A DNA stretch of 64,000 nt. It comes from Nitrosopumilus sp. (GTDB lineage: Archaea; Thermoproteota; Nitrososphaeria; Nitrososphaerales; Nitrosopumilaceae). The position numbers and the translations under genes were made by a program. Shown here piece by piece: positions 1 through 64,000 of this stretch (its first letter is position 1; each line of letters opens with the position of its first letter). The DNA lies in contig OZ244651.1 in assembly GCA_965218695.1 (NCBI GenBank), positions 768,001 to 832,000 on the forward strand. The letters run 5' to 3'. Under the pieces are notes generated by a model, which made no database searches, was not told the DNA's origin, and saw only the letters and a list, made by a program, of their open reading frames with translations.

Positions 1-839
1 GTAAAGCTCTGTTGGAGTTCCTCCGGATTCTCAAAGAGCGATATTCCTCCGGTGGTAAACCCTGCAGCGCTTGAAAAGAACGCGTTTCCAAACGTCTCCA
101 CGGTGGTGGCGTCGTCGGGAAAGACGTACAGGTACGGCACGGTTCCAAAAAGCGACAGAAGAAAGAGGCTTGCAAAGACCAGGATGGATGCCTGCTGCAG
201 GTTCAGGCTTGACTTTTCGCCATACGAGTTCAGAAAGAATCCCGTGACAAGCAAGAGTACAGTGGTCAGGTATATTCCGGCGGCAATGGTGGTATCCTCA
301 AGCAGGGTTGCGACGATTGCAGGAACGAGCAGCAGGACGCCTGCAAACTGCAGCACAAAGCCAAGGTTGCCAAGCACCGCCTTGACCGGGGGGCTCAGGA
401 GCCTTGGCGGGATTCCAATTGCATCCCTTATAGCATTTGCAATGGTTGCCTCAAAGATCATCCCGACGATCTCGTTCTTCTTTGAGAGGACCGGCAGTTT
501 TTTGATATTGTTCTCCTTCATCTTGTCCAGTGCATCCTTGAGTGTGGATTTTTCATCGATTGTGATTAGCGGGGTGCTCATGAGCTCCTGCAGGACGGTG
601 GTCTCGGCATAGACTGTCGCGTCGCTCACCTTGTTGAGGATGTCCTCGTCGGTGACGATTCCAATGGGTGTGCCCTGCTTGTCTGTGACTATGATGTCGT
701 CCCTTTCATAACTGCCCAGCAGCCTGGTAGCCGTCCTTGTCAGCGTCCCCGAGGGCAACTTTAGTACGTCCTTGTCCATGTACTCCCTCACATGCTTGTT
801 TCGGACATACGATATGGCCCGTTCCGGATTTGTAGACAA
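1..839 (-). CDS. trkH: CBS-domain-containing Trk-type potassium uptake membrane protein (runs off window start)
   Basis: Manual minus-strand translation from TTG at 839: MSTNPERAISYVRNKHVREYMDKD...PIGIVTDEDIL (CBS pair), then hydrophobic helices and the FFSSAAGFTTGG pore-loop motif. TATA-like element at 861-870. Absent from the ORF track because no stop lies in the window. Confidence 0.85.
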   Translation of the reverse strand, partial: MSTNPERAISYVRNKHVREYMDKDVLKLPSGTLTRTATRLLGSYERDDIIVTDKQGTPIGIVTDEDILNKVSDATVYAETTVLQELMSTPLITIDEKSTLKDALDKMKENNIKKLPVLSKKNEIVGMIFEATIANAIRDAIGIPPRLLSPPVKAVLGNLGFVLQFAGVLLLVPAIVATLLEDTTIAAGIYLTTVLLLVTGFFLNSYGEKSSLNLQQASILVFASLFLLSLFGTVPYLYVFPDDATTVETFGNAFFSSAAGFTTGGISLFENPEELQQSF

Positions 840-884
840 CAGGGTATTCACAGTCGCGGATTTTAAATAATTTTGGGTTGGGGT

Positions 885-2103
885 GGCGTTGTCCAAATCT
901 TAGTTCTACAGACCCGTTTGCTGTCCATTTACACGTGCTTTATTGGTTCTGATTCTGCCAATTTGATGGAATTTTCCTGCGGCCGGAGCATGACGGGCGC
1001 ATTTTGTGTCAAAACCGTACCGTGGCGCATAGCACGCGCTAGGCACACGACGCGTATTTTTTGCACCATTCTGTCACGACAGCAGGTTGTAGCAGACGCA
1101 CCTGAGCAGCAGCTGCAGCCTTTGGGCCGGCAGCATCTTGGCGCGGACCACGGCAGTGAACCTGCACTTGAACGACGAGAACACCGATTCCACTATGCTG
1201 CGCCTGTGGTACGTCCTTTCAAACTCTTCGGGGTTGTTTTCCTGCCACCTGATCATCTCCGCCCTCGGACCGAATCCGCGCGCGACGTGATTCTTGCGGG
1301 TGCAGATCACGGGCTTCCTGCCCGAGTCGCGGATCATCTCGTAGTTCTTGACCGCGTCATACCCTGCATCAAGCATCACGCACCCTGTGCCGTCCGGAAC
1401 ATTCCCGAACATCTCCCGGAACACCGGCGAGTCGTGTGTGCGCCCCCTGGTGACTGCGCACGAGACGATCTTCCTTCCCCCGGCGTCAACTACCACGTGC
1501 AGCTTGACGAATTCGCGCCTGGAGATGAGCCCCCTCTTGGCGTCCTCCCAGTCTGCGTACTGGTTTATGGCGATCCCCGTGGAGTCGCCCAGAAGGGAGC
1601 CGCGCGCGTGGGATCCTGCCTGCCTTTCAATTATTTCGTGCAGCCCGTCGTAACCTGATATTATGGTGGCCGCATGGTGCAGGCAGGATTTTGATGGAAC
1701 GGTTTTTAATCCGTACATGCGCAGTGTTCCCTGATGTGTCTGCAGATACGAGACATGTCTACGGTATGAATGGCAGCGGAACTCCCGGTCTGCAAGGCAT
1801 ACCATGTATGGGATCATGCGCGCCATGCCGGGGACGGCAGGCGAACAGATCTCAGACAGCAGGGCGGCGAGGGCCTTGATTCGTAATCTCGTTACGCGGC
1901 CCTCACCCCTTCTCCTCGTCTCGTATTCCTTGTAGTATCCGGCAGGACGTTCCCATTTCTTATCCTCGACACTCTTGCTTTTGCAGCGTTTCTTGCCTTT
2001 GCCGTATTTCGTGTTTGTATCGCGTTTTTTGTTCATTAAGCGGCGCGCGATCCGCGATCTTTAAGCTTTTCGTCGATTTTCTACCCCGGATTTGGACAAC
2101 GCC
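885..2103 (-). mobile_element. IS5-family insertion sequence, complete
   Basis: Perfect 15-bp TIR GGCGTTGTCCAAATC (885-899 / 2089-2103); 9-bp TSD GGTTGGGGT (876-884, 2104-2112). Confidence 0.92.
1074..2036 (-). CDS. IS5-family DDE transposase
   Basis: Motifs GDSTG, KLHVVVD, HDS, LDAGYD, YHRRSIVESVFSSFK. Confidence 0.9.
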   Translation of the reverse strand: MNKKRDTNTKYGKGKKRCKSKSVEDKKWERPAGYYKEYETRRRGEGRVTRLRIKALAALLSEICSPAVPGMARMIPYMVCLADREFRCHSYRRHVSYLQTHQGTLRMYGLKTVPSKSCLHHAATIISGYDGLHEIIERQAGSHARGSLLGDSTGIAINQYADWEDAKRGLISRREFVKLHVVVDAGGRKIVSCAVTRGRTHDSPVFREMFGNVPDGTGCVMLDAGYDAVKNYEMIRDSGRKPVICTRKNHVARGFGPRAEMIRWQENNPEEFERTYHRRSIVESVFSSFKCRFTAVVRAKMLPAQRLQLLLRCVCYNLLS

Positions 2104-2580
2104 GGTTGGGGTAGTTTGTTGTGCAACTCGACAACGTAGACCCAACACGCCTGGTTCTTCGATGCGATCTAGGCACGAATGGATGCCGTCCTCCGGTGGA
2201 TCTGTGGGTAATTCGTGCTGCTCAGGCGATGCCGGCCGCCCTACCTCAAAGGAATACTAGCGGCTGAATACGGTGCCGTATCTTGATCTTGCAGATGCCG
2301 CGACTATCAGTCCCGTCGCAGCGACCAAGACCACGATCGCTATCGCGCCAAACTCCGGAATCACAAAGGTCCCAATCACCTCGATCTCCCCTGTGCCGGA
2401 CGGAAATTCAACGGTAAGCAATCTCGTTGTTGGGGATGCGGTCTCGTCAAAGCCTGTCTCTTCGCCGTCGACTAGAACGATGTAATCGCCGTCCCGGACT
2501 TCGGAGCCGATCCTGCCGAATTGGAGCATGCCCTCGGGAATTCTAAAGTCCCCTGCCTCGTCTACCGTCTTGGAATCTGC

Positions 2581-4106
2581 GTAAGTGTTCACGTCGTGCC
2601 TAATTCAGTTCACTCTTGGGTAAATTTTGTGCAAACCACAGATCCAAATAGGATGGTAATCCAAACCCGATGTGAAAAGCCAGGCTGAACTCAAAAAGAT
2701 GTACACGGATCTCAAGACTGAGAACATCAAGCTCAAGCAGACGATTGAGATGCAAGGGCAGATAATTGAGGAATTGAATCTGGCAGTTGCTGATCTTAAG
2801 CGCAGGCTGGTGCGGCATGACAATTACAACACCCCGTCATCACAAAAAAGGGGGCCCGGATGGCCTGACACAAAGGGAAAAGGCGACGAAAAGAATGCCT
2901 ACAATAAATCCACAAAAGCCTCCCGGGATCAAAAGGACCGCGTGGATGCGGCCGGCAGCGGGAAGTCGCGCGGGGGGCAAAAAGGCCACATGGGCCGCAC
3001 CCGCAAGCCAAAACCCACCGAGTTTGAGGAACACACCCCGGAGGCCTGCCCCGAATGCGGCTCGGGTAGCCTTTCCATAGTGCAGTCAGAAAAACGCGAC
3101 ATTACCAAGGTGGAGCGCACGATAAAGGTCATCACCACGCGCCACACCATAAACACGTGTCGCTGCTCCTGCGGTCTGGTGGACATCAAGCCCGAGACCG
3201 GCCTTCCAGACAAGGGCAGCTACGATCCGAGCATAACGACTGATGTTGCAGACGATTACGTGTGTCGCATGCCGTTTAGGATGATCGCAGACCGCATGTC
3301 GCGGTACGGAATTACACTCTCCTCGGGCACGGCGCACAACATAATGCGCAGGCTGGGAACGTCGCTGGGCGCCCCTGCGGCAGCCATTGCCGCCATGATA
3401 CGCAAGGCCAAGATACTGCACGCCGACGAGACATCGATTCACCTAAACGGCCGCAACGTCTGGGTGTGGATACTGCACGATCCGCTGACCGGGCACGCGC
3501 TGTACGTGATACGGGACAGCCGGGGGGCAAAGGTTCTGAAAGAAGCGCTTGGGGGTTGGGACGGCACGTTAGTGTGCGACGGCTGGACGGCGTACGGAAA
3601 ATACCGCGTCCAGCGCTGCTGGTCGCACATAATACGCGAGGCCAGGGACATCTGCAACCGCAATCCGGACTGCCCAGGCGCGCGCAACGTCCTGAAGCAC
3701 CTGCGCATAATCTATGATTATGCCAGAAGGGCAAGCAGGAAACGCTCGCGCTCTCTCCGGGACAACGCGTCTGCCATGCTGACGTCATGCATCGAAAAGA
3801 TCGTTGCAAGGTACGCCGACGATCCAATATTGGAAAAATTCATGGTCAAGATCAGCAATGCTGGCAGCGACCTGTTCCGGTTCGTGCTGAACCCAAAGAT
3901 CCCGCCTACAAACAATGCTGCAGAACGCGGGTTGCGCGAGATAGTCGTGCACAGAAAAATACGGGGCAGCATAAGGGCAGAGGAGACGATGACGTGGATG
4001 GCGAATTTCTTTTCATGTGTAATGACATGGAAAAACAAGAAATTGGATTACTTGGCGGAGATTGCAAAATACGCCTAAAAATGAGTTAAACCACGTGAAC
4101 ACTTAC
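2581..4106 (+). mobile_element. IS66-family element (tnpC only), copy 1
   Basis: TIR GTAAGTGTTCACGT (2581-2594 / 4093-4106); 8-bp TSD GAATCTGC; 1526 bp. Confidence 0.95.
2672..4078 (+). CDS. IS66 TnpC transposase
   Basis: Coiled-coil N-terminus, CPECG zinc finger, HADET, CDGW, QRCWSH, TNNAAERGLR. Confidence 0.93.
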   Translation: MKSQAELKKMYTDLKTENIKLKQTIEMQGQIIEELNLAVADLKRRLVRHDNYNTPSSQKRGPGWPDTKGKGDEKNAYNKSTKASRDQKDRVDAAGSGKSRGGQKGHMGRTRKPKPTEFEEHTPEACPECGSGSLSIVQSEKRDITKVERTIKVITTRHTINTCRCSCGLVDIKPETGLPDKGSYDPSITTDVADDYVCRMPFRMIADRMSRYGITLSSGTAHNIMRRLGTSLGAPAAAIAAMIRKAKILHADETSIHLNGRNVWVWILHDPLTGHALYVIRDSRGAKVLKEALGGWDGTLVCDGWTAYGKYRVQRCWSHIIREARDICNRNPDCPGARNVLKHLRIIYDYARRASRKRSRSLRDNASAMLTSCIEKIVARYADDPILEKFMVKISNAGSDLFRFVLNPKIPPTNNAAERGLREIVVHRKIRGSIRAEETMTWMANFFSCVMTWKNKKLDYLAEIAKYA

Positions 4107-6083
4107 GAATCTGCCACCGTTCTAGGTATGGCAAGCGTCAGCGACCCGCCTTCCCCTGCGGCGATCCTTGCGATCAGCGAGTTGGAGTCCATGTCGGGCG
4201 TGACGCTTAGCAGCTCGCCGCCTGTAATCTCGTACCTGACGGCGGTTTTTGTGTCTCCCGCCTCGATGACGCCGTCTGGCATGTAAACCTCCGGCACCGA
4301 CACAGCCGTGGTGCCGCTTGGATCGCCTGACAGCGGAACGATCCGGATGATTCTGTCGTCGGTGGGAATCGCAGGGCCCCTGCCGTCGCGGTTACTTGTA
4401 AGGAGGTACAGGAACCCATCAGGTCCAGTCTGCACATCCCGCAGCCTCCCAAACTCGTCTTGGAAGAGTTTGCCGTGGGATACGACCTCGTTGTTTGACA
4501 GATCAAAATCAATGACGTGCAGGTGGCTTCCCCTCAGAGTGCCGACAAAGTACTTTCCGGTCCATTCCGGGATCTTGTCCCCGTCGTAGAATTCTGCTCC
4601 CGACGGCGCCCACGTGTCGTTTCCACTGTGGATGACAGCCTTCTGCATGCCTTCTGCAGTCTCGTCTCCTATGATGATGGGCCAGCCGTAGTTTGCGCCT
4701 GGCATGATGAGGTTGACCTCGTCGTGCGCCACCCCCCTCCATCCGGACGGCCCGTGCTCGGTTGCAACCAGATTGCCCGACGCGTCCCAGTCCATTCCCT
4801 GCGGGTTCCTGTGCCCCAGCGACCAGACCGGGGAGCCGGCAAACGGGTTGTCTTCTGGTATCGATCCGTCGGAATTTATTCTGAGGATCTTTCCGGCAAG
4901 GGAGTCTAGATCCTGTGCCTGTTCCGACACTCCGCCGTCGCCGGTAGCTATGTAGAGTCTTCCGTCGGGTCCAAACTGCATCCTTCCGCCATCGTGGAAC
5001 GCCCCGCCCGGAACCTCGTCAAGCAGCACCTTGTCCTCTGTGACCACGCCGTCAATAAACTGGTAGCGTACCGCCTTGTTTGCGTTGGAAGTGGAGCCGG
5101 ACGAGTCGTAGGTGTAGTACAGGTAGATGTAGTTGTTCTCGTTGAAGTCGGGATCAACTGCAAGTCCCAGCAGTCCGCCCTCTATCGTATTGGCGCGGAT
5201 CGAAAGCAGCGGCTCGGGCAGAAGCATCCCGTCCTGGACTGCCCTGAGGTCTCCTCCCCTCTCGGTAAACAGGAGTGTTCCGTCCGGGGTCCAGTCAACG
5301 CTCCATGGAACGACAAGGTTCTCTGCTACGATCTCCGCTCTGACGCCAAGATCTGGGTACAGCGAAGACAGGAGGGCTTCGGGGAGTGGCTCTCCGAAGG
5401 ATGACGTCTCAGGGGTCGTCTGCAGGCGAACGGGTTCTGGCAGATCAAGAAGATCGTGAATTTGAGAGCGGTCAACTGCCGCGGCGCTTATGATTCTTGC
5501 CTGATCCGGATCGAGCGGTATCGCCCTGGCCCCGATGGGGGTGGATGCAATACGGTCCAAGGTCTGGAAGCTCCCTTCTGTTGCGAGCCTTCCAAACACG
5601 GTATACTGCCCGTTAAGGAAGTTTGACTCCCTATCCAGGATGAAGAATTGGGAACTGGCACTGCCAGGATCCGCGGATCTTGTCATGGAGACTATTCCGC
5701 GGTGGTGCCTAATGTCATTAAATTCTCCGGCAATCTTTTTGTCGGCACCGCCTGCTCCCCAAGTGCTCGGATCGCCGTCAACCGTGTTTGGGTCTCCGCC
5801 CTAAATCAGAAAGTTGGATATGACCCTGTGAAAGACTGTACCGTCATAGAACCCAGAGTTGGCCAGCTCGATAAAATTGTCGACATGGTTTGGCGCGTCT
5901 TCATAGAATAGCTCGATTACGATGTTGCCCTGGCTGGTTTCTAATACGACCACCTTTTCGTCAGTGTCGGCGGCTGCATGGCCCACGGCAGCTGGGAGAA
6001 ACAGAATCGTGCGCAGCGCTATCCATTGTGTTCGGCGCACGCATTATAGGGAGTGAAGAACTATTAAAATAAGAGGGTCAAGT

Positions 6084-7383
6084 CAGTAGTCGGAAATTTA
6101 CCCCTTAGGCAGGTCCCCCGACATCATACGGTTGACCCACAATCCTACATAATTCCAATGCAGCCATGGCCGCAGCATATGCGACAAGCGCCAGAGTCAC
6201 CCGATCATAACTCGAATCCGCACGGTACTGCTCCACTGCCCACGTGTTGTACATGAACAGCGAGACGTAAAACATGATTGCCCTAAACGACGCATTGCGG
6301 CTTGTCGTCCTCGGACGCACCTGCTCTACCTGCTTGTATCCTGTCTCTATCCCCCACCTTCTCCTGTACTCCTCTGGAAGCGTCTCAATCTCGTCTAGCG
6401 CCCTGGCAGGGGAAAGGTTGGTGGCAAAGACATGGTATCTTTCCGTGGCATCGGCATCAGGATCGTCTATCTTTTTTGAGGGCGTGATTATCAACGTGAA
6501 TGTAACAGACTGGCCTGCTGCGTTTCTGAGGGTGTACCGTGAGACTGCCCTGCGTGATTTATCGTGGTGCTCCCGTATCGCCCTCTTCATCCCCACGTTC
6601 TTGACTGCCGGCATCAGGAACTTGCGCCTTTGTTCGGATACAAGCCTGATTATCTCAGTCGAGTAAAACTCGCGGTCCATCAGCAGCAGCCGGGCCCGTA
6701 TCCTGTAATCCCTGAGTTTTTGCATGAATTTACGCACAAAATCGGCGTTGTCCACGCTGCGCGTGACCTGCATGCACTCCAAAATGGCCGGAACCTGCTC
6801 TGCTACCACGTGCATTGTCGCATAGCACTCGAACCTGCCTGTACCGCCCTTTGGTTTGGACCATATCAGGTGTGACATGTTGTCCTTGTCGTGCCTTGGT
6901 ATCAGGTGCTTGTCTATTGCCACCAGTACGCCTCCCTTGTACCGGCACGTATTCTTGGCAAGCCTTGCGGTGCGTGTGAGCATGTCCCTGCAGAGTTCGT
7001 CTGCACCGTCTGATTCTAGCGAGTTTACCATGTTGCGAAACCACTTGGGTGACGGCATCTTCTTTTTGGCATGCTTGAGCAGCCTGATTGCCTCCTCGGA
7101 GGCTATGTTGGATTCAGACATCTTCATCAGTATGGCTGCAAACTCGCCCACCCCGTATTGGGCATTGTTCCCAGTAGGGAATCCTATGGGTGCAGACCAC
7201 AGTATTCCTGACAAGGTATTAAGCATCCTTTCTCCGATCTTGTTACGGTGTACCTGCCCACCTTTTTGCGCAAACACTAGGGTGGGCAAGGACGCCGTAG
7301 ATAATAGATCCGTATGCTCGAAAAATGTTAACACGTCTGCGAACATCTGTTGGATGGCTTAGAGGGTAAATTTCCGACTACTG
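6084..7383 (-). mobile_element. ISH3-type (IS4 superfamily) element
   Basis: 20-bp perfect TIR CAGTAGTCGGAAATTTACCC (6084-6103 / 7364-7383); 5-bp TSD CAAGT. Confidence 0.9.
6105..7346 (-). CDS. ISH3/IS4-type DDE transposase
   Basis: VAIDKH, LLMDREF, YRRRWGIETGYK motifs; start codon uncertain. Confidence 0.88.
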   Translation of the reverse strand: MFADVLTFFEHTDLLSTASLPTLVFAQKGGQVHRNKIGERMLNTLSGILWSAPIGFPTGNNAQYGVGEFAAILMKMSESNIASEEAIRLLKHAKKKMPSPKWFRNMVNSLESDGADELCRDMLTRTARLAKNTCRYKGGVLVAIDKHLIPRHDKDNMSHLIWSKPKGGTGRFECYATMHVVAEQVPAILECMQVTRSVDNADFVRKFMQKLRDYRIRARLLLMDREFYSTEIIRLVSEQRRKFLMPAVKNVGMKRAIREHHDKSRRAVSRYTLRNAAGQSVTFTLIITPSKKIDDPDADATERYHVFATNLSPARALDEIETLPEEYRRRWGIETGYKQVEQVRPRTTSRNASFRAIMFYVSLFMYNTWAVEQYRADSSYDRVTLALVAYAAAMAALELCRIVGQPYDVGGPA

Positions 7384-7486
7384 CAAGTAGCCTGCTGCAC
7401 AATCCCGCCTGCCATGTTACAGTGAACAGTACCCCTCAACACACATCCAGACCGAAAAAGCTAAAGATCATGAGAACCAAGGCATC

Positions 7487-8472
7487 TTGGTGAAGACCGA
7501 CAATGAAAAATACATCAGGCGCGGTCAGGCATTAATTATTCACGATGACCCGGAGAGGCGCACCTAGGTCAAAGAGGCCAACCGCCACAAGGTCGGGGCT
7601 CCTTTCCGGTATGCCGACTCGCTCTTTGCATCCCTGGCGGCAGTAAAATCGATGATCCACATCCCCTACAGGAACCTGATGGGCATGATCCTGGAGTTAT
7701 TCCAAGATGGGGAGGAGGTGCCCCACTACACCGCCATCTTCAGAAGGATCCAGTCCCTGGACGTCCAGAGGAGCGGCGGGATCATCACAGTTGCCGGCAG
7801 CAACGGTGCCAGAATCCGGTTTGCAGTGGATTCCACGGGCCTCAAGCAGCACAACAGGGGGGAGTGGATACTGCAAAAGTGGAAGGTAAGACGCGGATTC
7901 GTAAAGATGCATGTTCTGGTGGACGTGGATACAAGAAGGATGCTGGCAGTCAGGATTACTGATGACCGGACAGGGGACTCGCCCATGTTCGTTCCGCTGC
8001 TTGATGACGCCCTGGAGAATTGCGTACAGGAAGACCCGCCGCCAGAGCCCACCCGTGCGGACGGTTCTGCGGAACGCTGCATCTATGGGGATGGCGCTTA
8101 CGCCTCCAGGGACAACCTAAAGGCATGCAGGGAGCGCAACGTGACCCCGCTCATCAAACTCAAGGCAAGCTCCACCCCGAATGGAAAAGGCGCAGGTGAC
8201 GTGTGGGGCACGTCGGTCCGGGAGCAGTTTGGCGGCCCTGATCCCAATCGGGTGAAATGGTTGCCCGATGATGAAAAGAAGAGTAATCAAAAAGAGTGGA
8301 AGGAGAGGGTCGGATATTGCAAGGGTGGATAGTGGAGATTGTGTTTTCTGCATTCAAGAGGATGTTCGGGGAGCACCTGTACTCGTTGAAATGGAAGAAC
8401 ATGATCCAGGAGGTCAACCTCAAGGTGGCCGCCTACAACAAACTGATAGACATGGGGGCGGGGGCAACGTAG
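7487..8472 (+). pseudogene. IS5-family transposase, degraded
   Basis: VDSTG, RRGFVKMH, GDGAY; in-frame TAG at 7565-7567 and a frameshift near 8325 into WIVEIVFSAFKRMFGE; ends not resolved. Confidence 0.8.
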
Positions 8473-8799
8473 AGTCTGGCGAATCCTGTACAAGTCTTGG
8501 CTGGCCAAGTTGAATTATGCATCTATGTAACCCATCCCCGGACTTATCCAGGTTTTGCGTCCAGCTTGTCATTTTGGGTGTGTTTTTTGTCTTCTTAAGC
8601 GTTACCTGCATGCAGAATCCTGCCAGATCCACAGAAAACGTGGCTTGTTGCCCCGCGGAGTGACATGCATAATCCCTTCCGGGGGGTCTGGGGGGCTGGC
8701 CCCCCAGCATTCATGTAGAAACATCCCACAATTCCCACAATTCGTACACAGCATCCGCTAGGGCCGGCACTGCATTTACTGACACCGCCGGTTCCGCGT

Positions 8800-9879
8800 C
8801 TACGCCTCCTTCATGACTTGTCTGATCTTGGCGCGGTACAGCTTTTCGTTTCTGTCCTCGTACAGGTTGTCTTCTGTCAGCATGTGCCAGATGATCGTCA
8901 GCATCTTGTTTGCGACGTGCGTTATGGCGATGTTGTGCCTGTGCCTCTTCATGAGGCGCTCGTAGTATGCCTTCATCCTCGGGTCGTGCCTCACTGCCAC
9001 CAGCGCGCACTGGACCATGACCCAGTTGACCTTCCGGTTCGAATCCTTCTTCATCCTGCCGTGGTATGACGTGTCGCCTGACTGGTGGAGCGTCGGGCAC
9101 ATGCCCGCCCAGGACACGAACTTTTTCGGGTTCCCGAACCTTGCGATGGTGTCAATCTCTGCTGCCAGTAGTGCTGCAGAAAACGCGTCCATCCCGGTAA
9201 TGCTCATCAGTATCTTCGGGCTGTGGGCGTCGCGGACGTAGCGCCTGATCTCGTTTTCGGTCTTTTTTATCTCGTCGTTGTAGTGCCGTATCTTGGCTAT
9301 GCAGCGGTCCAGGACGAACCTGTCATGGGGACTCTCCACGTCGGCTTCTTCAAGGTACGCCAGGACCCTTTTGGTCCAGACGTTTTTCCCGCCGTCCTTC
9401 GGGTTCACGTCATACTTGTCAGTCAGCGTGTGCACGAAGTTTATCGCCCTGGTCCTGTCCTGCACCAGGCGGATCTGGTACCTGAGGATCTGTTTTATCC
9501 CCCTGGATTCGGCCGAACCAATATGGCAGGCGGGAATCAGGTTGGATCTTAGCAGGTGGGCAAGCGTTCTTGCGTCGATGGTGTCGTTTTTTATGCTGGC
9601 AGACGCGATTGCCTTGATCTTGAACGGGTTTGCAAGGTCGATGGGGATTCCCACGCGTTCAAAGGCATCGATGGTCTTTATCCAGTGGTTCCCTGTGGAC
9701 TCGCAGACTGCCCTGCATCCACCGTGTCTGGCCCTTGCGGACGTGGCAAACTCTAGCGCGTCCTTGGCCGTGTTGTCATACGATGACTCTTCGAGGATCA
9801 CCCCGTCGTGTTCCATCACGCATGCCACGCATTTCCTTTTTCCTATGTCGATTCCAATACTCTTTTCTATTTCTCTCAC
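8800..9879 (-). CDS. IS110-family DEDD recombinase/transposase
   Basis: GIDIGK, CESTG, KNDTIDA (DEDD) and C-terminal GMCPTLHQSG (catalytic Ser); likely start near GTG 9879 overlapping AAGGAGGTGA. Confidence 0.92.
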   Translation of the reverse strand: MREIEKSIGIDIGKRKCVACVMEHDGVILEESSYDNTAKDALEFATSARARHGGCRAVCESTGNHWIKTIDAFERVGIPIDLANPFKIKAIASASIKNDTIDARTLAHLLRSNLIPACHIGSAESRGIKQILRYQIRLVQDRTRAINFVHTLTDKYDVNPKDGGKNVWTKRVLAYLEEADVESPHDRFVLDRCIAKIRHYNDEIKKTENEIRRYVRDAHSPKILMSITGMDAFSAALLAAEIDTIARFGNPKKFVSWAGMCPTLHQSGDTSYHGRMKKDSNRKVNWVMVQCALVAVRHDPRMKAYYERLMKRHRHNIAITHVANKMLTIIWHMLTEDNLYEDRNEKLYRAKIRQVMKEA

Positions 9880-9886
9880 CTCCTTT

Positions 9887-10020
9887 CCGTGTGTGACAGG
9901 CTGGAAGCTGCATGCATCTATCAGGACTCGAAGTCCAGTAACCCAGCAGCTCGGATAGCCCCATTCAACAGGAAGGCCTTGACGACCATGCATAATTAGG
10001 GGTCAGCCCGTCACACACGG
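9887..10020 (-). ncRNA. Candidate IS110 bridge/seek-type RNA (structured leader)
   Basis: 17-bp closing stem 9887-9903 / 10004-10020 (one G:U), inner ATGCAT/ATGCAT stem, GGAC-TTCGA-GTCC hairpin; located in the IS110 5' non-coding end. Function is inferred. Confidence 0.5.
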
Positions 10021-10158
10021 TGAGTGGGTCGGGTTATCATGTATTCAACGGGCTAGGTTGGGACAGTCCGTGGCGCCATGCAGTGCATGGGTTTGTGTCT
10101 GGACTGGATGTTTCTGGGCATGAATTATGCTTATAAGCATTGGAGATGGAATTCTGTC

Positions 10159-10584
10159 ATGGATATCGACCAGATCCAGGAGCCTGACTACGAGTCTGTG
10201 CGGATTGAATACGTTGGGTTTGTCGATCCGTATGCAGTGGAGGGACTGATCATCCTCAAGACCGATGACGGGAGAGAGTTTCACATGAGGGCATTTTCAG
10301 GCGAGGTTGCAAGGCACATATCGGGTTTTGGCGGTACCGAAGGCGAGTCCGTCCCGTCGGTGTACCAGATGATAGAGGAGATCTGCGAGGAGAACGAGCT
10401 GGTGCTGGTAAAAGTAAAGATTTACGAGAGCGGTCAGGTGCTGCGGGCAAGCCTTTACTTTACAGGCAGAAAGGACATGGTGCTGCGCAACTATCGCGCC
10501 TCAGACGCAGTCGCGCTGGGGGCATTTTACAACATTCCGATACTGCTCAGAAAGAACCTCCTCAGGATCAGTACGGACGCATGA
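10159..10584 (+). CDS. Bifunctional nuclease-domain (DUF151) protein
   Basis: RASDAVALGAFYNIPI motif; TATA-like CTTATAAG about 25 bp upstream of ATG 10159. Confidence 0.8.
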   Translation: MDIDQIQEPDYESVRIEYVGFVDPYAVEGLIILKTDDGREFHMRAFSGEVARHISGFGGTEGESVPSVYQMIEEICEENELVLVKVKIYESGQVLRASLYFTGRKDMVLRNYRASDAVALGAFYNIPILLRKNLLRISTDA

Positions 10585-10864
10585 CGCCCTCCCTACTGCC
10601 GGGTTCAGGAAAGTGTGCCGGACTTTTGGCAGATTGGCAACACGTCACCACGCCAAAATCCATTGCCGCCGTCAGGTTCTATTGCTTTTTATGACAATTG
10701 CCACCGCCACTGCGGCCTGAATTGCAGGCATCTGCAAAAGACCACAACACGGATGCAAAAGACCACATGATTTATCAAACTCGCGTATATTGCGTGGAAA
10801 ATATTACCATCCATTGGTATCTGCCTCCATCTGCAGACACAGACACGGGCAGAGGCACTCCTGG

Positions 10865-10916
10865 CAGAATCGCATCACAGAATCGCATCACAGAATCGCA
10901 TCACACAAACGCATCA
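10865..10916. repeat. 13-bp tandem repeat CAGAATCGCATCA x3 plus one degenerate copy
   Basis: Read directly from the sequence. Confidence 0.85.
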
Positions 10917-11131
10917 TTTTGTGTCCATCTCCGATGTATTCCTGGACTGCCATTGCATGCCCTGCAGATTAACAGGTTTGTCAAGATACTATTTTGCACC
11001 ACACTTAACAATGGACATATCTGATTTTCCTGCAAGGGCGATCATCCTGTATCCATTTGAATATTATCAGCGCAAACAATTAACCTAGGAAAATAAATCA
11101 GGTATAAATACTGAATGTGCGTAATTCTAAT

Positions 11132-11272
11132 GTGGCAAGAAGAGTTACGATCATGATTCAAGATGATCTGGATAGAAAAGTACGCCAATACCAAGCCAAG
11201 ATGATACAAAGCAGCAACAAATCATACAGTTATTCCAGGGCTGTCAACGACATACTAAAGAAAAATATCTAA
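11132..11272 (+). CDS. Small thaumarchaeal ribbon-helix-helix-like protein (46 aa)
   Basis: MARRVTIMIQDDLDRKVRQYQAKMIQSSNKSYSYSRAVNDILKKNI; TATAAATA at 11103-11110; below the ORF-track cutoff. Confidence 0.75.
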   Translation: MARRVTIMIQDDLDRKVRQYQAKMIQSSNKSYSYSRAVNDILKKNI

Positions 11273-11567
11273 AATAATCCAGCATCAGATTGCGTTGTGG
11301 TGATTAAAAGACCGTGCCAGACAGATTGGTCTTCTGACGGTAAATTTGGGAATCTCGGTGCCGAGTCCGGGAAACCCACGATGCCCCGGGTGGAGACTGC
11401 GCATGTGCATGCCGCCTCAAAGGGTTGCAGAGCCTGCATGGAGTTGGGTCTGGCAAGCTCAGTTTTGCGCATGTTCCCGTGGAAGACAGAACGATGTGAC
11501 CGATTTGGTTCGGTCTTGTGTGCTGCGGATACAAACTCTTTTTTTGAGCCCGCCGTCTCGTATCTGT

Positions 11568-11825
11568 GTGGGCAGGACAATATTCATCAAGGAGATAATC
11601 GCAGTACTCAAAAAACCCGAGTTCTGTCCCAGGTGTACAAAGAGTGACAGGCTAGAGGAGGGCACCGTCCGGGAGGAGAGAACCGGTGGCAGTACCCTTT
11701 TGTGCACCAGGTGCGAGGCACTGACTGTGGTTACAAACCAGAACATCAGGCGCGTGGAGCTCTCGTCAAGCCGGGGGGACGTGATAATGCTCAAGGAGCC
11801 GCATCTCATCAGAAGGGTGGGCTAA
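11568..11825 (+). CDS. Small CxxC zinc-ribbon hypothetical protein
   Basis: MGRTIFIKEIIAVLKKPEFCPRC...LCTRCEAL; two CxxC pairs. Confidence 0.7.
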   Translation: MGRTIFIKEIIAVLKKPEFCPRCTKSDRLEEGTVREERTGGSTLLCTRCEALTVVTNQNIRRVELSSSRGDVIMLKEPHLIRRVG

Positions 11826-12382
11826 ACTTTCAGGATGCAGTAATATAGGATAATGCCCGGATGGCAGGTGCTGATGATTATCTGACAACCTGCTGATGCG
11901 TGATGAGTTTGCCGAATTATGAAGCACGGGATTTCAATTGTGTCATTGCGCCTGTCATGGATTAGTGCCAAGTCGGTTTGGCTGTATTGTGCAACCGACG
12001 GATGGTTGTATTGTGTCCAGTCAATGCGTGTTGTGGTCTGGCACTATGTTGTTGGTTGGGGTTGCCGCAGCCGTAATCATCAATCTTGCCATCCCGTACA
12101 CCCGGCGGGGATGCGTAGACGACGACGATGGTGGTGGTGGTGGTACCGTGGCATGTCCTGTATGCGGCAACCGACACCCCGGGGAGAGGGGGGCCGTGTT
12201 CCAGGTGCGGCGTGGGCGGCAGACGGGGGCCGGATGCGTCCCGCTGTGCGCGGTGGCTTGGGTTCTTCCCCACGCAGGGATGTGTTACGCACCCCGACTG
12301 CGGAGCGCACACATGGGATTTCATGCAGATGTGGTGTAAATCTGGAACAACATTTTAAAGCAAAAAACGCAGTTTGTTTGGT

Positions 12383-13117
12383 ATGGCAGAGATTACCCTT
12401 GCAGTCGCCGCGCTTGCGGGTCTGGGATCCTTTGTGGCGCCGTGCATCCTGCCCATGATTCCTGCATTTATTGCATATATCTCTGGAACCACCCTTACGG
12501 ATCTGAACCGGACCGGGGGCTCTGGAACAATCACGATAAACAGGGCAAACATCATACTAAACTCAGTCTTTTTCGTGCTTGGATTCTCAGTCGTGTTCTC
12601 GACGCTGGGCGTGCTGATCAACAGCGTCCTTTCAGGGTACACCGGGGAGGTCGTAGAGAGCCTCAACCAGGTAGGCGGCGTCATAATAGTGGGGTTTGGC
12701 TTGTTCCTGCTTTTGTCAACCAAGATCAACAAGCTCAACATGGAAAAGAAGTTCTTTCCAAAGAGATCCAAGGCAAGCTATCCGATGTCCTTTGTATTCG
12801 GGCTTGCATTTGCAGTGGGCTGGACCCCGTGCGTGGGACCCATACTGGGCACCATACTGACCCTTGCTGCAACCACTCCTTCTGTCGCATTCAACTTACT
12901 GCTGGTTTATTCGCTGGGACTTGGAATACCATTCATACTGATAGGCGTGTTCTATTCCAGGGCAAGCAGGCTGATCCGCTCAATGAGCAAGCACCTAAAG
13001 TACTACAACGTGATTCTGGGGGCATTCATAGTGCTGCTTGGAGTATTGGTGTTTACAAACCAGCTTGCATACATTGCAAACTTCCCACTTCTCAACGAGC
13101 TGTTGTTCCTAGGGTGA
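12383..13117 (+). CDS. ccdA: Cytochrome c biogenesis / thiol-disulfide transporter CcdA
   Basis: SFVAPCILPMIP and GWTPCVGPIL motifs, multiple TM helices. Confidence 0.9.
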   Translation: MAEITLAVAALAGLGSFVAPCILPMIPAFIAYISGTTLTDLNRTGGSGTITINRANIILNSVFFVLGFSVVFSTLGVLINSVLSGYTGEVVESLNQVGGVIIVGFGLFLLLSTKINKLNMEKKFFPKRSKASYPMSFVFGLAFAVGWTPCVGPILGTILTLAATTPSVAFNLLLVYSLGLGIPFILIGVFYSRASRLIRSMSKHLKYYNVILGAFIVLLGVLVFTNQLAYIANFPLLNELLFLG

Positions 13118-13121
13118 TGAT

Positions 13122-14228
13122 ATGAGACCAGAACTTAGAACCCCGTTGATACTTGGAATAGTCATTGTGGCTGGGATAGGCGCCATGAGCCTCATCTTTT
13201 CTGCCTACGACGAGTCTGCTACTGATGCAAGCCTGACCGGAGGCAGTGCCGTTTCAGTGATTGACAAGTCTGGGCTCAAGACGGCACCGGAGATAATCGG
13301 GATTGCAGAATATATCAACACGACTCCCGAGGCCCTAGCACAGGAGATGGAAGACAAGGTGGTGCTGTATGACATATGGACGTACAGCTGCATCAACTGT
13401 ATCAGGACCCTTCCGCACATTACGGCATGGGATGACAAGTATGCAGAGCAGGGACTGCTGATAGTGGGGATTCATAGTCCAGAATTTGAGTTTGAAAAGG
13501 ATCTGAACAACGTGCAGATGGCAGTGTCCAAGCACGGGATAAACTATCCGGTGGTGCTGGATAACGACAAGGAGACGTGGAAGGCATTCGAGAACCGCTA
13601 CTGGCCAAGAAAGTACATTGCAGACCACGAGGGGTTCATCAGGTATGATCACATAGGCGAGGGGGCCTACCAGGAGACTGAAAGGGTCATACAGCAGCTA
13701 CTAAGGGAGAGGTCAGCGTCGCTCGGAGTCCAGACTGCCTCGGCCACGGATCTGGTCGATGTTGACGAGTTTGAGCATACGCTGTTTCGCACTCCCGAGC
13801 TGTACTTTGGGTACCACTTTGCGCAGGGCAGGAGCCAGATTGGAAGTCCGGAGGGATTCAGTCCCGGAAATACCGTAACGTACTCTGAGCCGGATGCAGT
13901 AGACCTGCACAAGTTTTATCCCGTGGGCGACTGGACAAACCTCTCAGACAGCATGGAACTGGAATCTGAGACAGGCTCCATCAAGCTTCGGTACAACGCC
14001 AAGGAGGTAAACATTGTCACTGAGAGCAGTGCAGAACTCGAGATATTTCTGGACGGCAAGCCAATCCCGCCAGAGCTTGCAGGGGCAGACATCACATCTG
14101 GGAATATCCTGAATGTGAACGAGCCGGACCTGTACAATATCGTGACCGGCGAGTCAAGTTCGGAGCACCTCTTGGACATCCGGATCCGCGGCCAAGGATT
14201 CCAGATATTTACGTTCACGTTTGGATGA
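13122..14228 (+). CDS. Membrane-anchored redoxin (DipZ-like thioredoxin plus C-terminal domain)
   Basis: WTYSCINC, GIHSPEFEFE, NRYWP, GEGAY, TPELYFG; follows ccdA (split DipZ arrangement). Confidence 0.88.
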   Translation: MRPELRTPLILGIVIVAGIGAMSLIFSAYDESATDASLTGGSAVSVIDKSGLKTAPEIIGIAEYINTTPEALAQEMEDKVVLYDIWTYSCINCIRTLPHITAWDDKYAEQGLLIVGIHSPEFEFEKDLNNVQMAVSKHGINYPVVLDNDKETWKAFENRYWPRKYIADHEGFIRYDHIGEGAYQETERVIQQLLRERSASLGVQTASATDLVDVDEFEHTLFRTPELYFGYHFAQGRSQIGSPEGFSPGNTVTYSEPDAVDLHKFYPVGDWTNLSDSMELESETGSIKLRYNAKEVNIVTESSAELEIFLDGKPIPPELAGADITSGNILNVNEPDLYNIVTGESSSEHLLDIRIRGQGFQIFTFTFG

Positions 14229-14462
14229 TGATGATGATGATGATGACGTGTACGGGATGGCATCCTTGCCGTCTTGCGCTATGGTTGCAGCAGGTATTGT
14301 GGCCGGGGTGCATCCAGACTGCAGCGCGGGGCGCGGGACTTTTGGCCGTATGCGCGCCTGCCTGCGGGGCGTAACTGCACCCTACCGTAACTGCAGTTAC
14401 ACGATGCACGGTAACACATCGGTTTAAAGCAAACATTTCAAGCTAACCTGAGGAAACCAAGA

Positions 14463-15119
14463 TTGTTAAGCAATTCCTGGAACAGGACAGAAAGAGAGAG
14501 CATCTCCCAGAAAATGATGGGCAGGGTAAAACCTGAGGAACCATTAAAGAACAAGATAGATGTCGCGCAGAAAAAGCTGCAATTCCAGATCTCCAAGCTT
14601 GAGAAGATCGGTGAAAAGTTGCAAATGAAACATGATGTGATCTTCGAAAAGATCGTCCAAGCGCAGAAAAGCAACAGAAACCGGTATGCTCATGCTTATG
14701 CAGGAGAGCTGGCGCAGATACGCAAGATGAAGAACATGATCGGCGGCGCAAAATTGTCCATGGAGCAGATCAAGCTCAGACTGGATACTGTTTCGGAGTT
14801 GGGCGACGTAGTAGTAACTCTCAGCCCATGCATGTCGATCATCAAGGGCCTCAGTCCGTCGTTGAGCGGGATTATGCCAGACGCAAATGCATCCATGCAG
14901 GGTCTGTCCCAGATTCTCGGCGATGTGATGGCTGGCTCCTCGATGAATCTCGGAAGTGACATAAGTGTGGATACTGGGGGCAACGCAGATACGCTTGCAA
15001 TCTTGGAAGAGGCACATGACGTGATTGCAGGTCAGACAAAGTCTGCAATTCCCGATGTCCCCGACAGCCTCAAAGAGCAGCGTGTTGACAGGACGCGCGG
15101 CTCGGTACAAGAGGCCTGA
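14463..15119 (+). CDS. cdvB: ESCRT-III/Snf7-family cell division protein, CdvB paralogue
   Basis: Helical protein with KLSMEQIKLRLDTVSELGDVVVTLSP and ILEEA motifs typical of thaumarchaeal CdvB; exact paralogue not assigned. Confidence 0.85.
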   Translation: MLSNSWNRTERESISQKMMGRVKPEEPLKNKIDVAQKKLQFQISKLEKIGEKLQMKHDVIFEKIVQAQKSNRNRYAHAYAGELAQIRKMKNMIGGAKLSMEQIKLRLDTVSELGDVVVTLSPCMSIIKGLSPSLSGIMPDANASMQGLSQILGDVMAGSSMNLGSDISVDTGGNADTLAILEEAHDVIAGQTKSAIPDVPDSLKEQRVDRTRGSVQEA

Positions 15120-15122
15120 ATG

Positions 15123-15500
15123 TCAGGGAGGCGGTGGATCCCCGCTTCTCTGGATCAGGGCTTTTTTTATTCTAAATATGGTGGGATAGCTGTATCCGCG
15201 TCTGCGATAGTTTGCAATCATGATCTTCCAGTTCTTCAGCCTCCATCGGGCCTGCTCGGCAGTGACTGAGTGGACCTCCTTTTGGATTATGCTCTTCCGT
15301 CCCACCTTTAGGGTCCCTGCATCTTTTGCAGACCACCTGTTTCTTGCAAACTTGAGTCCTGCCAGGATCTCGTCTATTGGCATCTCCCCAAAGTATCTTT
15401 GCAGATCCCTCACCTGGGAGTCCGTGGGCTTTTCGGCTACCGGAAGCCGTATGGTGTCCTTCACAGGATTATCTGAGTCATGCCTACTTAATAGAATCAC
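15123..15500 (-). CDS. Hypothetical protein
   Basis: 3' part of ORF 15123-15947 reads as a plausible protein (LKFARNRWSAKDAGTLKVGRKS...GYSYPTI); start uncertain. Confidence 0.65.
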   Translation of the reverse strand: MILLSRHDSDNPVKDTIRLPVAEKPTDSQVRDLQRYFGEMPIDEILAGLKFARNRWSAKDAGTLKVGRKSIIQKEVHSVTAEQARWRLKNWKIMIANYRRRGYSYPTIFRIKKALIQRSGDPPPP

Positions 15501-15695
15501 GTTCCCCTGTGTGGTGTCCTGATGGGATGCCTCCTGGTGTGGCTGTACCCGAATGCCAGAGTGTGGGCCGTCCGGGCCCATGCCGGTGGTGTGTGAATGC
15601 AGATTCCTCCAGGAACAGGGCTTACAGAGACTCAGATTCGCATCCAGGCAGATGGGACATGCGACAATTTTATAGGGTTCTGTGAAATTCATTGC

Positions 15696-15815
15696 ATGGG
15701 TCGGCTTACCAAACTTCTTGTGTTGGTTCCCCTGACTGCCTTTGGGGTTGTGATACTGGGGCTTGGGATGTATCTGACACTGTGCAAAAACTCCAACATC
15801 CCGTTTGACTGCTGA
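15696..15815 (+). CDS. Small single-TM protein (39 aa)
   Basis: MGRLTKLLVLVPLTAFGVVILGLGMYLTLCKNSNIPFDC; TTTTATA about 25 bp upstream. Confidence 0.5.
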   Translation: MGRLTKLLVLVPLTAFGVVILGLGMYLTLCKNSNIPFDC

Positions 15816-15947
15816 TGTCAGCCCGCAGACAGACAGTTGGGTACTGCCATATGGCCGCATGGCCAAAAACGCGCGGTCTGGCCACATCAGCGTGTCCGGA
15901 TGCAGGCATGTGGCGGATTCCCCCCACCCACCCATCCACCCACCCAC

Positions 15948-16376
15948 TTAATCTGCAGCGTCCTGAACGGTGACGGTAAATGTCCCCCGGACGTTCGGGT
16001 TCTGCAGGTTTCGTATCATCTTCCTTGGAATGGCATCTGACGCCTCGTCACAGCGTATGGCAAGCGTCCTTGGACACGTGAAACTGCTGGTCCTGATCAC
16101 AATGTCATGCTCGTCAGACAGTTCAAGGTCGGGATGTCCATGCCCGTTCACGACAAACTCCGAGTCCCCGACCCGGATGGAGACGGCAACGCGCGCGCCA
16201 GTACTTCTGAGCATGGCCTTCATCTCACCAGGCAGGCCGGCGCATCCCGATGCGGCCCCGACCCCGACGATGCAGTCGCCCTGCAGGGTCAGGTGCGGCT
16301 CCCGTGTAATCTCAATGGTCCTGCCGTGCAGTGATCTGATGTTTGGGTGCCCAAAGAACGGTATCTCAAAGTGCAT
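15948..16376 (-). CDS. DUF371-family protein
   Basis: GHPNIRSLHGRTIEIT...LTLQGDCIVGV, DIVIRTSSF motifs. Confidence 0.85.
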   Translation of the reverse strand: MHFEIPFFGHPNIRSLHGRTIEITREPHLTLQGDCIVGVGAASGCAGLPGEMKAMLRSTGARVAVSIRVGDSEFVVNGHGHPDLELSDEHDIVIRTSSFTCPRTLAIRCDEASDAIPRKMIRNLQNPNVRGTFTVTVQDAAD

Positions 16377-16525
16377 GTAAGTCAAACCGGCCAGACTTAA
16401 ATTAAACTAACAGTGGGGGATTTTGCCATTCGGTAACCATGTTTGATGTTTGGCGGCGCCTCTTCTAGGCATTTGCGCGGATTGTTACGTGAATGGGCCG
16501 CCTGCAGGCCGCAGACAATCCCGGG

Positions 16526-18448
16526 TTACCCTAGTGAATGGCGTGATCTTGCGTACTCGCGGATCTTGAATCCTGCCAAGGCAGGTGCTGCCACATACAT
16601 TCCCAGGTTGAGCGCGATGACTGCCGCGCCGAGTCCCAAAACCCCCGCTTCGGAGCCCTCGTCTGCGAGTGTCATGACAGACAGCGTGACCAGCATCGGC
16701 GTGATGAATGCCCTGACGGCCTCGCGGAACATCTGGTTTTCCCGTTCTGCGTCTGCTATTACAGGTGAAAACGAGTAGTATATCTGGTTGAATCCTGACA
16801 TGAATGATGCTCCTGCAGCGGTGCTCATTACCGTGCCGTCGCGGATCTCCCTTAGCATCTGGACTTGCGGCGCAAGCTCGCTGCCGTATGCTGCAGTTGC
16901 AATGAGGCATCCGCCGCCGTCGCCGTCATCACCGCCGCCACCGGCATCTGTGATGCATATGCCATCTTGCATGACGGTTCCGGGATCACACTCCTGTTCG
17001 GCTTCGGTGTCCGGAGCCACTGCCACAGGCACCAGGCCCAAATCCGAAACGTACGTTCCTATGCGCTCCCATCCCGTGGATTTTATTCCCCACACGGCAT
17101 AGCTGGTCTCAGCAGAGTCGCCTGCGTCGTTTAGCATTATGTTGCCCAACGCGCCGTCATATCCTGAGACTGCCAACGGGATCTGCCTTTTAATCTCCTC
17201 AAAGCCCCCGTCCCCGGCAGCCTCTATTGCAAGGCCAAGTGTCCATATTGAGTCATAGGAGGCGTACGTGTAGACGTTTGGGGTGCTGCCTGCAACCCTC
17301 GGATCTGCAGACAGGCGCGCGTTTAGCTGCTGGTATCTCTGGCTTGTCAGGTCTTCTGCAAATATGCACGAGGTAAAGTTGACATCCTGCATGAACTGAA
17401 ATATCGCCGGATCATCCACAAGGGAACTGCTCAGTATGTTGGCATCGGATCCTACCCAATTCACGGTGTGCAGCACCGGATGGGCAGCCGCCCTCTGCAT
17501 AAAGTCAGCAGTCTCAGCAGCTCCAATGTACAGTACTGCCACCTCCTCGCTGCCGTGGCTGTCCACGTACATCTGCACCTTCTCGCGCAGTTGCTCTGTC
17601 AGGGCATCAAAGGCAGCGTCGTGACAGTTATCCTCATCACACAACGGATAGCTTCCCAGATCATCCACCGTGCCTCCAAGTTCCTCAAACTTTGCCGCCG
17701 TACTGTCATGAAGTCCGTTGCCGAACGGTCCGTCCCTCCAGACAGAGATCAGCACCGTCTTCCCGTTATCCCACAACAGGTTGGAGATTACCGGTCCGTG
17801 AAGGGCGTCGTCGGGAGCCATGCGGAACACGTTGTCGCCCTCAAATGCAAGCGAGGGGGCAGTAGAGCAGCAGCTGACAACCAGCATGTCGTTGGCATCG
17901 ACATAGTCTTTTATCATGCTGACCTTGGAGCTTGCAGAGGGTCCGGATATGAACCGGATGCCCTCACCATGAAGCGACTTTGCCAAATCCAACGGGTCTG
18001 CCGAAGGCGCAGCAGTGTCTCTGATATCCACGTCCAGCCTCCATGATGCGCCGCTTGCCTCAAGATACCTGTTAAAGTCTTCGATGGCAAGCTCTGTGGC
18101 GACCTGCCTGTGGATGCCTGCCCCGTCGGGCCTGCTCACGGGTACAAGCGCCCCTATGGTGATGATCTCGGTCTGCTTTCCGTTTATCATCTCGGATGTG
18201 GCGTCGTGCTTGTCGTCGTCCAGATCATCTGCCACGCCAGGTTCTGTATCTCCTGCCGCATCAGCATAGGGTACGGGGTCATGGTGGATATCAAGAGTGC
18301 CTCTTTGCAGTTCATCCGGCGGGATTCCATCAGGTGGGTGCCGGTCAAAGGTCATGGCATCGACGTTCGTGTCCTGGCCTGCAAAATAGTAACCGACGCC
18401 AAAAAGGACGGCCACAGACATCATGACAAAAAGGACGTTTAATTTCAT
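16526..18448 (-). CDS. Type I periplasmic-binding (Leu/Ile/Val-like) protein with CFI-box-CTERM anchor
   Basis: Signal peptide, SCCSTAPSL, FRMAPDD, GALGNIMLNDAGD, GGCLIATAAYGSELAPQVQ plus TM helix. Confidence 0.88.
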   Translation of the reverse strand: MKLNVLFVMMSVAVLFGVGYYFAGQDTNVDAMTFDRHPPDGIPPDELQRGTLDIHHDPVPYADAAGDTEPGVADDLDDDKHDATSEMINGKQTEIITIGALVPVSRPDGAGIHRQVATELAIEDFNRYLEASGASWRLDVDIRDTAAPSADPLDLAKSLHGEGIRFISGPSASSKVSMIKDYVDANDMLVVSCCSTAPSLAFEGDNVFRMAPDDALHGPVISNLLWDNGKTVLISVWRDGPFGNGLHDSTAAKFEELGGTVDDLGSYPLCDEDNCHDAAFDALTEQLREKVQMYVDSHGSEEVAVLYIGAAETADFMQRAAAHPVLHTVNWVGSDANILSSSLVDDPAIFQFMQDVNFTSCIFAEDLTSQRYQQLNARLSADPRVAGSTPNVYTYASYDSIWTLGLAIEAAGDGGFEEIKRQIPLAVSGYDGALGNIMLNDAGDSAETSYAVWGIKSTGWERIGTYVSDLGLVPVAVAPDTEAEQECDPGTVMQDGICITDAGGGGDDGDGGGCLIATAAYGSELAPQVQMLREIRDGTVMSTAAGASFMSGFNQIYYSFSPVIADAERENQMFREAVRAFITPMLVTLSVMTLADEGSEAGVLGLGAAVIALNLGMYVAAPALAGFKIREYARSRHSLG

Positions 18449-18541
18449 GCAGATTCTTAAGCATAGTGTAAGAATAAGGCGTTGTCCACACCTTCGTCAA
18501 AAAACCGTCGATAAGCTTAAAGATCATCAGCGTCAGGCATC

Positions 18542-19897
18542 AACTTTGTTTCCTAATTATTCCCAACCACGCCCAACATGTCCAGAATTAGGCCAGATCA
18601 GCTGAATTTGAACATAATATCAAACATTTTCAATAGAAAACTGCATTGATCAGAGAGGTGTGCAGACAGTCAGGTTACAGCCATGACTGAAAACACATCC
18701 TCTCCAGACAAAACGGGCACGCATGAGGCTAAAAAATCTTTCAAATCCGGAAAACGCCGGTTCCAATACGATGACCGCAGGTACATAGACCGCGGCCAGC
18801 TGTGGACGCTCCAGATAAGCCCGGAGATCCTGACTCAGGGAGTCGAGAAGCTAAACTGCGGGAAGGTCGGCCGCCCGTACGTATTTTCAAACGCGTGCTT
18901 TGCAGCAGCATCCCTGTTCAGAAACGCCACCGGCATAAGGTACAGGCAGCTCCAGGGCGTGGCAGAGACGATAGTCGGCAGGGAAGACGCGCCCACGTAT
19001 TCGGTGTTCCAGAAGAGGATGACCAGGTTGGGCTGCACTGTTGCAGATAATGATGATGGCAGCGGCACGGCTTCTGCGTGGTTCTCAGACGGCAACACCA
19101 GAGCAGAGATCAAGCTGTTTGCCTTCGACTCCACTGGACTCAAGCCCACAAACCGCGGCGACTGGATGACAAAAAAGTGGGGGACCAGGCGGGGCTTCAT
19201 AAAGCTGCACGTCGGGGTGGATGCCAAAACCAAAAAGATCTACGCCGTGGCCATAACCGACGACAAGTGCGGGGACTCTCCGCAGTTTGAGGAACTGGTG
19301 GGGCAGGCCCTTGCAAATGCAAAAAAATCCCCAAACGTAGAGACTTCTGCAAGCACCAAGACGGCAGCCGACGGCGCGTACGACACCAAGAAGATCCGCA
19401 GGTACTGCGACGAACAGGGAATCGAGCCGCTGATTCCCGTCCGCATTGACTTTGCCGGAAAGGCAGACGGGTGCATGCCCCGCAAGGAGGCAGGATTCAG
19501 GCAGCTGGGTGGCATGGACTGCATGGACAAGACGGCAGGACTCAAGTTTGCAGGCCTCACGCGCGAACAAAAGAGGGAATTCCAGAAGGCGTGGCGCAGG
19601 GAGTCCGGGTACAACGACCGGTGGTCAGTCGAGATTGTATTTTCCACGTTCAAGCGGGTGTTGGGCGAGTGCATAAGCGCGCGCAAGTGGGAGAACGTCA
19701 AGGCCGAGATATACGGAAAAGTGCAGCTGTACAACCAGATGATCGATACTGCGATCGACGGCGGGTACGGCACGCCAAGGATCGTGCAAGTCTACAAGCC
19801 CGGTCCAAAAACTGCAAGGGATGAGGGGGCAAGACGATGACATAGACAGAATTGCACAGACTGGTATCTGTGTCGAGAGTAATTAGGAAACAAAGTT
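18542..19897 (+). mobile_element. IS5-family element, isoform 1
   Basis: 18-bp TIR AACTTTGTTTCCTAATTA; 9-bp TSD TCAGGCATC. Confidence 0.93.
18683..19840 (+). CDS. IS5-family transposase
   Basis: FDSTG, RRGFIKLH, ADGAYD, RWSVEIVFSTFKR. Confidence 0.9.
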   Translation: MTENTSSPDKTGTHEAKKSFKSGKRRFQYDDRRYIDRGQLWTLQISPEILTQGVEKLNCGKVGRPYVFSNACFAAASLFRNATGIRYRQLQGVAETIVGREDAPTYSVFQKRMTRLGCTVADNDDGSGTASAWFSDGNTRAEIKLFAFDSTGLKPTNRGDWMTKKWGTRRGFIKLHVGVDAKTKKIYAVAITDDKCGDSPQFEELVGQALANAKKSPNVETSASTKTAADGAYDTKKIRRYCDEQGIEPLIPVRIDFAGKADGCMPRKEAGFRQLGGMDCMDKTAGLKFAGLTREQKREFQKAWRRESGYNDRWSVEIVFSTFKRVLGECISARKWENVKAEIYGKVQLYNQMIDTAIDGGYGTPRIVQVYKPGPKTARDEGARR

Positions 19898-20609
19898 TCA
19901 GGCATCAGAAAAGTTTTGGATCACCGATCCCGTCCACAATTAATGAATTCCAACAGGAAAAAGAGGAAGGCAAAGAACAGAGACAAGAAAAACAGAGACA
20001 AGAAAAACAAGAAGAAATGGGTACGGCCGAAAGGCTACAGCAAGGAATACGAGATACGAAGGAGTGGAGAGGGGGTACGCGTTCACCTCCCCCCTCCATT
20101 TGGTGCGACACTGTTGAGCCTTTTGGCACATATGACAATTGGATGGGTCAGAATTTACAAACAAAATTAGATTTTTTAGATTAGGTGATTAAAACGGCTG
20201 CACGTGAGATGTGAATTACCATGACCCACACGCACGTGCGCCAATATACACACGCAGAATCCGTATTTAAGAATGCAAACTGCACGGCGTCGCGGCGGAT
20301 GCAGGTGCAGTCCTGAATGGTTGTCCCGAAATCCGAAAGGATCATACTGCAGGCAGAGCTGCGCCGCGTGTGGGGAATCGTGGAGATCCTGCTGGGCCTG
20401 GTCGCAGCCTCTCTGGGAACCACCGGAAAGACGCTGGCTGTCGTTATCGAGGAGACGGCGCACCAGGCAGAGGAGATCCGGACCCTGAAGGCAGAGAAGA
20501 AGCAGCTGGCCCGGGAACTTTCAGTCCACGAGAGTTGGAACCATTCATCCAGGGGCGCCGTGCTGTTTACCCGGAAGCGAAGAGCCTTCAAAAGTGATCC
20601 GCAGGTAAG

Positions 20610-21822
20610 GGGTGTGTCCTAGTAATAAAAAATGCCATCCCATGTACCAGAATGCCAAAGACACGATTGGTGCCAGAACCCGTCGACGCCAACAGTGCCG
20701 CACCATCGATCCTCCACAACCCATAAAATCCCCCAAATCCAAGACACTGTGCGGAGGCTCCGCTAGGAGGCGCGTGTCAAGACGCGCCGGTTACGCTGCA
20801 AGTGTCGCGATTTGATCCTGTGTGAGCCTGCCGTCTTTTGCCTGCAATCTGGCCACGAGCTCGATGTTGTAGCACATGACACGGATCGCAGTCTCCCTTG
20901 TCCGGTTCTCGTGTTTTCGGCACCTGGTGCTGTCCCCGTACATCTTCTTGAGGGCGGCAAAGACTGCCTCGATGATGCTGCGCTGGTGGTATTCCGAGTC
21001 AAACCTGTCCTTGTCATCCATGTACAGGCTTACCATCTCGCGCCACGACTGGCTTCCCCTGGCGTTGCGTATGGTGTTGGATTTTGGCTTGATGCGGGGT
21101 ACCATTCCCATCGCAGATATCATGTTGCACATTAGCCTTGCCAGATATGCAGAATCCAGGCAAAAGTCGCCGGTGCCCCGGCCTAACCTGCCGAGCATCG
21201 CGTACAGCCCGTTTATGTCTGCCACTGCGCTGTCAGTTGCCATGCAGTCGATTATCACCCTGGTGCGTATGTCCACGATTGCGTGCAGCTTGACCCATCC
21301 CTTTCTGGTACGAAAACTGTCGGTCCTGACGTCAAACCACCTGACAAACCGCAGGTACGAGTACCCGGTACCGTCTGCTGCCAGGGAGCCTGCCTCCACC
21401 TCCCTGATGGCAATCCGGTGTGCCTCTGCCAGGTACCATTCCGGGATCAGGCCGTAGGCGCGTGCTATCGTGCTCTTGGAGGGAATTTTCTCTAGGCCCA
21501 TCTTGGCTGCCATGGCGCTATTGTTTCGGAGGATGCCGACCATCTTACGGTAGGTCGTGCGCTGTGCCTCAAGCATGATGCAGACAGCTGCCATGGCGCC
21601 AGGCGGGTATGCCGTCATGCCGCCCAGGCCGGGCCTGACGGCGTACGGATCCCCAAGATTCTTGATTATTCCCAGCACGGTATTCAGCATGAGGCCCGAC
21701 AGGTACTGCTGAACCAAATCGTACTGTCGTTGGTCGCGTTTCTTTGTAGTCATTAGGCGATGCCGTGATCCGCCGATCCATATCTTTTGTCATCCGGGGG
21801 TATATGCCTCTAGGACACACCC
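20610..21822 (-). mobile_element. IS5-family element
   Basis: 13-bp TIR GGGTGTGTCCTAG; 9-bp TSD GCAGGTAAG. Confidence 0.92.
20791..21753 (-). CDS. IS5-family transposase
   Basis: ADGTG, WVKLH, LDSAY, YHQRSIIEAVFAALK. Confidence 0.9.
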   Translation of the reverse strand: MTTKKRDQRQYDLVQQYLSGLMLNTVLGIIKNLGDPYAVRPGLGGMTAYPPGAMAAVCIMLEAQRTTYRKMVGILRNNSAMAAKMGLEKIPSKSTIARAYGLIPEWYLAEAHRIAIREVEAGSLAADGTGYSYLRFVRWFDVRTDSFRTRKGWVKLHAIVDIRTRVIIDCMATDSAVADINGLYAMLGRLGRGTGDFCLDSAYLARLMCNMISAMGMVPRIKPKSNTIRNARGSQSWREMVSLYMDDKDRFDSEYHQRSIIEAVFAALKKMYGDSTRCRKHENRTRETAIRVMCYNIELVARLQAKDGRLTQDQIATLAA

Positions 21823-23549
21823 GCAGGTAAGGGCAGACACGGGCGATGCCCCAGATACGGGCAAAAAGCCCGGACACCGGCCGGGTCAGCCGGGAGTCTC
21901 CCACGGCCGCAGGCCGGCTGACATCAGGATGTGCAGTGCGCCCATGTGCAAAAACTGCGGCGGCACCTACATGCTGCCCGAGGATGCCTTTTGGAAGACG
22001 GTGATAGATGTCACCGAATCCGGCAAGCCAGTCTGTTATGCCGAGATGATCGCGCCCGGGTACTGCCTCACGTGCCAGGCAGTCACGTATCCTGACGCGG
22101 ACTCGATTCCCGGAACGTGGTTTGGCCCCAACCTGAGAAAGAAGATTGCCAACATGCACAGGGTATCGGTTTCGCTCAGAAGCATGCAGTACCTGCTGGC
22201 ATCAAACCACGGCATCAGGGCATCACTGGGGTGCATATCCCACGCCCTAGAGGCAATAGCAACGCGCGGCAGCCTCGGAGACGCCCCGAGGCTGCCGGAG
22301 CCAAAGGAGGACATGCCGTCTCCCTTGTTCGGGGCGCCGTTCCCCACGCCTGCGCGCCCCGAACCCGACGCCGGCGGCCATACCGCATGGAACGGCCTGA
22401 TGAGGCGGCCGCTCATCACGCAGATAACAGAAAAGATGAGCATGGCGCCAAGCGTGTCCGAAGACGAGTCCGGCGAAAAGGTCGCAGGAAAGAACGTGCA
22501 GGCCATACTACTGATCTCAAAATACTGCGTGCTGGTATGCATCAGGCCTGACAAGACCAAGGAGACCATGAGGGACGTGCTTTGGATGGTGCTGAACAGG
22601 CCGTTCGTGGCAGACATGTACCGTGCCGGCAACGCCCTTGAGGGGGACTTTCAGACGTGCTTTGTCCACGTGGTTCGCAAGTGCGAGGGCCTGGCCATAC
22701 GCCACGGAGTCAATTCCTTCGAGTATGCGTGGTACGTGACGCTGCTCAAGATATATCGGGACGCCAAGACCGCCGCAAGGAATGCACTCGAGATGGCCGG
22801 CAGGGCAGAAGAGTCGGCCTGCGACGCAGGCCGACTCGTCAAAAACACCCCGGGACTGGAAGAATACGTCAAATCAAGCCAGGATTCCCTGCAAAAACGC
22901 ATCCTGACGCTCGTCGATGCCTGCCGCAACGGATGCGTCTCAGACGAGAAGAGCCGCGATTTTGCAGGCTCGCTTGAACGCGCCGCGCCATACCTTACAG
23001 AGTTTATCAGGCATCCTGGAATGGACGGCAACAACAACGCGTGCGAGAGGGCCGTACGAACGCACATCGTAAGGCCGCGCGACATACACCACGCGTTTCC
23101 CAACTGGAAGGCAGCCGACACTTTTGCCAAACTCCAGACGATTCACGCCACGGCAGAAAAGCTTGGAATGTTCTCGGGGGACGCGGTGACTGCCGATGCC
23201 TCGCAGGACATGTTCGGGTCCGGAATACCGCCCCCGATATTTCCGAATCTCAAATAACCGTGCCACGACATCCCGCAGATCCGGATCGTTGCCGCACCAT
23301 TTGGCTTAGGCAGGATGCATCGCAGATCATGCCGCAAAAAGCCTCAGGCCTGCCTGCAGGATGGCATTGCCATACATTTTCACACCGACGTGTCTTCTGG
23401 TGGATGATTCCATGATGGAGTCAATCACATGCCCATGTATGACATCCCGACTAGCGTGGAATTGGCAAGGGGGGAGGTGAACGCGTACGAGAGGGGGCGT
23501 TGTCCACATTACCAAAACATAAATTAAACTTTCAAGGAGTCACACCCAT

Positions 23550-24287
23550 ATGCTTCCCGCACAGCAAGGTTATGACAGAGCCATTACGGTATTTTCCCCC
23601 GACGGAAGGCTCTACCAGGTAGAGTATGCAATAGAGACTGTGCGGAGGGGAGCCATCGCAATCGGCATAAAATGCAGCGAGGGGATAGTCATTGCAGTCG
23701 AGGAGAGGCCGCGAAAGCTCCAGATATCCAAGATAGCCCAGAAGATATTCCAGATTGATGATCATGTAGGCGTGGCAGCTGCCGGATACATTCCGGATGC
23801 GCGCAGCCAGGTGGACAATGCGCGGTTCTTCTCGCAGAGCAACAAGATGATCTATGACGAGCCAGTCGAGGTGGAGACCATAGTCAAGCACCTGGCAGAC
23901 CAGTCACAGCAGTACACCCAGTATGCCGGAGTGCGTCCGTTTGGGGTGGCACTGATTCTTGGCGGGGTGGTGGCAGGCAAGCCGCAGCTATTCCTGACTG
24001 ATCCCAGCGGGACATACATATCGTACAATGCAATTGCCATAGGATCAGGCTCTGACAGGGTGACTGACTTTTTGGAAGGTGCCTACGGCGAGGATCTGAC
24101 CCTAGAGTCTGCATCCGTCCTGGCAGCTGCTGGAATATACCTCTCAAGCGAGGACCGCGAGGGGACAGACCACATCAGGATGGCGCACGTCAGCACCAAG
24201 ACCGGCCTGTACGAGCTCGTCGCTGACGAAGAGATTGCCAAATACGCGCAGCAGGCCAAGGAAAAGTATCCGCATGATCAGAACTGA
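23550..24287 (+). CDS. psmA: Proteasome alpha subunit
   Basis: GYDRAITVFSPDGRLYQVEYA signature; RPFGVAL. Confidence 0.98.
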   Translation: MLPAQQGYDRAITVFSPDGRLYQVEYAIETVRRGAIAIGIKCSEGIVIAVEERPRKLQISKIAQKIFQIDDHVGVAAAGYIPDARSQVDNARFFSQSNKMIYDEPVEVETIVKHLADQSQQYTQYAGVRPFGVALILGGVVAGKPQLFLTDPSGTYISYNAIAIGSGSDRVTDFLEGAYGEDLTLESASVLAAAGIYLSSEDREGTDHIRMAHVSTKTGLYELVADEEIAKYAQQAKEKYPHDQN

Positions 24288-24308
24288 CTGCGGAGATGTC
24301 CATAGACA

Positions 24309-25127
24309 TTGAACCTGTCTGTCGCAATTCCCGAATCGGCGCTGTCTGACGAGTCCCTCAAGATAGACAAGACGCGGAAGGCATCACTGATTGCAAGGGC
24401 GTGCGCCATATTCCGTGTCCGCACCATATACGTGTACAGGGACGGGGCAGACGGCGACGGGGCCCTTCTTTCCACCATACTCCGGTACCTTGAGACGCCG
24501 CAGTTTCTCCGAAGGAGGATGTTTCCCATGGTAAACGACCTGAAATTTGCCGGAGTGCTCCAGCCGCTGAAGATACCAAGCCACGTCACCCCGGCAGACC
24601 CCAAAAAGATCCAGACGGGCGATATCAGGGAGGGAATAACGGTGTCTGCAAAGGGCAGGAGCTTTGTGGATGTGGGTATTAACCGCCTGATACCGCTGCC
24701 GGGAAAGATGCCCACGGGCAAAAGGATGACTGTCAAGTTCAAGGAGGGATATCCGGGCCTGGTCGCAAAGGGGATTGGCAGGGACGAGACGGGCCAGTAC
24801 TGGGGGTATTCCGTGCACAGGAGGGCCGGCCTGTACCAGCTGCTTGCAGAGTGGAAGGGCAGCATCATAATAACATCAAGGAAGGGCAAGACGGCTGCTG
24901 CAGGCTCAGGCATTCTGGCAGGAGGAGGAGGGGAGGCGCCTGTCCTGGTAGTCTTTGGATCCCCCGCGAGGGGGGTGCACGAGATCCTTGGAGGCAGCAT
25001 GAAGAGGGTGCAGAATGCGCGGGTGCTTGACTTTTTTCCCGGCCAGGCGACCCAGACGGTACGGCTTGAGGAGGCGATGCTCGGGGTGCTTGCGATACTG
25101 AACATGCAGGGGAACGGCAATGCCTGA
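24309..25127 (+). CDS. SPOUT-family RNA methyltransferase (DUF171 type)
   Basis: SVAIPES, YLETPQFLR, YWGY, VFGSP, PGQATQTVRLEEA. Confidence 0.88.
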   Translation: MNLSVAIPESALSDESLKIDKTRKASLIARACAIFRVRTIYVYRDGADGDGALLSTILRYLETPQFLRRRMFPMVNDLKFAGVLQPLKIPSHVTPADPKKIQTGDIREGITVSAKGRSFVDVGINRLIPLPGKMPTGKRMTVKFKEGYPGLVAKGIGRDETGQYWGYSVHRRAGLYQLLAEWKGSIIITSRKGKTAAAGSGILAGGGGEAPVLVVFGSPARGVHEILGGSMKRVQNARVLDFFPGQATQTVRLEEAMLGVLAILNMQGNGNA

Positions 25128-25236
25128 GCAGAAGACATTTCTGCTCCTGGCACTGGGGATGGGGGCTGCAGGCATCATTATTGGCGCAATTACCATCATG
25201 GATATCATTGCAGGAATCAACACAACAGCCCCGTGA
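25120..25236 (+). CDS. Small single-TM protein (38 aa)
   Basis: MPEQKTFLLLALGMGAAGIIIGAITIMDIIAGINTTAP; start overlaps the upstream stop. Confidence 0.45.
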   Translation: MPEQKTFLLLALGMGAAGIIIGAITIMDIIAGINTTAP

Positions 25237-25361
25237 ACAAAAACTAGATCATCCCAAGACGTGCCTGCGTAATCCGGGACTGCGGCAGCAACTCTTGTTC
25301 GGATCGGATTTGTGTAACGGCCTTGATTATCCCGCAGATGGAATGTGAACGGATACTGCTA

Positions 25362-26264
25362 TTATCCTGCAGCATCAAGCAGCGACTCGAACACCGAGTA
25401 CGGCTGCGGCCCTGCCACCCTCTCCTCCTGTCCGTCAGACGAGATTATCAGGAATGAAGGGGTGGCGCTCACGCCATATGCCTGTGCATCTGCAGTATTG
25501 GTGTTCACCCGCTCCTGGTACTTGCCAGAGTCCAGGCACTCGCCAAAGAGTTCAGTGTCAAGTCCCAAGTCGGATGCAAATCCATTGAGATTCTCCACCG
25601 AGGCCCAGCCACCATTATATCTAGCCTGGGACGTGTACAGCATGTCGTGGTACTGCCAGTACATCCCCTGGTCCTCAGCACAGTACGACGCCTGGGCGGC
25701 GCTGTTGGAGTCTTTCCCGATGAATGCAATGTCGACAAATACCAGGTTGGCCTTTCCTGTCTGGATATAGTTTTCAGATATTGAGGGCTTGGTGTTGGTG
25801 AACCAGCTCTTGCATTTGGGGCACTGGTAGTCACCAAACTCCACTATCGTTATTCCGGCATCGGGACTTCCCTGTACGGGTGATTCAGTCTCAGAAAATG
25901 CCTGAATGTGCACATTCTCCACGAGGGCGCTGCCGTCCTGCTGCGCTCCGCCATCCCTCAGATTGGCGTTCTCTGCCTTCAGGGCCGCGTTCTCCTGCTG
26001 CAGGTCCTCGACTGTCTGCTCCAGCTCTGCGATTCTGCTTGACTGGTCGGTCTGGATGATCCCCTCACCGACCAAAAACTCGATGGCAGTCAGTAGCTCT
26101 GCGTCGCCTACCTGTTCGTCTGTCCATAACTGGAATAATCCCTTTATCCAGTCTGGTATGCCGGCATCCTGGGAGTATGCCATGCCAGCTACGCCGCCAA
26201 GTGCCAGGATCCCCGCAAGTCCAAGGAGCAGTGCGCCCCTCTTAGTCCCGTACACATTCATCAC
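25362..26264 (-). CDS. DsbA-family thioredoxin-fold protein with thaumarchaeal IPDWIK N-terminal domain
   Basis: EFGDYQCPKC, GVSATPSF, GPQPY; signal peptide. Confidence 0.9.
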   Translation of the reverse strand: MMNVYGTKRGALLLGLAGILALGGVAGMAYSQDAGIPDWIKGLFQLWTDEQVGDAELLTAIEFLVGEGIIQTDQSSRIAELEQTVEDLQQENAALKAENANLRDGGAQQDGSALVENVHIQAFSETESPVQGSPDAGITIVEFGDYQCPKCKSWFTNTKPSISENYIQTGKANLVFVDIAFIGKDSNSAAQASYCAEDQGMYWQYHDMLYTSQARYNGGWASVENLNGFASDLGLDTELFGECLDSGKYQERVNTNTADAQAYGVSATPSFLIISSDGQEERVAGPQPYSVFESLLDAAG

Positions 26265-26503
26265 AGAGTAATTAGCATGCGTGTTTTTATGTTTGACTGA
26301 TTGGCCAGGCAGCCCAACTTGTCACTCGATGTGTTCTTGCAGTCCAGGGCATGCCAGTGGACAGAATTCTGCCAAATCCGTGGAAGAGCGTGGTCTTGCA
26401 GTATTTGATCGCACGGTATGACAGAGTATGTTAACCCTGAAAAATATTACAGTTAACGATGTTCCGCGATGGTTTAATAGTAGGGTGCCAAGTGCGTCAT
26501 GTC

Positions 26504-27496
26504 ATGGGTGCAAGAAAGAACCACCAGCCGCGCAGGGGAAGCCTTGCGTATTCGCCGCGCGGACGCGCAAAGAGCATGGAGGCCCGGATAAGGGCGTGGC
26601 CTGATGCAGGCTCGGACAAGCCGCAGATCCTTGCACACTGCGGATTCAAGGCCGGATGCGTGCAGGTGGTGAGTATTGATGATCGTGAAAAGACCCCCAA
26701 CGCCGGAAAGCAGCTTGTCAGTCTTGGAACGGTCCTGGTCACCCCTCCGGTGGCCATACTGGGAATAAGGGGGTACTCCAAGGGGCACGAGGGACGGCAC
26801 GCAGAGTTTGACGTGTTTGCCAAGGACATCCCCAAGGAGCTGGACAAGAGCATGGAGAGGCGCACTGCAGGAAGCGCCGCAGACGAGGCAGCAGCCAGGC
26901 TCGGGAGGATCCACGAGATATTTGCCATACTTGCAGTCTCCCCAAGGGCCGCAGGCATGGAGCAGAAGAAGCCGTACATATTTGAGGCGCTCGTCAGCGG
27001 CGGCACCATACAGGAGCAGTTTGACTACCTGCAGGAACTTTTAGGCAAGGAGATCAGGATTGACCAGGTATTTGAGACAGGCGCCAGCGTGGACGTTGCA
27101 GCCATTACCAAGGGCAAGGGATGGCAGGGCGTCATACAGCGGTGGGGGGCAAAGAAGAAGCAGCACAAGTCTCGCAAGACCGTAAGGGAGATCGGCTCGC
27201 TGGGGCCGATATCGCCGCAGAGCGTCATGTATACTGTGCCCAGGGCAGGCCAGATGGGATTCCACCAGAGGACCGAATATGACAAGAGGATAATGATTAT
27301 GGGAAACTCGGAGGAGGACGCCATACGAATCAATCCCGACGGGGGCTACAAGCACTTTGGCCTGGTAAGGGGCGACTTTGTCGTGCTAAAGGGGTCTGTC
27401 CCGGGGACGTACCGCAGGCTGATAAAGCTCAGGCGCCAGATCAGGAACGCGCCTGCCCGGGCAAGCAAGCCGCGCATTCTGGAGGTAGTGGTATGA
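26504..27496 (+). CDS. rpl3: 50S ribosomal protein L3
   Basis: PRRGSLAYSPRGRA, TKGKGWQGVIQRWG, PRAGQMGFHQRTE. Confidence 0.97.
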   Translation: MGARKNHQPRRGSLAYSPRGRAKSMEARIRAWPDAGSDKPQILAHCGFKAGCVQVVSIDDREKTPNAGKQLVSLGTVLVTPPVAILGIRGYSKGHEGRHAEFDVFAKDIPKELDKSMERRTAGSAADEAAARLGRIHEIFAILAVSPRAAGMEQKKPYIFEALVSGGTIQEQFDYLQELLGKEIRIDQVFETGASVDVAAITKGKGWQGVIQRWGAKKKQHKSRKTVREIGSLGPISPQSVMYTVPRAGQMGFHQRTEYDKRIMIMGNSEEDAIRINPDGGYKHFGLVRGDFVVLKGSVPGTYRRLIKLRRQIRNAPARASKPRILEVVV

Positions 27497-28305
27497 AGGG
27501 GATCGTATACAGGATTAACGGGGAGAAGGACAAGGAGATGGATCTTCCGCTTGTCTTTGAGACGCCGTTCAGGCGCGAACTCATACACAAGGCGTACGTG
27601 AACCTTGACTCGCACAGGTTCCAGCCCCAGGGGAGGCATCCCACTGCGGGAATGGACGTGGTGGCAGACACCAACAATCCGCCGACAGGGCGCGGCATCT
27701 CCCGCGTGGCAAGGGCCCGAGGGGGCGGAGGCGGAAGACAGGGCCAGGGCGCAGAGGTGGCATCCACCCGCGGAGGGCGGCAGGCACACCCGCCAATAGT
27801 GGAGAAGGTAATATACAAGAGGCTCAACAAAAAGGAGAACAGGCTGGCACTGTGCTCGGCAATCGCAGTTACTGCATCCAGGGACATGGTAGAGTCCCGC
27901 GGCCACAAGGTAGGCGGGGTAGTCTCGTTTCCGGTAATCGTGTCTGACAAGATAGAGGCAGTCTCCAAGGCCTCTGAGGCAGTCAAGGTACTCGAGGCGC
28001 TGAACCTGTATCCGGACGTACAGAGACTGGAGACGCGAAGGGCAAGATCCGGCAAGTCATCCCTGAGGGGAAGGGTCAAGAAGGTGGGAAGAAGCGTCCT
28101 GTTTGTGGCAGCAGACGCATCAAGCATCTCAAGGGCCGTAGGCGCCCTGCCGGGGGTGGAGGCAAGAAGCGTCGAGGGCCTGAGCGTGCTTGATCTGGCG
28201 CCGGGCTCTGATCCGGGACGGCTCGTAGTGTATTCTGAGTCTGCGATTAACCGCATTGGAAGGATACAGTCAACGCATCTTGAGGTAATGGTGAGGATGG
28301 CATGA
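27493..28305 (+). CDS. rpl4: 50S ribosomal protein L4
   Basis: GRGISRVAR, TRGGRQAHPP, LDLAPG. Confidence 0.97.
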   Translation: MKGIVYRINGEKDKEMDLPLVFETPFRRELIHKAYVNLDSHRFQPQGRHPTAGMDVVADTNNPPTGRGISRVARARGGGGGRQGQGAEVASTRGGRQAHPPIVEKVIYKRLNKKENRLALCSAIAVTASRDMVESRGHKVGGVVSFPVIVSDKIEAVSKASEAVKVLEALNLYPDVQRLETRRARSGKSSLRGRVKKVGRSVLFVAADASSISRAVGALPGVEARSVEGLSVLDLAPGSDPGRLVVYSESAINRIGRIQSTHLEVMVRMA

Positions 28306-28568
28306 ACGTGGATCAGGCAGTCAGGACTATAATAAAACCGCACATCACAGAAAAGACCTTCGAGATGGTCCAGCGCGACGGCAAGATATGCTTTATCGTC
28401 GACAGGGCAGCAACCAAGCCGCAGATAGCAGAGGCCATAAACGTACTGTACAAGCAGAATGTGGTGGATGTAAACACTGCAAGGACCATATACGGAAAGA
28501 AGGCTTTTGTAAAGTTTGAAAATATTGAAAAGGCAACGCACCTTGCCACGGACATAGGAATGCTATAA
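28302..28568 (+). CDS. rpl23: 50S ribosomal protein L23
   Basis: PHITEK, ATKPQI, KKAFVKF; position in operon. Confidence 0.95.
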   Translation: MNVDQAVRTIIKPHITEKTFEMVQRDGKICFIVDRAATKPQIAEAINVLYKQNVVDVNTARTIYGKKAFVKFENIEKATHLATDIGML

Positions 28569-28606
28569 TATGGAACGCAAAGATCGTAGGGTTGGAGGCA
28601 TTTGAG

Positions 28607-29002
28607 ATGGTAAAGGAGTTCTTGTACAGGGGCATTCCCAGGGAGGAACTGGAAAAGGTCCCACTGGACAGGCTCTTCCAGCTGTTCAATGCCAGGCAGA
28701 GAAGATCCCTTACCAGGGGCATTACAGACGGCAAGCGAAAGCTGATAGGCGAGATAAAGGCTGCAAAGGCAGGCACCCTAAAGGGCCCAATCAAGACACA
28801 CCTGCGGGATCTCATAGTATTGCCAAGCATGGTGGATGTTACAGTAAACGTATTTTCAGGAAAGGAGTTTGTCCCGGTACTGATAAAAACCGAGATGATA
28901 GGACACTATCTCGGGGAGTACGTGATAACCAACAAGAAGGTATCCCATGGGGCCCCAGGTGTGGGTGCCTCAAGATCAAGCCTCTACGTCCCGTTGAAGT
29001 GA
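28607..29002 (+). CDS. rps19: 30S ribosomal protein S19
   Basis: IKTHLRD, EMIGHYLGE, HGAPGVGASRSSLYVPLK. Confidence 0.97.
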   Translation: MVKEFLYRGIPREELEKVPLDRLFQLFNARQRRSLTRGITDGKRKLIGEIKAAKAGTLKGPIKTHLRDLIVLPSMVDVTVNVFSGKEFVPVLIKTEMIGHYLGEYVITNKKVSHGAPGVGASRSSLYVPLK

Positions 29003-29007
29003 TTGTG

Positions 29008-29466
29008 ATGGGAAGGTTCGAGTATGCGTTTCAGGGTTACGATCCTACGAGGCATGTCCGCGCCTCCATAAGGGAGAGGCCCATATCGCACAAGCACGCC
29101 CGGGAGATTGCAGTGGCCCTGAAGGGAATGACTGTAGATTCTGCACGGGACTATCTGCATGACGTGCAGAACCACAAGAGGGCAGTCGCGTTCAGAAGAT
29201 TCAAGAACCAGGTGGGCCACAGGTCGGATCCAGGTATGATGTCCGGACGGTATCCTGAAAAGGCGGCAGGCGAGATCCTGTTGCTGCTTGACAATTTAGA
29301 GTCAAACGCCGAGTACAGGGGGATGGACCTTGACAGACTCAAGATAATAAACGCGACTGCCCACAAGGGCGTAACCGTAAAGAGATTCATACAAAGGGCC
29401 ATGGGACGGGCGACGCCAAAAAACAACGTAATGACCCACGTGGAACTGGTGGCACAGGAGGTGTAG
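29008..29466 (+). CDS. rpl22: 50S ribosomal protein L22
   Basis: [25 protein letters not shown]. Confidence 0.97.
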
Positions 29467-29468
29467 GG

Positions 29469-30218
29469 ATGTCGGCGATCAAGAATGTGATACGGGACAA
29501 CTACAACATGATGCTGCTCAGGGGGTATCTCAGGGATGCAATCAAGGATGCAGGATTCTCACATGCAGAGATATCAAAGACCCCCATGGGGACCCGCGTC
29601 TCGCTGCATGTTACAAGGCCGGGAATAGTCATAGGCAGAAAGGGATCCGGAATCAGGGAACTCACAGAGAAGCTTGGAAAGGACTTTGGGCTGAAGAATC
29701 CGCAGATATCGGTAGTGGAGATTGAAAAGCCGGAACTCTCCCCTAGCGTGATGTGCAACAGGATGGCCTCGCACCTTGAGCGCGGAACAGCATTCAGGAG
29801 GGCCACCATGTGGACACTCAAGCAGATAATGGAGAGCGGCGCGATGGGCGTGCAGATAACCATATCCGGAAAGCTCCGCGGGGACCGCTCCGCATTTGAA
29901 AAGCACACCGCAGGCGTCCTGCCAAGGGCGGGACACCATGCAGAGGTCATAGTCGACGAGGACGTGGCACACGTAGGCACGGCGATGGGGCTTATCGGCA
30001 TCAGGATAAGGATAGCCAGAAAGGAGAAGATGATACCGGAGTTTGAGATGAGGCCGGACGGGAGCACAAAGCAGGTCATGGACAAGGACACCGGAAAGAT
30101 GCGTGATGAGACGGTAGCAGAAAAGAAGGCAAGGACCGAATCAGAGCAGATTGCACGGGAGGCAGAAAAGATGAAGGAGATCGAGACGCACGAGGACAAG
30201 GAGGCAGAGCTGAAGTGA
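29469..30218 (+). CDS. rps3: 30S ribosomal protein S3
   Basis: [10 protein letters not shown] (KH domain), ISGKLRGDR. Confidence 0.97.
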
Positions 30219-30415
30219 CCAGAATCAGCATGAAGACCGTACGGCAGCTAAACGAAAAGGATCTCAGATCCAAGATTCAGGAGGCCCGGGGGGAGCTTGC
30301 AAAGCTCAGGACAGAGTCTGCAAAGGGCACATTGAGAAAGAAGAGCGGGAAGATAAAGCCCTTGAGGAGGGACATCGCAAGGATGCTGACGCACAGGAAC
30401 GGGATGAAGCAGTGA
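30215..30415 (+). CDS. rpl29: 50S ribosomal protein L29
   Basis: [10 protein letters not shown]; size and position. Confidence 0.93.
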
Positions 30416-30678
30416 TCACGCCTGACAATATAATGTCACACGAACTTATCGGCCTTGATGTGACGGTAACGGGGTCTGCAAACAGGCAACTCATAGGATT
30501 AAATGGAAGGGTAGTCTACGAAACAAAGTCAATGCTTGAGATAATGACCGGCAACCGGATCAAATCAATACCAAAGGGACTGTGTACCCTCGGGTTTGTT
30601 CTGGGCAACCGGCGAGTCTGTGTTGACGGTGCGCGAATCTCCAAGAGACCGTACGATAGGATAGGGGCCAAATCATGA
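30412..30678 (+). CDS. rnp1: Ribonuclease P protein subunit 1 (Rpp29/POP4)
   Basis: HELIGL, GRVVYETK, KRPYDRI; conserved position between L29 and S17. Confidence 0.92.
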   Translation: MITPDNIMSHELIGLDVTVTGSANRQLIGLNGRVVYETKSMLEIMTGNRIKSIPKGLCTLGFVLGNRRVCVDGARISKRPYDRIGAKS

Positions 30679-30998
30679 CGCGCAGTATAGGGATTAACGT
30701 GGAGGCGCCAAAGAGGGAGTGCAGCGATGTTCACTGTCCGTTCCATGGCAGTCTGGCAGTACGCGGCAAGCTGTTTGATGGAAAGGTGACAGGCGACAAG
30801 GCAAGGCAGACCATCACGCTGCAAAAAGATGCCCCGATATACTTTAGCAAGTTCAAGAGGTATGCACGCGGCAAGAGCACCATTCATGCGCACGTCCCAG
30901 GATGCATCGATGTGGAGTCAGGCGACCGCGTCCTTACCGCAGAGTGCAGGCCGATATCAAAGTCAGTATCATACGTGGTAGTGGAGGTAAGAAAGTAA
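30675..30998 (+). CDS. rps17: 30S ribosomal protein S17
   Basis: CPFHG, KFKRY, ECRPISKS. Confidence 0.96.
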   Translation: MTRSIGINVEAPKRECSDVHCPFHGSLAVRGKLFDGKVTGDKARQTITLQKDAPIYFSKFKRYARGKSTIHAHVPGCIDVESGDRVLTAECRPISKSVSYVVVEVRK

Positions 30999-31420
30999 TG
31001 GCAAAGCAGGCAGGCAAGGGCGTAGAGGAGTTCAGGCCGTACGTTACCCGATCCATACCAATAGGCGCACGAATAGTGTGTGCAGACAACTCGGGGGCCA
31101 AGATTCTGGAGATCATCAACGTTCCAAGGCACAAGACCAGGGTGTCCAGGCTTCCGGCTGCGGCAGTCGGCGACTTTTGCAACGTGGTGGTAAAGAAGGG
31201 CCCTGCCGAGCTCAGAAAGCAGGTGTACGGGGCAGTCATAATCAGGCAAAAGTATGCCGTAAGAAGGCTTAATGGCGTAAGGGTATGTTTTGAGGATAAT
31301 GCGGCAGTACTGATTACCCCCGAGGGCGAGACCAAGGGGACTGACATCAAGGGACCGGTGGCTGCAGAGGCCTCCGAGAAATGGCCAAGGGTAGCCAACC
31401 TGGCATCAATGGTGGTATGA
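30998..31420 (+). CDS. rpl14: 50S ribosomal protein L14
   Basis: [21 protein letters not shown]. Confidence 0.97.
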
Positions 31421-31421
31421 G

Positions 31422-32033
31422 ATGAAGCCGACAAAGATGCGCAACAGGCTCATTTACAACGCATCACACGTGGTGCAGAGCAGCCAGCTTGGCTCCACAC
31501 TGTCCGACGACCTTCGCAAGAGGTACGGCAAGAGGAGCGTCAGGGTGACAAAGGGGGACCACGTCTCCATACAGAGGGGCGAGTACAAGGGCGTCGACGG
31601 CAAGGTGAATGTGGTGCTTTCGGACAAGCGGTGCGTCGCCATAGAGGGCATAAAGAAGGAGAAGACAAAGGGGGACAAGTTTGATGTTCATATTCACACC
31701 TCGAATCTCATGGTGACATCGCTAAACACGGATGACAAGTGGAGGATGAAGGTACTGCAAAGGGGTCAGGGCAAGACATCTGTCAATATGGATGATGAGT
31801 ATGTCGTACCCGAATCCGACAATGCAGCAGATGTCCCGGCAGAGGTTGCAAAGCCAAAAGAGGCCGTAAAGCTGGAGGAGGAGGCTGTAACGGCACCACC
31901 ACCACCTGCAAAACCAAAGGCTGCAAAACCAAAGGCTGCAAAACTAGAAGAGGCCGCAACGGCACCACCACCTGCAGAGAAATCAGGCAAGGATGCAGAG
32001 GCACCCAAGAAAAAGGAGGATGTTAAGGAGTAA
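31422..32033 (+). CDS. rpl24: 50S ribosomal protein L24 with A/K/P/E-rich C-terminal tail
   Basis: [16 protein letters not shown] (KOW), IHTSNL. Confidence 0.95.
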
Positions 32034-32749
32034 TGGTAAGCATATCAGGCAGCAAGAAGCTCAAGCGCCAGATGGCGCCGCAGTTCTGGGGAATTGAAAG
32101 AAAGAACAAGAGGTTTGTAATTACTGTCAGGCCCGGCTCGCACGGCAAGAACCACTCTGTTCCCACCGCAGTGTTTCTCAGGGATGTCCTGAAGATCGTA
32201 ACAAACCTGAGGGAGGCAAAGACTGCAATATACTCAGGCAAGGTCAAAGTCGACGGCGTGGTAAGAAAGTCACTCCATCACTCCATCGGTCTGATGGACG
32301 TGGTGGAACTGGAGAACGTCTCACAGATATACCGCATGGTTCCAACCGAAACAAAGCTGCTAAGGCCAGTGGAGATAAGCGATTCGGAAAAGACAAAGAA
32401 GCTCGTACATGTGACCAGCAAGACTACCATTAACGGCGGAAGAACGCAGATCGGATTCCATGACGGGCGTAGTGTGATAACTGATGTCAAGATAAATGTC
32501 GGGGATACGTGCCTGATGCAGATACCGGATCAGAAGATTCTCAAGGTCATACCCCTGAAGGCAGGCTGCCAGGTGCTGGTGACGCGCGGAATAAACTCCG
32601 GACAGACAGGCATGGTGGAGACCGTCGAGGCAGGAACATTCATCCTTCCAAAGAGGGTTACGCTTGCATTCCAGGACAGAAAGATAGAGATTCCTGCAGG
32701 GATTATAATGCCGGTCGGAACAAAGGAGCCTGTAATTCAGATAAAGTGA
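32033..32749 (+). CDS. rps4e: 30S ribosomal protein S4e
   Basis: KLKRQMAP, VKVDGVVR, FHDGR. Confidence 0.96.
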   Translation: MVSISGSKKLKRQMAPQFWGIERKNKRFVITVRPGSHGKNHSVPTAVFLRDVLKIVTNLREAKTAIYSGKVKVDGVVRKSLHHSIGLMDVVELENVSQIYRMVPTETKLLRPVEISDSEKTKKLVHVTSKTTINGGRTQIGFHDGRSVITDVKINVGDTCLMQIPDQKILKVIPLKAGCQVLVTRGINSGQTGMVETVEAGTFILPKRVTLAFQDRKIEIPAGIIMPVGTKEPVIQIK

Positions 32750-32753
32750 TCAC

Positions 32754-33275
32754 ATGTCCCAGCAAACAGAGTCCGTAATGAAAAAGATATACCTTGAAAA
32801 GGTGGTGCTCAACATGGGCGTTGGACGCTCAGGGGATGCCATCACCATTGCCCAGAAGGCACTAGGCCAGATATCCGGCAAAAAGTCATGCGTGCGCAAC
32901 GCAAAAGAGGCCCAGAGGGACTGGGGGGTAAGAAAGGGCGAGCCCATAGGGGCATCAGTCACCATCCGCGGGGATGATGCGCGTGCTCTCTTGGTCAGGC
33001 TCATGGAGGCAAAGGGGAATGTCGTTAACGGCCGTTCCTTTGATGGCTTTGGCAACTACTCGTTTGGAATACACGAACACATTGACATTCCAGGGGTAAA
33101 ATACGAGCCGCAGATCGGCATACTGGGACTCGGGGTGTCCGTTGCGCTGGCAAGGCCAGGATACAGCATCAGGAAGAGGAGCAAGCACAAGGCAAGCGTT
33201 GGCAAGGCGCATGCAATATCTGCCCAGGAGGCAAAAGATTATCTAGCCAGAGAGTTTGGAGTGACAGTGGAATAA
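32754..33275 (+). CDS. rpl5: 50S ribosomal protein L5
   Basis: EKVVLNMGVG, GVRKGEPIG, GNYSFGIHEHIDIPG. Confidence 0.97.
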   Translation: MSQQTESVMKKIYLEKVVLNMGVGRSGDAITIAQKALGQISGKKSCVRNAKEAQRDWGVRKGEPIGASVTIRGDDARALLVRLMEAKGNVVNGRSFDGFGNYSFGIHEHIDIPGVKYEPQIGILGLGVSVALARPGYSIRKRSKHKASVGKAHAISAQEAKDYLAREFGVTVE

Positions 33276-33454
33276 TGGCAAAAGACAGATCATACGAGTT
33301 TACTGGAAGAAAAAAGCACGATTTTGGAAGGGGTTCGCGATGGTGCAAGAGGTGCGGCGACTATACTGCCGTTATTCAAAAGTATGATCTGATGCTGTGC
33401 AGGCGGTGCTTTAGGGAGGTTGCAGTGTCCCTGGGATTCAGGAAGAACAGGTGA
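33275..33454 (+). CDS. rps14: 30S ribosomal protein S14 (Zn type)
   Basis: Manual translation: ...FGRGSRWCKRCG...IQKYDLMLCRRCFREVAVSLGFRKNR (59 aa, below the ORF cutoff). Confidence 0.95.
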   Translation: MAKDRSYEFTGRKKHDFGRGSRWCKRCGDYTAVIQKYDLMLCRRCFREVAVSLGFRKNR

Positions 33455-33460
33455 GTATGG

Positions 33461-33853
33461 ATGCCGGCAAAGAACATCTTGGCAAACCTGTTTGTCACGC
33501 TGTACAACAACGAGACCCGAAGAAAGAGGGAGTGCACCATACTGCCCACATCAAAACTCGGCGTCGAGGTGCTAAGAACGCTCCAAAAGGACGGATACAT
33601 CGGGGAGTTTGAGTACGTCGAGGACATGAGGGGCGGAAAGTTCAAGATAAAGCTGCTGGCAAAGATTACAAAATGCGGATCCATATCGCCACGCTTCAAG
33701 GTCAAAAACGACGAGTTTAACAGATGGGAGCAGCAGTACCTGCCGGCATACAACAGGGGGATGCTTCTGGTTACGACCAATCAGGGAGTGATGTCGCACC
33801 ACGAGGCCGTGCGGAATGGAATTGGAGGGTTTCTGATAGGATATGTCTACTAA
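33461..33853 (+). CDS. rps8: 30S ribosomal protein S8
   Basis: GYIGEFE, CGSISPRF, VTTNQGVMSH. Confidence 0.97.
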   Translation: MPAKNILANLFVTLYNNETRRKRECTILPTSKLGVEVLRTLQKDGYIGEFEYVEDMRGGKFKIKLLAKITKCGSISPRFKVKNDEFNRWEQQYLPAYNRGMLLVTTNQGVMSHHEAVRNGIGGFLIGYVY

Positions 33854-34397
33854 GCAGGCCGAAAAGTTCCAAGACGAGGTGGCCATTCCCGAGGGGGTCC
33901 GCGTCACGCTAAACAGGCACATGCTGGGATTTGAAGGGCCCCTTGGAAAGACATTCAAGAGCTTTCGCAGAATTCCAGTCGCCATCGAGGTTACGCCCGA
34001 GAAGATCCTTCTCAAGGCCACCGGGTTTAGAAAGAGGGACTATTCCATACTGCACACGGCAAGATCAATCATCAGAAACATATGCGAGGGGTTGGTAACA
34101 GGGTATACTGTCAGGATGAAGGTTGTCTTTGCGCACTTTCCGGTAATCGTACGGGTGGACGGCAAGCAGATAATCATTGAGAACTTTCAGGGAGAGAGGG
34201 CGCCAAGAGTCACGCACATAGTCGGGGACACAAAGGTCGTTCCCAAGGGGGACGATGTTGTGCTTACCGGTTACGTCTGGACCGATGTGACGCAGACTGC
34301 TGCAAACATCGAACTGAAGACCAAGGTCAAGAACAAGGATCACAGGGTCTTTCTTGACGGCATATACGTGTACGAAAAGAAGAAGGGCCTAGACTGA
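33843..34397 (+). CDS. rpl6: 50S ribosomal protein L6
   Basis: IPEGV, AHFP, KDHRVFLDGIY. Confidence 0.96.
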   Translation: MSTKQAEKFQDEVAIPEGVRVTLNRHMLGFEGPLGKTFKSFRRIPVAIEVTPEKILLKATGFRKRDYSILHTARSIIRNICEGLVTGYTVRMKVVFAHFPVIVRVDGKQIIIENFQGERAPRVTHIVGDTKVVPKGDDVVLTGYVWTDVTQTAANIELKTKVKNKDHRVFLDGIYVYEKKKGLD

Positions 34398-34404
34398 TTG
34401 ACAG

Positions 34405-34692
34405 ATGGCGCTTGATGCAGAATTTGCAAAGCAGACCACCGAACTAATCAACCAGACTTTGGAGCTGTACAAGAGTGCGGGCGCATCCCCGAGGGTTGGC
34501 GACATCTGGAAGTGTCAGAACGTGGGTGATTTTCTGTGCGGCTTTTTTGTAGGCGAGATGGTGGGTTCTGCGCTCAGTGCGTTTCAGATAGTCCACAAGA
34601 GGGAGCCCACCGCAGACGAGCACATGGAGATAGTGGGTCTGGTAGAGCAGCATGCAGGGGAGATTCAGGCGTTCTTTGCCAGGTTCAACTAG
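34405..34692 (+). CDS. Hypothetical protein
   Basis: 95-aa ORF co-directional with and 7 bp after rpl6. Confidence 0.75.
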   Translation: MALDAEFAKQTTELINQTLELYKSAGASPRVGDIWKCQNVGDFLCGFFVGEMVGSALSAFQIVHKREPTADEHMEIVGLVEQHAGEIQAFFARFN

Positions 34693-34735
34693 AGTCGTAA
34701 GGATTAAATCACTTCTCAGAATCTGAAAGGCTGTT

Positions 34736-34812
34736 GCCGCCCTAGCTCAGCGTGGTAGAGCATCCGACTGTTAATCGGACGGTCGTCAGTTCAAGTCTGA
34801 TGGGCGGCGCCA
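34736..34812 (+). tRNA. tRNA-Asn(GTT), CCA encoded
   Basis: Acceptor stem GCCGCCC/GGGCGGC, anticodon arm TCCGA-CTGTTAA-TCGGA, T-loop TTCAAGT, followed by a T-run. Confidence 0.96.
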
Positions 34813-34945
34813 TTTTTGGTATCGGTGTGACCAAACGGGTCGGTGCATGAGCGGCGCGTATTTGGAGACACGACGTGCAAGATGACAGGCGCGTGCGGGA
34901 TAGAGAACCGGGGTTGCCGGAGTCAGGTTTATTTGGTATGGTCTG

Positions 34946-36283
34946 ATGGGATCTTTGTTGAAGCGCGCCGTCATGATTGCAATTGGGGTTGCCCTGCTCA
35001 TTGCAGCCGGACTGACGGCCATCTCTACCCAAGACAATCAGACTGTCGATGTGCCCACGGAAGATGTCCAGAGCACGGATGGTGCCGTTGACTTTGAGGG
35101 TTCGGTATGGTTCAGCCTGATTGAATCCACTTATGACGAACGGACCCTGTACAACAACCATACCAAGATGTCATTCAATCTTGCCATAGAGGATTTTAAC
35201 GCATACCTGTCTGAAAAGAATGCCGCGTGGGACATAATCCCCCAGGTGAGGTCGTTTGACGAGAATCCGACAGAGGCGCTGGATGTGATCTACGCCGAAG
35301 GCAGGGTGCTTTTAGATGAACTGGCCGATGAACTAGATGACGAGCCACAACGTGATCCGTTCCAGGCATTTGTGCTTGGCCCCACCACCAGCAACCAGGT
35401 TGCAGATATCATGGAATATGTCCAAGATCATGACATGCTGGTGATATCGCATTCAAGCACCGCCCCGTCACTGGCCATACAGGATAGAATATTCAGGTTT
35501 ACACCCGATGACACCAAGCAGGCCGATGCCACGGCAGCTGCCATGAACGACATGGGGATACGGGTGGTGGTTCCAATATACATCGACAACATATGGGGCG
35601 CGGAGCTGTACGGTGCCGTGTCTGAGACGTTTGGCGCAGCCGGAGGCATGATGGACGAGGGCATTACGTATGATCCCGACACCAGGGATTTTTCAGAGCA
35701 GGCACTGGTGCTGTCCGAGAAGATAGATGCGTATCTGGATGCAGGTTATACAGATGACCAGCTGGCCGTCCTTGCCATAGCATATGACGAGATAGTCCCG
35801 TTGTTGGAGGATGCCGGTGCGTATGGGAACCTGGCATCTGTGGTGTGGTTCGGGTCAGACTCGTCTGCAAACACCAGCCCGATTACGGACAGTCCGGCGG
35901 CGCTGGAGCTTGTAGAGCAGGTAGGCCTCATCTCGCCTTCGTACAGGATTCCGGACAATGAAAAGAGCATGCACATTCACGATATCCTGGTGGAAGCGAC
36001 CGGAGTCTCGCCCAACAGCCACGTATACTCGGTGTATGATGCCGTCTGGGTATACGGACTCACCATAGAACAGGGCGGTACCCTGCAGGTTGATATTCTC
36101 AAGGACCTGTTGCCTGAGGTGGCAGCCGGTTACAGCGGCGCATTGGGCTCGACTGAGCTGAACGATGCAGGAGACCTGGCAAGTGCCGATTACGAGCTGT
36201 TCTGGATTCATGACGGGGAGTGGCAGACATACGGGATTTATGATGCCTCGGCAGATGAGTTCACAAAAGATTCCAGTGATTGA
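34946..36283 (+). CDS. Type I periplasmic-binding (Leu/Ile/Val-like) protein, N-terminal anchor
   Basis: SSTAPSLA, FRFTPDD, YDAVW, GALGSTELNDAGD. Confidence 0.87.
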   Translation: MGSLLKRAVMIAIGVALLIAAGLTAISTQDNQTVDVPTEDVQSTDGAVDFEGSVWFSLIESTYDERTLYNNHTKMSFNLAIEDFNAYLSEKNAAWDIIPQVRSFDENPTEALDVIYAEGRVLLDELADELDDEPQRDPFQAFVLGPTTSNQVADIMEYVQDHDMLVISHSSTAPSLAIQDRIFRFTPDDTKQADATAAAMNDMGIRVVVPIYIDNIWGAELYGAVSETFGAAGGMMDEGITYDPDTRDFSEQALVLSEKIDAYLDAGYTDDQLAVLAIAYDEIVPLLEDAGAYGNLASVVWFGSDSSANTSPITDSPAALELVEQVGLISPSYRIPDNEKSMHIHDILVEATGVSPNSHVYSVYDAVWVYGLTIEQGGTLQVDILKDLLPEVAAGYSGALGSTELNDAGDLASADYELFWIHDGEWQTYGIYDASADEFTKDSSD

Positions 36284-36511
36284 TGCCTGCCGGTTTCATT
36301 TTTGTGGAGGTTTGGCGTCAAGAACTGCCCGGTGTTGATGCCAAGGAATGATTCTGGGACCCAAACACCTGTCAGCGTCTGCATATTCAAGTTCCACTCA
36401 TGTACGAGTATGGATGGTTTTGCAGACAGCCGTATCTGGTGCATCATGTTGCCATACGTGTACAAAATGGATTCCCTTTGATCATGGGTAACTGGCATGT
36501 CCGGCAGTCAG

Positions 36512-38185
36512 TCAGTTGCGGTGGCTCGCCCTTTTGCAGACTGCACGGATTGCCAGGTATGGCCCGGTCACATAAATGCCGGCAATGGCTCCTATTGAGA
36601 GCATGCCAAAGACCAGTACCGAGACCTCAGAGCCCGGATCCGCAAGTGTCATGATGTTCATGGTGTACAGGCCAGGTGTGATTAATGCCAGTACGGCATC
36701 CCTGAAGACGGGGTTCTCTCTTTCAAGGTCTGCAATTGCAGGCGAGAAGGAGTAGTAGACCTGGTTGAATCCGGTCATGAATGATGCTCCGGATGTAGTG
36801 GAGAGCAGTGTGTTATCCCTGATTTCACGGAGGAACTGGACCTGTGGTGCAAGCTCGCTACCGTATGTGGCAGTAGCAATCAGACAGCCGCCTGTCTCAT
36901 CAGATATGGGCGTAACAGTATCATCATCCTTCATGGCATCATCATCATCATCATCCTTCATGGCATCATCATCATCATCCTTCATGGCATCCAAGGTTAT
37001 TGAATCGGTGGCCGAAAAGTACACGCCCCTCAGAACCCACTGATCATCCACTATGTGCCAGATGTCATAGTCGGTCTGGGCAAGATCTCCTGCAGCGTTG
37101 AGTTTTGTGGAGCCGAGTGCTCCGATGTGCTCTTCTGCGATAAGTGGAATTTGGGCAGTAAGTGCATCAACATCCATGCCCTGTGTCTTCTCTATTGCAA
37201 GTCCGGCCAGCCACACTGCGTCATAGGTGGAACTGGCATAACTGCTTGGCTCACGGCCAAGTACGTCCTTTACACCCTCGTTTACACGGTCGCTGAATTC
37301 ATTTTTGCCTGATGCTACCTGAACTGTGGAGAATTCCGTACTGGTAACAAACTGTAACGCTATTGGGTCCTCTAGTAGTTCAGGATCCCTGGAATGTGGA
37401 TCCGCGCCAAACCACTGTACCTGTGGAAGTATCTCATATTCTGCTGCAGACTGCATAAAGATTGCTATCTCACCAAATCCCATGAACAGCACACCGACCT
37501 TGTCAGTGTCTGAGCGGTCTACTGCTGACTGAACCTGGTCTGCAACAAGGGACGAGGGTACTGAGAATTCGGTAGTCTCTGGGTCGTAGCCAAGACCGTC
37601 ATCCATTTCACCGCCAATGTCGATAAATGCCGCTCTGGCCGACTTTGCAAGTTCAGAGCCCCATGCGTCTTCCCTCCATACCGGGACTGCAATCTCGATT
37701 CCTGCATCGGCCATGAGTCGTGCAAGTACAACTCCCTGGTTGGTGTCATCAGGGGACATCCTGAATATGCGGTCGCCCTCGATTGCAAGGAGTGGTGACG
37801 TGGAACAGCAGCTGATTGCAACCATGTCACTGTTGTCAACATACCCTTTGATGTTTTGGAGGATGCCGGCAACCATCACATTGATGCCCTTTGCATGCAG
37901 TGCCCGGACCTTTTCGAGTGTCATTGCCGGCTGTGTCTGGGAGTCCTCAATGATCATCACAAGGGACCAGTCTGCTCCCTTGTCTGCCAGATACTGGTTA
38001 AAGTCGATTATTGCGAGTTTGGCTGCCTCGCGGTTCTCCTCTCCGTGGTTTGAGACACCACCGCTGATTGGCTGAAGCAGGCCTATATTGACTTCACCGG
38101 ACAGTTCAGCAGATGCAGATTGAGAGAATGTGCCGATCCCCAGCACGCTGATCGTGACAACTGCAATAATCGCGTATGAATTCAT
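36512..38185 (-). CDS. Type I periplasmic-binding protein with CFI-box-CTERM anchor
   Basis: SCCSTSPLL, FRMSPDD, GALGSTKLNAAGD, (DAMKDDD)x3 linker, GGCLIATATYGSE. Confidence 0.88.
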   Translation of the reverse strand: MNSYAIIAVVTISVLGIGTFSQSASAELSGEVNIGLLQPISGGVSNHGEENREAAKLAIIDFNQYLADKGADWSLVMIIEDSQTQPAMTLEKVRALHAKGINVMVAGILQNIKGYVDNSDMVAISCCSTSPLLAIEGDRIFRMSPDDTNQGVVLARLMADAGIEIAVPVWREDAWGSELAKSARAAFIDIGGEMDDGLGYDPETTEFSVPSSLVADQVQSAVDRSDTDKVGVLFMGFGEIAIFMQSAAEYEILPQVQWFGADPHSRDPELLEDPIALQFVTSTEFSTVQVASGKNEFSDRVNEGVKDVLGREPSSYASSTYDAVWLAGLAIEKTQGMDVDALTAQIPLIAEEHIGALGSTKLNAAGDLAQTDYDIWHIVDDQWVLRGVYFSATDSITLDAMKDDDDDAMKDDDDDDAMKDDDTVTPISDETGGCLIATATYGSELAPQVQFLREIRDNTLLSTTSGASFMTGFNQVYYSFSPAIADLERENPVFRDAVLALITPGLYTMNIMTLADPGSEVSVLVFGMLSIGAIAGIYVTGPYLAIRAVCKRASHRN

Positions 38186-38231
38186 GATAAATTTTAAGTA
38201 TGCAGACTAATATAAGAATTTCAAGGTATTC

Positions 38232-39594
38232 AACTTTGTTTCCTAATTATGAACCAGAGACACCCGTCTGTACAATACTGCCTATGTCATCGTCCTGCAT
38301 CCCCTCCATTTCCTGCCGTCCTTGATTCGGGTCTGTAGACTTGTACGATCCTTGGCGTGCCGTACCCGTTGTCAATGGCAGTATCGATCATCTGGTTGTA
38401 CAGCTGCACCTTTCCGTATATCTCGGCCTTGACGTTCTCCCATTTTCGGGCGCTTATGCACTCGCCCAACACCCGCTTGAACGTGGAGAATGTAATCTCG
38501 GCTGACCACCGCTGGTTGTACCCGGACTCCTCGCGCCACGCCTTCTGGAATTCCCTTTTCTGTTCACGCGAAAGGCCGGCAAACTCGCGCTCGGCCGTCT
38601 TGTCAATGTGGTCCATCCCCCCAAGCTGTTCGAATCCGGCCTTCTTGCGGGGCATGCACCCTTTTGCCTTTCCGGCAAAGTTTATGCGGACTGGAATCAG
38701 CGGGGAGATGCCGCGATCGTCACAGTACCTGTGGATCTTCCTGGCGTCGTACGCGCCGTCGGCTGCCACCCTGGTGCCTGCAGACGTGTCTGCGCTTGGT
38801 GATTTTTCTGCGTTTGCAAAGGCCTGCTCCGCCAGTTCCTCAAACTGCGGAGAGTCCCCGCACCTGTCGTCAGTGATTGCCACGGCGTAGATCTTTTTGG
38901 TCTTGGCGTCCACGCCGACGTGCATCTTTATGAACCCGCGCCGGGTCCCCCACTTTGCCGTCATCCAGTCGCCGCGGTTTGTGGGCTTGAGCCCCGTGGA
39001 GTCAAATGCAAACAGGCTGATCTCTGTTCTGGCGCCGCCGTCTGAAAACCACACCGAAGTCGTGTTGCCGGCACCCTTCTCGTCAAAGGTGCAGCCAAGC
39101 TTGGCAATCCTCTTCTGGAATGCCGAGTACGTGGGTGAGTTTTCCTTGCCAACCACGGTCTCTGCCAGGCCCTGGAGCTGCCTGTACCTGATGCCGGTGG
39201 CATTCCTGAACAGGAACGCTGCTGCAAAGCACGCGTTTGAGAACACGTACGGGTGGCCGACCTTTCCGCTGTTTAGCTTCTCCACGTCCCGCGTCAGGAT
39301 CTCCTGGTTTATCTGGAGGGACCACAGCTGACCGCGGTCTATGTACCTGCGGTCATCGTACCGGAACCTGCGCCCTTCTGATTTGAAAGATTTTTTAGCG
39401 TCATGCGTGCCCGTCTTGTCTGGAGATGGCGTGTTTTCAGTCATGGTTGTTGGCCTGACTGTCTGCACGCCTCTCTGATCAATACAGTTTTCTATTGAAA
39501 GTGTTTGACACGGTATTCAAATTCGTCTGGGCTGACTGACTGACATGACTCTGGAAGAGTTAGGCGTGGTTGAAGATAATTAGGAAACAAAGTT
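38232..39594 (-). mobile_element. IS5-family element, isoform 2 (same TIR as 18542-19897)
   Basis: TIR AACTTTGTTTCCTAATTA; 9-bp TSD AAGGTATTC. Confidence 0.93.
38287..39468 (-). CDS. IS5-family transposase
   Basis: Close paralogue of 18683-19840; FDSTG, ADGAYD, RWSAEITFSTFKR. Confidence 0.9.
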   Translation of the reverse strand: MQTVRPTTMTENTPSPDKTGTHDAKKSFKSEGRRFRYDDRRYIDRGQLWSLQINQEILTRDVEKLNSGKVGHPYVFSNACFAAAFLFRNATGIRYRQLQGLAETVVGKENSPTYSAFQKRIAKLGCTFDEKGAGNTTSVWFSDGGARTEISLFAFDSTGLKPTNRGDWMTAKWGTRRGFIKMHVGVDAKTKKIYAVAITDDRCGDSPQFEELAEQAFANAEKSPSADTSAGTRVAADGAYDARKIHRYCDDRGISPLIPVRINFAGKAKGCMPRKKAGFEQLGGMDHIDKTAEREFAGLSREQKREFQKAWREESGYNQRWSAEITFSTFKRVLGECISARKWENVKAEIYGKVQLYNQMIDTAIDNGYGTPRIVQVYRPESRTAGNGGDAGR

Positions 39595-39608
39595 AAGGTA
39601 TTCGGGAG

Positions 39609-39820
39609 GTATATTCGGTGTATGATGTGGTCTGGATATATGGGCTTACCATAGAACAGGGCAGTACCCTGCAAGTGGATGTCCTCAAGGACATACTGCC
39701 CGAGGCGGCATCAGGGTACAGCGGTGCGTTGGGCCCGACTGAGCTGAACGATGCAGGGGATCTTGCAAGTGCCGATTACGAGCTGTTCTGGATTCAGGAC
39801 GGGGGGTGGAAGACATACGG
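39609..39820 (+). pseudogene. Fragment of a binding-protein C-terminus (paralogue of about 36023-36235)
   Basis: YSVYDVVWIYGLTIEQG...GALGPTELNDAGDLASADYELFWI nearly matches 34946-36283. Confidence 0.85.
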
Positions 39821-39901
39821 GGCAGGTGTTCTCCAAACATTCTCTTGAATGCGGAAAACACAATCTCTACTATTCATCTCTTGTCATATTCAACTTGAGT
39901 C

Positions 39902-40975
39902 TCTATTGTACCGAAATTAGGTCGTCCTAATTTTAGGCGTACTGCAAAGGAATACTTTGCCCTCTACCGATCAAGAAAATCGTTGACAAGACGTCTGACT
40001 GCAAAGACGATTAGATATGCAGTCACCCAATGCAGGAAAGGCCAAAAGACGTCCCAGATTGCCAAAGAGATAGGAGTCTCACAAAGACACGTCCAGCGAC
40101 TGTACGTCAGGTTCTGCAGGACAGAATCCCACCACGCCCCGATGTCCGCGGGAAGAAAAATCATACCGGCCACAGAAGACGAAATACGGCGGGTTCTGGA
40201 CATGCACGCACAAGAACCGGTAGGCGTGCTGCGTACGGTAGCGAACCTCAAGACAGACTGTGATATAAGTTACAGGCGGGCATACAGGATCATGAAGGAG
40301 CATGGCCTGGTAACGCCCTCTGCTGCAAAGTCAAAGAAGCGAAAATGGGTACGCTTTGAGAGGAGATACTCGAATGCGATGTGGCATATCGACTGGCACG
40401 TCATGAAGGATCCGCGCTTCAGGGGACTCAACCTGATTACGTACCTGGATGACTCCTCCAGATGCATAGCAGCAGCACAGCTGTTCACCGAGGCCACCTC
40501 GGAGAACGCGGTGGCCGTGCTGCGAAAGGCAATCGAGACGTTTGGAGTCCCTGCCACCATACTGTCTGACAACGGCTCGTGCTTTGTAGGCGCTGCAGGC
40601 AGGCACAAGAAAGGAAAAGACGGCCGGAGAAGAAAGGCACCTGCCGGTTCATGGCAACCCACAGTCTTTGAGGCCGAGCTGCTGGACCGCGGAATCGAGC
40701 TGATAAACGCCAGGCCGTACCATCCCCAGACCAACGGCAAGCTGGAGAGGTTCCATCGCAGCATAGAAGAAGAGATTTACCACTACGAGTCGCTGTCAGA
40801 CTATGTCCAATATTATAATGAGCGAAGGCTACACTTTTCACTTGACATGGCAAACCGTGAGACGCCGCTCAGGGCGTTTTCTGCAAGAAAGGCCACAGAT
40901 GCGATCAGGAAAGACAACCCCAAATGGATGGAGATGGACACAGATGAGTAGGCGACATTATTTCGGTATACTATA
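39902..40975 (+). mobile_element. IS481-family element
   Basis: Imperfect TIRs around TACCGAAAT; flanking direct repeat ATATTCAACTTGAGTC(T) at 39886 and 40976. Confidence 0.85.
39983..40951 (+). CDS. IS481-family transposase (HTH plus integrase core)
   Basis: MWHIDW, LDDSSR, SDNG, PQTNGKLERFH. Confidence 0.92.
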   Translation: MTRRLTAKTIRYAVTQCRKGQKTSQIAKEIGVSQRHVQRLYVRFCRTESHHAPMSAGRKIIPATEDEIRRVLDMHAQEPVGVLRTVANLKTDCDISYRRAYRIMKEHGLVTPSAAKSKKRKWVRFERRYSNAMWHIDWHVMKDPRFRGLNLITYLDDSSRCIAAAQLFTEATSENAVAVLRKAIETFGVPATILSDNGSCFVGAAGRHKKGKDGRRRKAPAGSWQPTVFEAELLDRGIELINARPYHPQTNGKLERFHRSIEEEIYHYESLSDYVQYYNERRLHFSLDMANRETPLRAFSARKATDAIRKDNPKWMEMDTDE

Positions 40976-41322
40976 ATATTCAACTTGAGTCTTCCACTCC
41001 TTTTGATTGCTTTTCTTCTCCTCATCGGGCAAGTTGAATACGGTTTTGAGGTTGCCAATTGAGTGTTCCACCTCTACCCGGAGTTCTCAAGAAAACACTT
41101 GCCAGAAGACAGTTTAAAACAACAGACGAAGTTGTGGGTGCCGTCAAGAGAATAATCAACGCAGGCGACACCTCCTGTCGAACATGCTGTGCAATACGAT
41201 ACCATCTAGAAAAGACTTGCATGGCAGGGGACGGTTCATGTCTCATGATGCTTGCCAACCCACGGTACGTCGGCGAGCGTTTGTGCTCCAACTATACCAT
41301 CCTTTGGAGACCAACCAAATGA

Positions 41323-41520
41323 TTACATGTACGGTGCTGTCACGCGTGTCGGGGCTACCGATATCTCGGATGCCGTATGTTTGTGCTTGGAGAACCAGCA
41401 TTTGCCGCACACGGGCTTCTCGCAGATCGCGCAGATCTCGTGGCAGTTATGGCACATATACACGTTGCAGTTGTCGCACACACATTTTGCTTCCTCGTGA
41501 CATTTCTTGCAGTCCATCAT
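41323..41520 (-). CDS. Small Cys/His-rich zinc-finger protein
   Basis: CKKC-CVCDNC-CHNC-CAIC-CGKC...HKH in 65 aa; AT-rich promoter-like region upstream. Confidence 0.55.
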   Translation of the reverse strand: MMDCKKCHEEAKCVCDNCNVYMCHNCHEICAICEKPVCGKCWFSKHKHTASEISVAPTRVTAPYM

Positions 41521-41915
41521 TTGAACGGACAGCCAATCACGTAAAAAAGAGTTTTTTTAAAAGTTGTTGACATCCAGTGTAATTAATGGAAACCCCGGTT
41601 GACGGCGAAGTTGACGTCCCAGAGGTATAGCATCGGGGACCAAAGACTAGGGGGTAAAAATCTTTCCCGACAGAGCATTACTTTGAACGAAGCAACATCG
41701 TACAAGAGGGGTCCTGACGGGAAAAGTTCTATTGACTGTCAGGGGCACATTATGACTGCAGAACCCAACACACACATGCGCATTTGATCGACACTGTCGG
41801 CATATGGTATTTCCAAATTCGAATTTAGGTATCTGTGTAGTTTTTTGATCAAATGTTGAACTCCATATCTACAATCAGAAAATCCGCGTCTGTCTAATTT
41901 TTTAAAACTATTTTT

Positions 41916-43441
41916 GTAAGTGTTCACGTGGTTTAACTCATTTTTAGGCGTATTTTGCAATCTCCGCCAAGTAATCCAATTTCTTGTTTTTCCATGTCAT
42001 TACACATGAAAAGAAATTCGCCATCCACGTCATCGTCTCCTCTGCCCTTATGCTGCCCCGTATTTTTCTGTGCACGACTATCTCGCGCAACCCGCGTTCT
42101 GCAGCATTGTTTGTAGGCGGGATCTTTGGGTTCAGCACGAACCGGAACAGGTCGCTGCCAGCATTGCTGATCTTGACCATGAATTTTTCCAATATTGGAT
42201 CGTCGGCGTACCTTGCAACGATCTTTTCGATGCATGACGTCAGCATGGCAGACGCGTTGTCCCGGAGAGAGCGCGAGCGTTTCCTGCTTGCCCTTCTGGC
42301 ATAATCATAGATTATGCGCAGGTGCTTCAGGACGTTGCGCGCGCCTGGGCAGTCCGGATTGCGGTTGCAGATGTCCCTGGCCTCGCGTATTATGTGCGAC
42401 CAGCAGCGCTGGACGCGGTATTTTCCGTACGCCGTCCAGCCGTCGCACACTAACGTGCCGTCCCAACCCCCAAGCGCTTCTTTCAGAACCTTTGCCCCCC
42501 GGCTGTCCCGTATCACGTACAGCGCGTGCCCGGTCAGCGGATCGTGCAGTATCCACACCCAGACGTTGCGGCCGTTTAGGTGAATCGATGTCTCGTCGGC
42601 GTGCAGTATCTTGGCCTTGCGTATCATGGCGGCAATGGCTGCCGCAGGGGCGCCCAGCGACGTTCCCAGCCTGCGCATTATGTTGTGCGCCGTGCCCGAG
42701 GAGAGTGTAATTCCGTACCGCGACATGCGGTCTGCGATCATCCTAAACGGCATGCGACACACGTAATCGTCTGCAACATCAGTCGTTATGCTCGGATCGT
42801 AGCTGCCCTTGTCTGGAAGGCCGGTCTCGGGCTTGATGTCCACCAGACCGCAGGAGCAGCGACACGTGTTTATGGTGTGGCGCGTGGTGATGACCTTTAT
42901 CGTGCGCTCCACCCTGGTAATGTCGCGTTTTTCTGACTGCACTATGGAAAGGCTACCCGAGCCGCATTCGGGGCAGGCCTCCGGGGTGTGTTCCTCAAAC
43001 TCGGTGGGTTTTGGCTTGCGGGTGCGGCCCATGTGGCCTTTTTGCCCCCCGCGCGACTTCCCGCTGCCGGCCGCATCCACGCGGTCCTTTTGATCCCGGG
43101 AGGCTTTTGTGGATTTATTGTAGGCATTCTTTTCGTCGCCTTTTCCCTTTGTGTCAGGCCATCCGGGCCCCCTTTTTTGTGATGACGGGGTGTTGTAATT
43201 GTCATGCCGCACCAGCCTGCGCTTAAGATCAGCAACTGCCAGATTCAATTCCTCAATTATCTGCCCTTGCATCTCAATCGTCTGCTTGAGCTTGATGTTC
43301 TCAGTCTTGAGATCCGTGTACATCTTTTTGAGTTCAGCCTGGCTTTTCACATCGGGTTTGGATTACCATCCTATTTGGATCTGTGGTTTGCACAAAATTT
43401 ACCCAAGAGTGAACTGAATTAGGCACGACGTGAACACTTAC
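41916..43441 (-). mobile_element. IS66-family element, copy 2
   Basis: Same 1526-bp element as 2581-4106; TSD CTATTTTT. Confidence 0.95.
41944..43350 (-). CDS. IS66 TnpC transposase
   Basis: Protein differs from copy 1 at one residue (K/R). Confidence 0.93.
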   Translation of the reverse strand: MKSQAELKKMYTDLKTENIKLKQTIEMQGQIIEELNLAVADLKRRLVRHDNYNTPSSQKRGPGWPDTKGKGDEKNAYNKSTKASRDQKDRVDAAGSGKSRGGQKGHMGRTRKPKPTEFEEHTPEACPECGSGSLSIVQSEKRDITRVERTIKVITTRHTINTCRCSCGLVDIKPETGLPDKGSYDPSITTDVADDYVCRMPFRMIADRMSRYGITLSSGTAHNIMRRLGTSLGAPAAAIAAMIRKAKILHADETSIHLNGRNVWVWILHDPLTGHALYVIRDSRGAKVLKEALGGWDGTLVCDGWTAYGKYRVQRCWSHIIREARDICNRNPDCPGARNVLKHLRIIYDYARRASRKRSRSLRDNASAMLTSCIEKIVARYADDPILEKFMVKISNAGSDLFRFVLNPKIPPTNNAAERGLREIVVHRKIRGSIRAEETMTWMANFFSCVMTWKNKKLDYLAEIAKYA

Positions 43442-43507
43442 CTATTTTTAATCACTTGATCGAGTTTTTCTCTCCGTCCTAATTTTTAGATCATTGTTGC
43501 CCACGGT

Positions 43508-44940
43508 TTGCATATGTCTGATGATAATTCCGAGTCAAGGATTGCAGAACTGGAGGAAAAAGTGGGTGTGATGGCAGAGCAGATGGCCGAAAAAGACCGG
43601 CAGATGGCCGAAAAAGACCGGCAGATGGCCAAACTCGCTGATCTTTACGCTGCCGCCCTCAAACAGATCCAGGATCTCACGGCAGAGTTGCAGGAGGCAA
43701 AGGGCATCATATCGGCTGCCGTTGCAAGGAGCATCGGCGCAAAACCGGACAAAAAGACCGGCAGTACCCGGCGCCGCGCAAAGGGCAAGGGCAAGCCAAG
43801 TGACCACAAACGCACGGGCCTTGCGCGTCCTGAAAGAATAGACGCAGAGGAGACAGCAGATCCGCACACGTGCGGCAACTGCGGCAGCTCCGACCTCTCA
43901 GAATGCGTGTCCACGTACACAAAGGTGGTAAGGGAGGCTGCCAAGACGGAACTAAAGCACATCAAGGTGACAGTAAAGAGAAGGCGTTGCAGGAACTGCA
44001 AGAGGACCGTGTCCGGCAGGACCCCGCTGGCACTGCCAAACTCCAGGTACGGGATCAACTTTATGATAATGATGGTCATCCTCCGGCTGCACGGCATGTC
44101 AGACCTCAGAATATGCAATATTGTCATGATGATGTACTCGGCAAGAATCACGGAATCTGCGATAAACCGCATGGTGTGCAGGATGGCCCGGGAGCTCGGG
44201 CCGCTGTACGAGAAGATCAAGGAGGAGGTAAGAAACTCGCCTGCGATAAACGGGGACGAGACGATCTGGCGCGTCGACGGCACAAACTATTGGCTGTGGG
44301 TGGCTGCAGCCAGGTACGCCGTAATCTACGAGGTGCACCGCCACAGGAACTCGAAGGTTCCAAAAAAGATGCTCGGCAAGGACTACCCGGGATGCGTCAC
44401 GTCTGACTCGTGGGCCGCGTGGAACGTCATCGGATCCGAACACCAAAAGTGCCACCTTCATTACGCCCGGGACATCAAGGACACCCTGAAATACAAGAAT
44501 CCCGGCTACGACTACAAGCGGCACGCAAGGACGCTGCGCGCGATACTGTGGGACTCGCACGTCGACGGCGCCGTTCCGGGAGGTGCCGAAGCACTGGCAG
44601 CAAAGAAGAGGCTGGATCGTCGCATCGCGTCACTTATCGGCAGGCTCGAAAAGGACCGCGACTGCAAGCACTGCAACAGGATGCGCAAGAGGCTGGTGCG
44701 GGAGGGGGATCACCTGTTTGCGTTTCTGGAGACAGACGGCGTCGAATACCACAACAACCGGGCAGGCGGGCCATCAGGCCGTGCGTCATCCTGCGCAAGA
44801 ACAGCAACGGGAGCAGGTCAAAGAAGGGTGCAGATGCCATTGCCACGCTGATGAGCATCAAGCAGACATGCAAGGCAAGGGGAGATGATCTTGGCACGAT
44901 CCTGCGCGAGGGCCTGGCTCCACGTCAAAAAACTGCATAG
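43508..44940 (+). pseudogene. IS66 TnpC with a C-terminal frameshift
   Basis: CGNCG, GDET, TSD, QKCHLH; NNRA(E)RAIRP broken by an apparent 1-bp loss near 44765, with the C-terminus in another frame. Confidence 0.85.
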
Positions 44941-45061
44941 ACGCGCGTAGGCATGGAGTTCAACATTTGATCAAAAAACTATGCAGTTACGAATTTAGAA
45001 TGATCACATTACAGCACAAACAGCCACATCCATCCTACCCAGGCGTTCTAATACACAGATG

Positions 45062-45083
45062 TTTCTAAATTCGAATTTAGAAA
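45062..45083. repeat. 22-bp perfect palindrome TTTCTAAATTCGAATTTAGAAA (also at 53713-53734)
   Basis: Read directly; a degenerate third copy at 41810 is interrupted by IS66. Confidence 0.9.
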
Positions 45084-45148
45084 TATTTAAGATCCATGCC
45101 TCTAATCACACAGCCTAGAATCATATAGAACCGACAGCAACCCACCCC

Positions 45149-45583
45149 ATGAGTGCATCCAGGATGAGAGACAACGTGGAGAGATGGCTGGTTCACCATG
45201 ATCTCTCCTTCAAATCCATCAAGAATCCTGAAAACTCGTTTCACATACTGGTACAACATACAAACCATCCAATCGAGATATTTGAGCCAAAGGCCCAGTC
45301 CGGAACAATAGTAATCGGGGCCAAGGTGGTCATGCTCAACAAGCAGATTAAGAGGTACCAGGAGTTTACCCCGGACGAGAAGGAAATGTGGGAGGACAGG
45401 GTCAGGGAGTACTGCAGATCCATACACGCCATAAACCGCAACATGACAGAAGACGGCAAGCAGAAGATTGGAGTGTACATAGTGCTGGAAAAGGACATCA
45501 ACCAGCAGGCGGTTATGGATGCAATAGACCAGATAGCAGGCATGCATGAAAAGACATCCAGATTCCTGATGAAGACGTTCTAG
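45149..45583 (+). CDS. Hypothetical protein (DUF2299-like)
   Basis: Plausible 144-aa ORF beginning MRDNVERWL; family call from recollection, tentative. Confidence 0.7.
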   Translation: MSASRMRDNVERWLVHHDLSFKSIKNPENSFHILVQHTNHPIEIFEPKAQSGTIVIGAKVVMLNKQIKRYQEFTPDEKEMWEDRVREYCRSIHAINRNMTEDGKQKIGVYIVLEKDINQQAVMDAIDQIAGMHEKTSRFLMKTF

Positions 45584-47749
45584 TTTGTGCCTGACCTGCG
45601 CCGTTTCTTGCCCACATTGGACCCAAAACCCCCTACCCTTTGGAGTAAAACATGCCCCGACACACAGGCACAAAGCAGTCACACAGGACCTCAATATGCC
45701 AATCCGTGCCTAGATGCTAAACCCCCCTGTACAACCACCCCATCTAGGCACAATCCCATATTTCCAAAAACGGCCGATTTGAGGGGGGGTTTAACATTTG
45801 TGCCTAGGGGAGACATGCAACCCCCAAACCATCGTGATAGCTCACCAGAACATGCCCAATCTTTTATTTCCGTGCCTGAGTGTTAAACCCCCCAGAATGC
45901 AGCGGAGGTATGTCGGATACGGGACAAAACGAGTGTCATGCAGGCATCAAAATATCAGGACTTGTGCCGAAAGTGTACTCCAGGTCCCACAGGATTCCGG
46001 ATCACGCATCCTGCATTCTTTGAGAGACGAATTCAGGAGTCAACAAAGGGGTCTGCAATGTACAGGTTTTGTTCCTTGTCCACCAATTTTTTTGCCCTTG
46101 TAGTCCCCTGACCAAGAACCGACTCTCCCCCCCCCACCGTTGCGGTGCAAAAAAAGCAGATGCCTTAACGACTTGACGCTCACCACGCAGACTGTTTTAT
46201 TCCCAGTCGACTTGAAGTCCAGTCTCACGCTTTTCAGCAGGTATGCTTTCAACTGGATAAGATCCACAAGTCTGCTACCCTTGCTGCACCAGTCTGGGTA
46301 ATAATTACAATCATGGACGCCTCTGCGAGCGACCATTTGAGAGGAGAACAATAGTTCCGTTGCGTGGATCTATTATGTCACTGAATTCACTTCCGTTGCT
46401 TATGGTTCTCATAGCCGCAAACGCTTTGATGTTTGTGTTTGTATACATCTCTGCGATCCTAGAGGCGGCTCCTAGAAATGTCGCCCTCCGGGTCACCAAG
46501 TCATCTACCAGCAGGATGTTCGTAGGTTCTGTGATCATGCGTTCAACCACCATAGTCTCACGGTGTTTGGCCGGGGTCGCCCTCTCATGAGATTTGCTGA
46601 AGGCGGACTTGGGTACAGATACATTACGAGTGAGGCACGTGGAGACGCTGGATCCTAACCCTTGCTTTACCAAGGCATTTGCGAGCAGTTTTGGAACCCA
46701 GAGAGTGTCGGGACGGGTCAGTACGCTTCCAGGTACTGGAACTATAGTGGCGATCAAAAGTTCCTGCAAAATAATTCGGCTTTTCTGTTAAGGAATTTGA
46801 ACAAATCCAGATTGAATCTTGCAGTTCGATAATACTGGGAGACGGCACTGTGCATGTCCAAGAAGGTTTTGTAGTATTCTGAGACAAGCAGGTTCCGTTT
46901 TCCTTGGTGCCAGCATTCTTCCACGGCGTTGAGATACGGCGAGCCTTTTGGCAGGTATATGATCTTGATGTTCTTGTTCTCGCGCAGCAGCGTCCGGACG
47001 GCTTTTGAGCGGTGCGGGGACGCCCTGTCCACCATGACGGCCACCTTCCCAAAATGCCTCTGCAGGGCCTTGAGGTACGCAACAAATGTGGGCGCGTTAA
47101 ACCCGCTGGCAGTCCTGAAGAACTGCCTGCCATCGGTCGTGACTGAACCGTACACGGCGATTCTTTTGTGGCTTCCCGTATATGGCACGGTTATTGGCAC
47201 CCCCACAGGCGACCAATACTTGCGACCCGATTTTACGTCGTGTATGAAGAACGCCTCGTCTTCCACGACTGGGACAAAATCGTCCTTTTCTAGGCGTGAA
47301 ATTCTCTTTTTGAGGCGATATTGCCAGCTTTTTACGGCCGTTTTGGTGGCCCTGTTGATGTGGATCCTTTGCGACCCCTTGGGAGACAGGCCGTATTTTT
47401 GCATGATTTTCCTGATATTCGTTCTGTGCATCTTTGTTCCCGTTTCCCTGTGTATGACCTGCTGCAGTTCGGCAGGAGTGGTCTTGAACCGGTCCACTAC
47501 CTTGTCCAGTATGCCGTCCATCGCTTCCGGCGAAATCTTGGGCGGCCTGCCGGATCTGGGAAGATCCCGGAGGCCTTCGAGGCCTCCTTCCTCGTATCTG
47601 CGCATCCAGCGGTATACCCACCGGTCAGCCTGCAAGAGAATGTCTGCGGCATCGCTTATGCTCATCTTGCGCACGTGTACCATGTGCACTGCAAGCATTC
47701 TGACACGCACCCTGCCGTCTTTTTCCTTTTTGTACGCCTTTTCGAGTTC

Positions 47750-49275
47750 GTAAGTGTTCACGTCGTGCCTAATTCAGTTCACTCTTGGGTAAATTTTGTG
47801 CAAACCACAGATCCAAATAGGATGGTAATCCAAACCCGATGTGAAAAGCCAGGCTGAACTCAAAAAGATGTACACGGATCTCAAGACTGAGAACATCAAG
47901 CTCAAGCAGACGATTGAGATGCAAGGGCAGATAATTGAGGAATTGAATCTGGCAGTTGCTGATCTTAAGCGCAGGCTGGTGCGGCATGACAATTACAACA
48001 CCCCGTCATCACAAAAAAGGGGGCCCGGATGGCCTGACACAAAGGGAAAAGGCGACGAAAAGAATGCCTACAATAAATCCACAAAAGCCTCCCGGGATCA
48101 AAAGGACCGCGTGGATGCGGCCGGCAGCGGGAAGTCGCGCGGGGGGCAAAAAGGCCACATGGGCCGCACCCGCAAGCCAAAACCCACCGAGTTTGAGGAA
48201 CACACCCCGGAGGCCTGCCCCGAATGCGGCTCGGGTAGCCTTTCCATAGTGCAGTCAGAAAAACGCGACATTACCAGGGTGGAGCGCACGATAAAGGTCA
48301 TCACCACGCGCCACACCATAAACACGTGTCGCTGCTCCTGCGGTCTGGTGGACATCAAGCCCGAGACCGGCCTTCCAGACAAGGGCAGCTACGATCCGAG
48401 CATAACGACTGATGTTGCAGACGATTACGTGTGTCGCATGCCGTTTAGGATGATCGCAGACCGCATGTCGCGGTACGGAATTACACTCTCCTCGGGCACG
48501 GCGCACAACATAATGCGCAGGCTGGGAACGTCGCTGGGCGCCCCTGCGGCAGCCATTGCCGCCATGATACGCAAGGCCAAGATACTGCACGCCGACGAGA
48601 CATCGATTCACCTAAACGGCCGCAACGTCTGGGTGTGGATACTGCACGATCCGCTGACCGGGCACGCGCTGTACGTGATACGGGACAGCCGGGGGGCAAA
48701 GGTTCTGAAAGAAGCGCTTGGGGGTTGGGACGGCACGTTAGTGTGCGACGGCTGGACGGCGTACGGAAAATACCGCGTCCAGCGCTGCTGGTCGCACATA
48801 ATACGCGAGGCCAGGGACATCTGCAACCGCAATCCGGACTGCCCAGGCGCGCGCAACGTCCTGAAGCACCTGCGCATAATCTATGATTATGCCAGAAGGG
48901 CAAGCAGGAAACGCTCGCGCTCTCTCCGGGACAACGCGTCTGCCATGCTGACGTCATGCATCGAAAAGATCGTTGCAAGGTACGCCGACGATCCAATATT
49001 GGAAAAATTCATGGTCAAGATCAGCAATGCTGGCAGCGACCTGTTCCGGTTCGTGCTGAACCCAAAGATCCCGCCTACAAACAATGCTGCAGAACGCGGG
49101 TTGCGCGAGATAGTCGTGCACAGAAAAATACGGGGCAGCATAAGGGCAGAGGAGACGATGACGTGGATGGCGAATTTCTTTTCATGTGTAATGACATGGA
49201 AAAACAAGAAATTGGATTACTTGGCGGAGATTGCAAAATACGCCTAAAAATGAGTTAAACCACGTGAACACTTAC
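47750..49275 (+). mobile_element. IS66-family element, copy 3
   Basis: Same 1526-bp element; TSD TCGAGTTC. Confidence 0.95.
47841..49247 (+). CDS. IS66 TnpC transposase
   Basis: Protein identical to copy 2. Confidence 0.93.
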   Translation: MKSQAELKKMYTDLKTENIKLKQTIEMQGQIIEELNLAVADLKRRLVRHDNYNTPSSQKRGPGWPDTKGKGDEKNAYNKSTKASRDQKDRVDAAGSGKSRGGQKGHMGRTRKPKPTEFEEHTPEACPECGSGSLSIVQSEKRDITRVERTIKVITTRHTINTCRCSCGLVDIKPETGLPDKGSYDPSITTDVADDYVCRMPFRMIADRMSRYGITLSSGTAHNIMRRLGTSLGAPAAAIAAMIRKAKILHADETSIHLNGRNVWVWILHDPLTGHALYVIRDSRGAKVLKEALGGWDGTLVCDGWTAYGKYRVQRCWSHIIREARDICNRNPDCPGARNVLKHLRIIYDYARRASRKRSRSLRDNASAMLTSCIEKIVARYADDPILEKFMVKISNAGSDLFRFVLNPKIPPTNNAAERGLREIVVHRKIRGSIRAEETMTWMANFFSCVMTWKNKKLDYLAEIAKYA

Positions 49276-49492
49276 TCGAGTTCTTCCTGTTTTGTTTCGT
49301 CCATGCTGCGTTCAAGGACCACGGATCTACATAGTTTTCGGGCAGAATTTGTCAAAACTTTTGCGCGTCACTATAGTATCGTGTCCTTGGAAAAGAAGTC
49401 AGGGAACAGGTTGTATTCGGCACACCATCTTGCCACACCATCATAGATTGAGATGAGACCGTTGGGTTGATTACAATCACGTTTTAGAGCTA

Positions 49493-50580
49493 TAGTGTCG
49501 ATCAAAAGTTTTTTACATTTAGGGACTTTCTACAGATGAACTCCATTACGTCAATCCTTGGACGCGCGGTCCTGAAATACTCCGACATCGCGTTGCGCAT
49601 CTGCACTATCGTGGCATAGTACTCGGACACCAGCACGTTACGTTTTGCCTGGTGCCAGTACTCCTCCACGCCGCTAAGCTCGGGCGTTGCAGCTGGAAGC
49701 CACATGACCTTGATGTCGGGATTTTCCTTTAGAAATTTCATCACGATCCTTGACTTGTGTTGTGGCGCATTATCCATGATTACGACCACCTTTCCAAAAT
49801 GCCTGACCAGATCCTTGAGATACTGCAGGACCGTCTCCTTGTCAAATTTTTCATGCGTCCTGAAGAACTGCCTGCCGTCTGTTACAATGGAACCGTATGC
49901 CACCACCTTTCCGTGCCGTCCCTTGTATGTCGTGACAATCGGCTCGCCTTCTGGCGACCAATACTTTACGCCCGATGCCGGATCGTCTACAAATATGGCC
50001 TCGTCAAAGACGACTGGGAGAAAACCCTTCTCTTGCAGGCGTGAAATCCGCCTTTTGGCGTTGCGCTGCCACTGCCTGATCTTTTTGATCCCTGGCCTGT
50101 TGACGTGGATGCGCCGGGCCGTCTTGGCAGACAGGCCAAGCCTGTGCATTATCTTTGTGACGTTTGAAATGTGGTATGTCACCTTGAATTCTTTGCGTAT
50201 GTTTTCTTTGAGCTGCTTTGGAGTTGTGATGCTGCCAGTCCTTGCTGCAAGCCCCGCAATCTTCTCAAGCCCGACCTTGGGCGGCCTGCCCGGGCGGGGC
50301 CTGTCTTCCAGGCCTGCAAGACCCTCGCTATCAAAATGCCGGACCCAGCTTGTGACAGTGCGCGGGTCGCAAAAGCACAGTGATGCCACCTCGGATACGC
50401 CCAGCCCCCTGATCTTGACCATGCAGACGGCGTGGATCCTGTCCTTTATGGTTCCCCTCTTCTCTTTCTTGTAGGCCTGGATTAACAGCTTTTTGCTTTT
50501 TTCATCCATGTGGGCGGTAGTGCGGAGTGATCAAAAAATGTTACGCTCAGACTGACGTAGAAGACTTTTGATTGACACTA
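49493..50580 (-). mobile_element. IS630-family element
   Basis: TIR TAGTGTC.ATCAAAAGT, TA duplication (49491-92, 50581-82). Confidence 0.92.
49502..50509 (-). CDS. IS630-family transposase
   Basis: RPGRPPK, FDEA, MDNA, ELSGVEEYW. Confidence 0.9.
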   Translation of the reverse strand: MDEKSKKLLIQAYKKEKRGTIKDRIHAVCMVKIRGLGVSEVASLCFCDPRTVTSWVRHFDSEGLAGLEDRPRPGRPPKVGLEKIAGLAARTGSITTPKQLKENIRKEFKVTYHISNVTKIMHRLGLSAKTARRIHVNRPGIKKIRQWQRNAKRRISRLQEKGFLPVVFDEAIFVDDPASGVKYWSPEGEPIVTTYKGRHGKVVAYGSIVTDGRQFFRTHEKFDKETVLQYLKDLVRHFGKVVVIMDNAPQHKSRIVMKFLKENPDIKVMWLPAATPELSGVEEYWHQAKRNVLVSEYYATIVQMRNAMSEYFRTARPRIDVMEFICRKSLNVKNF

Positions 50581-50706
50581 TATCATGTATTCCCGGCCCA
50601 TTTTGAGCACATTTAGTAGTTCTTCGGATAATTCACGATCACGCCACCATCCTTCAGGGACGTATGATAGCAGCGAGGCAAATTCAATGACTTTGGGTGG
50701 GTTGTA

Positions 50707-51956
50707 TACCAAGAGTAAAAAATTCATGTGATTATTAAATAATTTCAACTCATATGGTAATGTGATCATCCCACGTGATCCAGTCAATGAAGACCAAGAC
50801 GATGTTGAAAAGATACGCCACTGAGACCGATTGCAAGATCAAGGATCGCATGATGCTCATCATCAGGGTCCAGCGTGACAGAATAACCATAAGGGATTCT
50901 GCAAAATCCCTTGGCAAGTCGCCCTCGTGGGGCTACAAGTGGCATGAGCGCTACCTGGAAGTGGGATTTGACCGACTGGAGGACATGCCACGCTCCGGCA
51001 GGCCGACCAAGGCGGGCAAGGCAGACATGAAGAAGATCAGAAAGAATGCATGCAAGAAGACTGTATGGACGGGCAGGGAGATGCAGGAATACATCCTGCA
51101 GAGAACCGGCGTAAAGTACGATCTCGGATACGTGCGCAAGTTGCTGCGTGGATGGGGCTATTCCCAGAAGGTTCCCGTGGGAAGGCACGCAAGCAGGGCC
51201 TCTGACGAGGAGATCAGGGAATTCCAAAAGTCAATGCCGGAGATTATAAAAAAAGAACAGTGAAGGGGCAGTCGTGGCGATACAGGACGAGTCCATAGTG
51301 ATCTCCGATGCGCGGCCGCGGAGGCGTGGCTACACCAGGAAGGGAATGCGGGCGCTTTACACGTACACGGGCTCGCACTCCAAGACTGTACTCCACGGCC
51401 TGATCACCACAGACGGCAGGGGGATGTTCCGACAGTACGACAGGTTCAACCGGCACACCTTTGCGGATTTTTTGAGGCAGGCAGTATACAAATTCAAGAA
51501 GATCTGCCTGATCATGGACAAGGCCTCCCAGCACAGGGCGACAAAGATACGCGAGCTGGTTGAGAAGACAGACGGCCTGGAGATAGTCTTCCTGCCCACG
51601 GCATCCCCGGACCTGAGCGCCATAGAGACGTACTGGAGGGATCTTAAGCGGGCAGTCCTTGACGTGCCGTACACCAGCCTGCGCATGCTCCGGGAGGCCA
51701 TCACCAGGTACACGCGGTATACGAAGCCGAACCTGGCAGTTGAAAACTTCCTGTACAGGGCCATCTAAGACAGCATCAAATTACGCCGGAGGCACGTCTA
51801 GCGTGTGCCATGCACGGTGCTTCAATTGTCCAGGATACCGGACGTTTGGGGTGTCTTTTCCCATCATTTGAGTATCACATACGCCATGATTTTCAGATGC
51901 AGCTGCCGCATCAATCATTTATGGGCAATTTTGATATGAATTTTTAATTCTTGGTA
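50707..51956 (+). mobile_element. IS630-family element with split transposase (50775-51263, 51274-51768)
   Basis: TIR TACCAAGA.T.AAAAATTCAT, TA duplication; RSGRP in ORF1; QDES, MDKAS, LSAIETYW in ORF2. Confidence 0.88.
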
Positions 51957-52622
51957 TACGAACACATTTACCATCGGGATGTCTCTGGGTATTTCATCTA
52001 GTATATCACTATAGTCGTTCAAGATGACTGCGCCATAATGTTCCATCTTGTCCAACCATCTTGGACGGGATCTTGCAACAGTACGGCATACGAACAACGG
52101 TCTTCCCAACCTAAGAGTCTCCCATCCTTGATGGATGGTACCGCTACTCTCACCTGCCTCTACTATTACAGTAGCGTTGGATATCAGTGCCATCGTTTTG
52201 TTCCGTGCGACGAAATTGCCTTTGAATACTAACTTGCCAATAGGAAACTGGGATACGACCAGATGGTTCATTGCGATATCATTTTGAAGATCACGGTTTT
52301 CTTTGGGATACTGCCTATCCAAGGGTGTCCCTAGGACAGCTATTGTCCTACCTTTCTGGATGGCAGTCCGGTGAGCTATGGTATCTATTCCCTTGGCCAA
52401 ACCACTCACCACTGTAACGCCCTCATCTACAAGCATCTCCGTTACAGCTCGAGCCTCTTTTATCCCCTCTTCGGTGGGTTTTCTGGTGCCCACAATTGAC
52501 ACTCTGGGCGGACGGAGTGGGATGTTCATTGGTCCTTCTGCGTATAGTTGTTTGGGGGCATTCTTCTTCTCAACGTCGTTGAGTTGCCTTCCCAACAGAT
52601 CATCAAGCAGTAGCGCTTTCAT
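51915..52622 (-). CDS. dprA: DprA/Smf-like DNA-binding protein (last codons replaced by IS630 sequence)
   Basis: VSIVGTR, VVSGLAKGIDTIAH, FVARN, IVEAGESSGT; original stop at 50684-50686 after IS removal. Confidence 0.9.
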   Translation of the reverse strand: MKALLLDDLLGRQLNDVEKKNAPKQLYAEGPMNIPLRPPRVSIVGTRKPTEEGIKEARAVTEMLVDEGVTVVSGLAKGIDTIAHRTAIQKGRTIAVLGTPLDRQYPKENRDLQNDIAMNHLVVSQFPIGKLVFKGNFVARNKTMALISNATVIVEAGESSGTIHQGWETLRLGRPLFVCRTVARSRPRWLDKMEHYGAVILNDYSDILDEIPRDIPMVNVFVYQELKIHIKIAHK

Positions 52623-52875
52623 GCATCAAGTTGATGATAGTATTTTTAAAACTTATTGCATCGTAGGATAATCCAGAAGCAATTCATTCGGGCAAATTTT
52701 TGACGTAGGCAGATCGATAGCGCGTGACTAGTGGTTTTGCTAGGCACCATGCAATCTAAACCGTTACTCGAGCCTGTAGAGCCGTTGTGGCAGAATTAGG
52801 CTGGCATAAAAAATACATTTTCATTTACGGAATTCATACTTGTAGTTATATATGCCAGAATTGATACGCCAAGAC

Positions 52876-53364
52876 ATGGCACGAGTCGGCATAATAATCG
52901 TGGTGGGTGCAGTGATAGCATCCATGACTGCAGCCATGTACGCATACATAGAATATCAGACAAACTACATTGAGGTAAATGCCGGCGATGCTATCACCAT
53001 AGGTCCGGTGGAATACGTGGTAATGTTTGACGGAACCCATGAGGGAAGCAAGGCTGTCAGGGCCAACAACACGTTTGTCCAGATCATGATCACTGCAAAA
53101 AACATCGGCGATGAGAGAACGCTATTTTCAGGGGGGCAGATGTATATCTTAGACGGGGACGGAGAGAGGCACAAGGCGGTCCACGGCGCATTCTCCGCCA
53201 AGGATCTGCTTGTGGAATGGCTGGAGCCGGACAAGCCAGTCGAGAGAACCACGCAGTTTGACATACCGTTCGATGAGGAGAGTAGGTATGATGTCCTCAT
53301 AAGGCCACAAAAGGAGCAGTCATCATCGGATGTTGCAGTAATCTGCATAGCCAACTGCCAGTAG
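52876..53364 (+). CDS. Membrane-anchored DUF4352-like protein
   Basis: N-terminal TM helix plus Ig-like beta pattern (FVQIMITAKNIG...LEPDK...FDIP). Confidence 0.7.
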   Translation: MARVGIIIVVGAVIASMTAAMYAYIEYQTNYIEVNAGDAITIGPVEYVVMFDGTHEGSKAVRANNTFVQIMITAKNIGDERTLFSGGQMYILDGDGERHKAVHGAFSAKDLLVEWLEPDKPVERTTQFDIPFDEESRYDVLIRPQKEQSSSDVAVICIANCQ

Positions 53365-53737
53365 GCAAAACCATAAGCCTGTATTTTCCGCACTGCTGGA
53401 AAGTCTGCATTGCCTGTTTCTGAGAGGACGCCACATCGACGCAGTATCGTTTTGCAGCACACGTGATCATCGCTGCACGACGCCCATCCTGACAAACCAA
53501 GTTATGGGCATGGCCCTGTTGCCGGCCGGGTTCCTGCAGAGCCGGCGGACATTTTCACCGCATCCCGCACAGGAACTCGTGCCTTGCAGGACACTCTTTT
53601 CGGCGGCGGCGGCATCAAAAGGCATGCGGCAAAAAACAGGCATCCGGACCAGGCAGTACAAGGTCGCATACCTGACGCCTGCTCCTTAGCTTGAGGCAGT
53701 AAATATACAATGTTTCTAAATTCGAATTTAGAAATAC

Positions 53738-54151
53738 TCAGGATTCAGCATTGTTGATCTTTAGCCGGGGCATGACAAATACGCTGGCAGGCCGGATTCT
53801 CAGGATGATCCTCTTTTCGCCGTCATGCCTGAACGGGTAACGATCACGACCCATGTACTTTTGTGCAAGCTTGTCTATATGCCCATAGTCATAGTCGGGA
53901 ATAATCTCCACGACAGTGCCACGGACAGTCGCCATGTCAAGCGGATTGTTCCCGGATACGACAGATACTGCGACGCGGGGGTCACGCAGAATGTTTTTGT
54001 GCTTTGTTCTTCCCTCTGCCGTGTTGACTAGGATATGGCTGTCCTCATAGTCTGCCCATACCGGGGAGACCTGCGGGGAACCGTCCTTCATGACAGTTGC
54101 GATAAAGACAAGATTTGCCTCAGAGAACAATCTTGACGCCTGTTCATTCAT
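53738..54151 (-). CDS. PPOX-class F420-dependent oxidoreductase
   Basis: IATVMKDGSPQVSPVW, KHKNILRDPRVAVSV, LAQKYMG. Confidence 0.9.
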   Translation of the reverse strand: MNEQASRLFSEANLVFIATVMKDGSPQVSPVWADYEDSHILVNTAEGRTKHKNILRDPRVAVSVVSGNNPLDMATVRGTVVEIIPDYDYGHIDKLAQKYMGRDRYPFRHDGEKRIILRIRPASVFVMPRLKINNAES

Positions 54152-54834
54152 GGAAACTGTCACAGCGGCCTGTAACAAAAATCTTCTGCAGGCTGCATGC
54201 CTGCAGGATGCAAAAGAACGCCATTCGGTTCGGATTCACGGCCGACCGGTATTGGGGGGGGATGTCCGGTTTTCATGCATGATTGCGTCTGCATCAGACC
54301 ATCAACATAATTGTGTCATAGTGCCACAAAAAACAGCAGGACATGGCACCCCCAACCATGACGTGCATCACATGCAGTGGCTCCTGCCGGCGTCTTCCCC
54401 ACGGCATCATCATGGTATTGGTATGATATTCATTGGACTGGTATGCATGATACCAATATGATATGGGTGATATCGATATGATATATGTGATATCGGCATG
54501 ACATTCAAGACATAAAGATGATATCTATCCCATACATGGAATACAAATCAGATCGGCATGGTTGAAGCAGTATCAATGGTATGGTCATGGTATTGGAAGA
54601 ATCCAGATGATGCCAGCAGAATGACAGCGATTCTATGACACATGTCCCCGTACCGTGGCAGCTGCCATGACAGTGGTGTGACACTTTTGAGATGGTGGCA
54701 AAAAGATCCCGCCCCGGCAGCCCACGTGCCGAAAGGCACCCAAAACGGGGGTCAGGATGCCATGTGCCGTAAAACAAAATTCGAGTCAACGTGCCTCTGC
54801 ATGAGCAGGGCAGACATGATGCTGCCATCATGCA

Positions 54835-56126
54835 TAGTCGGGGACATAATGTTTCGCTAATTTGACGGTGCGGATTTGTGAGCAAACAACCGAAAAACTT
54901 TGATCCTAGGACATATTGAAAATTGGCATGATATTTTCAAAGGCGCTGTGCAGGAAAGACAGGCTGCCCAAGGGCAACGAATTCCTGCAGGATACAAACC
55001 AAGATGAGATCCTCCGGATGATTAACCAGACGCCGTCCGGCAAGGCGCGGGACATATTGGTTGCATGCCACAAGAGAAAAGCCGGGATGAGCCTGCACGC
55101 CATATCGAGTGCGATGATGAAGCCGTATTCCACCATACGCGGCTGGCTGGTAAGGGTCACCAGGCGCGGGCTGGCAGGCAGGTTTGACAAAAAGTCTACC
55201 GGAAGAAGGAGGATGCTGGGAGAACGCTCGGTTTGGATGATAAAGGCCTGGCTCCTGGAGGCGCCGTCAAAATTCGGGTTCGAGTCCGCGTCATGGAGCA
55301 CAAGGATGCTGCTTGGTGTAATCATGGACTGGATCGGCATGGGCGCCAGCGCCCGTACGCTGCGACGGGTATTGCGCCGGCTCGGATTCTCATACACGAA
55401 ACCAAGACCCGTGCCCCGCAGGTCTGCCACGGCAGAAGAACAAAAGCGGTTCAAGGAGGAGACGACCGAGTCTATCCTAGGCATGATTTCGAGTGGACGC
55501 ACGGTACTTGCAGGAGACGAGGTCGCAGTCCAGCTGGGGGCAAGCGCCGGGTACGGGTGGAGGCCAATCGGAGGCGGCAATACGGTAGACACGGCGTTCA
55601 GCACAAAGTCATCCCGGATGTTTGGCGCGCTGTCATCTGAGAGGATCCACGTAAAGGACGTAGAGTACACAAATTCCGAGACGTTCAAGGATTTCCTGAC
55701 GGACATGCGCCAGACGTACGGGAAATTTGTCATGATCTTGGACAACGCGTCATACCACAAGACCGACACGGTCACGGATTTTGTAAATGGTACCAACGGG
55801 GACATACGGCTGATATTCCTCCCGCCGTACACCCCACAGCTCAACCCCATCGAGGTCCAGTGGAGGGTGCTCAAGAAAACACTTGCCGGGCGGCAGTTCA
55901 AAACAACAGATGAAGTCGTGGATGTCGTCAAGAGAATAATCAACTCAGGCGAGATGAAGCCGGTCAAGATGATGAAATATCTTACGCCGTAAAGGCATTC
56001 CCGGAAATTCTTGCAACAAACTTAGTCAGATTACATCCCTGTACCCTGCCAACTTGGTATAATTCTAAGATGGGCGGTAGCTACAGTCTGGACGGGAAAA
56101 AGAGCGAAACATTATGTCCCCGACTA
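54835..56126 (+). mobile_element. IS630-family element
   Basis: Perfect TIR TAGTCGGGGACATAATGTTTCGCT (54835-54858 / 56103-56126); exact end is ambiguous by 2 bp. Confidence 0.9.
54916..55992 (+). CDS. IS630-family transposase
   Basis: GFSYTKPRP, GDE, LDNASYH, LPPYTPQLNPIE. Confidence 0.92.
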   Translation: MKIGMIFSKALCRKDRLPKGNEFLQDTNQDEILRMINQTPSGKARDILVACHKRKAGMSLHAISSAMMKPYSTIRGWLVRVTRRGLAGRFDKKSTGRRRMLGERSVWMIKAWLLEAPSKFGFESASWSTRMLLGVIMDWIGMGASARTLRRVLRRLGFSYTKPRPVPRRSATAEEQKRFKEETTESILGMISSGRTVLAGDEVAVQLGASAGYGWRPIGGGNTVDTAFSTKSSRMFGALSSERIHVKDVEYTNSETFKDFLTDMRQTYGKFVMILDNASYHKTDTVTDFVNGTNGDIRLIFLPPYTPQLNPIEVQWRVLKKTLAGRQFKTTDEVVDVVKRIINSGEMKPVKMMKYLTP

Positions 56127-56175
56127 TGCATATCAGTCTGCAATCAGGAGCAGATCTGGATATCACAGGGACGGA

Positions 56176-57003
56176 TCAGGGCAGGCGCAGGCCTGTCAGT
56201 CCTTCATATGCCAGGGTGTAGCGCCGTGTCATCTTTGCGACAATTTCAGGGGAAATCTCAGGTGCGACAGGCTCTGCTCCTGCGGCACGGGCATCCTCAA
56301 ACTGCTTTTGATAACCGGCTTCAGTAAGCCAGTCGCGCAGCAGCTGCTTGTCATATGCCTCCTGTATATGGCCCACCTCAAATGAGTCCTTTAGCCACAA
56401 CCGGTACTCGTCAGGGCCTATCGAGTCCCCAAGGGTGATACGGCCGTCAAGGATCCCAAACTCCAGTTTCAGATCAGCCAGTATGAATCCTGCATCATCT
56501 GCAATCCGGGCCATCTTCTGATAAATTCCGACTGATACCTGCTCAAGGGTGTCATACTGCTCAGGGCTTACCAGGTTCCTTTGGATTGCACCCTCCCTGT
56601 CAACAGGAACATCATGCTCTGATTTTGTGGTGGGGTCAAAGACGGGTACCGGCAGTCTTGATGCAAGTCTGGTGTCTGCGCCGTCAGGGAGTGTCGCGGT
56701 GCCGTTCTTCCATCTGCTGACCAGACTGCCATAAAAGTATCCGCGTACCACACATTCAATTGGAAGCATGTTCATTTTTTTTACGACGATCTCGGTATCT
56801 GACTGGCGTCTTACAAAATGGTTCGGGGTCTCAAGCCTGTCAAACCAAAACTCTGCAAACCTGCACAGCACCTCCCCCTTTCTGGGGATATCCTGTCGAA
56901 ACTTTACATCATACGCAGAGACCCTGTCTGAAAACCTGAAGAGGAGCGTCTCAGCATCCACTTCATAAATGTCCTTTACCTTTCCGCTTGCAAGAAACCT
57001 CAA
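56176..57003 (-). CDS. purC: SAICAR synthetase
   Basis: [43 protein letters not shown]. Confidence 0.96.
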
Positions 57004-57048
57004 ACACCCCTGTTCAGTCAGGGCAGAATTTAACTGATGGTATCAAAA

Positions 57049-58376
57049 GGCTCTGTAAAGTTACGGTGACCCGCGACTTGACTGATCCGCATCGACTAAA
57101 GTATTCGAATCCGGCTTCCCGGATCTAGCCCTCGCCATCGCTTCATCTGCGGACCCGACCGGGCCGAACCACAGCCCACGTGCAAGTATGTTGTTACCTG
57201 CATTCTTGTCCCTGTCTATGGACACGTGGCAGTGTTTGCACCTGACCATCCGGTACGCTTCGGAGTTTGTCTTCCCCCCCCCCACATTCCGCGCACCTTG
57301 ATGACGTGCCTGCCGCCGATACTTTCTTGGTCGGAAGGCCGAGCCTTCTAGCCTTGTATTCAACCATGAATTGCAAAATATGATATCCCCAACTGTTCAA
57401 CTTGGTTCTGGTTTTCCTTGATGCCTTGCCGCCCTTTTTCCATCCCTCTTTCATGTCCGTCAAATCCTCCATGACGATTCCCGGGTTCCGCGAGATGATC
57501 TCGTTTGCTGCCGCGTGCATGAGGGGCGCGGTCCTGTCTTTTTCTTTCTTGCCGTATTTGCCTGCGATCTCTTTTCTTATCCTGTGGTCGTTGCGCGTAA
57601 GATGGCCCACCTTCTCCCTGCATTTGGTGCGGACATGCCTGACTTTGGCCATGCCGGTCACTTTGACGTTACATTGGTTGTCGTACGTGGTGATGTTGTC
57701 CAAATTCAGATCCATTCCGAGCCATCCATCGGGAACCGTTTGTTCAACGGTCTCCGAGTATGGCACGATCAGCCTGTCCTTGGTCAGCGTGATGCCGCCG
57801 AGTTTTTTGCCTTGGATCTTTTCTAGCACGTACGGGGCAAGCCTGATTCGGACATGATTCCCCAACATCATGGGGATTTCAATGAAACCGTCAATGATCT
57901 TGTAGTTCTGATTGTTTATCTTGAGCAATTCCTTTCTGACGTACGGCCGCGTAATCTTTTTGGGCTTTTTGACGGATTGGTTCTTGCGGTTTTTGGGCTT
58001 GGCCTTCCTTGCGGCCTTGCGAAGCACGGTGCGCCAGGACTTCAGCAGTGACGTGCCGGCCTTGATTGCCTCCTGCGTGTGTGTGGCATAGTGTCCTTCC
58101 CGCCTCAATTCGGGATACGCGAGTTCCTGGAACTTTTTGGTTGACGTTATGTTGTGTAGCATTCCGAGCCTGATGGCCTCGTTGGTGTCGTGCCTGAAAT
58201 TCTCAAACGTTTCCTTGATCTCGTCGTGCTTGTCGTGGAACTGCCAGATGCATTCAGTATGTGTCACAGATCATGTGGCCGTTCGCGGCTTTTAAGGGCG
58301 GCAGAGCTCACGACATCCGCATGTGTCCGTGATCGTGCGCTGGTATGGGATTGGGTCCCTGTAACTTTACAGTTCC
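57049..58376 (-). mobile_element. Non-autonomous TIR element carrying only tnpB
   Basis: 24-bp imperfect TIR (57049-57072 / 58353-58376); 8-bp TSD TATCAAAA (57041-57048, 58377-58384). Confidence 0.88.
57061..58267 (-). pseudogene. tnpB: TnpB RNA-guided endonuclease, frameshifted at a G10 tract
   Basis: RuvC-I GMDLN, RuvC-II VMEDL, TSSRCAECG, then in the next frame CKHC..DRDKNA (RuvC-III); removing one G at 57274-57283 gives 401 aa. Confidence 0.9.
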
Positions 58377-58490
58377 TATCAAAAGTAAACGGGGTGTCGG
58401 ACAAACCTTGGATTCAGGATGTTTAGTCTTGCCGGACTGCCCTAAGGAAAGTGCCGAGTAGTTCTGCCACATCGTGTACCGGATGTTGAT

Positions 58491-58733
58491 TTACCAGCGA
58501 TTTTTCAGGTTCCGGCGATAGGTGTATGTGGCATTGTTGCCCCTCACCACGAGGAGCCTGCATACTTTGCAGTTGGAGCACTCCTCGTAAATCTTGTAGT
58601 CGTCGCCGCTCAGGGCAAACCAGCCCGGATTGGACTTTTTGCCCACCCTGCACCGCGTCCACGCGTGATCCTTCTTGGGACAGTCAGGGCAGTCCGACGT
58701 CCATTTGTCTGGCGGCATGTCAGTCATTGGCAT
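58491..58733 (-). CDS. Small Cys-rich hypothetical protein
   Basis: CPDC...CSNC pairs in 80 aa; no family recognised. Confidence 0.45.
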   Translation of the reverse strand: MPMTDMPPDKWTSDCPDCPKKDHAWTRCRVGKKSNPGWFALSGDDYKIYEECSNCKVCRLLVVRGNNATYTYRRNLKNRW

Positions 58734-58811
58734 TTCCCTCCGCAGAACTTGGTTGGGACAAATTTAGGCTTTTCGCCAGTCGCTTCGTTCACATTCCCAC
58801 CGATTTCAACA

Positions 58812-61800
58812 CTAGGGGTGAATGATACCGGCGACGGGAAAGAAGGGAGGTCGGATGCTGATTATCTGCACATTCTCGTCGACCCAGCTTGTAGCCAGCG
58901 CGTAAGGAGAACCGTCGACAACGACGGTTGCGACAGAGATTGCCCTTTTGAGTTCGTCGGAAACTTTTCCATCATACACAATCGCAACCTGCCGGGGCGA
59001 GCGGGGATCGAATATGTCAATTATCTGGACGCCGTGATCGAGGATGGACGCGACTAGAACGTAGGCAGCGTCGCTAGTCGTAATGGCTGCAACAGACATA
59101 GCCCCGGCGAGTTTGCGAAAAGATATTCCGTCAGTCATGGATGCGGCCGGTTCCGGGGAGTGAGGATCAGATATGTCTATAATCTGGACGCCGTGATCGA
59201 GGATGGACGCGACTATCGCGTACGTGGAGTTGCCAATCACGGCAGAATCTATCGAGATTGCCCCGGCTAGCCTGTCAAAGAGGATTCCGTCTGACACGGA
59301 TGCGGTAGGCTCGGGAGAATGTGGGTCGGATATGTCGATTATCTGGACGCCGTTGTCTGCAACCGACGCGACCAGCGCGTACGTGGAGTCGCCAATCACG
59401 GCAGTAGTTATGGACCGTGCCCCGCCAAGCCTGTCAAAACCGGCCTCATCTGTAACAGTGTCGTCCCGTATGGATGCGACAGGCACAGGAGAATGTGGGT
59501 CGGATATGTCGATTATCTGGATTCCGTCGTCATTCCAGCCTGCGGCCAGCGCGTACGTGGAGTCGCCAACCCGAACGGTTGCCACGGAGATGGTCCCGTC
59601 CAGTTCGTCAAAGACTTTATCATCTGTCCCGTCAAAGACTTCCCCGTCGCGCACGAATGCGACCGGCTCGGGTATTGCAGGATCAGACATATCGATTATC
59701 CACATGCCATTATCCGTAATAGACGCGACCAGCGCGTACGTGGAACCGGCAATCACGGCAGTGGACATGGAGGTCACCCCAGTCAGGCCGTCAAGCATAT
59801 TCTTGCCGTACACGGGAACTACCGGCACGGGAGAGGCAGGGTCAGATATGTCAATGACTCTGATGCCCAGGTCTGCCACCGACGCGATCAGCGCGTACGT
59901 GGAATTGCCAACCCGGGCGGTTGTCACGGAATTTGTCTCGGCCATTCTGTCAAAGACTGTTTTGTCAGATATTGAACCCACCGGTCTCGGATAGTATGGA
60001 TTGAATATGTTGATTATCTGGATTTCGTCGTCAATCCAGCTGCCGGCTAGCACGTAGGATCTGCCGTTGAACCATGTGGTGACAACGGAGGTTGTACCGG
60101 CAAGCCCGTCAAAGACGGCCCCGTCAAACATGGATGCGGCCAGTTCTGGGGAATGGGGGTCTGACAGGCGGATGATTTGTGCCCCGCTGTCTCCAACCGA
60201 CGCTACCACCGCATAAGGCGCGGTATGAATTTGGATAGTGTCTATCGACACCACGCCGGCAAGCCTGTCAAAGACGTCTCCGTCAGACATGGATGCAACC
60301 GGCCGGGGATCTTTGGGTTTTGTGAGGTCGATTATCTGGACTCCGTTGTCTGCAAATGATGCGACCAGTGCGTAGGGCGTATTGTAAATCACGGCAGTGG
60401 TTATCGACACCGCGCCGGCCAGCTCGTCAAAGCCGCCTAGTCCGTCGGATGCAGACGATATGGATATGGGATTTCCAGGGTTGGTGATGTCGATTATCTG
60501 GACGCCGTCGTCTGCCCAGCTTGCGACCAGCGCGTAATGGGAGTCGTCGATGGTGATCGTGGTAATTGATGCTGCGCCGGCTAGCTTGTCAAACGGCTCT
60601 CCGTCAGATATTGATGCGACCGGAGCTGGATCTGTGGGATCTGTGATGTCGATTATCTGGACGCCGTCGTCTGCCCAGCTTGCGACCAGCGCGTAATGGG
60701 AGTCGTCGATGGTGATCGTGGTAATTGATGCTGCGCCGGCTAGCTTGTCAAACGGCTCTCCGTCAGATATTGATGCGACCGGAGCTGGATCTGTGGGATC
60801 TGTGATGTCGATTATCTGGACGCCGTCGTCTGCCCAGCTTGCGACCAGCGCGTAATGGGAGTCGTCGATGGTGATTGTGGCAATAGAGTTTGCCCCGGAG
60901 AGCTCGTCAAAGTCCGCCCCGTCTGATATGGATGCGACCGGCACCGGATTGTGGGGGTTTGATATGTCAGATATCCGTACTTCGTTGTTGGTAACTGATG
61001 CTGTCAGGGAGTAGGTGGACTCACCAATTGAAACCGTCGTCATGGAATTTGCCCCCACTAGTTTGTCAAAAGATATTTTGTCATGCAGTGATGCGGCCGG
61101 TGCGGGATCTGTGGGATCAGTAATGTCGATTATCTGGATGCCATCGTCAATCCAGCTTGCAGTCAGCGCGTATGGGTGGCCGGTAATTCGAACTGCTGCC
61201 ACAGACATCACCCCGGAGAGCTCGTCAAAGTCCTCCCCGTCTGATATGGATGCGGCAGGTACCGGATTGTGGGGATCGGATATGTCGATTATCTGCACGC
61301 CGCTGTCGGCAACGGATGCTACCAGGGCGTAAGGCGTCTTGTCGATCCAGATAGTGGTAATGGAGTTTGCCCCGGAGAGCTCGTCAAAGTCCTCCCCGTC
61401 TGATATGGATGCGGCAGGTACCGGATTGTGGGGATCGGATATGTCGATTATCTGCACGCCGTTGTCGGCAACGGATGCTACCAGGGCGTAAGGCGTCTTG
61501 TCGATCCAGATAGTGGTAATGGAGTTTGCCCCGGAGAGCTCGTCAAAGTCCTCCCCGTCTGATATGGATGCGGCCGGCACGGGGAAGGCAGGGTCGGATA
61601 TGTCGATTATCTGCACGCCGCTGTCGGCAACGGATGCTACCAGGGCGTAGAGGGAATCGCGGATTTGGACGGTTGTGATTGAACGCGCCCCTGCAAGTTC
61701 GTCAAAGGTAGCCACAATGGGCACGTGGTCAAACCTATCACCGCCGGTGATATTCCATTTGCCACGTTCGTCAAAAACCATTCCATCAGACACGGACGCG

Positions 61801-61988
61801 ACCGACTTGGGGGAGGCAGGATCTGTTATGTTGATTATCTGGATGCCATTATCTGCAACGGACGCGACCAGCGCGTAAAGGGAGCCGTCAAGCCAGGCAG
61901 TTGTGATAGATATTGCCCCGTCAAGCCTGTCAAATTCCCTCCCGTCGGATATGGACGCTACCGGCTTGGGGGAGACAGGGCGGGACAT
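58812..61988 (-). CDS. LVIVD-repeat beta-propeller protein (about 20 repeats of about 53 aa)
   Basis: Repeated YALVAS..D.GVQIIDISDP..P.PVASISDG; near-identical 159-bp DNA units at 60484/60643/60802 and 61211/61370/61529. Confidence 0.9.
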   Translation of the reverse strand: MSRPVSPKPVASISDGREFDRLDGAISITTAWLDGSLYALVASVADNGIQIINITDPASPKSVASVSDGMVFDERGKWNITGGDRFDHVPIVATFDELAGARSITTVQIRDSLYALVASVADSGVQIIDISDPAFPVPAASISDGEDFDELSGANSITTIWIDKTPYALVASVADNGVQIIDISDPHNPVPAASISDGEDFDELSGANSITTIWIDKTPYALVASVADSGVQIIDISDPHNPVPAASISDGEDFDELSGVMSVAAVRITGHPYALTASWIDDGIQIIDITDPTDPAPAASLHDKISFDKLVGANSMTTVSIGESTYSLTASVTNNEVRISDISNPHNPVPVASISDGADFDELSGANSIATITIDDSHYALVASWADDGVQIIDITDPTDPAPVASISDGEPFDKLAGAASITTITIDDSHYALVASWADDGVQIIDITDPTDPAPVASISDGEPFDKLAGAASITTITIDDSHYALVASWADDGVQIIDITNPGNPISISSASDGLGGFDELAGAVSITTAVIYNTPYALVASFADNGVQIIDLTKPKDPRPVASMSDGDVFDRLAGVVSIDTIQIHTAPYAVVASVGDSGAQIIRLSDPHSPELAASMFDGAVFDGLAGTTSVVTTWFNGRSYVLAGSWIDDEIQIINIFNPYYPRPVGSISDKTVFDRMAETNSVTTARVGNSTYALIASVADLGIRVIDISDPASPVPVVPVYGKNMLDGLTGVTSMSTAVIAGSTYALVASITDNGMWIIDMSDPAIPEPVAFVRDGEVFDGTDDKVFDELDGTISVATVRVGDSTYALAAGWNDDGIQIIDISDPHSPVPVASIRDDTVTDEAGFDRLGGARSITTAVIGDSTYALVASVADNGVQIIDISDPHSPEPTASVSDGILFDRLAGAISIDSAVIGNSTYAIVASILDHGVQIIDISDPHSPEPAASMTDGISFRKLAGAMSVAAITTSDAAYVLVASILDHGVQIIDIFDPRSPRQVAIVYDGKVSDELKRAISVATVVVDGSPYALATSWVDENVQIISIRPPFFPVAGIIHP

Positions 61989-62156
61989 GTCGATTAGATC
62001 TCATGCAGAATGCGCCTGACTTAAAAAACTGAATTAAATTGGGTTATTCCCACGTGCGGCACCACATGCGGCCGAATATCCACAGAATCGTAAAGCATGC
62101 CAATCCAAGAAGGATAACCGAAACGTTAAGATCGGTGATTTTTACGCCACACCGTG

Positions 62157-63359
62157 ATGGCAATGCTAGTCGATCCAACGGTGCAGAGATTACAGTAGGA
62201 AAACGAGGCGCTCAGGGAGTCGGATGAATTCCGCCGGCAGAGGATCAGGGCCCTCAGGGAGGCGCGCAGGACAGACCGACAGAAGTGCGAGGCCCTCGAG
62301 GAATGCCTGACTGATCACTGGACTGTCACGTCTAGGTATCTTGACGACATCATAAAATATCCTGAATTCCTGCACGCCATGACGCTGCGCACCCCGGAAA
62401 GGTTTGACCACACGCTGCACCGCCTCGAGGATCTTTTGGAGCGGAACGGGGAGACTGCGCTCTTTTCTGAAATCAAGAGCAGATCGAAAAACTCCGGGAG
62501 CAGGCGCATCCTGCCCCTGAGGCACGCGTACCTGCTGTGGCTGTTTCGGGCAAGGCTGAGCATACCGCAGGAAGCCCTTGCCGCGATGTTTGGCGTCGAC
62601 CAGGCCACAGTCTCCAGGTACCTTCCGCTGATGACCAGGCTGCTAGGCGAGACAGGCACGGCGCCGCGCAAAATCAGCGAGGCTGCACAAAAGGCCAGGA
62701 CGCTTGAGGAGAGCAAGAAGATAATACCCGGCAGGAGGGGAGGAGAACTGATGGTGGACGGCACGCACAACCGGGTCAGAAGGTCCGCGGACAAGGAGAG
62801 GCGCAAAAAGACGTACTCTGGCAAGAAGAAGGCACACACGTACAACACCAACATCGTGATCAACAAGCGCCGCGTGATAGTGGCGATAAGCAAGACCGTT
62901 CCGGGCAGCGTCCACGACAAGACCCTGCTCAACGAGGATCCGCCAAACCTTGGAATCATTACGGCAAGGATGGGCCAGAAGGACGTGCCCGAAGAGGAAA
63001 AGCCTGACGTCCTGATGGACAAGGGCTACCAAGGGGCAAGAGAGGAATATCCCGGATGGCACATCAGGCACCCGCACAAGAAAAAGCGTGGAGCCGACAA
63101 AAAGACCGGCGGCCTGACAAAGAAGCAACGCGCCTACAACAAGAGGGTAAACAGCTCCCGTGTGGCCATAGAGCACGTTATCGGAAGCCTGAAACAGTAC
63201 AAGAGGCTGACTGACCCGTACGACGGCACCGAGGAGGAGTACAACGACGAGCTCAACGCGATTGCGGGAATGGTAAACCAGGATCTGATGTGGGACGAAA
63301 TAAAACTCAGGGACGCGGACCTTCTCAAAAGGCTGGCCGAGAAAAGGGCGCGCCTCTGA
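62157..63359 (+). mobile_element. IS5-superfamily (HTH_Tnp_4 plus DDE_Tnp_4) transposase; in-frame TAG near the 5' end
   Basis: LAAMFGVDQATVSRY, VDGT, YSGKKKAH, HD, MDKGYQG, RVAIEHVIGSLK; frame is open upstream to ATG 62157 except TAG at 62196-62198; ends not resolved. Confidence 0.85.
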
Positions 63360-63616
63360 GGCAGGGCGGCACGAGCCGCCTGACGGAGTGAAAGACAGGT
63401 GGCATCAGGCAGTGCAGGAATGTCGCGCACGGCATCCAATATTTGTGCAAATTCCCCCACCATTCCCCATGAAACAACCTGCCGCCCCGGGGACGGATGC
63501 CGCACATCCACAGGACGTGCCTTATTTTCCAATACTGGAAACTGGATTTTTCACATGGACGTGCAAGACAAATTTGTAAAATATACGGCAGACGAGATTT
63601 TCAAATATGGCCACGT

Positions 63617-64000
63617 CTAGCGCAGTTCTGACATGATTTTATGATTTGCCACGTCAGGCACATTCTGCATAGGATCTATTATTTGTACTCCGTCATCGAT
63701 ACCTGATGTAACCAGCGCGTAGGTAGTTCCGTCAATAACGACAGTCGTGATGTAATTTGCCCCGTCAAGCATGTCAAAGGTCGTTCCATCAGATATTGAT
63801 GTTATCAATGTCGGGGAGGTGGGATTCGTTATGTCCACTACCTGAACGCTGTCATCAGTCCAGCTTGCAACCAGGGCGTAGTGCCGCTGATCAATCACGG
63901 CAGTAGTGACATGAAACGTGCCGTCAAAATTGTCAAACGCTATGCCGCTGGAATCACGTCCCCTGTCGACAAAATGAAACTTTTCAAATACCAGAGGATC
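63617..64000 (-). CDS. 3' end of a second LVIVD-repeat protein (partial)
   Basis: YALVASWTDDSVQVVDITNP, YALVTSGIDDGVQIID; frame is open to the window end. Confidence 0.85.
   Translation of the reverse strand, partial: DPLVFEKFHFVDRGRDSSGIAFDNFDGTFHVTTAVIDQRHYALVASWTDDSVQVVDITNPTSPTLITSISDGTTFDMLDGANYITTVVIDGTTYALVTSGIDDGVQIIDPMQNVPDVANHKIMSELR

What the first reader, a model, noticed from the sequence alone, without database searches (positions are those of the whole stretch)
57041..58390. tnpB carried by a DDE-type (TIR plus 8-bp TSD) non-autonomous element, with a self-consistent TAM/guide layout
Seen: tnpB is the only gene between 24-bp imperfect TIRs (GGCTCTGTAAAGTTACGGTGACCC vs GGAACTGTAAAGTTACAGGGACCC), flanked by an exact 8-bp duplication TATCAAAA. 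Known: canonical tnpB hosts (IS200/IS605, IS607) have neither TIRs nor TSDs, while GG..CTGT ends with 8-bp TSDs resemble IS6-type DDE elements; the TnpB omegaRNA overlaps the gene 3' end and takes its guide from the flank. Inference: the guide would be TTTTGATACCATCAGTTAAA (TSD plus flank). The reconstructed empty site reads TTTAC|TTTTGATACCATC, so a TAM-like TTTAC abuts the protospacer. In the occupied allele one junction has the TAM but only an 8-nt match, and the other has the full match but no TAM. This suggests an RNA-guided homing unit mobilised in trans by a DDE transposase. Some TnpB-DDE associations have been reported, so novelty needs checking.
Basis: partly seen in the sequence, partly recalled or inferred. 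Interest (0 to 1): 0.85.

Follow-up and report, generated by a model that had tools for sequence, protein, structure and literature searches.

The report
TnpB gene riding IS6-type transposon ends
A small mobile element in an ammonia-oxidising archaeon carries only an RNA-guided nuclease gene (tnpB) but has the inverted ends and 8-base target duplication of IS6-type transposons, and across its family a short T-rich word sits on one side only, where the nuclease's recognition motif should be.

Summary
The window holds a 1,328-bp tnpB-only element. It has 24-bp imperfect inverted ends (57049-57072 and 58354-58377) and an exact 8-bp duplication, TATCAAAA. Two relatives carry the empty site with a single 8-mer.

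The window copy is frameshifted. Two sister copies in the genome have an open 406-407 aa frame.

The ends are IS6-like. Autonomous elements in related genomes encode IS6-type DDE transposases and share the same end type and 8-bp duplications. The inner ends of 14 of 35 tnpB elements match a sampled autonomous element at 13 or more of 16 bases.

A covarying RNA-type structure runs from the tnpB 3' end to 6 nt from the element tip. A guide would therefore be the duplication plus the flank.

However, 25 of 35 independent insertions carry T[A/G] directly upstream of the duplication on the tnpB 5' side. The mirror side has it in 4 of 35, and autonomous IS6-like elements in 3 of 35 sides.

No RNA, cleavage or transposition was shown.

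DDE-associated TnpBs are in print (PNAS 2023). This scan has noted similar elements on other DNA, including a one-sided word. I rate this a new variant of a known kind.

The parts
57041..57048 (.). Target-site duplication, copy next to the tnpB 3' end (TATCAAAA). Read on the minus strand, it would form the first 8 nt of the predicted guide.
   Evidence: A single copy is present in the empty sites of G002 and G018.
57029..57048 (-). Predicted guide template: the TSD plus 12 nt of flank, read on the minus strand. This is an inference.
   Evidence: It follows from the scaffold ending at the element tip. No RNA data support it (one search was inconclusive).
57049..57072 (-). Inverted end at the tnpB 3' side (right end in tnpB orientation). 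It holds the tnpB stop codon (57061-57063). Its inner part forms the 3' arm of a terminal hairpin.
57049..57154 (-). Core of a candidate omega-RNA scaffold. It has a closing stem (5' arm at 57148-57154), inner hairpins, a terminal hairpin that uses the inverted end, and a 6-nt single-stranded tail ending at 57049. Its 5' limit is unknown.
   Evidence: The minimum-energy fold of the window copy has this architecture. The architecture is supported by covariation in 15 relatives, not including the window copy. The mapping onto the window copy is by eye.
57061..58267 (-). tnpB, frameshifted in this copy. The frames are 57194-58267 and 57061-57363.
   Evidence: The intact 406-aa sister (copy C) scores 121.6 bits on NF040570 against a cut-off of 100. 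D/E/D and C4 residues are conserved in the family.
57274..57283 (.). C10 run (G10 on the coding strand) that holds the 4 extra bases which break the frame.
   Evidence: Comparison of copy A with copy C. Run X3 holds a contig that lacks 4 bases here (table 4).
58354..58377 (-). Inverted end at the tnpB 5' side (left end in tnpB orientation).
58378..58385 (.). Target-site duplication, copy next to the tnpB 5' end.
58386..58390 (-). The position where a TAM would lie. It reads TTTAC on the minus strand. Only TA[C/T] is shared with copies B and C; the family consensus is T-T-R.

Best explanation
This is one copy, itself probably dead, of a family of about 1.25-1.45-kb transposase-less elements found in this class of archaea. 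Their only gene is a typical TnpB with the DRD motif.

The elements move as IS6-type DDE transposons. A transposase encoded elsewhere recognises the 20-24-bp inverted ends (GGnnCTGT...) and inserts them with an 8-bp staggered cut.

The last 110-170 nt of the element overlap the end of the tnpB frame and the inner part of the right inverted end. This stretch folds into a conserved RNA scaffold that stops 6 nt before the tip. Read-through transcription would therefore give a guide made of the 8-bp duplication plus the adjoining flank.

The unoccupied site reads flank, TTR-like motif, 8-mer, flank. This is the ancestral allele, and it would also be the product of a precise loss between the two 8-mers. 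It is then the only perfect target. In the occupied site, the junction with the motif matches only 8 nt, and the junction with the full match is preceded by ...ACC of the end.

TnpB would thus cut empty or emptied alleles, and recombination with an occupied copy would restore the element. Insertions that happened to land beside the motif are the ones that persist.

Shown here: the ends, the duplication, the empty sites, the end types shared with IS6-like elements, the covarying structure, and the one-sided motif. Inferred: mobilisation in trans, the RNA itself, the guide, cleavage, and homing or anti-loss as the selective force.
For: 1. Ends and TSD. Empty sites. Sister copies with their own TSDs. 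A 44%-identical paralogue with inverted ends of about 50 bp and the exact TSD TGAATTAT.

2. The same architecture holds in relatives. I collected 35 independent tnpB-only insertions with a TSD of at least 7/8, from 19 published genomes (G000 and 18 relatives).

3. Autonomous partners. In 26 of 40 fetched IS6-like transposase loci there are GGnnCTGT-type ends and 8/8 TSDs. One transposase reaches the NCBIfam IS6 equivalog cut-off, at 125.9 against 125 bits, over model positions 1-199 of 202. Pfam DDE_Tnp_IS240 scores 46-69 bits for three of the four transposases scanned and 25.1 bits, under the 27-bit cut-off, for the six-copy element's. The inner 16 nt of the ends match a sampled IS6-like end at 13 or more of 16 positions in 14 of 35 tnpB elements; 200 shuffles gave a mean of 0.02 and a maximum of 2. 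The best pairs reach 15 of 16.

4. No IS1595-type DDE was found in the window's genome (0 matches). Ten full-length IS6-like matches are present.

5. Structure. On 15 relatives, 20 pairs form three helices and 93.8% of cells are paired. Twelve pairs show compensatory changes. None of 500 shuffles reached this on any of five measures, and slid controls gave at most 46.6% pairing. Many pairs are G-U, which fits the sense-strand RNA. A local hairpin that uses the inner inverted end is found at the right end in 25 of 28 elements and at the left end in 1 of 28 (my count with the criterion of at least 8 of 14 positions paired and span of at most 60).

6. One-sided motif. In the set of 28: T at -3 in 20, T at -2 in 21, a purine at -1 in 20, and a pyrimidine at TSD position 1 in 23. 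T[AG] at -2/-1 occurs in 19 of 28 against an expected fraction of 0.165 (p = 2e-9); the mirror side has it in 4 of 28. With the 7 elements first left out, the count is 25 of 35 against 4 of 35. Autonomous IS6-like elements show it at 2 of 16 and 1 of 19 sides.

7. TnpB looks active. The catalytic D is kept in 28 of 28, E in 26 of 28 and D in 26 of 28, and the four zinc-finger cysteines in 24 to 27 of 28.
Against: - No RNA evidence. Rfam gave only two chance-level hits (E = 7.3). The one RNA run held only contigs, which cannot show ends or strand.
- No autonomous element with the exact ends of the window's subfamily was found. The best in-genome candidate (ends at C4:2474 and C6:290) shares 17 of 24 bases (my count by eye), and the best sampled foreign end shares 11 of 16 inner bases.
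- The three copies of the window's subfamily do not carry T-T-R at -3..-1. They read TAC, TAT and TAC, so their motif is offset or different.
- I defined the T[AG] rule after seeing the first 28 rows. Only the 7 later rows, of which 6 fit, are a true hold-out.
- IS6-family transposition is classically replicative, without excision (recalled). The selective benefit of a homing nuclease is therefore less obvious than for IS605.
- IS6-like transposases were found in 42 of 62 genomes with a TnpB match and in 152 of 339 without (my tally). Three genomes with fresh TIR/TSD tnpB insertions (G263, G284, G022; all fragmented drafts) showed none.
- The window copy is frameshifted.
Confidence: 0.65

Rival explanations
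1. The one-sided T-T-R word is an asymmetric target preference of the particular transposase or transpososome that moves the tnpB elements. It is not a TAM. TnpB is a passenger with no link to the insertion site.
For: DDE elements often have target preferences. The sampled IS6-like elements reuse certain sites: the same 8-mer and flanks are occupied by different elements in several genomes. The actual transposase for each tnpB subfamily is not identified.
Against: The 26 autonomous elements with the same end type show T[AG] at 2 of 16 and 1 of 19 informative sides, which is background level. DDE target preferences are usually symmetric (recalled), whereas here the mirror side has 4 of 35. The motif variant differs between tnpB subfamilies within one genome, for example TAT against TTG in G232 and TAY against ATA in the window's genome.
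Confidence: 0.15
2. TnpB takes part in choosing the insertion site. Bound to the right-end RNA or DNA, it recognises the T-T-R motif in target DNA and positions the DDE transpososome, so that the left end lands 8 bp downstream of the motif. This would be TAM-directed, orientation-specific integration.
For: The motif lies at a fixed distance and on a fixed side relative to tnpB. It is absent from tnpB-less partners.
Against: There is no precedent for nuclease-active TnpB doing this. Catalytic residues are conserved, which fits cleavage better than recruitment alone. Selection after random insertion explains the same data with known biochemistry.
Confidence: 0.07
3. The partner transposase belongs to the IS1595 family, which also makes 8-bp duplications and has GG ends, as earlier notes of this scan concluded for other tnpB cassettes.
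For: The 8-bp TSD and GG ends fit both families (recalled from ISfinder tables). The transposases found here carry an N-terminal zinc-binding domain that NCBIfam calls IS1/IS1595-type, at 20-28 bits around the 28-bit cut-off.
Against: Pfam DDE_Tnp_IS1595 has 0 matches in the window's genome. The DDE cores hit the IS6 equivalog best in all four proteins scanned, and no IS1595 model appears at E <= 0.001. Elements that encode these IS6-like proteins carry the matching ends.
Confidence: 0.05
4. It is an ordinary tnpB-only element of the IS200/IS605 (IS1341) group, and the inverted ends and duplication are coincidental.
For: The gene content is the same: tnpB alone. NCBIfam TnpB models match.
Against: Inverted ends plus exact 8-bp duplications recur at 35 independent insertions. 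Empty sites hold a single 8-mer. The duplicated 8-mers all differ, so there is no fixed target word of the IS605 kind apart from the short T-T-R.
Confidence: 0.01

Closest known systems
DDE-transposase-associated TnpB branches (DDE-1 to DDE-6) and solo TnpBs with the same ends. Source: Altae-Tran et al. 2023, PNAS, PMC10691335; passages read, and one supplementary PDF searched.
   Same: TnpB sits inside elements with inverted terminal repeats. The TnpB 3' end lies within 250 bp of the element end. Some solo TnpBs share ends with transposase-bearing elements and are proposed to be moved in trans.
   Different: A 2026 review (PMC13565253, passages read) names the DDE partners as ISL2, IS630 and IS1031, not IS6. 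The PNAS main text describes the branches with these distinct transposase associations as derived forms; the family here has the typical DRDxN motif. I could not see the paper's Additional Files 10 and 11, so I cannot exclude that this clade is among its six branches. The one-sided motif outside a variable TSD is not in the passages I read.
IS6 family insertion sequences and their transposase-less derivatives.
   Same: Ends start with GG. The duplication is 8 bp. The partner is a DDE_Tnp_IS240-type transposase. Elements sit directly beside one another in arrays, which is reminiscent of IS26 behaviour (recalled).
   Different: The cargo is an RNA-guided nuclease gene. The autonomous relatives are 2.2-4.5 kb with extra ORFs, and their 370-440-aa transposases carry N-terminal zinc-binding modules. 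That is larger than classical IS6 (recalled: 0.7-0.9 kb). Three of the four transposases scanned fall below the NCBIfam IS6 cut-off.
tnpB-only elements of the IS200/IS605 family (IS1341 group).
   Same: Gene content is the same. A guide RNA scaffold presumably overlaps the tnpB 3' end and reads out of the right end. A short motif lies on the 5' side of the element.
   Different: IS200/IS605 elements have no inverted ends and make no duplication (review PMC13565253). Here both are present, so the first 8 nt of the guide would be the duplication.
Fanzor1 in eukaryotic DDE transposons.
   Same: A TnpB-type nuclease is carried by TIR/TSD transposons.
   Different: According to the review passages read, the 5' TSD is part of the TAM and the 3' TSD lies in the RNA scaffold. 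That suits fixed TSDs such as TA or TTAA. Here the 8-bp TSDs are variable, and the conserved word lies outside them, overlapping at most their first base.
Earlier notes of this scan on other genomes (e1-5531702, e1-2592056, e1-5215140, e1-2486043, e1-3060668). These are unchecked AI notes.
   Same: They describe tnpB-only elements with inverted ends and 6-8-bp duplications. One note reports a three-letter word before the duplication at 9 of 9 sites and at 1 of 9 on the mirror side. One note places the inverted end in the guide RNA scaffold.
   Different: Those notes assign IS1595-type or IS630-type ends, or found no partner. Here the partner type is IS6-like, and the control on autonomous partners was run.

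Membership tests
TnpB (RNA-guided endonuclease, NCBIfam NF040570) | Profile match above the curated cut-off | tested here: met
   Intact sister copy C scores 121.6 bits against a cut-off of 100, over model positions 61-389 of 389. The window copy matches only as two halves on PF07282.
TnpB (RNA-guided endonuclease, NCBIfam NF040570) | RuvC D-E-D triad and C4 zinc finger | tested here: met
   In an alignment of 28 family members, D is kept in 28 of 28, E in 26 of 28 and D (DRD) in 26 of 28. The four cysteines are kept in 24-27 of 28. In the window copy the frame breaks between RuvC-II and RuvC-III.
TnpB (RNA-guided endonuclease, NCBIfam NF040570) | Structured guide RNA overlapping the gene's 3' end | tested here: inconclusive
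   There is strong covariation for a sense-strand structure. No transcript was shown.
TnpB (RNA-guided endonuclease, NCBIfam NF040570) | RNA-guided, TAM-dependent DNA cleavage | not testable with these tools
   Needs a bench assay.
IS200/IS605 family (IS1341 group) | No terminal inverted repeats and no target-site duplication | tested here: not met
   There are 24-bp inverted ends and an 8-bp TSD. Empty sites were found. The pattern recurs at 35 insertions.
IS200/IS605 family (IS1341 group) | Mobilised by a Y1 HUH TnpA | not tested
   I did not search the genome for Y1 transposases.
IS6 family (as a transposase-less derivative) | Inverted ends starting with GG and an 8-bp duplication | tested here: met
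IS6 family (as a transposase-less derivative) | Ends shared with elements that encode an IS6-type DDE transposase | tested here: met
   Met for the family: 14 of 35 tnpB elements match a sampled IS6-like end at 13 or more of 16 inner bases, and the IS6 equivalog cut-off is reached by one partner. For the window's own subfamily there are only partial matches: 17 of 24 in the genome (by eye) and 11 of 16 abroad.
IS6 family (as a transposase-less derivative) | Transposition through cointegrates by the IS6 transposase | not testable with these tools
   Needs a transposition assay.
IS1595 family | DDE_Tnp_IS1595 transposase present as a possible partner | tested here: not met
   PF12762 has 0 matches at E <= 0.001 in the window's genome, which is 99.99% complete.
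DDE-associated TnpB branches of Altae-Tran et al. 2023 | Inverted terminal repeats, with the TnpB 3' end within 250 bp of the element end | tested here: met
   The stop codon lies 12 nt from the tip.
DDE-associated TnpB branches of Altae-Tran et al. 2023 | Placement in one of the named branches of their tree | not tested
The supplementary PDF holds no DDE-1 to DDE-4 entries.
Fanzor1-like layout (TSD serves as TAM) | Fixed TSD sequence recognised as part of the TAM | tested here: not met
   All 35 TSDs differ. Only their first base is biased, being a pyrimidine in 26 of 35.

The most novel reading that the evidence does not exclude
In this archaeal family, TnpB and an IS6-type DDE transposon form a working partnership in which the variable 8-bp duplication becomes the seed of the guide. 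A T-T-R word just outside the duplication acts as the TAM. One of two things then follows. Either only insertions beside a TAM survive, which would be a nuclease-enforced filter and an anti-loss device for a transposon with no fixed target. Or TnpB itself steers the DDE insertion to TAM-flanked sites in a fixed orientation.
Probability: 0.45. Interest if true: 0.8.

Novelty: new variant of a known kind. Interest (0 to 1): 0.62.

Why it matters
TnpB is understood mainly in IS605 and IS607 elements, whose transposases insert next to a fixed word that doubles as the TAM and excise without a scar. How such a nuclease can serve a DDE transposon that makes variable duplications is an open point. A 2026 review suggests the rarity of such pairs reflects inflexible target recognition (PMC13565253).

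This family offers a natural test case with many independent insertions, identifiable partners and a clear, checkable prediction: TAM = T-T-R, and guide = duplication plus flank.

If the prediction holds, it would show that selection by the nuclease, and not the transposase, shapes where such elements are found. It would also add compact archaeal TnpBs with a very short TAM to the list of candidates for genome editing.

Tried and rejected
- Rfam scan of 56900-58500 at E <= 10 gave only two chance hits to vertebrate lncRNA models.
- RNA evidence. One metatranscriptome run (X1) held 5% of the words, as contigs only. A 226-nt contig covers the right end of a related copy plus 37 nt of a different flank, but contigs show no ends or strand, and DNA may be present. 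I draw nothing from it.
- The search for related loci with the single protein on genome contigs returned one irrelevant locus.
- A first search for inverted ends around two paralogues found none. One paralogue (P1) later proved to have ends about 4.6 kb apart because two other elements had invaded it. For P2 I found no ends.
- The second end of the in-genome IS6-like gene at C1:1109861-1110985 was not found. The C4 and C6 copies run into contig ends.
- Solo end-like hits at C1:452491 and C1:747074 enclose no recognisable element.
- RNAalifold on a mixed alignment of 22 right ends gave only one 5-pair stem. A more homogeneous set of 15 was needed.
- The idea that the guide is the inverted end itself: the last 6 nt are single-stranded and conserved, the inner end is paired within the scaffold, and the one-sided motif sits next to the TSD. 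I dropped the idea.
- Nine-bp TSDs belong to a different six-copy IS6-like element in the genome whose ends start GGTTCTCCTGC. It is an unlikely partner.
- Fourteen of the 40 IS6-like loci gave no convincing ends or TSD with my script and were left out of the control.
- Rows dropped from the motif count: copy C (TSD 6/8); L099, L145, L131 and L074 (TSD shifted or at most 4/8); L095 (2/8); L053, L058 and L063 (TSD at most 5/8); L060 (7/8, found only and not added; it reads TAT); and all loci of unpublished genomes.
Full report
**1. Observation**

The sequence at 57041-58390 is as described.
- TATCAAAA occurs at 57041-57048 and again at 58378-58385.
- Just inside these lie inverted ends at 57049-57072 and 58354-58377. 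The repeat finder reports 25 nt at 84% complementarity, and by my count 20 of 24 bases match.
- The 12-mer core of the ends occurs exactly twice in the 64-kb window, inverted. The expected count is 0.07, and 0 of 100 shuffles gave two.

The only gene inside is tnpB on the minus strand. It is split into frames 57194-58267 and 57061-57363, and both halves hit Pfam PF07282. Compared with an intact sister copy, the window copy has 4 extra bases in a C10 run at 57274-57283. A public run holds a 98.6%-identical contig that lacks 4 bases there (tables 4 and 8). The stop codon (57061-57063) lies inside the inverted end.

**2. The duplication is real**

The window's genome (2.63 Mb, 9 contigs) holds two more full copies at 84-85% DNA identity.
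- Copy B (C1:765674-767011) has the exact TSD CATGCAAG.
- Copy C (C1:917932-919267) has a 6/8 TSD and a 2-base deletion in one end.
- Two 183-bp right-end fragments sit in a duplicated region.
- Both B and C have an open frame of 406-407 aa.

Relatives G002 (flank 93% identical) and G018 carry the uninterrupted site with one copy of the 8-mer. The insertion lies 38 bp upstream of the purC start codon.

**3. A family trait**

A 44%-identical paralogue (P1) has inverted ends of about 50 bp and the exact TSD TGAATTAT. Its ends are 4.6 kb apart because two other transposase-bearing elements have inserted into it. I did not scan those two ORFs against family libraries.

A protein search of 401 genomes of the class found TnpB relatives (E <= 1e-20) in 62. 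From the fetched loci I collected 35 independent tnpB-only elements of 1.09-1.45 kb (two are longer through secondary insertions). They come from 19 published genomes, have GGnnCTGT-type inverted ends and a TSD of at least 7/8, and every TSD is different. Their TnpBs are 28-45% identical to the query. They keep the RuvC D, E and D residues (28, 26 and 26 of 28) and the C4 zinc finger.

**4. The partner**

The genome has no IS1595-type DDE. It has ten full-length matches to the NCBIfam IS6 model at 86-118 bits, all under the 125-bit cut-off. These are proteins of 358-439 aa with N-terminal zinc-binding modules.

In relative G232, a 2,485-bp element with such ends and the TSD TGTTTCGA encodes a 370-aa transposase. 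That transposase reaches the IS6 equivalog cut-off (125.9 against 125 bits) and scores 69.4 bits on Pfam DDE_Tnp_IS240.

A search with this protein found relatives in 194 of 401 class genomes. Of 40 loci fetched, 26 showed GGnnCTGT-type ends with 8/8 TSDs, for elements of 2.2-4.5 kb.

The variable inner 16 nt of the ends of tnpB-only elements match a sampled IS6-like end at 13 or more of 16 positions in 14 of 35 cases. The best pairs reach 15 of 16. In 200 shuffles the mean was 0.02 and the maximum 2.

For the window's own subfamily the match is weaker. It is 11 of 16 to sampled foreign ends and 17 of 24 (by eye) to an IS6-like element whose ends lie at the starts of contigs C4 and C6.

IS6-like genes occur in 42 of the 62 TnpB-positive genomes and in 152 of the 339 others (my tally). 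These genomes are related to one another, so this is descriptive only.

**5. RNA-type structure**

The last 110-170 nt of the elements are conserved beyond the protein motif. On 15 relatives from 9 genomes (G097, G156, G232, G233, G253, G261, G265, G284, G304 and G371), RNAalifold predicts three helices with 20 pairs, and 12 of the pairs show compensatory double changes. Counting on that structure gives:
- 93.8% of cells paired, against 77.1% in shuffles;
- 41 compensatory cells, against 13.1 in shuffles;
- 0 of 500 shuffles reaching the observed value on any of five measures;
- at most 46.6% pairing when partners are slid by 1-3 columns.

The structure was derived from this same alignment, which favours it. 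The sequences are also related, so the shuffle count is not a probability.

Helix 3 pairs an internal segment with positions -14 to -9 of the inverted end. The last 6 nt (AGAACC) stay unpaired. Several pairs are invariant or frequent G-U, which fits an RNA of the tnpB sense strand.

A local hairpin that uses the inner inverted end is predicted at the right end in 25 of 28 elements and at the left end in 1 of 28 (criterion given above). The window copy folds into the same architecture, but it was not part of the covariation set.

**6. The TAM question**

In tnpB orientation, the three copies of the window's subfamily read TTTAC, CCTAT and TATAC before the TSD.

Across 28 insertions the flank on the tnpB 5' side has:
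- T at -3 in 20 (p = 9e-5);
- T at -2 in 21 (p = 1e-5);
- a purine at -1 in 20;
- a pyrimidine at TSD position 1 in 23 (p = 0.002).

No other of the 32 tested positions is below p = 0.04. T[AG] at -2/-1 occurs in 19 of 28 against an expected fraction of 0.165 (p = 2e-9). The mirrored dinucleotide on the other side occurs in 4 of 28.

I set the T[AG] rule after seeing these rows. The 7 elements first left out, because my orientation pattern missed their DRDVIA motif, were then oriented by their longest frame, and 6 of the 7 fit. That gives 25 of 35 against 4 of 35.

Autonomous IS6-like elements with the same end type show the dinucleotide at 2 of 16 and 1 of 19 informative sides. The Fisher test against the tnpB set gives p = 9e-7.

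The right-end junction always presents ...ACC, ...GCC or ...ACT in the TAM position.

**7. Mechanism and its weak points**

The most economical reading has three steps. IS6-type transposases move the elements in trans. A right-end RNA supplies a guide made of TSD plus flank. TnpB then cuts the empty or emptied site when a T-T-R-like word precedes it, so insertions beside that word persist.

The weak points are these.
- No transcript, cleavage or transposition was shown.
- Classical IS6 elements do not excise (recalled), so the benefit would have to come from drive into empty alleles, or from punishing precise loss between the two 8-mers.
- The window's subfamily has an offset motif and no exact partner.

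**8. What is known**

Altae-Tran et al. 2023 (PMC10691335; passages read) report six DDE-associated TnpB branches, all with inverted terminal repeats, and solo TnpBs with near-identical ends.

A 2026 review (PMC13565253; passages read) names the partners as ISL2, IS630 and IS1031. It says that in Fanzor1 the 5' TSD is part of the TAM and the 3' TSD lies in the scaffold.

Three full-text searches gave nothing on this combination:
- 'TnpB' with 'IS6 family' returned 6 unrelated papers.
- 'TnpB' with 'Nitrososphaer' returned 1 unrelated paper.
- 'TnpB', 'TAM', 'target site duplication' and 'DDE' returned 12 papers, none on this.

I saw only listings for those.

This scan has noted tnpB-only TIR/TSD elements before on other DNA. 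One such note reports a one-sided three-letter word in another archaeal group.

**9. Unpublished genomes**

G155, G250, G297 and G340 contribute 4 of the 22 rows of alignment A2. Together with G378 they are part of the 62- and 194-genome tallies. They gave three further TSD examples that I do not count or show. None of the 28-, 35-, 26- or 15-row sets contains them.

Noticed in passing
L064:1464-3407 (genome G352): This TnpB relative is 647 aa long. A block of about 270 aa is inserted between the GTSSK motif and the zinc-finger cysteines. By eye the block carries LAGLIDADG-like motifs, suggesting a homing-endonuclease or intein-like insertion inside a homing nuclease gene. I did not scan it against family libraries.
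   Followed up: no
L107 (G232:C1:1779000-1790500): At least four different IS6-like elements lie head to tail, each separated from the next by the same 8-mer, TGTTTCGA. In the 26-element sample, 7 have another element's end directly before their TSD and 3 directly after it. This suggests insertion right beside resident ends.
   Followed up: partly
L190, L194, L195, L196, L198 and L107; L216 and L219; L224 and L225: Different IS6-like elements, with different inner ends, occupy the same site in different genomes. One example is the flank TTATAAGAGTAT with the 8-mer TGTTTTAG or a close variant, seen in six genomes of the genus. This points to strong site preference or repeated replacement at a hot spot.
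   Followed up: no
G000:C1, six copies (for example near 36432, 685648, 975653, 1286702, 1557610, 2057936): A 1.6-kb IS6-like element present in six copies at about 99.8% identity. It encodes a 381-aa transposase, its ends start GGTTCTCCTGC, and it makes 9-bp duplications. One copy sits exactly at the end of a 401-bp MITE-like element that has GGTTCTG ends.
   Followed up: partly
G000:C1:294645-294827 and 1735775-1735957: Two 183-bp fragments of the element's right end (the candidate RNA scaffold) share identical flanks and lie inside a larger duplicated region between transposase-like ORFs. They are cut off by another insertion.
   Followed up: partly
window 57274-57283; run X3: A public run holds a near-identical variant of this element without the 4 extra bases in the C10 run. 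An in-frame allele therefore exists in nature.
   Followed up: partly
window 56176-57003 and 57041: The element sits 38 bp upstream of the start codon of a SAICAR-synthetase-like gene (purC by eye), that is, in its likely promoter region. The effect on expression is unknown.
   Followed up: no
window 58812-61988 (minus strand): A 1,058-aa ORF is made of many repeats of about 45-50 aa, each with a 'GVQIIDISDP'-like motif. It lies next to the element. I did not examine it.
   Followed up: no
G000, whole genome: The load of insertion sequences is very heavy. For example, dozens of copies of an ORF of about 472 aa and of one of about 487 aa gave weak matches in the IS6-model search.
   Followed up: no
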